The notes beneath the pieces are model-generated. The model was not told the DNA's origin and made no database searches. It worked only from the letters and a program-made list of their open reading frames with translations. A DNA stretch of 42,094 bases from positions 1-42,094 of the IMG/VR virus record IMGVR_UViG_3300033067_001544, one strand, 5' to 3'. Origin of the DNA: a virus. Its lineage: Duplodnaviria; Caudoviricetes. The position numbers and the translations under genes were made by a program. Below are positions 1-42,094 of this stretch, in pieces; position 1 is the first letter of the stretch; each line of letters begins with the position of its first letter.

Positions 1-519
1 TGGTTCGTCGTCTTCCTCGGCGAGTGCCTTCAGCTCTTCGTCGCTCAGGTTCGCGGTAAGGCTCGGGTCTTTCACAATCTCTTTGAACGCTTCCGCGAGT
101 GTCAACTTGACATCGGCCTTCGGCTTCCACTGCTCTGATCGGTTGGCCCTCAGCCACTCCAAAGCCTCTCGGGGCGAGCCGTGGGTGACCTTCAAATACT
201 GCTCACGCGCTACGGACGCTTCGGCGCGCTTCGTGACCAGACAAAACATCGGGCTGGACTCGCACGCCGCCGCGTACTGCTCCGCGTCCATGTGCAGGAA
301 GTAGTCAGCCGCCTCCACCGCAGGCATCCCGTCCATGACCGCACCGTAGAACGCTTTTATCTGGGCGTCGGGGTCGGTGAGGTTCGGCAACCCATCGCAC
401 ACCATGAGCGCGAACTCGTGGGCTCGTTCAGTGTCGAGTTCGCGGATGCGGTCGGCAACGGCGCGCCCGAACGGGTTGGACCCGATCTGAGCCCTACATT
501 GCTTGGGTGTGCTGCCCAA
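1..519 (-). CDS. terS: Putative terminase small subunit (173 aa; stop codon TGA lies across the circular junction at 42094-42092)
   Basis: Not in the ORF track. Manual translation from TTG519 gives MGSTPKQCRAQ...EALEWLRANRSEQWKPK...ANLSDEELKALAEEDDEP, open to base 1. The WL..R.E.W and LSDEEL motifs and the position between lysis genes and TerL fit TerS. Confidence 0.65.
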   Translation of the reverse strand, partial: MGSTPKQCRAQIGSNPFGRAVADRIRELDTERAHEFALMVCDGLPNLTDPDAQIKAFYGAVMDGMPAVEAADYFLHMDAEQYAAACESSPMFCLVTKRAEASVAREQYLKVTHGSPREALEWLRANRSEQWKPKADVKLTLAEAFKEIVKDPSLTANLSDEELKALAEEDDEP

Positions 520-717
520 TCACTCACCGTCCGCGACCGGCAACCCGATAGGCTGGGTCGTCTTGAACCGCAGGGCGAAGTTCGCCGCCGCAAGCACCAA
601 AGCGAGCTTCGGCTCCCACTGATGAGGGATAAACGGGGCGAACTGGTCATACGCGGCGACAATGAACGCGGACACGTTCAGGATCACCGTCCAACTCTTC
701 CAAAATGGCTTCTTCAT
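520..717 (-). CDS. Putative holin (two hydrophobic segments)
   Basis: 65 aa, basic N-terminus KKPFWKSWT, two TM-like stretches, in lysis cassette, GGAG RBS, ATGA overlap with upstream gene. Confidence 0.65.
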   Translation of the reverse strand: MKKPFWKSWTVILNVSAFIVAAYDQFAPFIPHQWEPKLALVLAAANFALRFKTTQPIGLPVADGE

Positions 718-860
718 TTGTCTTCTCCAATCAAATCTTTGATGAGGTCGCGCAATAGGTCAACGACCCTCGCCATCGTGCGGATCATGTACACGTTGCC
801 CGCTACCATGATCGCGACCCCTAACATCTGAAATAACGCCGCCTGCCCGGCGGAACTCAT
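714..860 (-). CDS. Small single-TM membrane protein (48 aa), lysis cassette
   Basis: Manual translation MSSAGQAALFQMLGVAIMVAGNVYMIRTMARVVDLLRDLIKDLIGEDK; ATGA overlaps at both ends. Confidence 0.6.
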   Translation of the reverse strand: MSSAGQAALFQMLGVAIMVAGNVYMIRTMARVVDLLRDLIKDLIGEDK

Positions 861-1147
861 TGGGGGCTCTCGACCGTCGCGCCTACTTTGTCCGCAATGC
901 GAACGATGTTGCGCTCTATGCGGCTCAGTCGCTTTTCGTTGGACTCGGCGCGGATTGTGAACGATTGCGTCATCGTGTCCACGGTCTTGGCCCTATCCGC
1001 TTGGCTGTCCTTGACGGCCTGCAGCTCGGTCTTGAAGCCCGAGTAGAGCGTCCCGGCACTGAATGCGCCGCCGATGATCGTGATGCCGAGCCCGATGGCG
1101 AGATGGCCGACGGTGAGTTTGTCCGTGAGTGTTGGAATGATCCCCAT
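857..1147 (-). CDS. Membrane protein with N-terminal TM and coiled coil (holin/spanin-like lysis accessory)
   Basis: TM segment LAIGLGITIIGGAFSAG followed by helical coiled coil; AAGGA RBS; directly downstream of endolysin. Confidence 0.55.
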   Translation of the reverse strand: MGIIPTLTDKLTVGHLAIGLGITIIGGAFSAGTLYSGFKTELQAVKDSQADRAKTVDTMTQSFTIRAESNEKRLSRIERNIVRIADKVGATVESPQ

Positions 1148-1213
1148 GTGTAGTGTCCTTGGTGGTTTAGTTCAAGGGCACGCTCTCCCCGCGTGGCCCA
1201 AATCTTCTTTTGG

Positions 1214-1678
1214 TTACCAGTTGTTGGCCTTCTGGGCATGAGCTCCATCCCAGGAAATCTGCGTAGCGTAATCAGGATGAGTGTCAGGCCATCCCGCCGC
1301 GCTCAGCCGTCCCATCGCATCCAGCACTTTCGCCCGACGTGCCGCGTTAAATCCAAACACGCCGCCCCAACCGACTTCATGCTTGTAGCAAAGCCAACCA
1401 AGCATCAACCAAAAACGCTTCGGAGCGTTCCAGCCCGTAGACCGTGGCACGATGTCGGCGGCCAGTCCAAGCCCGTCCGAACCCCGCTTGAGGTGGTAGC
1501 TGTTCATCGTCTTGCTGTAGCCAAGCCGCACCTTCTCGCGCTGTTGTGCGACCGTGCGCATGGCCTCGGCAATGAAGACATCCGGGTAACCGTGATGCGC
1601 CAATGCGTCAATCACCGCCGCGATCTTGGCCCGCAGGTTGCCGTCGTCCGTGATCTGGGCTAGTTTGGGGTCGATCAC
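1214..1678 (-). CDS. Endolysin, peptidase M15-like (L-Ala-D-Glu endopeptidase type)
   Basis: Motifs RTVAQQ, SKTMNSYH, LAADIVP, VGWGG, WDGAHAQ match the Zn-binding H..D..H pattern of M15 phage endolysins. Confidence 0.85.
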   Translation of the reverse strand: MIDPKLAQITDDGNLRAKIAAVIDALAHHGYPDVFIAEAMRTVAQQREKVRLGYSKTMNSYHLKRGSDGLGLAADIVPRSTGWNAPKRFWLMLGWLCYKHEVGWGGVFGFNAARRAKVLDAMGRLSAAGWPDTHPDYATQISWDGAHAQKANNW

Positions 1679-1842
1679 TGAACAATCCTCACCGTAAGCG
1701 TCACGCCGCGATCTTCAAACGCCACAAGCGTCGGATTGGCACCCACGGCCTTGAACGAGCCGGGGATCTTCCATTTCTTCCGCAGCTCGCCGAACGTGAT
1801 GCCAGCGGCGCGGAACTTCACTTCAAGATTGATCTCGAGCAT
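1675..1842 (-). CDS. Hypothetical protein (55 aa)
   Basis: Manual translation MLEINLEVKFRAAGITFGELRKKWKIPGSF...VRIVQ; GTGA overlap with endolysin start; GAAGG RBS. Confidence 0.55.
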   Translation of the reverse strand: MLEINLEVKFRAAGITFGELRKKWKIPGSFKAVGANPTLVAFEDRGVTLTVRIVQ

Positions 1843-1940
1843 GTGCTAAACCTTCGGGGCCGCGCCCAATGAACGAAACGCGGCACACGTCAGAGGGGAG
1901 TTGATCCAACCGGCCCAGAGGGTGAACCGGAAGATGTTGT

Positions 1941-2183
1941 TTAGACCTGCGGTGCTACGTCACCAGCAAGTGCTTCGTATGCGTCCTCAGCATGCACACA
2001 ATCGCCAATCGTGACGCAGAGGTCGGCAACTCGCCCAGGCAATGCGCGGGCTAGCTGCCCGTTGCACGTTTGCGCAGTCGCGCTGGTCGTGTGAAGGACT
2101 CCGGCTGTCACCTTCTTAGTGTACGGGTCCCGATGAATGATCTGATCGCCCTCGTGGGCTTCGCGTCCGTTTTTGTAATGCAT
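1941..2183 (-). CDS. Hypothetical phage protein
   Basis: 80 aa ORF with AAGGAG RBS, co-directional with late operon. Confidence 0.7.
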   Translation of the reverse strand: MHYKNGREAHEGDQIIHRDPYTKKVTAGVLHTTSATAQTCNGQLARALPGRVADLCVTIGDCVHAEDAYEALAGDVAPQV

Positions 2184-2186
2184 TGG

Positions 2187-2357
2187 TTATCTCCTTCGTG
2201 GCGGCGTGAGTGGCGTGTGAAGCGTGCAACGTCCCGTGCCACCGCACGTGCACCTAACTCGCGTTCGTTCGGTCCACTCGTCAACATCCGCCCGAGCCTT
2301 TCGTATCGCTTCCCGAACAGCTTTGATTTGTTCGGGCGTAAACGTGATCTTGTCCAT
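2187..2357 (-). CDS. Hypothetical protein with C-terminal Cys/His cluster (start uncertain, 2357 or 2453)
   Basis: MDKITFTPEQ...RCTCGGTGRCTLH; abuts next gene. Confidence 0.45.
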   Translation of the reverse strand: MDKITFTPEQIKAVREAIRKARADVDEWTERTRVRCTCGGTGRCTLHTPLTPPRRR

Positions 2358-2497
2358 AGGTTTATCGGCCCGTTGCCGCGCTGGTCCCCTTTCTGCTGTG
2401 GGATCGTGTACGAGACAGGCGGGGTCTTGGGCCGAAACTGGATGGGGGGTCATCGCAAAGCGGGCACAAGCGTGTAAAGAGTCGCTTCGCTCGCCCC

Positions 2498-2529
2498 AAA
2501 TTGAAACAGGCCCGGATCACTCCGAGCCT
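2498..2529 (-). terminator. Hairpin with GNRA loop and U-rich tail (candidate late-leader terminator)
   Basis: Minus strand AGGCTCGGA-GTGA-TCCGGGCCT followed by GTTTCAATTT. Confidence 0.5.
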
Positions 2530-2532
2530 AAA

Positions 2533-2573
2533 CTTTGCGGTGCAGGAGACGCTTTGATCCCCTACACGCAAAG
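2533..2573 (-). ncRNA. Long stem-loop in putative late leader
   Basis: Minus strand CTTTGCG-TGTAGGGGA-tcaaagcg-TCTCCTGCA-c-CGCAAAG; its G-U pairs work only on the minus strand. Confidence 0.4.
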
Positions 2574-2608
2574 GACTAGACGCACGGGATATGGTGGAAA
2601 GTTCCGAT

Positions 2609-2836
2609 TTATTGAGCATTTTCACGTATTTCCACGATCTCGCGCACTTTATCGCTGAACATGGGCCGCCAGTCGGTAGGGTCCAGGATCGCCCGCATAG
2701 CCTCCGCCATCATGGAACCCTCACCTTGCCCGAGCTTGTGTTTATTCATGCAACCTTGGCAATATCCCAGGTTGGAATAGATGAGGTTGTACCTGCCGCA
2801 ATATTTGCACGCGGCTCGGTACTTGGGCGTCGCCAT
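2609..2836 (-). CDS. Zn-finger hypothetical protein
   Basis: CKYC...CQGC; start immediately follows upstream stop. Confidence 0.65.
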   Translation of the reverse strand: MATPKYRAACKYCGRYNLIYSNLGYCQGCMNKHKLGQGEGSMMAEAMRAILDPTDWRPMFSDKVREIVEIRENAQ

Positions 2837-3163
2837 CTATTCGATCTCCATCGCCACGTTGACCCCGTGCTCATCCCAATAACCCCGAAACGCGATCTTG
2901 AACGCCTTGATCTCGTCGTTCTCGTGCTTGGTCAGCCGTTGCCGGCCCGTGATGGTCACGTCGTACACCACCGTGCGCCACCGTCTCGCCGCCTCGCCCG
3001 TAAAGAAGCGATCCACGCACCGGTACACCACGGAGGCGTTGTCGTCATTGTCGTCGTTGCCCGCGCTACTGCCCGGTTTCCAGCCCTTGATCTTGCCGTC
3101 CTGGACGATGAGCGCCCATGTTAGGAGGGCCTGGTTAGGCGGCATCCTGCGCGATGTGGTCAT
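2837..3163 (-). CDS. Hypothetical protein (position of a late-transcription regulator)
   Basis: Start MTTSRR with AAGGA RBS; near the end of the replication operon, before the late leader. Function is positional inference only. Confidence 0.55.
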   Translation of the reverse strand: MTTSRRMPPNQALLTWALIVQDGKIKGWKPGSSAGNDDNDDNASVVYRCVDRFFTGEAARRWRTVVYDVTITGRQRLTKHENDEIKAFKIAFRGYWDEHGVNVAMEIE

Positions 3164-3168
3164 TGTGA

Positions 3169-3429
3169 TTATCCTTGCATGTATCGTTTCGTATCCGCGC
3201 ACACCACCAGATGAGCGGGGTCGAACGGGATAACCGCGCCCGTGCATCTGGTTTCGATGTTTGCCATCAGCTCGCCATCAATCACCACGTATCCCAGGAC
3301 CGTGCCCACAATCGCACGCCCGTGGTCGAAGTCGATGCGAACTCGGGTGCCCTCCTTGATCGGTTGCCCTTTGCCCATCGGTCTGAGCCCGCCATCAGGT
3401 TTCTTTCTAGCCACGATGTTATTGTACAT
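3169..3429 (-). CDS. Hypothetical protein (SH3-like beta pattern)
   Basis: IKEGTRVRIDF...VGTVLGYVV pattern; packed in operon. Confidence 0.55.
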   Translation of the reverse strand: MYNNIVARKKPDGGLRPMGKGQPIKEGTRVRIDFDHGRAIVGTVLGYVVIDGELMANIETRCTGAVIPFDPAHLVVCADTKRYMQG

Positions 3430-3841
3430 AGAACACCGTGACCACTTCAAGGTCGCCATTGCGGATCAGAAGTGCCCTGCAACCGTTCGCCTTCGTGACG
3501 TCCATGCACTCCTCTACCGTGGACGCGAATGGTTTTGGATGCCCAAACAACATCAGCTTATGGGGATGCATTGCTACCGCCCTCCAGATCGACGCTTCCG
3601 AATCAAAAGCGCTGCAAGACGGTGAAGGATGCAAATAACTCCCCCTAACCCCACCCATGCAACCCATGCGCCACACCACTGATTCCGGTCCCCAATCTCC
3701 AAGACCAAACGGCGCATCCGTGGTCTTCACCTCGGGATTTCCGACATTCCAACGTGTCACTTCACCCATTAAATCGAAGCTCTCTGCCATCTCCAAAATC
3801 TCCAAGTTCTCAATATCCCCACGGTTTCGCGTACTTCTCAC
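3419..3841 (-). CDS. Hypothetical protein
   Basis: 140 aa ORF co-directional with operon; start uncertain. Confidence 0.55.
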   Translation of the reverse strand: MRSTRNRGDIENLEILEMAESFDLMGEVTRWNVGNPEVKTTDAPFGLGDWGPESVVWRMGCMGGVRGSYLHPSPSCSAFDSEASIWRAVAMHPHKLMLFGHPKPFASTVEECMDVTKANGCRALLIRNGDLEVVTVFYVQ

Positions 3842-3889
3842 CTGTTTTGCGAGGCCAAAACAAGCCCTGGTCTGGCTATCCAGACAATA

Positions 3890-4106
3890 TCCCCCCCTAC
3901 CCCCCTCTACCCTATGGTAGTTGGGGGCTGGTACTCAGAATCCCATCAGAATCCCTATGTGGATTCTGCCTTTTACGGTGTTTTTAGGTTCAAAAACGGT
4001 GCTTGGCGGTACTCAGAATCCACTTTTAACATTGGACCGGGATTCTGGGTGTCAAAACCCCTCAAAAGGGCAGACGCCCAGCAGAATCCCTCAGTGGATT
4101 CTGCCC
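3890..4106. repeat. Iteron array, putative replication origin
   Basis: Seven CAGAATCC copies: forward 3936, 3947, 4014, 4082; inverted 3961, 4040, 4096. Lies in a non-coding gap right after the primase-helicase, with AT-rich spacers and a C-rich CCCCCCCTACCCCCC tract. Confidence 0.75.
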
Positions 4107-4108
4107 TA

Positions 4109-6076
4109 TCACGGCCTAAAGTAAGGATCGTTTTCCTCCATTCCCGGTGCGTCTACCCGAAGGGAAACGTACCAACCGTCGCTGAACTGTTCGGCATTGA
4201 GAACCGCTTTCTTGGCCCGGTTCCACTGGCCATTCCCCACCTTGTAGCCCGCCGCTCGCGCTTTGTATTCAAGGTCTCTCGACTTGACGTACCCACCTAC
4301 CGGAACGGTCTTCACGAGCCACTGTTTGAGGCCCAGCGTGCCGTCCGGGGCAGGTCCACCATAGGGGTTGTCGAAATCTGGAACGTATTGGATCTCGTGC
4401 CCTTCGCGGCGATAGGCGAATGTTGCGCCGCGTGGTGCGAGGAGTGATCCTTTCTCATCGGTGACGATAATGAGGCCCCGTTCTTCGGGGTGATAGCGGG
4501 CTACGAGCTGCCCACGGTGCGAGTTTCGGAACTGCACGGTTCCCATGCCCAATTCGCTCGCCTGGGTGCCGATCGCGCCCTTTCTCGTATGGCGAATGTG
4601 GATACCACAGGCACCCGTGCGCTGATAGATAGCGTTGAGGCCCTGCATGGCCGGGAGAACGTCGAAGTTCGAGTTTGTGGACTCCGCCGTACCTTGCAGG
4701 AAATAGAAGAGAGCGTCGATGATGACGAGCTTTGCACCGGTGTCGATGATGGCTTGCTCAAGTGCGGCAAGTCCTACCTTGTCGAATGGGAATGACTCAC
4801 TTATAAAGTGGATGCGGTTAAACCGCCCGCCGTTGGCGCGGTAGATCGTCATGATCTCCTCGTCCATATCCTCACCGGCGTGCAGGTAAAGGGTTGTCAC
4901 GGGCTCACAGCGGCCCTCTCCGTTGGGGAGGATGCCATTACTGAGCCCTGCCGCGATTGCCGCGGCTACCGAGGTCTTACCCGTGCCACCGTCGGCGTCG
5001 AGCAGAACCATCTTGCCCTTGGGCAGATACGGCTCCCATAGAAAGTCAAGATCGGCAGGGGTGAACGTCTCTTCGGTAAACGTGCGGATCTTTAGCTTGC
5101 GGGCAGTTGGCGCAGCGGCTGGGGTTGGTGTGTTGACGGCTTGCCGTACACGCTCCCCATACCCTTGCTCACCGAGCATCCTTGCGGCCATACCGAAGTC
5201 GCCACCGCACTCTAGGAGCGCATGAACGGCGAACTTGCTGTAAGACGTTTCTGGCTCGAACGGTGCGGCATTGGACGAAAACACGTAAAGGCATTGACCA
5301 TCACCTGTAATCGTCGCTGAGACGCCATCGCGCACCCGTTTGCCGGGGCGGGTGATACCGATGCGGTTGCCAGATTTCCCGAACACCTGCCATCCTTTAG
5401 CTTGAAGCGTTTCGAGCAGGTGCGGCCCTTTGAGGTTGTAGGCGTCGCCTGCACGTTGGCAACCCATCGCGTTGGTTCGCTCCGGGGCTCTTGTCGGCTC
5501 AGGGAAATACTCGTTCAGGAACCGGCATACCGTGAAGAGGAAACTCCGTTCCTCCGGTGTGATTGTGGGAAGGGCGGCTAAGTCGCCATCCTTGACGTTG
5601 TAGCCATTCGACGGAGCAGCTACGAAGTAACCACCCTCTCCACGGGTTTCGATCAGGGTTTGCCCTGATTCGTTGCGGGCTAAGACTGTGTTCCCGCTCG
5701 TCGTGGCGCACCGGTAGATAAGATGCACGCCACCGGACGGGGTGGATTCCTTGAATAGCTTCTCGTAAAGCTCTTCGTATCCATGATCCTTGAGCAGAGC
5801 GCGGAACGGCTTGAATGCGGGGGGCGTGGACCGCGGTTTGCCCTCGGCTTTGCCGGGTATATCGAAGTCGATACACTCTAAACCGCCCGAGACTTTGCCC
5901 CCGATCAGTGCGATCTGCTGGCCGTTGTACCAGAACTTCGGGACGAGAACAGCGTCCATCCGCTCGGATTGGAACGGCTTCCACGTCTCGAGTTCCGGTT
6001 TCTTGGTGCCGGACTTGATCGGAAGCACCGAGATACCGGCTTCCAGCAGGCGCAGAGCTTCGGGGGCGAGGCTCAA
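4109..6076 (-). CDS. Bifunctional DNA primase-polymerase fused to RecA-like (AAA_25 type) helicase
   Basis: N-terminal prim-pol motifs (ISVLPI..GTKKP, LECIDFD, TPSGGVHLIY, IETRGEGGYFVAAPS); Walker A DADGGTGKT, Walker B LVIIDAL, IRHTRK. Confidence 0.9.
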   Translation of the reverse strand: MSLAPEALRLLEAGISVLPIKSGTKKPELETWKPFQSERMDAVLVPKFWYNGQQIALIGGKVSGGLECIDFDIPGKAEGKPRSTPPAFKPFRALLKDHGYEELYEKLFKESTPSGGVHLIYRCATTSGNTVLARNESGQTLIETRGEGGYFVAAPSNGYNVKDGDLAALPTITPEERSFLFTVCRFLNEYFPEPTRAPERTNAMGCQRAGDAYNLKGPHLLETLQAKGWQVFGKSGNRIGITRPGKRVRDGVSATITGDGQCLYVFSSNAAPFEPETSYSKFAVHALLECGGDFGMAARMLGEQGYGERVRQAVNTPTPAAAPTARKLKIRTFTEETFTPADLDFLWEPYLPKGKMVLLDADGGTGKTSVAAAIAAGLSNGILPNGEGRCEPVTTLYLHAGEDMDEEIMTIYRANGGRFNRIHFISESFPFDKVGLAALEQAIIDTGAKLVIIDALFYFLQGTAESTNSNFDVLPAMQGLNAIYQRTGACGIHIRHTRKGAIGTQASELGMGTVQFRNSHRGQLVARYHPEERGLIIVTDEKGSLLAPRGATFAYRREGHEIQYVPDFDNPYGGPAPDGTLGLKQWLVKTVPVGGYVKSRDLEYKARAAGYKVGNGQWNRAKKAVLNAEQFSDGWYVSLRVDAPGMEENDPYFRP

Positions 6077-6537
6077 GAGCTAAACGTCCTCCGCCCGTAT
6101 TCCGCGATGCAGATAGCATCCGCCATGCCGTCATGCGGCACCCGGCACCGATCAGGGATAAGGTTGATCTGAGGGAACGCACGGCGCACGTAAGCTATCG
6201 CCGCGCCCTTGTCCTTCGTGGTGCCCGCGAGAACAACCTTCTTCCATGCCTGCGGGGTCACCAGCTCAACCCGCACACCGAGCGCCGCGCAAATGCCCAG
6301 CAAAGCCCCGTATCCCTTGCCGAACTTGAAGGTGGAGACTACGCCCTGCTTGGGCATTGCGCCTACCTTCTCGATACAGACAACCGGGTTCATGTAGTCA
6401 GCTATGGTTAGGGTGATTGCGTGAAGGTCAAGCTCACCACCAGCGATGGGTAGCGGAGTTACCGCGTAATCGCCATTGGTGCCGTCATAGACCGCAATGC
6501 CACCCGAGAGCCCAGGGTCGATGCCGATGATGGTCAT
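6073..6537 (-). CDS. RuvC-like Holliday junction resolvase
   Basis: IIGIDPGLSGGIA, VCIEKV, FKFGKGYG, PQAWKK, HDGMADAICIA motifs. Confidence 0.9.
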   Translation of the reverse strand: MTIIGIDPGLSGGIAVYDGTNGDYAVTPLPIAGGELDLHAITLTIADYMNPVVCIEKVGAMPKQGVVSTFKFGKGYGALLGICAALGVRVELVTPQAWKKVVLAGTTKDKGAAIAYVRRAFPQINLIPDRCRVPHDGMADAICIAEYGRRTFSS

Positions 6538-6743
6538 TGGGGCTTCACGTCCTTAATGATCTGCTCCCGTTTGGTGACGTGATCGCCGATGATTGCCTTG
6601 AGTGCCGATAGGTATGGCTTTGATAACGTCGGCATGTGCCGCATCGTGAGGTCCATGATGTGGTCGATCGTGCCGACGCCGATCTTGTCCAGCTCGATCA
6701 ACGTCTCAACCTTCAGCTTCAAATCTTCGCCGGGGGTTATCAC
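6534..6743 (-). CDS. Hypothetical protein (69 aa)
   Basis: GTG6743 with GGAGG RBS and GTGA overlap with upstream stop. Confidence 0.6.
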   Translation of the reverse strand: MITPGEDLKLKVETLIELDKIGVGTIDHIMDLTMRHMPTLSKPYLSALKAIIGDHVTKREQIIKDVKPQ

Positions 6744-7003
6744 ATCGACCTCCACGCCCGAACGGGACGCCATTTGCATTGCCACCGCCGCGATGTCACA
6801 AACTGAGGCGTCGGGCTAATCAGCCCATCCCGCTTAGCCGCAAGAATAGCGCGACCCATCGCCTTGGGATCGACAACCGCAGGCACCAACGGCCATACGT
6901 CGTCAGCGGTGAACCGGCGGCACCCGGACGCCACCTGTTGAACTGCTTTAATGGCGATGGGAAGCCAGTTTTTGACTTCCATCTTCACCACGTCATTGCT
7001 CAT
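6740..7003 (-). CDS. Hypothetical winged-helix-like protein
   Basis: FTADDVW...PKAMGRAILAAKRDGLI pattern; GGAGG RBS; ATGA overlap. Confidence 0.6.
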   Translation of the reverse strand: MSNDVVKMEVKNWLPIAIKAVQQVASGCRRFTADDVWPLVPAVVDPKAMGRAILAAKRDGLISPTPQFVTSRRWQCKWRPVRAWRSM

Positions 7004-7266
7004 GCCGCCCTCCGAGCCTTCTGTGGCGGGTTCATAATGCGGATCGTCTCTTTGACCACCTCCGCGATGTGCCGGCACCCGTTGTCAAGCGTGGGCAGCC
7101 ACTTTCGCCGCCTGTAGAAGTGATCCTCGCAGACGCAAAAGCATTCCCCGGTCTCCAGATTGATCGAGCACTCATGCACGACATCGGGCCGCGAGAATGA
7201 GCGAACCCCCCAGGACCATTCCTGGGGGCCGACTTCGCCGTAAAAGGTTACGCGTGATTCGCTCAT
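7000..7266 (-). CDS. SWIM zinc-finger protein
   Basis: CxC...CxH signature (CFCVCEDHFYR...GCRHI); GAGG RBS. Confidence 0.7.
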   Translation of the reverse strand: MSESRVTFYGEVGPQEWSWGVRSFSRPDVVHECSINLETGECFCVCEDHFYRRRKWLPTLDNGCRHIAEVVKETIRIMNPPQKARRAA

Positions 7267-7270
7267 CTGC

Positions 7271-7987
7271 TTAGTCCTCTGCAAACGGGTCGTATTCGTC
7301 GATGTCGCCAGACCGTGCGACCACGGAAGATGTAGCCGCCGGGACCGATTCCCGCGGCTCGTGTGTCTTCCCGTCGTCGTAGAACGGCAACGCGATCGCG
7401 GTATTCATCACCCACTCTTCGCGGATCGCCTCGTTCGACGTTCTGGCCGCCTTTAAGCGGGCACCTACCAAACCTTCCAGCGGCATGAACCCGAGGTCCA
7501 GCTCCATCGCTGGGATTGCTTCAACGTCGTTTCCAACCACGCGCTTGATCGTGAGAAACGGTCTCCCGTCAGCTACGAACGCGCTGATTTCCACGAGGTC
7601 GCCCTTATTGAGTTGAGCCAGCCGCCGCAAGACGCTGAACGCCGCGAGGCTCCCAGCCCGTAGCGGCAACTTCAAAACCTTAGGAGAGCCCTGGATCACC
7701 GCATCAAGGGCAAGAATCATTTCGTTGTAGGCTTCCACGCCTTTATCGGGCTTGCCCTCGTTCATGCGGGTAGCTACCGAGCGCAGTCGGCCCGAGATGT
7801 ATTCGTACTCGTGCTCCGTGCCCTTCTCGCCGGTCGCGCCCTTTACCCAGTTGGTGAGCCGCCCCATTGCGACCTTCTCCGTCTCAGCCGTGCCGTCGTT
7901 CTTTGGCACCGAGCGGGTGGCGCGGTAGTTAAACCAGATCGCGCCTGAATCCTTGGACCCGAAACCTCCTACATCTTCGTTACTCAT
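7271..7987 (-). CDS. Putative single-stranded DNA-binding protein
   Basis: 238 aa, beta-rich core, flexible linker and acidic tail DIDEYDPFAED; AAGGAG RBS; heads the replication operon. Confidence 0.6.
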   Translation of the reverse strand: MSNEDVGGFGSKDSGAIWFNYRATRSVPKNDGTAETEKVAMGRLTNWVKGATGEKGTEHEYEYISGRLRSVATRMNEGKPDKGVEAYNEMILALDAVIQGSPKVLKLPLRAGSLAAFSVLRRLAQLNKGDLVEISAFVADGRPFLTIKRVVGNDVEAIPAMELDLGFMPLEGLVGARLKAARTSNEAIREEWVMNTAIALPFYDDGKTHEPRESVPAATSSVVARSGDIDEYDPFAED

Positions 7988-8009
7988 TGTGTGATCTCTC
8001 CTTCTGCGG

Positions 8010-8249
8010 TCATGCCGCAGAGTTACGGGCTTCCCGGCCCTGTTCGGCGGGCGACTGTGCGCCAGTGGATGACTTGGGCCGCCCTTGCCGTCCATGCTTG
8101 TGGCTGATGGGCAGGCGCTTGTACTTCAAAATCGTCGGGAGTGAAACCCGGTAGCGCGCGGCTAGTTCGATGTCTGTCAGCGTCCCCGCCAACCCCTTCA
8201 GTTCAGCGTGCAGCTCGGGCGTGAATGCGATTCGTCCCTGTTGTGCCAT
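8010..8249 (-). CDS. Cro-like small HTH regulator (probably leaderless)
   Basis: LTDIELAARYRVSLPTILKYKR helix-turn-helix; first gene left of divergent promoter; ATG 7 nt after TATAAT and no SD. Confidence 0.65.
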   Translation of the reverse strand: MAQQGRIAFTPELHAELKGLAGTLTDIELAARYRVSLPTILKYKRLPISHKHGRQGRPKSSTGAQSPAEQGREARNSAA

Positions 8250-8290
8250 TACCAGCATTATACGCCAGACACTTGCAAGGTGAGTGAGAC
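8250..8290 (-). promoter_or_regulatory. Leftward promoter (-10 TATAAT at 8262-8257)
   Basis: TGGCGTATAATGC on minus strand; no canonical -35; CTTGCAAG palindrome upstream. Confidence 0.6.
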
Positions 8291-8311
8291 TTTTTTACAA
8301 AATATTCTAGA

Positions 8312-8345
8312 AAGTCTTGATTTATTTCAAGACTTGGCCTATAAT
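8312..8345 (+). promoter_or_regulatory. Rightward sigma70-type promoter with overlapping operator-like inverted repeat
   Basis: TTGATT(8317-8322)-17 bp-TATAAT(8340-8345); inverted repeat AAGTCTTGA-tttatt-TCAAGACTT (8312-8335) covers the -35. Confidence 0.8.
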
Positions 8346-8389
8346 CTCCTTATCAGCCCGCCGCAAGGCCGACTGATAGGAGATAGAGA

Positions 8390-8545
8390 ATGCTTACAAA
8401 GACGATCCGCCGCAAGGTACGACACTCTTCACCCCGCAACACTCGCGGGAGAGACCGACGGGCAGAGCTGAGGCTAGAGAAAGAAGCCGTACAGGTCATC
8501 CTTCACCCGTCCCTCTTCAACCGAACGCATGGGGTGGCGGCATGA
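8390..8545 (+). CDS. Arg-rich 51-aa protein, lambda N-like antiterminator candidate
   Basis: Not in the ORF track. MLTKTIRRKVRHSSPRNTRGRDRRAELRLEKEAVQVILHPSLFNRTHGVAA; AGGAGA RBS; first gene after promoter; ATGA overlap with next gene. Confidence 0.6.
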   Translation: MLTKTIRRKVRHSSPRNTRGRDRRAELRLEKEAVQVILHPSLFNRTHGVAA

Positions 8546-8772
8546 TGACCCTCGCCGACACCAAGCAAGGCATCATCAGCCTTGCCGTTGCGGAGCGCAT
8601 CCGCAACATCCAAAGCCCGCTACAAGCCGGATGGCTTGTGACGGTGATCGTCCCCGGCGAGGCACCCAGAGGCCCGTGGTATCGGGACATCAAGGACGCA
8701 TTCAGCTACATCCAAGAATGTAGCGCGAACGGCTGGGCCGTTGAAGTGACGTGCATTCAGGAGGTGGACTAA
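8542..8772 (+). CDS. Hypothetical protein
   Basis: 76 aa, translationally coupled at both ends. Confidence 0.7.
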   Translation: MMTLADTKQGIISLAVAERIRNIQSPLQAGWLVTVIVPGEAPRGPWYRDIKDAFSYIQECSANGWAVEVTCIQEVD

Positions 8773-8936
8773 TGAAGCCGATCCGATGCGCTTACTGCGG
8801 GCGATTCATCAAGCATGCCGATCTGGAATCCGGTGAAGCTGGCTCCCATTGGGAGTGCTACGGGTTCGGAGAATCGGACGAGTGGTTTTATCACAAGGCA
8901 TGCGAAGGCAAAGCCAATGGGGAGGTGGCGGCATGA
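8772..8936 (+). CDS. Small Zn-finger protein
   Basis: MKPIRCAYCG...HKAC; GGAGG RBS. Confidence 0.65.
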   Translation: MKPIRCAYCGRFIKHADLESGEAGSHWECYGFGESDEWFYHKACEGKANGEVAA

Positions 8937-9085
8937 AACCCCCACGCGGATATGAGATCATCCATTGTGGCGGGGAGTGGGTCGCGTTTTCGCATGAATG
9001 CGGCACCATCGGCAGATTTGACGACCCGTACCAAGCCCTCGACGCTTGCCATGCTGACCTACGGGCAAAGGCGGTGAAGGCATGA
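8933..9085 (+). CDS. Hypothetical protein (50 aa)
   Basis: GGAGG RBS; ATGA overlaps at both ends. Confidence 0.65.
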   Translation: MKPPRGYEIIHCGGEWVAFSHECGTIGRFDDPYQALDACHADLRAKAVKA

Positions 9086-9468
9086 TGGCCCGCCAACAAG
9101 CATTCATGGCCGCCGAGCGCATGAGCCTGGTATTTGGCCGGGTGATCCTGGTCTACCGTTGCTCCTGGACCCGCAAAGAGGACGGCAAGCAGGTAGACGT
9201 TGACTCGTTTGAAACCGAGTTCGTGGACGTGGACGCCTACGCGCTCATGGTGACAACCGCCACAAGCTCGATAGTCCCCACCGCTACCAAGCGCGGCATG
9301 ATCCGGGATGCGCTGATCCCGTTCTGGGAGTCGTCGGACGACCGCCGTGATTTCATCATCGGCGGCAAATACAAGCTGATCCGCGTGTTTGAGGACGGTG
9401 AATCCCTGATGCCGCCCGAAGACGTGATGGACCCGAACTATGACCCCTTTGAGGAGGTGACGGCATGA
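9082..9468 (+). CDS. Hypothetical protein with acidic YDPF C-terminal motif
   Basis: 128 aa, ends EDVMDPNYDPFEEVTA; coupled to the exonuclease. Confidence 0.7.
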   Translation: MMARQQAFMAAERMSLVFGRVILVYRCSWTRKEDGKQVDVDSFETEFVDVDAYALMVTTATSSIVPTATKRGMIRDALIPFWESSDDRRDFIIGGKYKLIRVFEDGESLMPPEDVMDPNYDPFEEVTA

Positions 9469-10106
9469 ACGCTGTTGAACAGATTGCGCAGGCATTCCCC
9501 ATGCGCATTGTTGCGGTGGACTTTGAAACCACGGGGCTCGTCCCGGCTTACGATTCCCCTACATCACTTGACGCCGTGGTGTTTGAGGATGGGGAGCCCA
9601 CGGGTGAAGTGTTCAGCCGCAAGCTGATCCCGTCCCTGAACTCCAAGTTCTCGCTTAAATCCATCGCGGTTCAGGCGGGAGAAGATTGCTTTAGTGTCGA
9701 TAAGTTGGCGGAGTCGCTGTTAAAAGTGTTTCCGCCTGACGCAATATCGGCGCGTCAAGCAATGATCGAACTGGCAGAGTGGGTGAATGAGACCGGTGTC
9801 ACGTTTACCCCTGTAGTGGCCCAGCGAGCTTACTTTGACTGGGGGTTCTACGGCCAGTGGTTAGCAAGCAACACCACGGCCTATAAGCGCGGGCTTTCGC
9901 CCGTGTGGATCTGCACAAAGACGATGGCGCGGCTTTTGGACCCCAAGAGCAAGGATATGGGGTTATCGGCACTTGCCGCCGTGTACGGGATCGAGATGGA
10001 CCGAACAGCGGGTCACGACTCCCAGATTGATGCGCTTGTGTGCGGGAAGGTGTATTACCGCCTACGCCAAGACCTACTAGAGAAAGCAGAGGCGGCACAG
10101 ATATGA
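9465..10106 (+). CDS. DEDDh 3'-5' exonuclease (DnaQ/epsilon-like)
   Basis: ExoI AVDFETTG, ExoII AQRAYFD, ExoIII HDSQID. Confidence 0.85.
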   Translation: MNAVEQIAQAFPMRIVAVDFETTGLVPAYDSPTSLDAVVFEDGEPTGEVFSRKLIPSLNSKFSLKSIAVQAGEDCFSVDKLAESLLKVFPPDAISARQAMIELAEWVNETGVTFTPVVAQRAYFDWGFYGQWLASNTTAYKRGLSPVWICTKTMARLLDPKSKDMGLSALAAVYGIEMDRTAGHDSQIDALVCGKVYYRLRQDLLEKAEAAQI

Positions 10107-10303
10107 GACCCGTAGTATCCCCAGTAAAGACCCTCACTCAGACCAACGGCCAACCCGTGACGATCCGCAGATCGGACATCGTGCGCGCCGAGCCTTGCGA
10201 AGACGGGACCATCCTGTATTGCGAGAATGGCCCATCTATCAAGGTGACGACTGTCCATGACGTGATCGCGGAGTGGTTGAACCCCAGCGGAGATAGGGCA
10301 TGA
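10103..10303 (+). CDS. Hypothetical protein (66 aa)
   Basis: MRPVVSPVKTLTQTNGQPVTI...; ATGA overlaps. Confidence 0.65.
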   Translation: MRPVVSPVKTLTQTNGQPVTIRRSDIVRAEPCEDGTILYCENGPSIKVTTVHDVIAEWLNPSGDRA

Positions 10304-10533
10304 ACGAAGCCCTCGTTACCCGGTTGTACTGGGCTTGGATGTGCGAGCCCAGGTTTGACAAGGATCTACCGGTAGATACCCTCGCGTGGGCGAACTTCTC
10401 TATGAACTACGTGACCATGCAGGATTACCGCCTGCTGGTGGATTTGAGCACACGGGAAGAAGCGAGCGTCAGGGCGGCGGTGACCATGCGCGTGGTGGAG
10501 CACCATGTCCAGTTTAGGAAGGTGGCGGCGTGA
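10300..10533 (+). CDS. Hypothetical protein
   Basis: 77 aa, coupled to neighbours. Confidence 0.65.
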
Positions 10534-11315
10534 AGACTTTTGAAATCCGGTCGCGATATGACGCCGCGAAGATTTTGTATTGCGGCGAGCACGAGTCACT
10601 AAAAGAAGCGGTGGAAGCGGCGGTAAAGAGCGGGGACGATCTCTCCGGGGCCGATCTCTACAGGGCCAATCTCTCCGAGGCCTATCTCTCCTGGGCCAAT
10701 CTCTCCGAGGCCAATCTCTCCGAGGCCAATCTCTGCAGGGCCAATCTCTCCAGGGCCAATCTCTCCAGGGCCAATCTCTCCGGGGCCGATCTCTACAGGG
10801 CCGATCTCTCCAGGGCCGATCTCTACAGGGCCGATCTCTCCAGGGCCGATCTCATCGGAGCCTATCTCTCCTGGGCCAATCTCTCCAGGGCCGATCTCTC
10901 CGGGGCCGATCTCTACAGGGCCAATCTCTACAGGGCCAATCTCTACGAGGCCAATCTCTCCGGGGCCGATCTCTCCTGGGCCAAGAATGCGGAACTCATA
11001 TTGGCGAGTACGTCAATCTGCCCAGAAGGTCAAATCATCGGCTGGAAGAAGTGCAAAGGCGGCGTTATCGTCAAGCTGTCTATTCCTGAAGATGCACGCA
11101 GGTCGAACGCAACCGGGCGCAAGTGCCGCGCTGAGTTTGCCGACGTGCTGGAGATATTCAGTGGTGGTTCTGCAGTGAGCTTGCGCGACGGCAATACGGT
11201 GTACCGCGTCGGCGAGCGTGTCATCCCGCATGAATGGTGCGAGGACCGATGGCAGGAATGCGCGGGTGGAATCCACTTCTACATCACGCGGGAAGAAGCG
11301 GAGGCGCACTCATGA
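10530..11315 (+). CDS. Pentapeptide-repeat protein with conserved phage C-terminal domain (DUF5758-like)
   Basis: A(D/N)Lxx repeats followed by [25 protein letters not shown]...[12 protein letters not shown]. Confidence 0.85.
10635..10979 (+). repeat. 23 x 15-bp tandem repeat encoding pentapeptide repeats
   Basis: Units of approximately GCC(A/G)ATCTCT(C/A)C(A/G)(G/A)G; counted from the translation DDLSG to ADLSW. Confidence 0.9.
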
Positions 11316-11788
11316 TCCACCTCACAACCTACGGCAAGGGCCTTATCCTAGGCACCCTCACTACCCTGTGCGCCATCACCGCCTACCAGAGCGCCCAGCT
11401 ACGGGCGACGGACTGGACGCCGCCGAAGCCCGCGAAGGCTAAAACCGCACCGCAGAAGTGGCACCCGTGCCGCATCACCACCTACGGCAAGCGTCCGAGC
11501 GGCAAGCCGTACCATGGCGGAAGGACAGCATCCGGCGCACGCTACGACGACTACGGGTGGACTGTGGCCGTGCCTCCGATCAAGAAGGGCTCAAGCCGCC
11601 CGATGATCCCGTACGGCACCTACATTGACCTCAGGTGGAAGGGCACAGTGTTGTTCAAGCTGAAAGTGACGGACCTGTGTCCAGGTGGGACGTTCGACGT
11701 TACGCGCAAGGCGATGGTGTCGATGCTTGGTCACTACGATAACACCACGTTGCGCGGGGCTCAGTGGGCCAAGGCGGTGCAACCATGA
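11312..11788 (+). CDS. RlpA-like double-psi beta-barrel protein with N-terminal signal/TM segment
   Basis: TTYG...[13 protein letters not shown]...TVAV...IPYGT...KVTDLCP..TFDVT matches the RlpA DPBB pattern; hydrophobic N-terminus. Confidence 0.75.
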
Positions 11789-12351
11789 ATCTGCTCGACA
11801 TGAAAGCGCACTGGGGAAACCCTGGATTCCCCGCCACTGTTCGGTACACGAACATTGTTTCACTCAATGGCTTTGCCCCTGATCCGTTCATTCTGGAAAA
11901 GGTTGTTACGTCGTGGGATGAGTTCAATGATGCGTTAACAAGTATGACCGACACGATAGTTACAGCCTTGTCGTCTGCTGAGACTAACTTTTATGGTAAC
12001 CAGCGCGAAAATCACATGACTATTCAAGAACTCATCGCAATCGCCCACGGCGACTCGTTAAAAGCCGGATGGCACGACACCCCGAGAGACAAGGGGACAT
12101 TTATCGCCCTCATGCACTCGGAGCTCTCAGAATGCCTTGAAGGTGAGCGCAAAGACCTGATGGACGACAAGCTCCCTCACCGCAAGATGGCTGAGGTTGA
12201 GCTCGCGGACACGGTTATTCGCATTGCCGACTACTGCGGACTTCACGGGTACGACCTCGAAGGGGCGATCATCGAAAAGCTCGCGTACAACCGCGTTCGT
12301 GAGGATCACAAGCAGGAGATCCGGGACCAACAAGGGGGTAAGAAGTTTTGA
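11785..12351 (+). CDS. MazG-like nucleotide pyrophosphohydrolase (N-terminal extension, or start at 12016)
   Basis: IALMHSELSECLEGERK...EVELADTVIRIADY...EKLAYNRVR motifs. Confidence 0.8.
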   Translation: MNLLDMKAHWGNPGFPATVRYTNIVSLNGFAPDPFILEKVVTSWDEFNDALTSMTDTIVTALSSAETNFYGNQRENHMTIQELIAIAHGDSLKAGWHDTPRDKGTFIALMHSELSECLEGERKDLMDDKLPHRKMAEVELADTVIRIADYCGLHGYDLEGAIIEKLAYNRVREDHKQEIRDQQGGKKF

Positions 12352-12668
12352 AGGGAAAGGTTGCAATCATCTACCACTCGGCCGACTATGACGGCCTTTT
12401 CTCAGGCGCTTCTTATGATCGCGGGCGATTCACGTGCCGGGACGGTTCCCGCTACACCCGAAACGGGGCGTTTGTGGCTACCAGGTTGGTGCCGCTGGGG
12501 ACCCGGCTGGTACTGCGCTACAAGGGCAAGGAGATGGAGCTTGTCGTCAGGGACACCCCCGCCAAACGGTTCGGTAAGCGCCTCGATTTGCCCGACGGCA
12601 CTTGGGAGCGGATCACCGGCGCAAAGCGGCCGGTGGGGCTGGTGCGGATCGAGTGGAGGGTGAAGTGA
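12348..12668 (+). CDS. Second RlpA-like DPBB protein with a DHH-motif-like N-terminus (chimera)
   Basis: FTCRDGSRY...FVATRLVPLGTRLVL...VVRDTP...RLDLP; N-terminus VAIIYHSADYDGLFSG. Confidence 0.6.
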   Translation: MKGKVAIIYHSADYDGLFSGASYDRGRFTCRDGSRYTRNGAFVATRLVPLGTRLVLRYKGKEMELVVRDTPAKRFGKRLDLPDGTWERITGAKRPVGLVRIEWRVK

Positions 12669-12925
12669 GTTACAAATACCAAGTGGTGAGAGGATGCGGC
12701 TTGTATGGCGTGCCACGGTCCATATTTGCTTGCAAGAAATACCTCAAAGGGCATAACACGGACTTGCCATATATCGACCCTGAAAACAGATTTGAGATCG
12801 AGCGAATTCTCGTGCTATCAAATGGCGCGAAACGATATTGGCGGATGCGTAATGGCAAGTGGGTCACCAAGTTTGACTACACGTGCCCCGAGGCTGATGC
12901 TAAGCGGTGGCAGGTGCAACCATGA
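12665..12925 (+). CDS. Hypothetical protein
   Basis: GTG start with GGAGG RBS and GTGA overlap. Confidence 0.6.
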   Translation: MSYKYQVVRGCGLYGVPRSIFACKKYLKGHNTDLPYIDPENRFEIERILVLSNGAKRYWRMRNGKWVTKFDYTCPEADAKRWQVQP

Positions 12926-13044
12926 GCCCGCTTACCGCCTTTCTGGTGGGCCTATTCGTGGGCGCGGTGTTTGGCGGCGGTGCAATGGCGCTGTTTGCCG
13001 GGTCGAAATATGGGCCGGATGCGCCGGAGGGGGAAAGGGAATGA
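12922..13044 (+). CDS. Small membrane protein (40 aa)
   Basis: Manual translation MSPLTAFLVGLFVGAVFGGGAMALFAGSKYGPDAPEGERE; ATGA overlaps at both ends. Confidence 0.6.
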   Translation: MSPLTAFLVGLFVGAVFGGGAMALFAGSKYGPDAPEGERE

Positions 13045-13238
13045 GCGAAGACCTAGAACTGAACTGCAAATGCGGCCAAAGCGCAACATTCAAGGGGCCT
13101 AATGCCAACAAGGACGCGTACAACGCTGGTTGGCGACTCCACAAGCTACGCCGAGATGATTACGTCCACATGTGCCCTGAGTGTTTCGCGAAGTGGCTAA
13201 AGAGACAGGAGAGGGGGAGAAGTCGTGAGCGTGATTGA
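13041..13238 (+). CDS. Small Zn-finger protein
   Basis: CKCG...AGW...CPEC. Confidence 0.6.
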   Translation: MSEDLELNCKCGQSATFKGPNANKDAYNAGWRLHKLRRDDYVHMCPECFAKWLKRQERGRSRERD

Positions 13239-13455
13239 GTGGCGAGAAGATGTAGAAGGGAAGGACCAAGAGATTTCCTATGCTTACATCGACAATGCGT
13301 TAGCCGGAATGGTCCGCAACTGGTCAAATGTATGGCTTTGCAAGCCGGGCGAGGAGTGCACTGCGCTTGTGGTGCACGGACCACAGTCTTACCACGCGAC
13401 GATTCAAGAAGCAAAGAAGGCCATTGAATCTCATTTTTCCGAGGTGAAGCCATGA
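13225..13455 (+). CDS. Hypothetical protein
   Basis: 76 aa, GGAG RBS, overlaps neighbours. Confidence 0.6.
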   Translation: MSVIEWREDVEGKDQEISYAYIDNALAGMVRNWSNVWLCKPGEECTALVVHGPQSYHATIQEAKKAIESHFSEVKP

Positions 13456-13769
13456 GCGACGCCCGAGCAAAAGCATGGGAGACAAGGCGCGCCAAATATG
13501 GCGCTAAAGGGCACTGCGGCTTTTACGATCACGGCTTGCGTATGCGAGAACTCCGCGCCGAACTCGCCAAGGTGACCCAGGAGAATGCGACATTGACCCA
13601 GGAGCGGGATGCGCTTAAAGAAGAGTACGACGCAACAACAGAGGCCATAGACCAACTCGGCACAAAGCTTGGTTTTGACACTGAAAGCTGGGACCACGAT
13701 GATTGTCCGAACAACAGTGACATGGTAAATGCCATCTACGCGCACCTGCTGGAAAGGGAGGGGAAATGA
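13452..13769 (+). CDS. Hypothetical coiled-coil protein
   Basis: AKAWETRRAKYG basic N-terminus then heptad region; GAGG RBS. Confidence 0.65.
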   Translation: MSDARAKAWETRRAKYGAKGHCGFYDHGLRMRELRAELAKVTQENATLTQERDALKEEYDATTEAIDQLGTKLGFDTESWDHDDCPNNSDMVNAIYAHLLEREGK

Positions 13770-15067
13770 TTACACCCTATCAAGAATTCATTGCGGCCAA
13801 GACCCGCAAACACATGGCGCAAGGCGTGGATATTCCGGCGAACGACTTGCACGAGAACCTATTCGCGTTTCAGCGCGCTATCACGTCATGGGCGCTCAGA
13901 AAGGGCCGCGCGTGCGTGTTTGCAGGAACGGGGCTCGGAAAGACCCGGATGCAGTTGGAGTATTGCCGCAAGATCGACGGCATCCGCCTTATCGTCGCCC
14001 CGCTTGCAGTGTCGGAGCAAACCATCGAAGAGGCTGAACTCGTGTTTGGTGAAACGATCAGAGAGGCGAAAGGCAAGCTCACGGAAAGCGGTATCTACAT
14101 CATCAACTATGATCGGTTGGAGTCCATTTCGGGCGACATCAACGCAATCGTGCTCGATGAGTCAAGCATCCTCAAAAGCCATGACGGGCAGTTCCGAAAC
14201 TACATCACGGATCGGTTCAGACGAACGCCGTACCGACTCGCTTGTACGGCAACCCCTGCGCCCAATGACTACATGGAGCTTGGCACTCATGCTGAGTTCG
14301 TGGGGGCATCTACGCGGATGGAGATGCTCGCTACGTACTTCATGCACGACGGCGGTGATACCGCGCTATGGCGACTGAAACGCCATGCACGGGGCGACTT
14401 CTGGAAGTGGGTTTCGTCGTGGGCTTGCGTCCTTTCCCACCCTGCGGATATCGGGTTTACCGATCAGAAAGGGTACGACCTGCCTCCGCTCGTATTTCAC
14501 GATTCGGTTGTCGAAGTTGAATCGGGAGTCGGCGGAGGATTGTTCGGAGACGAAGGGATATCCGCAACAAAACTCTACGCGTCACTGAGAGAATCGGCAA
14601 CGGAGCGCGTTGCGGTCGTTAAGCAAATCGTAGAACGCAATCCAAACGAAGCATGGCTCATTTGGTGCAACACCGACGACGAACAAAATCAGATCGAGAA
14701 AGCTATTCCAGGCATTGCGACGGTACGCGGTTCAGATAGCAGGGACGCGAAGCGCGACCGGCTCATGGGGTTTGCGCATGGTCAGTATCGGCACTTGGTA
14801 ACAAAGCCCAAGATCGCCGGGCACGGGATGAACTGGCAGCACTGCCACAACATGATATTTTGCGGGGTGACCTACTCGTTTGAGCAGATGTACCAAGCAA
14901 TCCGGCGATGCTGGCGATTTGGGCAACAGTCACAAGTTGACGTCCATCTCGTGACGTGCAACGCCCAAGACTCCGTTAAATCGTCGCTCAAGGCCAAAGA
15001 AGAGGCGTTCAGCGACATGGCCCGAGAGATGGGCAAATACTGTATTCAGGAGGTAGGAAACAGATGA
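13766..15067 (+). CDS. SF2 (SNF2-like) helicase
   Basis: Q-motif FAFQ, Walker A GTGLGKT, LDESS, TATP, GHGMNWQ, QAIRRCWRFGQ. Confidence 0.9.
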   Translation: MITPYQEFIAAKTRKHMAQGVDIPANDLHENLFAFQRAITSWALRKGRACVFAGTGLGKTRMQLEYCRKIDGIRLIVAPLAVSEQTIEEAELVFGETIREAKGKLTESGIYIINYDRLESISGDINAIVLDESSILKSHDGQFRNYITDRFRRTPYRLACTATPAPNDYMELGTHAEFVGASTRMEMLATYFMHDGGDTALWRLKRHARGDFWKWVSSWACVLSHPADIGFTDQKGYDLPPLVFHDSVVEVESGVGGGLFGDEGISATKLYASLRESATERVAVVKQIVERNPNEAWLIWCNTDDEQNQIEKAIPGIATVRGSDSRDAKRDRLMGFAHGQYRHLVTKPKIAGHGMNWQHCHNMIFCGVTYSFEQMYQAIRRCWRFGQQSQVDVHLVTCNAQDSVKSSLKAKEEAFSDMAREMGKYCIQEVGNR

Positions 15068-15930
15068 AAGAAGTAGGTCAAGGTTGGGAGATGATTAACG
15101 GCGATTGTGTTGAAGCGGTCGCATCACTCCCTGATGAGTCGGTAGGGTATTCAATCTTCTCGCCCCCGTTCAGTTCGCTCTATGTCTACTCGGACTCACC
15201 GAACGACATGGGGAATTGCAAGGATGACGAAGAATTCTTTACCCATCTCGGGTTCCTCATTTCGGAACTCTACCGGGTGTTGAAGCCGGGGCGGAACGTG
15301 TCATTCCACTGTATGCAGTTGCCGACCACGATGGAGCGAGACGGAGTTATTGGGCTACGAGACTTTCGCGGCATGCTGGTCAAAGCATTCGAATCGGCGG
15401 GGTTTATCTTTCACTCAGAAGTGACGATTTGGAAGGACCCGGTAACCGCGATGCAACGCACTAAGGCGCTCGGGCTCCTGTATAAGCAACTCAAGAAGGA
15501 TTCATGCCGGTCGCGCCAAGGGATCGCGGATTATCTCGTAACTATGCGTAAGCCTGGGATCAATCCTGAGCCCGTGGGCCACGATGAGAAAGACTTCACC
15601 TGCGCCCAATGGCAGATGTACGCGAGCCCGGTTTGGATGGACATTAATCCGTCAGACACGCTCCAACACCGTAGCGCACGGGAAGATGATGACGAGCGCC
15701 ACATTTGCCCGCTTCAACTTGAAGTGATTCGGCGGGGCGTTCGGCTATGGTCCAACCCTGGCGACGTGGTTCTTTCGCCGTTCGCAGGGATTGGGAGTGA
15801 AGGGTACGTCTCAGTCGAGATGGGACGACGGTTTATTGGGGTCGAACTCAAAGAGTCGTACTTCAAGCAGGCCGTTTTGAACCTTGAATCGTTGCACGCC
15901 CAATCTTCACTGTTTGCGGAGGCATCGTAG
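15064..15930 (+). CDS. DNA amino-methyltransferase (N4-C/N6-A, beta class)
   Basis: Motif IV FSPPF near N-terminus, HICP, motif I VLSPFAGIGS, GVELK. Confidence 0.9.
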   Translation: MKEVGQGWEMINGDCVEAVASLPDESVGYSIFSPPFSSLYVYSDSPNDMGNCKDDEEFFTHLGFLISELYRVLKPGRNVSFHCMQLPTTMERDGVIGLRDFRGMLVKAFESAGFIFHSEVTIWKDPVTAMQRTKALGLLYKQLKKDSCRSRQGIADYLVTMRKPGINPEPVGHDEKDFTCAQWQMYASPVWMDINPSDTLQHRSAREDDDERHICPLQLEVIRRGVRLWSNPGDVVLSPFAGIGSEGYVSVEMGRRFIGVELKESYFKQAVLNLESLHAQSSLFAEAS

Positions 15931-15935
15931 ATTCA

Positions 15936-16133
15936 ATGATGGACCGATGGCCCGCGCTCATGTCCCGCACCACGGCGGCGGCGTACCTGGATCTGAGCGT
16001 TAGAGAGTTTGAACGGCACCCGATCCCCGCCGTGCATCTGACCCCACGAGGGGATAAACGGTATGCTCGGGAGGATCTGGACGCCTTTATCGAGAAGATG
16101 CGGGAAAGGCCCGTGGAAGGGAGGAAAGCGTGA
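15936..16133 (+). CDS. Excisionase/AlpA-like HTH protein
   Basis: LMSRTTAAAYLDLS...KRYAREDLDAFI pattern. Confidence 0.75.
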   Translation: MMDRWPALMSRTTAAAYLDLSVREFERHPIPAVHLTPRGDKRYAREDLDAFIEKMRERPVEGRKA

Positions 16134-16480
16134 AGAGAAGAAACCCATCAATAATCAGCCAGATAGCATCGGCGATGCGCCCTATATTAGCCGGGAAGAT
16201 TGAAGTGTATTCGGTTGGCTATCGAAAGGGGTCTAGTGGATATACGAATCCGCAAGGTGTTCATTTCAATGCGTTCCCGGCCCCTGACGGAACGATGATT
16301 GAGTTGTACAAACGCCGATCTGTGCGTTGTCCATCTCATCACGTCGGCAAGGATTATGCCCCATACAGTGGCCGAGGATATTCGGTCCCGCTTACTGTTT
16401 GCCAGAAATGCGAGAACAGAATCCCGGGAGGGTGTTGCATTCTTCTCCGAGATTCGGCGCGGAATAAGGGCATATCATGA
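16130..16480 (+). CDS. Hypothetical Cys-rich protein
   Basis: 116 aa, GGAGG RBS, CQKC..CC. Confidence 0.6.
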   Translation: MKRRNPSIISQIASAMRPILAGKIEVYSVGYRKGSSGYTNPQGVHFNAFPAPDGTMIELYKRRSVRCPSHHVGKDYAPYSGRGYSVPLTVCQKCENRIPGGCCILLRDSARNKGIS

Positions 16481-16755
16481 CAAGACGAGAAGATTTGATG
16501 AGGTCGGTCCGTCAATGCAACAATAGCCTGTCGGCTACGGCTGAGGTTGACGCATCCGGTCGCTTGGCTATTCGGTGCCGATATTGCGACCGCTTGCGCT
16601 TTGTGCTCGACGGGATGTATCGGTGCTTCGACTGTGGAGCGTGGATTTGCCTTTACTGTGTGCCGGGGCATTTCGGGAACCAGCATGAACCACACCCATT
16701 GCATCTGCATGAATATGAATCCGCCATTGAGAAGCTGAAAGGAGAACAACAATGA
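16477..16755 (+). CDS. Zn-finger protein
   Basis: CRYC...CFDC...CLYC..HF. Confidence 0.65.
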   Translation: MTRREDLMRSVRQCNNSLSATAEVDASGRLAIRCRYCDRLRFVLDGMYRCFDCGAWICLYCVPGHFGNQHEPHPLHLHEYESAIEKLKGEQQ

Positions 16756-17027
16756 TAACCGTCCTTCAGGTCGTCCGCCACTGGGCTTTCGATTACGACT
16801 ACTCAAAGATTTATTTGATTCCGTGCGGAAATCGGCCCGATCTTGGAATCAGGTTCTTTGGCGTCACAGCGAATGAACCCGACCCCGTGGTCATCAACAA
16901 ACGGACGTGGGGATGGCCGGACATCACCGAGCGGGACGCGACCCAGTTCACCGGAATAGACGAGCGTTTTGATAAGATCCTTGCCGAGTTGCAAAAGATC
17001 GCGATCGCGAGGAAGTATGGCGTCTAG
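16752..17027 (+). CDS. Hypothetical protein
   Basis: 91 aa, AGGAG RBS. Confidence 0.6.
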   Translation: MITVLQVVRHWAFDYDYSKIYLIPCGNRPDLGIRFFGVTANEPDPVVINKRTWGWPDITERDATQFTGIDERFDKILAELQKIAIARKYGV

Positions 17028-17802
17028 CCCGGTCGGGATCGTTTCACTCGGCGCCGGCGTGCAATCGTCGGCGCTCTTGCTTTTGGCCATCGAGGGCCGG
17101 TTCGGAGACGTGCCGGCCGCGGCCGTGTTCGCCGACACTCAAGGCGAGCCGGCCCATGTTTACGAGTGGCTCGCTTTCCTCGAGGAGCTCGTCGCGCCGT
17201 TCCCAATTCACCGATGCACGGCCGGGAATCTCGGCGAGGATTACGCACGCGGCCGGCGCCGGGCGGCGATACCTGCCTACTCGAGAACGGCCGAGGGGAA
17301 ACCGATGCTCATGAGCCGGTTTTGCTCCAAGTCGTACAAAGTCGAGGCGATCTATCGGAAGGTTCGCGAGCTCGTCGGCAAGGGCGGCCGCGCGGAGAGC
17401 TGGATTGGCATTTCGATCGACGAGGCCCAACGCATGAAGCCAACCGGCAAGAAGTGGATAGCGAACCGATGGCCGCTCATCGAGGCCAACCTCTCGCGGG
17501 TCGACTGCCTCCGCATCGTCGAGGAGCGAACCGGCCGGCGGCCGCCTAAGTCGGCGTGCCTGTTTTGCCCGTTCCATGGCGACGCGCAATGGCTCGACTT
17601 GAAACGGAACCATCCCGAAGACTTCGCCAAGGCCGTCGAGTTCGATGCGAGGATCCGCGATATTGGCGGCGACAAGTGGGACCGCGAGCGTTTCTTGCAT
17701 CGGTCGCTCCGTCCTCTCGATCAGGTGAAGTTCATGCACGAAGATCAAGCCGAGTTGTTCGATCAATTCGGAAACGAATGCGAGGGGATATGCGGCGTAT
17801 AG
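17017..17802 (+). CDS. PAPS-reductase-like (PP-loop, Fe-S) protein
   Basis: SLGAGVQSS, FADTQGE, RFCSKSYK, WIGISIDE..R, KSACLFCPFH, C-terminal ECEGICGV. Confidence 0.8.
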   Translation: MASSPVGIVSLGAGVQSSALLLLAIEGRFGDVPAAAVFADTQGEPAHVYEWLAFLEELVAPFPIHRCTAGNLGEDYARGRRRAAIPAYSRTAEGKPMLMSRFCSKSYKVEAIYRKVRELVGKGGRAESWIGISIDEAQRMKPTGKKWIANRWPLIEANLSRVDCLRIVEERTGRRPPKSACLFCPFHGDAQWLDLKRNHPEDFAKAVEFDARIRDIGGDKWDRERFLHRSLRPLDQVKFMHEDQAELFDQFGNECEGICGV

Positions 17803-17807
17803 GCGAC

Positions 17808-18284
17808 ATGGCCAGTGTGCCGGCGCTCGAGCGCCAACCGGGAATCGAGGGGCTCGCCGAGGGCGATTGGTTCACTCCCGACAAGCTATTTCGCGAGCTC
17901 GAGGAGCGTTATGGGCCGTTCGACTTGGACGCGGCCGCGACTCCAGCGAACACAAAATGCCGGCGTTTCTTTACCGAGGCCGACAATGCGCTCGAGCAAC
18001 CTTGGTTCGGCCGGGTCTGGTGCAACCCTCCACACGGCCGGGACGTGAATGCGGCCTGGTGCCGAAAGGCGATCGAGGAAACCGCGGCCGGCCGTGTTGA
18101 GCTGGTTTGCTTGCTGATGCCGGCGTCGACGGCCGCGCACTGGTTTCACGAGCTGGTTTTGCCGATCGCCGACGAGCTCATATTGGCGACTTGCAACGCC
18201 AAAAGGCTGACATTGAAAGGCAGATCGAATGGACGATTCAGAACCTTCGGAAGAACTGCCCGCATGAGGACACAACGCAAGTGA
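17808..18284 (+). pseudogene. Phage Dam-type N6-adenine methyltransferase, apparently degenerate
   Basis: WFTP...FDLDAAA...NTKC..FFT..DNAL...VWCNPPHG (family has NPPY). Resemblance stops after LPIADELI, where a different frame takes over. Confidence 0.6.
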
Positions 18285-18355
18285 CGAGCCTAATCCCTGG
18301 CATACGGTGCAACGTGTGCGGGCTCTTCAACACGGGGAAAGGATGGAACGAATGA
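18175..18355 (+). pseudogene. 3' remnant of a Cys-containing hypothetical gene
   Basis: Frame reading HIGDLQRQKADIERQIEW...CPH...CNVCG ends with an ATGA overlap; no good start of its own. Confidence 0.4.
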
Positions 18356-18403
18356 GCAACATAAAAAGGCAGATCGAGTGGGCAACGGTTCAGGTCGAAA
18401 AGG

Positions 18404-18739
18404 ATGGCAACGGTACGCGAGATTGATCGCGGCCATAACGGCGTAAAAGCCCGTTATCAACGCATCGACAATGGGAATCTCACGACCGCCGATGATCCTG
18501 AGCGCGGTGTATGGTATGGCATTGAGGGGTGTGGATTCTGGACCGATGACTGGTTATCTCTTCACGCTCTTGGTGAATGGCGTATTCCCTGTTGCCCGTA
18601 TTGCGGCACACCTGGATTCCAAACCACGAGACGTGAATGGGATGAAGGGGTCAAGCGGTACACGTTGGATGGCCACCCTGATTACCCGGAAGTCATTGCG
18701 GCGTCGTTCGAGAAGTGCAAGAAGAGCGCGCAATTGTGA
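18404..18739 (+). CDS. Hypothetical protein with CPYC motif
   Basis: 111 aa; CGFWTDDW...IPCCPYCG. Confidence 0.6.
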   Translation: MATVREIDRGHNGVKARYQRIDNGNLTTADDPERGVWYGIEGCGFWTDDWLSLHALGEWRIPCCPYCGTPGFQTTRREWDEGVKRYTLDGHPDYPEVIAASFEKCKKSAQL

Positions 18740-18948
18740 AGAAAGGCTACATGGTGACGACGCTCGAAACGTGCCCAAACGCCAAGAATCACACGAAGGC
18801 ACCCGAGGGGTATCTCGATTGGCACGCATGGGCCGAACAAAAGTCCAAAACACACACTACGGTTCAGTGCCCGGATTGCGGCAAATACGCCATTTGGGTG
18901 AAGAAACCAAAGCCATGCCTTCTAAGTATTTGCAAGCCCGTGATTTGA
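18736..18948 (+). CDS. Small Zn-ribbon protein
   Basis: CPN..NHT..PEGYLDWHAWAE...QCPDCG; GTGA overlap. Confidence 0.6.
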   Translation: MKKGYMVTTLETCPNAKNHTKAPEGYLDWHAWAEQKSKTHTTVQCPDCGKYAIWVKKPKPCLLSICKPVI

Positions 18949-18989
18949 ACCTAACATGTAGACAGATTTACGCCGTAGAAAGGCGTAGA
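18930..18989 (+). promoter_or_regulatory. Candidate internal promoter followed by leader hairpin
   Basis: TTGCAA(18930)-16 bp-TAACAT(18952); hairpin TTTACGCC-GTAGAAA-GGCGTAGA. Confidence 0.4.
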
Positions 18990-19003
18990 AACGCAGATGG
19001 AGT

Positions 19004-19561
19004 ATGTCAGGGAGTATGTCAAAAATGGACGAGCGAATATCCTCATTGTTAGGCAAACTGCGGGAGTGCGACGACGACCCGCGCCATCTCATTTGGGCGT
19101 ACATCTCAGACGCCTACGAGGACGGTGACTGCACTACTGCACTTCGATTGATGGTCGCGGTTCAACTTGCCCACCAGCACGGATGGGCGGCGCGGCTCGC
19201 CCGTGACTTCGATTCCTGCCCTTACCCTGCGTTCGACGGAGCGCCGATGGTGGGTAACGATTACCTGCGCATCGCGTGGATGGGTGGATACAACGACTGC
19301 GACTGCAAGAAGCGGTGCGAACAAGCCGAGCGGCACATTTACAACGCCTATAAGGAACTTGGCGATATGCGCGACTTCGTGGACGCCAGAACCGACGCAG
19401 GGATAAGCACCCGTGAGATGTTCAATCAGAAGCTGAGGAACATCCACGGCACGATTCTGACGGCGGCGGTCAAGCAACGCGTGATCGAAGAAGAGAAGGA
19501 AGCCCGCGAACTTCAGATGATCCTCATCGAAGAGCAAAAGAAAGGACGACGAGGCGGGTAA
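19004..19561 (+). CDS. Hypothetical protein
   Basis: 185 aa, GGAG RBS (alternative start 19016). Confidence 0.7.
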   Translation: MSGSMSKMDERISSLLGKLRECDDDPRHLIWAYISDAYEDGDCTTALRLMVAVQLAHQHGWAARLARDFDSCPYPAFDGAPMVGNDYLRIAWMGGYNDCDCKKRCEQAERHIYNAYKELGDMRDFVDARTDAGISTREMFNQKLRNIHGTILTAAVKQRVIEEEKEARELQMILIEEQKKGRRGG

Positions 19562-19656
19562 CAAAAAATCGTGCAGGTGATTTGTTGCCGGCGGGCGAAT
19601 CTCTATTTCATGAAGACTCTATTTGCGGGCGACTGGCTCGTCGTCGTCTGAGGCAC

Positions 19657-19688
19657 AAAAAAAGAGCCCCCACCGGTGGGGGTGAGGG
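19657..19688 (-). terminator. Rho-independent terminator ending the late operon
   Basis: Minus strand CCCTCACC-cccacc-GGTGGGGG-CTC-TTTTTTT. Confidence 0.7.
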
Positions 19689-19689
19689 A

Positions 19690-19722
19690 TTGACCTTGGG
19701 AAACGTGGCGTATAATGCGGCC
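19690..19722 (+). promoter_or_regulatory. Promoter for small membrane gene (leaderless)
   Basis: TTGACC-15 bp-TATAAT(19711-19716) then ATG 6 nt later; TGGCGTATAATGC identical to the 8.26 kb promoter. Confidence 0.6.
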
Positions 19723-19869
19723 ATGAGCGAGCAGGCGAAGAATAGATTTTGGACAGTGGTGGCGCTTCTCCTGGTTACCTTTATGGTCTGGGGCACACTC
19801 GACCAGCGAGCGCACCCTGAACATTACCGGAATGAGGGGAAAGAGTCCAGAACTGGGCAACGAAGTTAG
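19723..19869 (+). CDS. Small single-TM membrane protein (48 aa), moron-like
   Basis: MSEQAKNRFWTVVALLLVTFMVWGTLDQRAHPEHYRNEGKESRTGQRS; own promoter; stop overlaps stop of the ejection gene. Confidence 0.65.
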   Translation: MSEQAKNRFWTVVALLLVTFMVWGTLDQRAHPEHYRNEGKESRTGQRS

Positions 19870-22800
19870 TTTTTCGCTCCGGCCCGTGATTCTTGGCCTT
19901 CGGTGTCTTTTGTCTTCCTGTATGCACTGACCCCGACACCGTGCGCGGATGCGGCCAACGCTAGCACTTTTGCCCACCACGGAGCATTTGTTTTTGAACT
20001 TGCAATGTCAGTTGCATCCTGCCAAAAGAGCGGGATCAAGGACCGCTCAATGGTTTGCAGTTCCGTTGTCTTTTGCCCGACAGCATCCTCGTTGGTCGCA
20101 AGCGAGATCGCCGTATTGACATTCGGACTCGACTTGTACCGGAAGAATCTAAACATATCTAGCGTCATCTCATAGCTGCCGTACGGGGTCTTGGGCTGGC
20201 CCTCTTTTTCGCCTTTTGAATACACTTGAGGGGGGCCGAACTTGTTTTGATAAGTGCCGACGGCTACCTTTGCCAATAGTCGCGCTGGTTGCTGGAACCC
20301 TGCCCAAACATCAAAATGCAAGTCTCCGATTTTGATTTTTCCGAAATCTGGATCATCAGGGTTTAGCGAGACTTCTGCTCCTGCCATTTTGGCTGAGATA
20401 AGAGTGACAACGCCTGCCGTGACAAATCCACCCCATGACCGAGCTGCAAGTTTGGTTACCGGAGACTTGAGCCCGAACTTATACACGTAATACGGGAGCA
20501 TCGCGGGAGCCTTAATTCGGGACGCGATCATTTTAGGTGAGAAAAACGCTGCACCTAGGATCTGGTCTGCGGTGCCCCCTGCGCTCTTATATCCTACTCC
20601 TGTGGCAACGTTTATGAAGTCCCCGAGTGCTTTCAACTCCTCGGGGCTCATGTTAGGGAACGCTTGGAACCACGAATCCGCCACGTTCTTTCGGAGCGTG
20701 TTAATAAACACCTTGTAATGCCTCTCAGACACCCCGTGCACCTGTTTTAAGCCTGGTAGCAGGGTAATCCTTGCCTCTGGGAATGATTCGCTCGTGCCTT
20801 GGAACATGGGCGATAATCCCTCCATGTTGTCAAAGTGAACTCCCATCTTTTTGTAGACAGTCGCCATTTCACCCTCAGAAATAGCCTTGCCTAGCCGGTA
20901 TACGTGAATCTTTGAGCCAGCGGCAATGGTCGCTTCTTTGACAGCATTTGCCCACGCACCTGGATTCCCAGCGCCCAAAAGCGCACCTTGGCGCAATGGG
21001 GCCGAGAAGTCACCCGTAGCTTGGATTGCTTTTGACGTGCCGTTAAGTTCCTGTAGCACCTTAGCCGCATTGGTTTGTTTTGCCATTGCGACCCGCGTGT
21101 TTATTTGACGCTTTAGTGCATCTCGGTTCATGCGAGCAACTTCTATGTCCTTTTCTAGCTTTGGCGTCTTCTTCGGCGCTGCTTCCCTGAACTCGCCCGT
21201 TTTGAGTTGGTTCTGCAGGTCCGCAATCTCGCCCGCGATCTTCTGGCGGGCACCCGTGGACGAGCGCCGCGCTTCGGCTTTCAGTGTCGATATGTTCTTT
21301 GCGATCTCGGACCGAGTAGCCGTGTGCTGCTTCTCGGCGATGGCGTCAATGACTTCTTGCCGCGTGAGGGTGGGGAAGTGCTCGATGACCTTTGCTACAA
21401 CCTCTTCCAGCGTGTTGATACCGCGCTTGGCGTAGTTAACGGCCACTTTCGCCGCGATCGGCAGGAGTTCGGCTTTGTCAGTGCCGGAACCCACGCGGGT
21501 AAGAATCTGCTTCCCTTGTTTGAGAAGGTCGTCCAGTTCCGCGTCCAGTGCGGCTTTGTCGAACCGTGCCCCGCGTTGCTTCTTTACCGTGGCTTCGGCT
21601 TGGGCGGCGGATCGGTCGGCGAGTTGCTTCTCCAGCTCGGTAATGCGACCTGTAGCAGCTTCGTGCGCCGCCGTGAGGTCTTGCAGTTGCTTCTGCACCT
21701 TGGCAGGAACATCCTTGCCCCCGTTCACGCGCCGGTATTCGGCCAGCACCTCGTCATAGTTGCCTGTGTTGAGGTCGGTGCCTTCCTGGAGCGAGCGCCC
21801 CACGTCGGACCACTTGCCCTTACCGGCTTGGACCTTCTGCAGATAGTCCTGTAGATCGGATTGCGCTTTTTCGTAGTCGGCGGCGAGCGTTGATGTGTCC
21901 CCGCCTTCCTTGATGGCGTTATCGAGCGCCTTACGCTTGGCGGCGATGTCGTTCAGCTTCTGGCGCTTGCCTTCCATGAGCGCGCCGACTTCGGACTCGT
22001 TGGAGAATGTGCGCTTCCCGGTAGCGATCTCGGAAGCGAGGGTATCGGGGTTGACTTCTCCCGCCTGTACCTGCCGCTTGCCTTCGGCTTGGCCGGTGCC
22101 TTTCTTGACCCCTTGCGCCCGTGGTGATTCGGTGATGGTGCCCTTTTCGGCTTCCGCGTCCTGCACCACGTTTGCGAGCCCGGTGGACTCTTTGGGCTTG
22201 GGGGTTGTGGGTTCGGTGGGCGCGGGATTAGTCTCAGGCTTAATTATGGAAGCCGCTTGAACAGGATTTTGATCTTTGGGCGTGATGTTGTACCGTTTCT
22301 CTAAGTCACGGGCAGCATTCTCAATGTTGATTCCGCCCCAATCTTTCTGGTTGGAAGCGCGAAGTAGATCGATTGCATCTTGAGGATCAACTAAGCCTTT
22401 GTCGGTCGCGCCGACTAAATGCTCAAACAACCCACCGGACGATGCGTCCATTCCGGATCTTTCTCGCAATGCCCCTATGACGTACTGGCGGATATTGCCT
22501 CCGCTATCATAAGGCACGTCACGCATTCCACGAACAAAGCCGATCACTCGTTGAATGTCATTTGGTTCGCTATATTCGCTCCTGTTCCAAATGCGAACAG
22601 CCCTAGTATGAATATCGCGCCAGAGTTCTCCAAACGCTTTCCCGCCATCGCCGTTATCCCAGCCGCGCTGGGCATGAGCTTGTTGCGTCTGTTCTTCAAC
22701 CTGATCTCTGATTGCGTTTGCCTTTGGCTTCACGCCCTCCGCCGCTACCGGGGCCTGGCCTGAACCCTCTGGCACAGGCGGCACCTCGGCAGGCTTCACG

Positions 22801-23861
22801 GCGTCCGGCACTTGCGAGGGGGGCTCTACCGTGGGAGTTGTCAAGGATTGCTTGACAACTGGGGCTTCTACCGTGGGCTTAGGCTCCAAGATGGAGCGTG
22901 GTTCGATCTTTGAACCGATACCTTCTGCACCCTTTACCGCCTTACCCGCAATGCCGCGCTCTGCCGCCGACGCGCCGCGCTCAAGGATGCTTCCCGCACC
23001 TTCTACGGCCTTCCCTAGCGTGCTCAGAACGGTCTTGCCGATCGGCCCTACAACGTCATGCAGAGGGACGCCGAGAATCAGCGCTAAGTTGGTAGCCGCC
23101 CCTAGCTTCTGGCCGGGGGTCGTGTCCGCACCCACCATGCCCGTTTCCGCGAGTGCCTGAGGGATGAGCCCCGCGATCATGTCCCGAACCATCGGATTGG
23201 CCGACGGGTCGAAGTGCTGACGGATCGCCGTAATCAGGGGAGTCTTGGGGATGACGGAATCAAGATCGTCAAGCGCCTGCCGAAACTTGTCCGTCATGTG
23301 GCCCTGAGCCTGATTGATGAGTTCCGCGTCCGACTTGCCGGGGTTCATGGCCCGTGAGTCGGGATCGTTGGCACCAAAAGAACCCTGGAAGCTACGCAGG
23401 ATAGATAGGGATTCGTCCACTGGGGGCTTGTCGGGCACCGCGCCGGGGTCCTTGATGCGTGGATCGTAGGGGTTGACAGGCAGGCCCTTACCGCCGCCGA
23501 TGAGGCCAAGCTTCGTGGACACCTTCGGCGGGACGTTCTTGGTGGGGATGCCACCGCCTGCCTTACGCACTGTGTCCGCGAGAGTGGGTTGCGGCTTGGT
23601 CACGAGGCCAAACGCATTGCCCGTTTGTGGCGGATGTACGGCGCGTTGAGGTGCCTTCACCGTGCGGGACGTGTTTGCACCCGCCGACGCGCTTGCGGTA
23701 GCTCCAGCGAAGGGAGACGCGGCGGGCTTGGTGGGAGCCAATGTCGATTCATATTGGCGCGATGCTTCCTCAATTTCAGCGGGAGTAGGCGGAGTATTCC
23801 CCCCGAAGGTGAGGGTGTACTTGCGCCCTTTGCTTTCAACGTCAACGTCATAACCTGGCAT
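19866..23861 (-). CDS. Large internal virion / DNA ejection protein
   Basis: 1331 aa, last late gene, Pro/Ala-rich N-terminus, helical core, hydrophobic C-terminal segments; podovirus synteny. Confidence 0.7.
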   Translation of the reverse strand: MPGYDVDVESKGRKYTLTFGGNTPPTPAEIEEASRQYESTLAPTKPAASPFAGATASASAGANTSRTVKAPQRAVHPPQTGNAFGLVTKPQPTLADTVRKAGGGIPTKNVPPKVSTKLGLIGGGKGLPVNPYDPRIKDPGAVPDKPPVDESLSILRSFQGSFGANDPDSRAMNPGKSDAELINQAQGHMTDKFRQALDDLDSVIPKTPLITAIRQHFDPSANPMVRDMIAGLIPQALAETGMVGADTTPGQKLGAATNLALILGVPLHDVVGPIGKTVLSTLGKAVEGAGSILERGASAAERGIAGKAVKGAEGIGSKIEPRSILEPKPTVEAPVVKQSLTTPTVEPPSQVPDAVKPAEVPPVPEGSGQAPVAAEGVKPKANAIRDQVEEQTQQAHAQRGWDNGDGGKAFGELWRDIHTRAVRIWNRSEYSEPNDIQRVIGFVRGMRDVPYDSGGNIRQYVIGALRERSGMDASSGGLFEHLVGATDKGLVDPQDAIDLLRASNQKDWGGINIENAARDLEKRYNITPKDQNPVQAASIIKPETNPAPTEPTTPKPKESTGLANVVQDAEAEKGTITESPRAQGVKKGTGQAEGKRQVQAGEVNPDTLASEIATGKRTFSNESEVGALMEGKRQKLNDIAAKRKALDNAIKEGGDTSTLAADYEKAQSDLQDYLQKVQAGKGKWSDVGRSLQEGTDLNTGNYDEVLAEYRRVNGGKDVPAKVQKQLQDLTAAHEAATGRITELEKQLADRSAAQAEATVKKQRGARFDKAALDAELDDLLKQGKQILTRVGSGTDKAELLPIAAKVAVNYAKRGINTLEEVVAKVIEHFPTLTRQEVIDAIAEKQHTATRSEIAKNISTLKAEARRSSTGARQKIAGEIADLQNQLKTGEFREAAPKKTPKLEKDIEVARMNRDALKRQINTRVAMAKQTNAAKVLQELNGTSKAIQATGDFSAPLRQGALLGAGNPGAWANAVKEATIAAGSKIHVYRLGKAISEGEMATVYKKMGVHFDNMEGLSPMFQGTSESFPEARITLLPGLKQVHGVSERHYKVFINTLRKNVADSWFQAFPNMSPEELKALGDFINVATGVGYKSAGGTADQILGAAFFSPKMIASRIKAPAMLPYYVYKFGLKSPVTKLAARSWGGFVTAGVVTLISAKMAGAEVSLNPDDPDFGKIKIGDLHFDVWAGFQQPARLLAKVAVGTYQNKFGPPQVYSKGEKEGQPKTPYGSYEMTLDMFRFFRYKSSPNVNTAISLATNEDAVGQKTTELQTIERSLIPLFWQDATDIASSKTNAPWWAKVLALAASAHGVGVSAYRKTKDTEGQESRAGAKN

Positions 23862-25309
23862 TAGTGGGGTTTCACCGTAAACTTGCGTCCCGTTTTCGTT
23901 TGGCCTGAGAATGATTTGGATTTCGTCTGTGGCTTCGTGGTGCCGCCTTTGCGTGTTGGTGGTGCAAACCCCGCCGCTGCCTTCGCTCCCATGAATGTTG
24001 CCTTGGTTCCGGACGGAGTAATGTCTCCCACTGCAAAGGGCACATTCCCGGCGGCGGCATCCGCATCGCTGACTGCGCCCACGTTTGACAAAGATCCAGT
24101 GATGCTGTCCATGCGCCCCTGAATCCGACTGATGTCGTCGGTGATAGCCTTGAGCCGTGCGGCATATCCTGAGCGGGATTCCACGTTGGAATCGTCGGTA
24201 GGGTCCAGCTTATCTAGCTCCTCACGAACTTTCTTTTGTGCTTCCAGTTGCGATTTGAGTTGATCCTGCAAACTATCGAGGCGGGGCTTGTTAACCGCCG
24301 TCCAGTCTGACAATCGGTTGTCGTGCTGGTTGTTGTCAAAGGCGTGCTGCATTGCCAACTCCGCAATGCCAATACGGGCGAGCGTGGACTGAAGGTATTC
24401 AGGGTACAGCCTGGTCTTCTCGTCAAGCCATTTCACCTGAGCGTCATTGAGGTTGACCTTGCCTTGGAACATCCGAGGGGCATACTGGTTCGCGATCTGC
24501 TGATACGCAACCTTTGCCTTTCCTAGATCGGTTTTCACGCCCTTGGTGTATTCCGCATCGGCGTTTGACTTATTGGCGGCGGCAATCTGGCTTAGATTCT
24601 TAGGAGAGTTCGCGATAGCGGCTTCATACCGGGCCTGGTCTCCGGGCCAAATCTCCTGAGCAGCCATACCACGGATGTTCGGGTCATCGCTGTTGAGAGC
24701 CTTGTATTGAAGCGCCGTCATCTTCCCAGACGCGCTCATGCGCGCAATGTCCATCTTCAACTGGGCTTCGCGAGCCCATTGCGCGTCGCTCCGCTGTTGA
24801 TTGGCGACATCCGCTTCTGCTTTGTCCTGCCGCGCCAAGTCCTGCGCCGCATAGCCCGCCCTCGCGTTCTCGATGTCGGCTTGCGCTCCTAACTGGCCCA
24901 CTTTGTATTTGTACAGTCGGTCAGCGTTCTGGGCGGCTTCCTGTGCCTGTTGCTGACGCGCTCCAATGAAACCCTGAACTCCCGCGTTAAGGTCGTTGTT
25001 CTTCGCCCCTAGCGCCTTGCCGATCAGAAGCCCCACAAGTAGGCCCTTGGCGTCGCCGGGGTTGAGCATCGGCTGAGTTTGCGTGGGCATCATGTTCGCC
25101 TGCTGATTCATAGCATCAAGCGCTGCGTTCTGGTGCTGTTTGATGATCGCAAGCAAAGGGTTGTCCGGCACCGGTGCAACGCTCGGCATCATGGGCGGGG
25201 TCGGCGTGGTATCCGCAAATCCCGGAGTGCCAATCGTGCCAACGGGCGACTTGGTGCCTGCCATTTGCAGGAACTTGAAAAGCGTCGGGCTGAATCCAGG
25301 TGTTGACAT
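23861..25309 (-). CDS. Internal virion / ejection protein (coiled coil)
   Basis: 482 aa from MSTPGF with GAGG RBS; Gln/Ala-rich helical; GLLVGLLIG hydrophobic patch. Confidence 0.7.
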   Translation of the reverse strand: MSTPGFSPTLFKFLQMAGTKSPVGTIGTPGFADTTPTPPMMPSVAPVPDNPLLAIIKQHQNAALDAMNQQANMMPTQTQPMLNPGDAKGLLVGLLIGKALGAKNNDLNAGVQGFIGARQQQAQEAAQNADRLYKYKVGQLGAQADIENARAGYAAQDLARQDKAEADVANQQRSDAQWAREAQLKMDIARMSASGKMTALQYKALNSDDPNIRGMAAQEIWPGDQARYEAAIANSPKNLSQIAAANKSNADAEYTKGVKTDLGKAKVAYQQIANQYAPRMFQGKVNLNDAQVKWLDEKTRLYPEYLQSTLARIGIAELAMQHAFDNNQHDNRLSDWTAVNKPRLDSLQDQLKSQLEAQKKVREELDKLDPTDDSNVESRSGYAARLKAITDDISRIQGRMDSITGSLSNVGAVSDADAAAGNVPFAVGDITPSGTKATFMGAKAAAGFAPPTRKGGTTKPQTKSKSFSGQTKTGRKFTVKPH

Positions 25310-25313
25310 AGCG

Positions 25314-25910
25314 TTAAGATCCTCGGAGCATGGGTTTCCAAGTGAGCCCTTGATTAAAGAGTCCACCGTCACGCCAAACCAGCTGCACGGTGTCCGTCCA
25401 ATAATCGCAAGCGATAGTGATGATGTTGGGGCCTTTCCCTAAGTTCACGGTAACCGGGTCGGCTTGCACGGTGTTGCCGTCGTAGTCTTTGGAAAAGACG
25501 ATCGTGCCGTTGACCTTCATGACGATGCTTCCAATCCCCGGAGTGGCATTGCTGGCGTAATAGCCGAGATTGGCGTTCAGGGTTTGGGGTGCAGGAGCGT
25601 CGATGAGGAGGGAGAACCGGTATTCACCGTCCGTTCCCGCCACCGTCGCCATGAGACCGCCCACCGCCGTGGGATGAGCGTCGTAATACTTCGTGACGGC
25701 GGGAGCGTTGAAGTATGAATCCCAATCCGTCGCCACTCCGGGGAGCAATCTCCCGGCCCCCGCGTTGTCTAAGAACTCCACCTGCCAATACGGGGCAAGC
25801 GTAGGGGGCGTGGTCTCGGCCTGGGTGACAATGGGCTTTAGCCGAACCGGGGGCAATCCTTCGCCCACGACATCGGCCACAATGCCCGTCAGGTTGTTCG
25901 TATCGCTCAT
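25314..25910 (-). CDS. Hypothetical virion protein (beta-sandwich-like)
   Basis: 198 aa from MSDTNN; beta-rich with VNLGKGPNIITI; between ejection genes. Confidence 0.6.
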   Translation of the reverse strand: MSDTNNLTGIVADVVGEGLPPVRLKPIVTQAETTPPTLAPYWQVEFLDNAGAGRLLPGVATDWDSYFNAPAVTKYYDAHPTAVGGLMATVAGTDGEYRFSLLIDAPAPQTLNANLGYYASNATPGIGSIVMKVNGTIVFSKDYDGNTVQADPVTVNLGKGPNIITIACDYWTDTVQLVWRDGGLFNQGLTWKPMLRGS

Positions 25911-25914
25911 GGGA

Positions 25915-26607
25915 TTAACCCCACGGGCTCGCGCTGTCGTGTGACGTGCCGTAGTTGCCGTATGGCAAGTGAGCTCCGGTGCCGCCGCCCGACTTCTTGC
26001 CGAACAGGTTTCCGAAGATGTTTCCACCGCCGCCCGTGGCGAGTCCCAGCACGGAACCTAGGACTCCGCCAATCCCGCCCTGTGCGTCTTTCTCGGACTG
26101 CCACTGCTCACCCGAGCGCCGGAAGTTCTGGCTGTTGAGCGAGTTTGTAAACAGGCTATTCGCGGTGTCAAGCATGGCTGGGTGTTGCCCCTGGTTCACC
26201 GCGTTCATGATCGCGTTAAACATGGAGTTTTCACCCTGAGGCGAGTACACCTGAGCAGAGAAGTCGTTCCCCGCATCCGCCGCCTTGTTCATCTGGTCGA
26301 GCTGAGCGCCTTGCGCGATTGCGTCGCTTGCGCCCGCCGTCCGTAGGTGTTGCGCGATCTGACGCCCCATCTCTTTGGCGTTGGTATTCGCGGTGCGCTG
26401 GAATGAGTTGATAGCGCCTTGCCGGTCACCCGCACGCTTGATGAGGTTCGTGATATTGGCTTGCCGCGTATCTTCTAGCCCGGACGCGAACCCGAGTTCT
26501 TTCTGAATGGTTGGCAGGAGTTGAGCGAGAAGCAATCCCCAGTTATCGGGCTTGTTGGGGTCGTATTCATACTGGAGATTCAGGGAGTTGGGATCGTTCG
26601 TAATCAT
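25915..26607 (-). CDS. Small ejection/pilot protein
   Basis: Gln/Ala/Asn-rich with Gly-rich hydrophobic C-terminus GGIGGVLGSVLGLATGG; follows nozzle. Confidence 0.65.
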   Translation of the reverse strand: MITNDPNSLNLQYEYDPNKPDNWGLLLAQLLPTIQKELGFASGLEDTRQANITNLIKRAGDRQGAINSFQRTANTNAKEMGRQIAQHLRTAGASDAIAQGAQLDQMNKAADAGNDFSAQVYSPQGENSMFNAIMNAVNQGQHPAMLDTANSLFTNSLNSQNFRRSGEQWQSEKDAQGGIGGVLGSVLGLATGGGGNIFGNLFGKKSGGGTGAHLPYGNYGTSHDSASPWG

Positions 26608-26617
26608 GATGTTCTCC

Positions 26618-29164
26618 TTAGCCGGTGTATTCGAGACCGCCGCCGCGTAGCTTGTACGCTATGCGGTAAATCTTGGCCCCCGCTTTCAGGGGCAGAGTGA
26701 TCGTAAGGGACGCCGACGTGCCCGCCGCGTCCTCTTGGTCGGTTGACGGCGTAGGCTCCGTATCCCAGCGCATGACCTGGTTGGCGGTTCCTGGGTCTAG
26801 GTCTATCTGCGACGTGGACGAAACCCCCGTGGGCTTGTAGGTGCGGGTCACGCCACCAAGCCCGCCCGCGTTCCCGTCACACGCGACCGCCACATGGCCG
26901 ATGACGATGTTCTCCTCTGAGACCGTAGTCAAATCGCCAGGGGCGAACGTTACAACGATGTCGGTTGTCCCGAGGTCTTGGTCCTGAGTGGGGTCGTCAT
27001 ATTCAAAGGCTTTGAGCGCCGATGAGGAGGTGCCGAACGTGATAAGCCGGTGCGCCATGTCGGTATCGCTGTAGAACGAGCAGATACCGTCAATCGCCAC
27101 CGGAGGCGTATCCGTCACCCATCCGTCCCCGTCGTCTCTCCACACGAGGCCCCGCGTATTCTCTGTGCCCCCTGTCTCGGTGAAGAACAGGTAGTACATG
27201 TAATCGAAGCCGCATGCCACCGCGTAGCGTCTACGGGCCGCGGGGATGGCTTTAAGAAGGTCGTCCACCGTGTTCCGGGTCAGAATGCGCGATCCGCCGT
27301 TACTAAACGCTCTAACCTGCATCTCCGTGTCAAGGTAATAGAACGTGTCGTTCAAGACAACTGCCGAGTAAGGCGACACTGAACCGTGAGACGATACGAC
27401 ACCGAGATTTGAGAGCGTCGATACGGAGAGGCCACGGCTGGCAAGAACCTGCTTCTTAGTGCCAAAGAAGATGGTAGAGGAGCCGACGGTGGAACTCGAT
27501 AGCGCCTTTATGAACGTGCAAGGCTCGCCAACGTTGATGCTGGTGGGGCTCGATTCGTCAAGCTGATCGCCCACGAAACGCGGGAACTTCAAGAGTCTGT
27601 ACGGGTTCCCGTATTCCGAAATGTACACGTCGCCACCGGCAGACGCCGCCGCGCCAAAGAACGCTCTCCCCCTGACATAAGCGACCGCGCCACATGCCGG
27701 TGGTGCAACGTGATACCCGCTCGGTAGAAACTTCTCAAGCGTTGCGTAGCCTACGCTGTTGCTCAGTGCGGAAACATAGAGGAGCGCGCCCGCCGTCCCT
27801 GAACCGTAAGCCCATGCCGAACCGCTCCACGACGCGGTGCTTAGCCTTCCCACCCATCGATACTCACCGATTCCCGGTTCAGCGTAGTAGAAGTTCACGT
27901 AATCTACGCCGTTTGCCAGTTCCGCCGCCGTCACGTTCTTGATCGGCGCGGTGTAGTTCGCCATGAGAAGCCCGGAGCGTGGGAGCACGGCACCATTCAG
28001 AACCGGGCCACCCTGAGAGGCTACGGTTTGGGTCACATACGTCGAATAGACGACGCCGGGAGACTCTACACCTGAGTTGCTGCACTCGTTGGTCACAGCG
28101 AGGCCAAGATCGGCCCGTGCGTTCGTCCCATAGGTGTAGCCCATGAGGAAGATGTCTACGTACTGCGTGGTGCTCGGTGCTTCGGCAGTCGCGGCAACCC
28201 ACGTCAGAATCACATATTGGCGGCTGACGTTTGACTTCGGGTTCGGCCAGTTGAAGACCCAGAGCGTCCGGTTCGATGCGTCTACGCTGATCGGGATAGG
28301 CTCGGCGTAGCTTGAACGGTTCGTCGGGTCCCAAAGAACTTCACCCGAGTTTGATTCCAGTTTGAACTTGTCCCAGAGCAGGGTATACGAAGTGTCGATG
28401 CCGAGAACGAACTGACGATCAAGTGATGTTGACCCGTTGTTCACCGATGCCGCCGACTGACCTGAACACTTGATCGTGTCCCCGTTAGCGGTACCACTGC
28501 CAATCGTGATCCGCATCTGGAGGTTTGGGGAAGTCCCGTTATTGGCCGCCGTAAGGTTTGCGCCCGACGCAGTGTAAACGTTCGTGCCCTCAATCCCAAT
28601 CCCATACTCGATGATGTCAACGTGAACGGGAATGTCACGAATGGTGTCCTGCTGGAGTACCGTCTTCATCGGCGCGGTGTACGTTGCGCTCAATGCGCCA
28701 AGGTTGAGCACGTAGCCCGTACCATCGCAAGCAATCAGCACATCCGCCGCCGTCCCTGCCGCACTGGGCACCTTGATGAGCGCGAAACTTACCGGAGCAT
28801 TGCCCGTGAGCCGTGTATTCCCGAACCGTCCACTTGTCGCCGTCAGCTCGGTCCATGTGGAAAGGTCGGTCGTAGAGTAGATGCGAGTCTTTGACCCATC
28901 GTACACCGCGACCACCACGTATTCCGTGCCATTGATCGCGCCTGAGAAAACGCCTCTAAACTCGCCATCGGCAAGGATAGATGAGAGCGCCGCCGACATT
29001 CCACCGCGAGCGGTTGGGATTCGGTTGTTGCGTCTAAGGTTGTCAAGTTCCTTCCATTCGCCCGGTTGGAGAGCGAGCCCGTCAGATGCGGTCTTTAACG
29101 CGCCAAGCGTACATCCCTTCGTCCGCATGTCGAACAGCGGAACGTATTCGGGATCAATCCTCAC
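26618..29164 (-). CDS. Tail nozzle / stabilization protein (P22 gp10 / T7 gp12-like)
   Basis: ~850 aa beta-rich; N-terminal LQPGEWKELDNL...TARGG; late GSVSPYSAV..NDTFYYLD propeller-like motif; follows adaptor. Confidence 0.7.
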   Translation of the reverse strand: MRIDPEYVPLFDMRTKGCTLGALKTASDGLALQPGEWKELDNLRRNNRIPTARGGMSAALSSILADGEFRGVFSGAINGTEYVVVAVYDGSKTRIYSTTDLSTWTELTATSGRFGNTRLTGNAPVSFALIKVPSAAGTAADVLIACDGTGYVLNLGALSATYTAPMKTVLQQDTIRDIPVHVDIIEYGIGIEGTNVYTASGANLTAANNGTSPNLQMRITIGSGTANGDTIKCSGQSAASVNNGSTSLDRQFVLGIDTSYTLLWDKFKLESNSGEVLWDPTNRSSYAEPIPISVDASNRTLWVFNWPNPKSNVSRQYVILTWVAATAEAPSTTQYVDIFLMGYTYGTNARADLGLAVTNECSNSGVESPGVVYSTYVTQTVASQGGPVLNGAVLPRSGLLMANYTAPIKNVTAAELANGVDYVNFYYAEPGIGEYRWVGRLSTASWSGSAWAYGSGTAGALLYVSALSNSVGYATLEKFLPSGYHVAPPACGAVAYVRGRAFFGAAASAGGDVYISEYGNPYRLLKFPRFVGDQLDESSPTSINVGEPCTFIKALSSSTVGSSTIFFGTKKQVLASRGLSVSTLSNLGVVSSHGSVSPYSAVVLNDTFYYLDTEMQVRAFSNGGSRILTRNTVDDLLKAIPAARRRYAVACGFDYMYYLFFTETGGTENTRGLVWRDDGDGWVTDTPPVAIDGICSFYSDTDMAHRLITFGTSSSALKAFEYDDPTQDQDLGTTDIVVTFAPGDLTTVSEENIVIGHVAVACDGNAGGLGGVTRTYKPTGVSSTSQIDLDPGTANQVMRWDTEPTPSTDQEDAAGTSASLTITLPLKAGAKIYRIAYKLRGGGLEYTG

Positions 29165-29820
29165 CTTACCCCCCACGCGGGGAACTGGGCGCTAACGGTG
29201 CGTTTCGGAGCGAGGGGAACGCGGCTCCATGCTAACCGCTCTTCGCGCTTGTACGCCTCATCATAAAGGCCCTTGTAAAGCGCGTACCGCTTGGGCTCCT
29301 TCTCCGCGCAGAAACGAGCCACCGCCCCCCATACATAGACATCTGGACTCGCGATTCCCTTGGGTAAGTTGCCATCGCTGGTAAGTGCCTCATAACGCGA
29401 AACGTGAAGCCTCAGAACCGGGTATCCCGCCGATGTCGTATCAATCGGGGCCGGGATCATCGTCACAATCGGACCGGAGCTGTCACGCCATAAGGCCATA
29501 CGACCCGGCTGAGACGGGGCGGCATTGCGCCAACCGGGTTCTAGCGCGTCAAGCTGCTGAATATCCGTCATCAGAAGCACGCGCCGGTCAGTGGACGAGT
29601 AGAGCATTTCACCCGCCCAAATCACGAGGTCATCCTCGTTGTAGGTGTAATCCTGCTGGTTCGCCACCATGTTGATGTCCTCGGTGCGAGCATCGAGTGG
29701 AAGTTGGCCGACAAGATCACGGTGAACATCGTTTAGGTAGGCGACTTGGAGCGAGAGTGTGCTGAACTGCGGCACGGCGCGGGTCATCCTGGTAATGGCA
29801 TCAGCTACCGAAAAGCTCAT
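29161..29820 (-). CDS. Head-tail adaptor
   Basis: 219 aa; YLND.HRDL, PAP, YVWGAVARF..KE...Y patterns; precedes nozzle. Confidence 0.7.
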   Translation of the reverse strand: MSFSVADAITRMTRAVPQFSTLSLQVAYLNDVHRDLVGQLPLDARTEDINMVANQQDYTYNEDDLVIWAGEMLYSSTDRRVLLMTDIQQLDALEPGWRNAAPSQPGRMALWRDSSGPIVTMIPAPIDTTSAGYPVLRLHVSRYEALTSDGNLPKGIASPDVYVWGAVARFCAEKEPKRYALYKGLYDEAYKREERLAWSRVPLAPKRTVSAQFPAWGVR

Positions 29821-29822
29821 AG

Positions 29823-30107
29823 TTAGTTCCCGTCCTTGTCGTAAGGCGAATCAATCGCCACGTTGTCGCCGTCAATCCCGCCGAGCCCCGTGCGTAAGGT
29901 GTGAGCAGGGTTCCAAACATAGGTGAACTTGGTTCCCACACGGCCACGGATCGCGTCCATGTGGTTGATCGGCTCCGAGCGGCGGATAATATCACGATCT
30001 GGACTCGTCACCGTCGAAGTCGGGTCAAAGTGGAACGTGAGGTACCGCACCGTGCGGGAATCCTTCTCGCTCTCGTTCGGGATCGGAATGTACTGCGGCC
30101 TAACCAT
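29823..30107 (-). CDS. Hypothetical virion protein
   Basis: 94 aa, TAATG overlap with upstream gene. Confidence 0.6.
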   Translation of the reverse strand: MVRPQYIPIPNESEKDSRTVRYLTFHFDPTSTVTSPDRDIIRRSEPINHMDAIRGRVGTKFTYVWNPAHTLRTGLGGIDGDNVAIDSPYDKDGN

Positions 30108-30619
30108 TAGGTGAGTTGCCCCTTGACCTCATCCGAACCCGATTCCTCCGCTTCCATCGTGCCGATAGTTGCCGTGTTGCCGTAGTTCCGAAGGGTGAGA
30201 AGTCCCGTCGTGAGGTTTCGCGTGACCCGGTTAATGAGATACGAGACGCCTTGCAACCACCCTTGTTCGGGACGGATCACCGTTTGCGCCAGCCAGTGCC
30301 CGGTAAGTTCGGTCACGTTCCACGTCTTGATCTCAGCCGTCGCGTACACCGCGTTCGTGTTCGTCGCCACCACCAGAACATCAATCTGATTCGCGGTCAT
30401 GTCCGCCGCCGTGAGGTTGATGACGACGTACCCGGAAGTGCCGATTTCGGCTACCGTTCCCGCCGCCGACGCGAACGCCGCCCCATCCTTGGAAATGGTG
30501 AGCGCGAGCCCCGTAAGCCCACCCGTGAGCGGGTTGGCAGAAGCAGACGAGTAGATTACTGCGCCGAGTTGGAAGGCTTGACCCCGAACCGGGAAAAGTG
30601 TTGCGTTTGCTGTTGCCAT
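30107..30619 (-). CDS. Hypothetical virion protein (Ig-like/anchor type)
   Basis: LTISKDGAAF...VAEIGTSGYVVINLTAADM beta pattern; TAATG overlaps. Confidence 0.6.
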   Translation of the reverse strand: MATANATLFPVRGQAFQLGAVIYSSASANPLTGGLTGLALTISKDGAAFASAAGTVAEIGTSGYVVINLTAADMTANQIDVLVVATNTNAVYATAEIKTWNVTELTGHWLAQTVIRPEQGWLQGVSYLINRVTRNLTTGLLTLRNYGNTATIGTMEAEESGSDEVKGQLT

Positions 30620-31239
30620 TAGTTCTTCCTTGCCCGCGACCGGGAATCAGTGACCTGGTTGCCAAAGTTAGGCACCCTTACAAAACGACCTGCGAGCACA
30701 CTTGATGCACCGCCGCCGGTTCCTCCAGCCGAGTAATACACCCGCGCCCTCACGTAGTCGATCCACCGCTTACGGGTTGGGCTCTCAACATAGGATGGGT
30801 CGGTTGAGGCTTGGATTCCGAACCCGAACGACGTGTTGCCGCCTACGTCGATCCCCGCCCACGCATAACCGAGCGTGTCAGTTGGGCCGCCGAGTGTGAA
30901 ACTGGTGAACGTCGTAGAGAGCGGGTAACAGTTCGAGCCCGTGCCGAGTAGGGTTACAGCGTCCGCGGTGCCCTTTACGAGAATGCCGCCAACTGTAGGA
31001 GCAATGATTGCCGCGTCAAACCGGGCGACAATATTAATCTCTAGCCCTTCGATAACCTCGGTGCCCGTAAGTCCAAAGTCAAAGTTCGTGCAAAATAGCG
31101 GATCGGTTACCGGCGCATTGTGGGTAGCGTAAATCGTGAGCTCGTTGATGGTGACCGCGTTAAGTAGCGTCCCCGCATCAGAAGCAGTCCAACCCGTTCC
31201 CGTGACGGTTCGAGGAAGTGCCCATGGGGTAAATGGCAT
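30619..31239 (-). CDS. Putative tail fibre/receptor-binding jelly-roll protein
   Basis: TNFDFGL...IEGLEINI...GGPTDTLG.AW...FGFGI...IDYVRARVYYS followed by Gly linker. Confidence 0.55.
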   Translation of the reverse strand: MPFTPWALPRTVTGTGWTASDAGTLLNAVTINELTIYATHNAPVTDPLFCTNFDFGLTGTEVIEGLEINIVARFDAAIIAPTVGGILVKGTADAVTLLGTGSNCYPLSTTFTSFTLGGPTDTLGYAWAGIDVGGNTSFGFGIQASTDPSYVESPTRKRWIDYVRARVYYSAGGTGGGASSVLAGRFVRVPNFGNQVTDSRSRARKN

Positions 31240-31253
31240 TTAATGTAATCCTT

Positions 31254-31287
31254 AAACAAAGAGCCCCCACCGGTGAGGGTGAGGGCT
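31254..31287 (-). terminator. Rho-independent terminator after SGNH gene
   Basis: Minus strand AGCCCTCACC-ctcacc-GGTGGGGGCT-CTTTGTTT. Confidence 0.7.
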
Positions 31288-31309
31288 TGGTACTCCGGGA
31301 CGGTGTGAC

Positions 31310-31906
31310 TTACGACGTCACGTTCATGTAGCCGAGCGCGACGAGCTTGGACTGAATCGCGGGGACGATGATCGTAGAGATCGCGGTCGCCGTGCAGTGA
31401 AGCCCATCCGTTCTGAGCGTGTTGTTGTCGAGTGCCGACACGAGGTCAAGGAAGTTATTTGGATACGCCGCCGCGAGCGCCGCGTTCCTAGCATCTTGGG
31501 CGATACGCCATGCTGAACCCGCATCTTCGGTGCCATCGGTTTTGTTGATGTCCGAGATGATGAGGAACTTTCCGCCCGACATTCCCACGAGTAGCGCCAT
31601 TTGGGTGGCGTAGTTCTGGTTCGTTTCGCCAGAGTTCATACGGTCCCAAAATATGCAGACTCGCCCCCGGTAGAGTGTGTCTGCCGCCATCCTTGAGACG
31701 ATCGTGTTGATGCTATCTCCACCGACCCCGCCGTTGTACACCCGCCGATTGGGCGTGTATGCTGCAGCGAAAACATCGGCATATCCTGAGCCTGACGCCG
31801 TAAGTGAATCACCCCAACAGGCGAACTTGACGCGGTTGAAGTCCCACCGACGCCCGAGCGATGCCGTGCGTCCTCCGAATCCTCTAGAACGGGTTGAAAT
31901 AGCCAC
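31310..31906 (-). CDS. SGNH/GDSL hydrolase (virion-associated esterase)
   Basis: Block I CWGDSLT, block II NGGVGG, block III Asn (DRMN), block V DGLH. Confidence 0.85.
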   Translation of the reverse strand: MAISTRSRGFGGRTASLGRRWDFNRVKFACWGDSLTASGSGYADVFAAAYTPNRRVYNGGVGGDSINTIVSRMAADTLYRGRVCIFWDRMNSGETNQNYATQMALLVGMSGGKFLIISDINKTDGTEDAGSAWRIAQDARNAALAAAYPNNFLDLVSALDNNTLRTDGLHCTATAISTIIVPAIQSKLVALGYMNVTS

Positions 31907-33533
31907 CTCCGCCGCTCAGGGCCTTGTTCCGAGATGCGCCTAGCCCCTGGTAGTTAGCCCACGAGAGGCCAGGAAACGCGGCAGGTGCCCCAGCCGAGTT
32001 CAGCGCGCGCCCGGCAGCGCTATTGAGCCGGAAATCGGCATTCGGCCCGTCCACGAAGGCCGTAGACGTGTACGTGATCGCCCCTAGGTTCTGATAGTTC
32101 GGCACGGTGTCCGCTGTCACCTGACCGCTTGGATTGTTATAGTAGGCGTTGTTCTGGAGGAACACGCCGCCGTACGTTCCCGCAAGGGTGATACCGTAGG
32201 TCGTATTGGCCTCGAAAATGTTGTTCTCGATGCTGAGCGAGATTGGAGCCGAGGTGAGCGCGATCCCCGGCCCTGTGTTGCCGTAGAACGTGCACCCGCT
32301 AATCGATGAACTGACACACGCGCCACCGACCGAAATCCCTGCCGCGCCGTTCGTGTCAAAGATCGACCGAGTGACGCTGAATGTGCCGGTGGTCCAAGAA
32401 ATCGGAGTCACCGTGTTGTCGTGGAAATAGCAGGACGAAAACGACTGGAGCCCAGTGGACATCGCAATTGTTTGCGTGCAGTCCGTCATTTCAAACTCGC
32501 GCACCACGACTGAACCAAACGTCGTGGCCACCGAGCACCCCATGATCTTGACCCGGTAAACGATGCCCTGCCCGCCGCCGTGCGTGAACGCGCCGACGTT
32601 CGTGAAGTTAGCACGGTTGCCGTTGAATATCAGGTTCTGGATCGACGTACGCGAAGTTCCGGTTACGAGGAAGTTGCTCGCACCATTTACGCCCCACTTG
32701 AACTCAGGACGGTTTGCGGTCTGATCGCCAGGAGCGACATCGAACCCGCGGAGGATCGTATAGCCGCCCGCCGCGCCCGCAACCATCGTCATTCTCCCAA
32801 GCGCCGTGTTATTCGTGGTGTTCGTGCTGGTGAATGGCGTGGCGTTGTATTGGGCGAGAAGGAGGTTCCCGGCCACGTGATAGACGCCCAACTTGCCGAG
32901 CGTTGCAAACGCGCCACCCATGCCGCCCGTGCCACCTGAACCCGCGCCGGTAGTCATGTTGGCCGCCCCTAGGAACGTGCCGACACTTGCCGCAACCGAC
33001 GCCAGAACGTAGAGCCCCGCCGTGAAGTTGGTGCCCGCCGAGATCAGGATAGAGTTCCCGACCATCTGCTTGCCGATCGGGTTACCCGCCGAACTTGCCG
33101 TGAGCCCCGCGCCCGCCGAAGCGAGATCGGTGAACGCAATGCGCCGAGTGGGCATCAGCGAGTAATCGATGCTCCACGTCGCGCCCGTTGGACTTGCTAC
33201 CGACGCGCACCCGTCAAACGCCGAGATGCCGACGGGATAGAGGCTGTATTGCTCGTGGGTTGCGTTCAGAGTGGCCGCGTTCGCCGCAACCGACACGATC
33301 GTGTACCACCCGACGCGCCAGTTCGTTCCCGCCCCGATGAACACTCTCGCGCCCACGTCTCCGGCGACGAAATTGTACGACGCCGACGTGAACACAGGAG
33401 CGGTGGACGTCGCAAGTGTGGCCGCACCATCGGTGAACATTCCTGCGGTCTGTCCAGGATCGAACGCGCCAGAGTTGGCGGTATCGCTACCGCCGTTCTT
33501 CATGACAAAGTGAGTCGTCCCTGAAAGTGCCAT
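31884..33533 (-). CDS. Tailspike with right-handed parallel beta-helix
   Basis: Repeating xxNxFxxNxxxGI units (SGCTFYGNTGPGI, NNIFEANTTYGI), FVD..NADFRL ending. Confidence 0.75.
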   Translation of the reverse strand: MALSGTTHFVMKNGGSDTANSGAFDPGQTAGMFTDGAATLATSTAPVFTSASYNFVAGDVGARVFIGAGTNWRVGWYTIVSVAANAATLNATHEQYSLYPVGISAFDGCASVASPTGATWSIDYSLMPTRRIAFTDLASAGAGLTASSAGNPIGKQMVGNSILISAGTNFTAGLYVLASVAASVGTFLGAANMTTGAGSGGTGGMGGAFATLGKLGVYHVAGNLLLAQYNATPFTSTNTTNNTALGRMTMVAGAAGGYTILRGFDVAPGDQTANRPEFKWGVNGASNFLVTGTSRTSIQNLIFNGNRANFTNVGAFTHGGGQGIVYRVKIMGCSVATTFGSVVVREFEMTDCTQTIAMSTGLQSFSSCYFHDNTVTPISWTTGTFSVTRSIFDTNGAAGISVGGACVSSSISGCTFYGNTGPGIALTSAPISLSIENNIFEANTTYGITLAGTYGGVFLQNNAYYNNPSGQVTADTVPNYQNLGAITYTSTAFVDGPNADFRLNSAAGRALNSAGAPAAFPGLSWANYQGLGASRNKALSGGGGYFNPF

Positions 33534-33536
33534 GTC

Positions 33537-33851
33537 TTATCCCAAGTAGGTGATGTAACCGGTCGCCGTTCCGCCGTTCTGGATCGCCTTGACGAGTGCC
33601 GCGCGAGTTGAATCCATCCCAAACACATAAGGGACACCGGTATCACTGGCGAAATCCATTCCGACAGCGCCCGCAGTTGGCACCGTTGAACCGTCGAACG
33701 TCATCGTCAGCCCAGCCGTACGTATTGTGAGCCAGACCTGTTTTGTTTTCGTTGGCGCATTGGCGAAGATGTTCGCACTGGCGACGACGCTGGTAAGCGC
33801 CTCACATAACAATGGGACATAAACGTCGCCCAGGACTTCAACTTGCATCAT
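33537..33851 (-). CDS. Hypothetical virion protein
   Basis: 104 aa, TFDGSTVPTA..G motif, GGAG RBS. Confidence 0.65.
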   Translation of the reverse strand: MMQVEVLGDVYVPLLCEALTSVVASANIFANAPTKTKQVWLTIRTAGLTMTFDGSTVPTAGAVGMDFASDTGVPYVFGMDSTRAALVKAIQNGGTATGYITYLG

Positions 33852-33871
33852 TAGCGTGTCTCCGAATGCTT

Positions 33872-33901
33872 AAAACTTTGAGGCCCCCGGTCAAGGGGGC
33901 C
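33872..33901 (-). terminator. Terminator-like hairpin after head genes
   Basis: Minus strand GGCCCCC-ttgacc-GGGGGCC-tcaaagTTTT. Confidence 0.5.
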
Positions 33902-34008
33902 ATATCCCGGCGGGGGCCGCACGGAATCCGTTGGAAATGGGGGCCGGGACAAGACCGGCCCAGGTAGTAGGGTGGGGATTTGAGGGAGGCCACCCTTAGA
34001 GTTGGTCT

Positions 34009-34644
34009 TTAGGCTGCGGCGAATGTAACGCCAGAAGCCACGCCGTTCAGTTCAGAGATGCGGAGTTCCGTCTCCGACACCTGAGCAACCGAGCCCACGT
34101 TAGTGGTCTTGATCGTGAACGTGTTCGTAGCGCCGACTGCGCCTGCCACTGCGCCGAGAGTTAACGTAGATGTCAGAGTTGCCCCACCAGAAACGGTAGC
34201 GATCTGAGCACCGACGACCGCGCTGATAGCAGGGACGGCATTCGCCCCCGTCTTTCGCGCAACCGTGACGTACCACTTTGAGACACGGGTGGACTCATAA
34301 GCGTTTGCGCCGGTAAGCGTAGACCGAAGCAGAACCTCAAACACAGTTGACTGGTTCGAGTTGGGAACTGTGACCGTCACAAGGTCGGTAGCCGTGTTAT
34401 CCGCAATCGCGGTCTTTTTGATGATCGACGTGCTAACAACACCCGCGCCACTTTGGGACGTGCCGCCGAGGATGGTTCCCAGAGGAAACGCCACGCCGGT
34501 AGCGGTTGCCACAACGGTTTCAACCCCGCCCGCCATGAGCGAAACAGTGTCAGCCGCCGAGCTGTGGACACCGGTATTTGTGTCTTCGTTGAAACTGACC
34601 GTTGCCAGTCCTGAGACAAGTTCTTTCTTGGTATGAAGCGACAT
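34009..34644 (-). CDS. Head-associated structural protein (decoration/fibre-like)
   Basis: 211 aa from MSLHTK with GGAGG RBS; Thr/Ala/Val-rich; directly after capsid gene. Confidence 0.65.
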   Translation of the reverse strand: MSLHTKKELVSGLATVSFNEDTNTGVHSSAADTVSLMAGGVETVVATATGVAFPLGTILGGTSQSGAGVVSTSIIKKTAIADNTATDLVTVTVPNSNQSTVFEVLLRSTLTGANAYESTRVSKWYVTVARKTGANAVPAISAVVGAQIATVSGGATLTSTLTLGAVAGAVGATNTFTIKTTNVGSVAQVSETELRISELNGVASGVTFAAA

Positions 34645-34706
34645 ACACACCTCCAAGGTGCTAGCCCCCACTAGTCGCCATCTGTGGGGGCTGGGTCGGG
34701 GAGCGG

Positions 34707-35618
34707 TTAGACGCCCAAGTTGAACTGAACGCCGAACGGGTGGAACATACCCACGCCCCATTCCTGGATACCGGCGAACTTCTGGCACGGATCGTTAATG
34801 TCGAACTGGTCGAACATCGTCAAGTCCATACCCTGCAAGATGAAGAACGGGTTCTCATCGTTGTTCGCAGGGATCAAGTGGTGCTGGGTAGAACCCGTCA
34901 GATACTTGATGCCGGGGACATACTGGATCTTGCCGCGCAACGCGTTAGTATCGTTGTCAACAGTGCCCTGTTGCAACGTGCTGTTCAAGATGCGGTAGGC
35001 ATACCGGTCTTGGCTCAGTGTCGTGATGAGCTTGTAACCACCCATCATTTCAAACGGAGCGTCCGTATACGTCTTGTGCGACTCGGCGTTAGCCCACATC
35101 GTTTCAAGATTCGCCGCCGACAGCGGGAGCGCCGTCAGGTTGGAATACGTTGAGGTCAACGTAGGGTGATCGGTGGCCGCCTTCGCCTTTGCATCAATGC
35201 CAACATAGTCGGTGCCGGTGCTCGTGCAGTTGTTGAAGGTCTTGTCGGCAATCTCGTATTGCCGGGCAAGGTAGTGGCCCCGAGCGATGTTCTTCGTCGG
35301 ATTCTTGATCGCGGCGATTCGGCTCTTCTTGTACGCGTTGATCGAGATGCGCGTGCCAAGATACCAGTTCGTCATGTAGAAGTCCTTCTTGAACGGCGTT
35401 TGGATGTTCTTGAAGGGAACACCGCTCGCCTCACCGGATGCAATGGCCGGTCCAAGGTCGGAGTACATCACGAACCGCTCATAGAGCTTGTCGGTAGTGA
35501 CGGTGGAGCCAATGATAGCTCCGCAGGGGTCAGACTGTTGCTTACCCCAATATTCGATGAAGTCTTTTGCTGCGCGCAAATAGGCTTCAATGTTTGAACG
35601 CTGTGTCATCGTAGGCAT
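34707..35618 (-). CDS. Major capsid protein (HK97 fold, Mu gpT-like)
   Basis: 303 aa; GEASGVPF, GIDAK...TDHP, AYRILNS...NDTN, final E.GVGMFHPFGV pattern; AGGAG RBS; synteny. Confidence 0.8.
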   Translation of the reverse strand: MPTMTQRSNIEAYLRAAKDFIEYWGKQQSDPCGAIIGSTVTTDKLYERFVMYSDLGPAIASGEASGVPFKNIQTPFKKDFYMTNWYLGTRISINAYKKSRIAAIKNPTKNIARGHYLARQYEIADKTFNNCTSTGTDYVGIDAKAKAATDHPTLTSTYSNLTALPLSAANLETMWANAESHKTYTDAPFEMMGGYKLITTLSQDRYAYRILNSTLQQGTVDNDTNALRGKIQYVPGIKYLTGSTQHHLIPANNDENPFFILQGMDLTMFDQFDINDPCQKFAGIQEWGVGMFHPFGVQFNLGV

Positions 35619-35645
35619 GTGTTTCTCCTAATCTTCCTCGCCTTC

Positions 35646-36173
35646 TTAGGCATCCCAAAGCGATACCGAACGAAGGAACTGAACCCACACGTAAGGCATA
35701 GTGTCCGTGCCGGAGAAGCCTTGCGCCCTCTCGACAATCACGACGTAATCGTCTGTTCCGTCATGCTCAAGGTCAGCGGCAAACTGACCCGCCGCAACAC
35801 GCTTCAAAGGCAGCGTAGTGGGGGTGTCCAGAATCGTGTCTGGAATGACGGCAGACGCAGTAGTACCGTGGGTGACCTGGGTCAACCATTGCGCTGAGGT
35901 GTGGATCGGAACAGTGATAGAGCACTGCTGACGACCGGACTCTTGAGCGAGCGCATCGGCGGCGTTCTCGTTGGCAATACCCCACGGCTTCTTTGAAGCG
36001 GCGATATTGGAGCCAACGGCAGCGCCTACAATGAGTTGTCCGTTTGCGTCAAGGAGAACTACGTCTCCCTTCACAAAGGTTTGGCCGGACGCGGGAACGT
36101 ACTGTTCCACAACGCGCCAACCATTACCCCGGAACGTCGCCGGGGGGAAGTCGATTGCGGTTTTAATAGGCAT
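35646..36173 (-). CDS. Capsid decoration/cement protein
   Basis: ASGQTFVKGDVVLLDANG...WGIA pattern; start MPIKT with AGGAG RBS; immediately upstream of MCP. Confidence 0.65.
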   Translation of the reverse strand: MPIKTAIDFPPATFRGNGWRVVEQYVPASGQTFVKGDVVLLDANGQLIVGAAVGSNIAASKKPWGIANENAADALAQESGRQQCSITVPIHTSAQWLTQVTHGTTASAVIPDTILDTPTTLPLKRVAAGQFAADLEHDGTDDYVVIVERAQGFSGTDTMPYVWVQFLRSVSLWDA

Positions 36174-36268
36174 TGAGGGGTCTCCTGATTGCGTCCTGGC
36201 ATTAGCCAAAACAACTTGATCCGAAGGCCCCCGCCTATGTTGAATACTCGTGATCGCTTAGTGACTAG

Positions 36269-36784
36269 CTAAGCGTCCGCGTTTGCGCCGAGTGTGATTG
36301 ACACCGAGCCGCCGCGTTTCACTTCCGATGCGTCCAGCCCGGTCGCTGACGGCATCCCTTTCAGCTTCGCACGGCTAGACTCGCCCATCCACTTGACGTA
36401 TGCGTCTTTGGTCTCTTGGCGAATGCGAATCCATACGGTATTTCGCACTTGAACCGGCGTCTTGACGATCTCCGCTTTGAACAGGTTTTGATACGTCGCT
36501 ACCGGGTCGCCACCGATGAGCAAACTGGTTTCTCCGTCCACCGTATGAATAGGGAGGTACACCCAACCCGCCTCAGGCACGATTCCATAATCCTCAGGAT
36601 TGATGGCCGATTGCTCAAACGTTGGACGCATGAACTCGTATTCGTAGGTCTGGGGCTCTGCTGGCGGTTTAGGCGCGGCAGTAGGCGGTGTAGCGACCCG
36701 AATACCGGTGTTGCGGTCGTCGTCGCCTAGCCCGAGCTTTTCCGCACTGATCGCGGATGCGTTTCTGATAGTGGTCGATCTCAT
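36269..36784 (-). CDS. Hypothetical head-module protein
   Basis: 171 aa, ATGA overlap with scaffold. Confidence 0.65.
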   Translation of the reverse strand: MRSTTIRNASAISAEKLGLGDDDRNTGIRVATPPTAAPKPPAEPQTYEYEFMRPTFEQSAINPEDYGIVPEAGWVYLPIHTVDGETSLLIGGDPVATYQNLFKAEIVKTPVQVRNTVWIRIRQETKDAYVKWMGESSRAKLKGMPSATGLDASEVKRGGSVSITLGANADA

Positions 36785-37542
36785 TGAATGAATCCTTTGC
36801 TGCGCATGTGCTTAGGCGTCGGGGCCGATCCGTGGAACTGGCGATAGGTGGCAACGTATTCGTTGTATTCGTCTTGGCTAACGCCGGGGGACCGGCGAAT
36901 GGTCGAAGATGCGCCTACCGTCTCACCCGCGAACGGCTTCGTGAACGGTTGCCGCTGAACTACCGGGGCTTCCTTTTCGGCTTTCAGTGCACGAACCATC
37001 ACCATGCCTTGCATCATCTCGATGGCTTCACGGGTAAGGATTGTTCCCATCACGTTTGGCGCAAGTTCCCTTGCCACCTGTACGGCGATTTCCCGCTTAT
37101 CGGCGGGCAACCCCTCCATAATGTCGTCCGCGAGGTTACTGGCGAACCCACGCGCCACGGCGGGGGCAAGCTGTTGCCGTACCGCGTTCAGTTCCTCCTG
37201 GTGCTTCTGCTCCACACGCGCCATGAGCGCGACGGTGTACTTCTCCGTGTACCCTTGCGTCGCCCACTCCTCAGGGTCGGGGAACTCGGGCAGGTTGGCT
37301 TCCCGTTGCGGGGCCTGTTCTTGGCGCGGGGCTTCCGGCTTGTGGGCAAACGCCGCCGGCACGAACTCGTTTGTTCGGCTGGCGTGAAGCACGGCGGCTT
37401 CGCGTAGGTCTTGCTCAGATAGATTGCGCGGGTCGAACCTTGGCGCATCTACCGTGTCATCGTCGTCGGGGGCAAGGTCGAAGTTCGGTGTTTCAACCTC
37501 TTCGATCTCGTCAATCAGTTCAATGTCGTCAGTGGGTGGCAT
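36781..37542 (-). CDS. Putative scaffolding protein
   Basis: Acidic N-terminus, helical middle, basic C-terminus; between portal and capsid. Confidence 0.65.
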   Translation of the reverse strand: MPPTDDIELIDEIEEVETPNFDLAPDDDDTVDAPRFDPRNLSEQDLREAAVLHASRTNEFVPAAFAHKPEAPRQEQAPQREANLPEFPDPEEWATQGYTEKYTVALMARVEQKHQEELNAVRQQLAPAVARGFASNLADDIMEGLPADKREIAVQVARELAPNVMGTILTREAIEMMQGMVMVRALKAEKEAPVVQRQPFTKPFAGETVGASSTIRRSPGVSQDEYNEYVATYRQFHGSAPTPKHMRSKGFIQ

Positions 37543-37746
37543 TTACTTGTCTCCTGTTAGCCTTGCTTGGATAATCTCACCAAGCTGATCTTCGTCTAAA
37601 AGCGTTTTGAGCACCATCACTTTCCCTTGGTGCCTCCGTATGTCTCCGTCGCTGGTAACGCACACATGAACGGCGCGATCGTGTTCTTCACGTAGCCACG
37701 ATTTGAGGGCCTTCCATTCGGCACCCGCGAACATCCCGGCGGCCAC
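37543..37746 (-). CDS. Small protein downstream of portal
   Basis: 67 aa; EWKALKSWL...RRHQGKV..LK.LL pattern typical of the post-portal gene in podoviruses. Confidence 0.65.
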   Translation of the reverse strand: MAAGMFAGAEWKALKSWLREEHDRAVHVCVTSDGDIRRHQGKVMVLKTLLDEDQLGEIIQARLTGDK

Positions 37747-39642
37747 TTAGCTCGCCAGTCCTAACGGGGGCTGTTGGGGCATCTGCGCCGCCTGTGCGTC
37801 TGGCTGATCGCCGGGGCCTTCCTCGCCCATGTTCTTGATCCGGTCGGCGTTCGATAGGTTGAGCGCGTCCACGGCTGAACGGTAAATCTCGGCCTTGTTC
37901 AGAATCGCAGGCTGAACGCCTTGCATGGCCTCTGCAATCACCTTCTGCGCCATCTGCATGGCTTGGCCCTGCACCATCTTTGGGTCAGCGGGTTGCCCTG
38001 TTTGCGGGTCTACGTGCCCTTCCATCATGCCCGCAATCATCTCGGCTACCTTCTGCGTGACCGCTTGGATGATCTGATCCGGTTGCGGTCCGTCGTTCTG
38101 GCACAGGCTGATGAGGAACTGGAGCTTCTTTACCGTCGCTTCAGGTGTCAGGCTTGGGGATCGCCCATTCACTTCCCACACCACGGGGAGCAGGAACAGA
38201 TTTGGGTCAACATCTTCCACCCTTGCGTACAGTTCACCATTGAGGTAGAGGAGTTCGGCGCACGTTTCGGCCAGTCGTTCGAGCCCTTCCGAATACACAC
38301 CAGTGTAAGCCGCTTCACGCTTGGACTGGCCCGCGAAAATCTGGTTGGCTTCGGTCGCAGTGATCGCCTTGTTTTGCTCTTGGGCCTGAGCCGCTTGGCT
38401 GATCCCGATAACGGCATCGGCGCGGCGCTCAATGTCTTGATTGATGAGAGCGAACGGGGCCGGATTGAATCCCGTCTGCAACAGCTTTGAGTTGCCGCCA
38501 ACACTACCGCCAGGCCGAAGCACCGTGATCTTGTTCTCGGTTGACTCAGGGTCGGCAACGGGAGGCATAGCGTAGAAGTACACGCCCGCCGTCATGGCGT
38601 TGTTGTGGTGGTTGTACATGTCCTGCAACCCTTGCAGGTCATGGGCAGGCGAACCGTCCGGCCACCAGTTGCCGGGCTCGGGACACTGAACGCGAAGGTC
38701 AACGTACCACGGCTTCTTGAGGTCGTAATATCGAAGCGAAAGGAGTTTGCGCTCGTCAGGCAGGACGGTCGCAATGTAATACCGCTCGTCCTTGCCGTCC
38801 CGAATGTCGCCCATCTCGTCGTCAAGGTCAGCCGCATCAAGGTCGGCGCGGAAGATGACCTCACATCGCCGCACCGTCTGATCTTCGGGGGCGACCGCCC
38901 GCGTGCTTTGCGCCTTGGTTGCGCTTCCTGAACGGGCATGGCTGTTGCCGGTGTCGCTGGTTGCGGTCAGCTCGTCAACGTCGCCGATGTCGTCATAGTC
39001 GCCCATGCGGATCTTGACTTCAATCTCGGCGCGGGTACACGGGCAAACGTGCCCGACAAGCGGGGCAGAATCAACGTCGTAGAGTTCCGGTTGATAGATG
39101 ATGAAGTCGCCGGGGTCGATAACCTCAAAGCAAAGCCCGCAATAATCAAACTCGCCAACGTCGGACTGAACACCGCTCACTTGGTCCGGCAGATAGCCCG
39201 ATGCGACCGCCTTAAACGAGACCTTCACCGGTGCTACACCCGTAATCGCCGCCATCGGAAGCGTCTTCTTTACAAGAGCGTCGATGTTGGCTTTATCCAT
39301 CGCCCGCTGCATCTGGTTCTCAAGTTTGGTTGCGCCTTCTGAGTTCTTGTCGAACTTGGCGAGAATCATGGGGGTTTGTGACCCGATGTTTCCGCTCACC
39401 GCATCGCAAAGCGCGTCAATACGCGGCTTTGTTAGGTGGAAGTGCATAGGGATGAAGCCTGCCGGTAGCATTTCGGTGGACATCGCAGGCACACCACGGT
39501 AGAAGCTGTAGTTCCGCTTCCACCGCTCGGAAAGGTCACGCTGTCCGGCTAAGGCGTCCTCGATCATGAGGCTGAGGCGTGCGGCTAGGTTGTCCCGCTC
39601 TGCCCCTTCGATCTTTAGCCGTCCGAACTTGTTTGCTTTCAT
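37747..39642 (-). CDS. Portal protein
   Basis: 631 aa; W..NY.FYRG, ITGVAPVKV, IDPGDF, LQGLQDMYN, KAITATEA; Gln-rich tail. Confidence 0.85.
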   Translation of the reverse strand: MKANKFGRLKIEGAERDNLAARLSLMIEDALAGQRDLSERWKRNYSFYRGVPAMSTEMLPAGFIPMHFHLTKPRIDALCDAVSGNIGSQTPMILAKFDKNSEGATKLENQMQRAMDKANIDALVKKTLPMAAITGVAPVKVSFKAVASGYLPDQVSGVQSDVGEFDYCGLCFEVIDPGDFIIYQPELYDVDSAPLVGHVCPCTRAEIEVKIRMGDYDDIGDVDELTATSDTGNSHARSGSATKAQSTRAVAPEDQTVRRCEVIFRADLDAADLDDEMGDIRDGKDERYYIATVLPDERKLLSLRYYDLKKPWYVDLRVQCPEPGNWWPDGSPAHDLQGLQDMYNHHNNAMTAGVYFYAMPPVADPESTENKITVLRPGGSVGGNSKLLQTGFNPAPFALINQDIERRADAVIGISQAAQAQEQNKAITATEANQIFAGQSKREAAYTGVYSEGLERLAETCAELLYLNGELYARVEDVDPNLFLLPVVWEVNGRSPSLTPEATVKKLQFLISLCQNDGPQPDQIIQAVTQKVAEMIAGMMEGHVDPQTGQPADPKMVQGQAMQMAQKVIAEAMQGVQPAILNKAEIYRSAVDALNLSNADRIKNMGEEGPGDQPDAQAAQMPQQPPLGLAS

Positions 39643-40412
39643 GCTGCTGATTCTTCGCCGTAAATCCGGCTGAGGATGCCGCCCCTCGCGTCCACCATTA
39701 CGTAGTCGCTGGGATCGCCAGGGAGCCCGTACCGCTCCGCTAGGAACTCGATGTAGGTCAGTGCCGAACGGCGGTCATAAAGAACGCGGTCGCCCGGTTG
39801 CAATCCGCTGAGCGGCCCGGCGGCAATCACCGTCGCTTTACTGTTGCGCTCTGAACTGGGGAGCAATAGACCCAAACTGGTCGCCTGCACCGGATCGCGC
39901 TTGATGTAAACCTTGTGGCCCAGCATCTTGACCTTGTCTTCAAGAGCAGCCACGATTCCTTGATCTATTGGATTCACTGTTATCCTCGCATTCGGGTCGT
40001 TTGTGAGCGTCCCGTAATATCTGAGTTGTCCCTGACACCGGTATTCACCGAATGCCGCCCCGTTGATCCAACGCCCCTTCATCCGTTCCACGAGAACGTG
40101 GTCCCCAGGGCGTACCTCACTCAAATCGAACCAGTCGCAATAGCCCACCGAGATGATCGTCCCCGACGTGGGCCGAAGGTGCTCACCTACCGCCGTCGGC
40201 AGAATGATCTCACCCTTTGCTTTGAGCCACGGGTCCATCTCCACGATGACAACCCCCGGCATTGCCTCTATCGCGGCATAGGCGTCTGTAAAATCACGGT
40301 CCTGCGTCTCTAACGGGCAAACCAGAGTCGATTCGCCCATGCGGATACTGCCGCTGAACGCATCCGCGTCTAACTTGCGAGTAAAACTGCCCTCGTAATC
40401 CACTTCCGTCAT
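39639..40412 (-). CDS. Tandem double-domain GroES/Cpn10-like co-chaperonin
   Basis: Two repeats of the GroES signature: AMPGVVIVE..KGEIILP..SGTIISVG..EVRPGDHVLV and KMLGHKVYIKR..SLGLLLP..KATVIAAGP..LQPGDRVLY. ATGA overlaps with TerL and portal. Confidence 0.75.
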   Translation of the reverse strand: MTEVDYEGSFTRKLDADAFSGSIRMGESTLVCPLETQDRDFTDAYAAIEAMPGVVIVEMDPWLKAKGEIILPTAVGEHLRPTSGTIISVGYCDWFDLSEVRPGDHVLVERMKGRWINGAAFGEYRCQGQLRYYGTLTNDPNARITVNPIDQGIVAALEDKVKMLGHKVYIKRDPVQATSLGLLLPSSERNSKATVIAAGPLSGLQPGDRVLYDRRSALTYIEFLAERYGLPGDPSDYVMVDARGGILSRIYGEESAA

Positions 40413-41875
40413 GCCGCACCTGCTAGGGAATATGCGGTTTGGCTCTCGTTCGCATACTTGAACACCGGGGCCACCGGCAACGCTGGCACTATATAGCGAA
40501 GGCAATCCATCAAATGAAAATCACTCTTATCTTTGATCGCGTCGGTTGGCTCGCCATCATCACCGATCTCGCGGGAATAGCTGTTAAGTTCTTCGATCAG
40601 TTCCGTGCAGTGGTCCATAACCTTGAGTCGCCCGGTCTTGAACGCTCGGTACACGTGCTGAATCCCAACCTCTACTTTTCGGTCGGTCGGGGCCGCAATC
40701 GGCATCCCGCACTTGGCGAACGCGATGCGCCAACCGTCCTCATCGGGGTTTCCACCCCGGCAATGCGTCGGCAGTCCCCGCATCACCCCTTTTTCCTGCA
40801 TTCCAAGAATGTCCCTAATGTGCGCCTCCTGCTCCCTCTTGAATCCCGCATGGTACGTGTGACCCACGTAGTACACACCCGTGTGATGCTCGTGGAATCC
40901 ATCCACTTCCCATTCGCACGGTGCCCGTTCCTGCCAAATCGTCACGCTGGCCGTGTTGACTGGGCCGAAGTCAACACCTACATACCGTTTCCAAGCCTCA
41001 GGGATCGGGAACGACGGCACAATAGCGTGGGCCTCATCCAAACAGTCGTAAATAAGACCACGGGGCCGCCTAAACAGCCCGAGATACATCATTTCCCACT
41101 CCTCTTTTGGCATCCCGTTCGCAAGCTCAGCGCGGCATTCCGCCTCGTCTACGATCGGGTTCATCCACGACGGCCAGTTAAGGAACGCTGAGTCGTTCTC
41201 TTCGGCTATCGCGGGGTCCACGACGTAGGTCTTGAACCATCCCCACTCATACGGCGTCGTGGTCCAAAGCCGCCGTCCGAACCCTTGCGATCTCGCTGCT
41301 TTTAAGCGTCGATTGAAGGCCCTGTAGGATGACAACTTGTTCAGGCTTTGCCCAGCCTCGTCCCAAACACCACAACACGCGGTAACCGATTCCAGGTTGT
41401 TCGAGTCGTTTGCATAAGCAAAGCTCACCGTGAACGGGTATCGGTCAGTGCCGAATACCTTCATGAGTCCTTCTTTGCTGAACCTAAACTTCGGCTTGTT
41501 GCCTTTGGTTAGGGTGCCTAACTTATGAAGCCCAACAAAGAAATCCTCAAACGCTGGTAGTGCTTGCTCTTCCAGAAGCGTCAGCGTTGGGCCTACGTAG
41601 AGCGCGGCGCCCCGTCCCCTCAGTTGAACGAACGGGAAGCACCGCTGAATCTCTCTCAGTAGCCACGGGGCGTTAAATGCAGTCTTGCCGCCCTGGGTGC
41701 CGCATGAACACACGGTATCGGTCGCGTCCGAGTTCCATGCCCTTAGCTGTCCATCGTGGAACCACTCGGGAGGGATCTCGGCATCTATGCGCTCGGCTTC
41801 GCGAAGCCCCCGGCGAATCAGTTCAGCCCGCGCTACCTGACGGGCTTGCTCTCTCAGTTGTGGCGATACCGCCAT
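40409..41875 (-). CDS. terL: Terminase large subunit
   Basis: Walker A CGTQGGKT, Walker B VWDEAG, coupling motif TTTP, nuclease GVDFG and HLMDCLRY. Confidence 0.92.
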   Translation of the reverse strand: MAVSPQLREQARQVARAELIRRGLREAERIDAEIPPEWFHDGQLRAWNSDATDTVCSCGTQGGKTAFNAPWLLREIQRCFPFVQLRGRGAALYVGPTLTLLEEQALPAFEDFFVGLHKLGTLTKGNKPKFRFSKEGLMKVFGTDRYPFTVSFAYANDSNNLESVTACCGVWDEAGQSLNKLSSYRAFNRRLKAARSQGFGRRLWTTTPYEWGWFKTYVVDPAIAEENDSAFLNWPSWMNPIVDEAECRAELANGMPKEEWEMMYLGLFRRPRGLIYDCLDEAHAIVPSFPIPEAWKRYVGVDFGPVNTASVTIWQERAPCEWEVDGFHEHHTGVYYVGHTYHAGFKREQEAHIRDILGMQEKGVMRGLPTHCRGGNPDEDGWRIAFAKCGMPIAAPTDRKVEVGIQHVYRAFKTGRLKVMDHCTELIEELNSYSREIGDDGEPTDAIKDKSDFHLMDCLRYIVPALPVAPVFKYANESQTAYSLAGAA

Positions 41876-41879
41876 AGGC

Positions 41880-42094
41880 TCACTTCTTGGGTTTGGTGGG
41901 TTTGACCTTCACGGGCTCGGCAACCGGCACGATCACCGGAACATCATTCACACCAAACGTCAACGTCACCCCGTTGAGTCCTGGGTTCTGCTCGAACAGC
42001 ACGCCAACCCAATGGCCCACGGAATCCGGGCAGTCACGCCCGGTCAGAACGTCGCCGCGCTTGTATTCGATCTCTCGGTAAATCGTGTCTTTCA
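41880..42094 (-). CDS. Hypothetical protein (71 aa; the A of its ATG is base 1 across the junction)
   Basis: MKDTIYREIEYKRGDVLTGRDCPDSVGHWVGVLFEQNPGLNGVTLTFGVNDVPVIVPVAEPVKVKPTKPKK; ends 4 nt before TerL start. Confidence 0.65.
   Translation of the reverse strand, partial: KDTIYREIEYKRGDVLTGRDCPDSVGHWVGVLFEQNPGLNGVTLTFGVNDVPVIVPVAEPVKVKPTKPKK

Follow-up and report, generated by a model that had tools for sequence, protein, structure and literature searches.

The early control region

The window, which is the whole 42,094-base record of a virus, encodes a tailed phage, with genes for a terminase, a portal-like protein, and an endolysin. Its terminase is 25 to 29% identical to those of the nine matching cultured or deposited phages, which were the best matches. 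Two early operons diverge from a common control region: the leftward one leads to a Holliday junction resolvase and a primase, and the rightward one carries small genes followed by an exonuclease, a helicase, and methylases. The first gene of the rightward operon (positions 8390 to 8545, plus strand) encodes a 51-aa peptide containing RNTRGRDRRAELRLEK. A preliminary description of the sequence had pointed to this arginine-rich ORF and to its absence from the ORF track. Both points hold; the ORF falls below a 60-aa cutoff, yet gene calls on 13 contigs in public sets include it. Its end overlaps the next start codon as ATGA, an arrangement shared by the downstream neighbors. The ribosome-binding site, AGGAGA (8378 to 8383, plus strand), lies at the 3' foot of a hairpin.

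Upstream of the gene is a sigma-70-type, PL-like promoter consensus (TTGATT-17-TATAAT; 8317 to 8345, plus strand) matching at 10 of 12 positions, with a predicted start near 8352. This region aligns with the sequence upstream of the corresponding gene at L080, a locus in the provirus of a temperate phage (G001; carried on a 741,662-bp contig) and the sole relative with readable DNA. A scan of positions 6500 to 12000 gave 2 promoter-like sites versus 2.3 expected. The description of the ORF as the first gene after a rightward promoter is thus borne out in gene order and consensus, while the promoter match itself is not above chance. The -35 box is preceded by an A/T tract of 14 nt (8289 to 8302, plus strand) that is identical in L080 and is a possible UP element. 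A perfect 9-bp inverted repeat across the -35 box (8312 to 8335) is a candidate operator, and the AAGTCT/AGACTT inverted repeats that lie over the promoter at 8312 to 8335 and 8287 to 8317 are candidate operators for a Cro-like protein. Contigs of one sequencing run break at 8316 to 8345.

That protein would be the product of a helix-turn-helix gene on the minus strand (8010 to 8249), which is probably leaderless with a start at 8249; gene callers place the start at 8258. The product aligns with Cro of L080, and none of 2,000 shuffles aligned as well. BLASTP gave no alignment to L080 Cro, NCBIfam gave no match, and the 82-aa form had no match in Pfam or PHROG. The -10 box of the leftward PR-like promoter is a perfect TATAAT (8257 to 8262, minus strand), and the bases from this box through the cro start codon match L080. 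The promoter is absent from the scan list because its -35-like hexamer is just 10 nt from the -10 box. Across the cro stop codon, a perfect 7-bp hairpin with a 5-nt loop (8000 to 8018, minus strand; -11.6 kcal/mol, z of -1.9) directly precedes the ribosome-binding site of a 238-aa gene.

Positions 7500 to 9500 were near-identical (96 to 98% of sampled words) in 19 runs from 9 studies, labeled as river, wastewater, seawater, unspecified, or one organism. Such a wide distribution with almost no variation could mean either a contaminant common to these runs or a single phage of very broad occurrence. One RNA run contained a 162-nt contig equal to positions 8409 to 8570 without differences; it may be DNA and gives no strand or level, and we do not count it as evidence. 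Apart from a repeat gene, it was the sole piece of positions 6000 to 12000 present in that run. The repeat gene (10530 to 11315) encodes a pentapeptide-repeat and DUF5758 protein, and many short divergent contigs from other organisms stack there.

A family of short arginine-rich peptides

Single-sequence searches with the 51-aa peptide found no relative; only a full HMMER scan did, yielding three. A profile built from these and the window peptide identified 31 family proteins (the four seeds included) among 153 candidates, with 29 at an E value of ≤1.1e-7 and 2 weak. Members are 50 to 65 aa long, except that one was called at 75 aa via an upstream start. Several members besides the window peptide are encoded on contigs of 25 to 100 kb. 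No Pfam domain was assigned to any of the 31, and "hypothetical" is the only name they carry. Pfam and PHROG library scans of all members and an NCBIfam search with five of them gave nothing significant.

Two blocks are conserved, the core R..RGRDRRAE.R and the C-terminal L.P.LF. The arginine-rich motif spans residues 16 to 31 (8435 to 8482, plus strand), and its conservation among the 31 members is R16 (31), R19 (27), G20 (28), R21 (26), D22 (29), R23 (29), R24 (31), A25 (28), E26 (24), and R28 (28). A helix is predicted at residues 23 to 34 with low confidence. The hydrophobic C-terminal motif (residues 36 to 43; 8495 to 8518, plus strand) retains L38 and P40 in all 31 members, L42 in 28, and F43 in 30. 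A second helix is predicted at residues 40 to 47, and we infer that this motif is a protein-contact segment. In P0041, P0042, and P0043, four residues of the arginine-rich motif are absent and the C-terminal motif is kept, so that RNA binding may be altered or lost in these members.

The predicted fold of the whole peptide was of low confidence (pLDDT of 65.5, pTM of 0.22), and a complex prediction with Bacillus subtilis NusA as a stand-in partner scored 0.07, a value that speaks neither for nor against an interaction. Searches against solved structures gave nothing significant; the closest hit to the single sequence was an archaeal DNA-binding protein at a nonsignificant E value of 0.19. Over 34 core codons compared between the window and L080, there were 12, 9, and 20 differences at the first, second, and third codon positions, respectively, the third being the highest. 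Eleven of these codons differ synonymously, 14 change the residue, and 9 are identical. By these comparisons, we regard the ORF as a real, conserved gene and a member of an unnamed peptide family.

At L080, a leftward cro-like gene and cI are followed by a promoter-like sequence, a hairpin, the peptide gene, and genes for an SbcC-like ATPase, RecT, and a metallo-hydrolase. The repressor is of cI type (PHROG E value of 1e-24). The promoter, TTGTAT-17-TAAGAT, was assigned visually and from its alignment with the window sequence; the scan did not list it. The order corresponds to the cro, cI, N, and recombination gene order of lambda imm21, and the peptide gene stands where lambda imm21 and P22 have N, being the first gene of the PL-type operon, downstream of cI and before the recombination genes. 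The best matches of the L080 cI (26 to 36%) and RecT (39 to 45%) are spread across several phyla. Three of eight members of the RecT cluster come from contigs sized as those of three family peptides, which hints that the L080 layout may be common to more members.

The window has the same divergent layout as L080, except that cI is missing from the interval (8249 to 8290) that separates the PL-like promoter from the cro-like gene. It looks like a cI-less derivative of an L080-type layout, and the phage is possibly a virulent, cI-deleted one. The only other protein common to the two phages, according to tblastn of the window ORFs, is the product of 11234 to 11788, which is 44% identical over 112 aa to G001:34471-34782 and has a weak double-psi-barrel match.

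Searches with neighboring genes returned no related loci, just a 99% copy, and the peptide was found in none of 17 other loci carrying the SbcC-like neighbor. Both metagenome scans with family alignments were empty. Searches with the family alignments gave four loci, of which three (L081 to L083) were false, other-frame matches and L080 was retained.

Hairpins at the start of the peptide gene and within cro

The leader of the peptide gene contains a candidate nutL-like hairpin (8351 to 8378, plus strand), consisting of an outer stem, a C.C mismatch, and a GCC-GCAA-GGC top. It folds as originally proposed, with an energy of -10.9 kcal/mol (z of -3.85), and none of 200 shuffles was as stable. 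From the likely +1 (8352 to 8376), the corresponding values are -8.8 kcal/mol and a z of -2.3, reached by 7 of 200 shuffles. The 11-mer CCGCCGCAAGG does occur twice, at 8358 and 8407, as had been noted. Exact repeats of at least 11 nt are found in 22 of 826 segments of 206 nt (about 3%); taken alone, the duplication is therefore modest. The sequence GCCGCAAGG occurs 3 times in the window versus 0.72 expected. The second copy lies within the ORF as GCC-GCAA-GGU at RK codons (8407 to 8421, plus strand) and folds weakly (-2.8 kcal/mol, z of 0.17). Its L080 counterpart, also at RK codons, is GCGC-GAAA-GCGC (z of -1.3). Both phages thus have a C(GNAA)G hairpin at this place, and members without RK cannot form one in that frame.

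The preliminary description had named covariation in related phages as a check, and this was partly realized. The leader stem covaries between the window and L080 (AUCAG/CUGAU versus GUCGG/CUGAC), whereas the near-identical runs carry no covariation signal: seven DNA or unlabeled runs showed no substitution over 7900 to 8800, and a one-base loss at 8291 occurred in two of them. P0006, P0011, and P0032 are called from an upstream start, so that the leader is encoded in frame; judged from the protein letters, it could form the same stem, with a loop that is altered on its 3' side. Rfam returned two matches, both far below threshold. A hairpin pattern search of viral contigs gave 78 loci, which were rejected as chance because none had the promoter, the peptide, or DNA similarity.

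The stem extends further, as an inverted repeat (8344 to 8384, plus strand) in which the bases after the -10 box form one outer arm and the ribosome-binding site forms the other. Extended back to 8344, it has an energy of -21.5 kcal/mol (z of -4.42), and L080 has the same extension (-19.8 kcal/mol, z of -6.36). Such a stem can form only in a transcript begun further upstream or in single-stranded DNA. In L080, it would keep the peptide from being made on transcripts that read through from cI, a gene that the window lacks. A stem reaching back to the -10 box in both phages is unaccounted for by every model considered below.

A 19-mer of the L080 leader recurs at 18 of 19 positions on the opposite strand inside cro, 184 nt into the gene and 79 nt before its stop. 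These are two matches in 40 kb, where 0.02 to 0.03 are expected per 20 kb; allowing up to three mismatches, no further copy was found in 40,000 of 40,168 bases. In 2 of 852 segments such a 13-mer was shared in L080, and one of these was the site itself. The single change turns a U-G pair into U-A, so that pairing is kept, and each copy sits on its own, different long outer stem. One register gives the core GCU-GACAC-(A/G)GC, and the cro copy (GCU-GACAC-AGC) shares 10 of 11 bases with the P22 nutL boxB core (GCU-GACAA-AGC). In the register of lowest energy, the loop is CUGACA, and its six bases are the loop size of the phi21 sites.

In the window, a candidate nutR-like site with the leader stem arms and the loop GAACAG lies in the 3' part of the cro-like gene (8035 to 8052, minus strand), 197 nt from the cro start, compared to 184 nt in L080. 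The split-stem pattern occurs only there and at 8356, versus a mean of 0.115 in genome shuffles, and 9 of 20,000 shuffles of cro contained it; for both comparisons, the pattern was chosen after it had been seen. As a plain word, the site is 9 nt, a length reached by 178 of 898 segments and not significant, and in a local-alignment scan it ties with three other places. A degenerate motif built from five sites matches four places in the window and five in G001, those sites included. Twin hairpins on both early transcripts are therefore clear in the sequence of L080 and only suggestive in that of the window.

Loops vary both between the phages and within one phage. The preliminary description had called the leader structure a GNRA, boxB-like hairpin. 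The GCAA hairpin is present in the window, but the loop is not conserved, being GACAC or CUGACA in L080. Judged from these alignments, what is conserved is a short GC stem capped by a loop of 4 to 6 bases that starts with G, not the GNRA tetraloop itself.

Resemblance to N/nut systems and possible modes of action

When a 13-column matrix of the family motif was used to rank ORFs, lambda N, P22 gp24, phi21 N, and HK022 Nun each ranked first, among 331, 245, 31, and 62 ORFs, respectively, although the columns were picked with the targets known and 13 was the best of three choices. The ranks were 2, 1, 1, and 1 with 16 columns and 7, 2, 1, and 1 with 10. Column-permuted matrices reached the observed score in 0 to 29 of 300 trials (13 columns), 1 to 28 (16 columns), and 2 to 100 (10 columns). 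The P22 score was reached by permuted matrices in 28 to 100 of 300 trials, which means that arginine content accounts for much of the signal. In the reverse direction, the window peptide came first among 373 ORFs and the L080 peptide 12th among 357. The comparison with N-family profiles proposed earlier failed: N36 matched 1 of 31 members, with an E value of 8.2. Profile-profile probabilities were likewise nonsignificant (7.9% for lambda N, 2.1% for Nun, and 0.3% for phi21 N). What the family has is a resemblance to the N motif; sequence-family membership failed in Pfam, PHROG, NCBIfam, and profile-profile comparison.

In lambda N, five arginines are reported as important and position 9 as inert (PMC12027372). 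The family retains four of the five (6, 8, 10, and 11) and has an acidic residue at position 9. Glycine replaces Arg7 in 28 of 31 members, and Arg7 is reported to be among the two most important (PMC12027372). The motif is central in the family and N terminal in the lambdoid N proteins. These are 99 to 107 aa long, so the earlier remark that the peptide is half the length of lambda N applies to the family as a whole. A second register, based on what we take to be the Nun-N alignment, places the glycine on small residue 3 and keeps arginines 6, 7, and 11.

The earlier statement that no boxA is visible also stands, since the best matches in four regions were 5 to 6 of 8 and 6 to 8 of 10; an 8-of-10 match (8423 to 8432) lies 3' of a hairpin and is absent from L080. 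No GNRNA pentaloop on a U-A closing pair was found; the GCAA tetraloop of the window is closed by C-G. The GACAC loop of L080 is closed by U-A or U-G in one register and is P22-like, in fact nearly identical to the P22 loop, rather than lambda-like. Intrinsic-type terminator-like sites occur at chance frequency (23 versus 19.3 and 12 versus 14.8), with none after cro.

As at L080, lambda N, P22 gp24, and phi21 N are encoded first after PL, downstream of cI and before recombination genes, and have paired hairpins on both early operons; their arginine-rich helix has an R..RRAE spacing that the family motif resembles. The present sites differ in placement, with the first at the very 5' end and the second inside cro rather than after its stop as in lambdoid nut. 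Both phages are unrelated to cultured lambdoids. The long polymerase-contacting arm of N, as described in PMC8632103, would have no room in a half-size peptide. Closer in setting is mEp021 Gp17, an N-like protein of a nonlambdoid phage with conserved arginines and three nut sites; that system, from a coliphage, depends on Nus factors and has a boxA and boxB loops rich in adenine (PMC11893012).

Binding of some kind between the peptide and the hairpins is fairly probable, because the position, the motif, and the twin sites each point separately to an N/nut-like pair. The 51-residue peptide, as the first product of a lambda-style early operon, would be an N-type factor of minimal size. While the RNA of the two early operons is being made, the arginine-rich helix would attach to the short G-looped hairpins in it; the hydrophobic tail, which is conserved, would next engage the transcription machinery of the host, and polymerase would read on into the recombination and replication genes. 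Here we infer the transcription start sites, the peptide-hairpin binding, the host partner, and the read-through outcome. Elongation control is favored because sites occur on both early operons and the hydrophobic tail is conserved, and such minimal N/nut-like control by the peptide is a credible reading by analogy, to which we give somewhat less than even weight. The missing boxA, the lack of evident terminators, the placement of sites within genes, and the shortness of the peptide count against it and leave weight for the three alternatives that follow. A side effect on the peptide's own translation is plausible, since two sites flank its start codon.

The same two sites would also suit translational control, as would the ribosome-binding site, which both phages have at the base of the leader stem. 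In this model the peptide binds the same hairpins and governs ribosome loading rather than transcription, by autorepression or by coupling after cro. The short peptide and the lack of a boxA and of evident terminators are consistent with this. It is nevertheless unlikely, as the L080 cro site is 79 nt from the stop and away from a ribosome-binding site, simple occlusion needs no conserved hydrophobic tail, and the in-ORF hairpin requires RK codons, which many members lack.

We consider it rather unlikely that the gene is an ordinary early gene, whose peptide binds DNA or a host protein, whose likeness to N is a matter of arginine content, and whose repeats are DNA sites (operators or loading sites) or 5' stabilizing stems. 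In both phages, the inverted repeat does start within the -10 box, which the predicted transcript does not include, the permutation controls were weak for P22, and the nonsignificant archaeal structure match is to a DNA-binding protein. Yet the twin sites are oriented with the transcripts, pairing survives a G-U to A-U change with the loop kept, and N position and motif order agree independently.

HK022 offers a further model, since its Nun occupies the N position and shares RDRR...R.EK with the family, a similarity confined to the motif. Nun is a 110-aa protein whose last 23 residues arrest polymerase and whose target is another phage (PMC5386594). The present peptide has its candidate sites in its own genome and no match to the C-terminal arrest segment. 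The put elements of HK022 are twins, one on each early transcript, with the first following PL and the second lying about 270 nt beyond PR (PMC9378689), comparable to the L080 hairpins, of which the second is 184 nt into cro. That hairpin and peptide are uncoupled in this way, the former put-like or acting in processing or stability and the latter a Nun-like exclusion factor against the RNA of other phages, is improbable, given that put RNAs are protein-independent, about 70 nt, and two-stemmed, whereas the shared cores here are 16 to 19 nt (19 nt and one stem in L080) and boxB-like, and that the window phage keeps the peptide without cI.

On balance, the module likely works like N/nut, as far as the sequences of two loci, the window and L080, can indicate. 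The N/nut reading of the preliminary description is partly supported, by the family, the N position, and the twin hairpins of L080, but not in GNRA conservation or N-family membership. N-type systems found in print are from enterobacterial phages, with proteins of about 100 residues and boxA-bound Nus factors (PMC11893012, PMC8632103). In the literature covered, mostly nonsubscription, neither this peptide family nor an N-like system of phages other than the enterobacterial ones was reported. We hold tentatively, and with more doubt than confidence, the fullest form of the proposal: a 50-residue, boxA-independent N-type antiterminator acting on both early operons in a lineage far from enterobacterial lambdoids, in which an RNA-binding helix and one eight-residue motif are enough and peptide and loop vary together.

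If true, a half-size, boxA-less version would define the minimum for RNA-tethered control of polymerase and would show how early phage genes are switched outside Escherichia coli. It would also supply new peptide-hairpin pairs for RNA tethering; the window and L080 represent two natural pairs with different loops, which would allow a cheap comparison of specificity.
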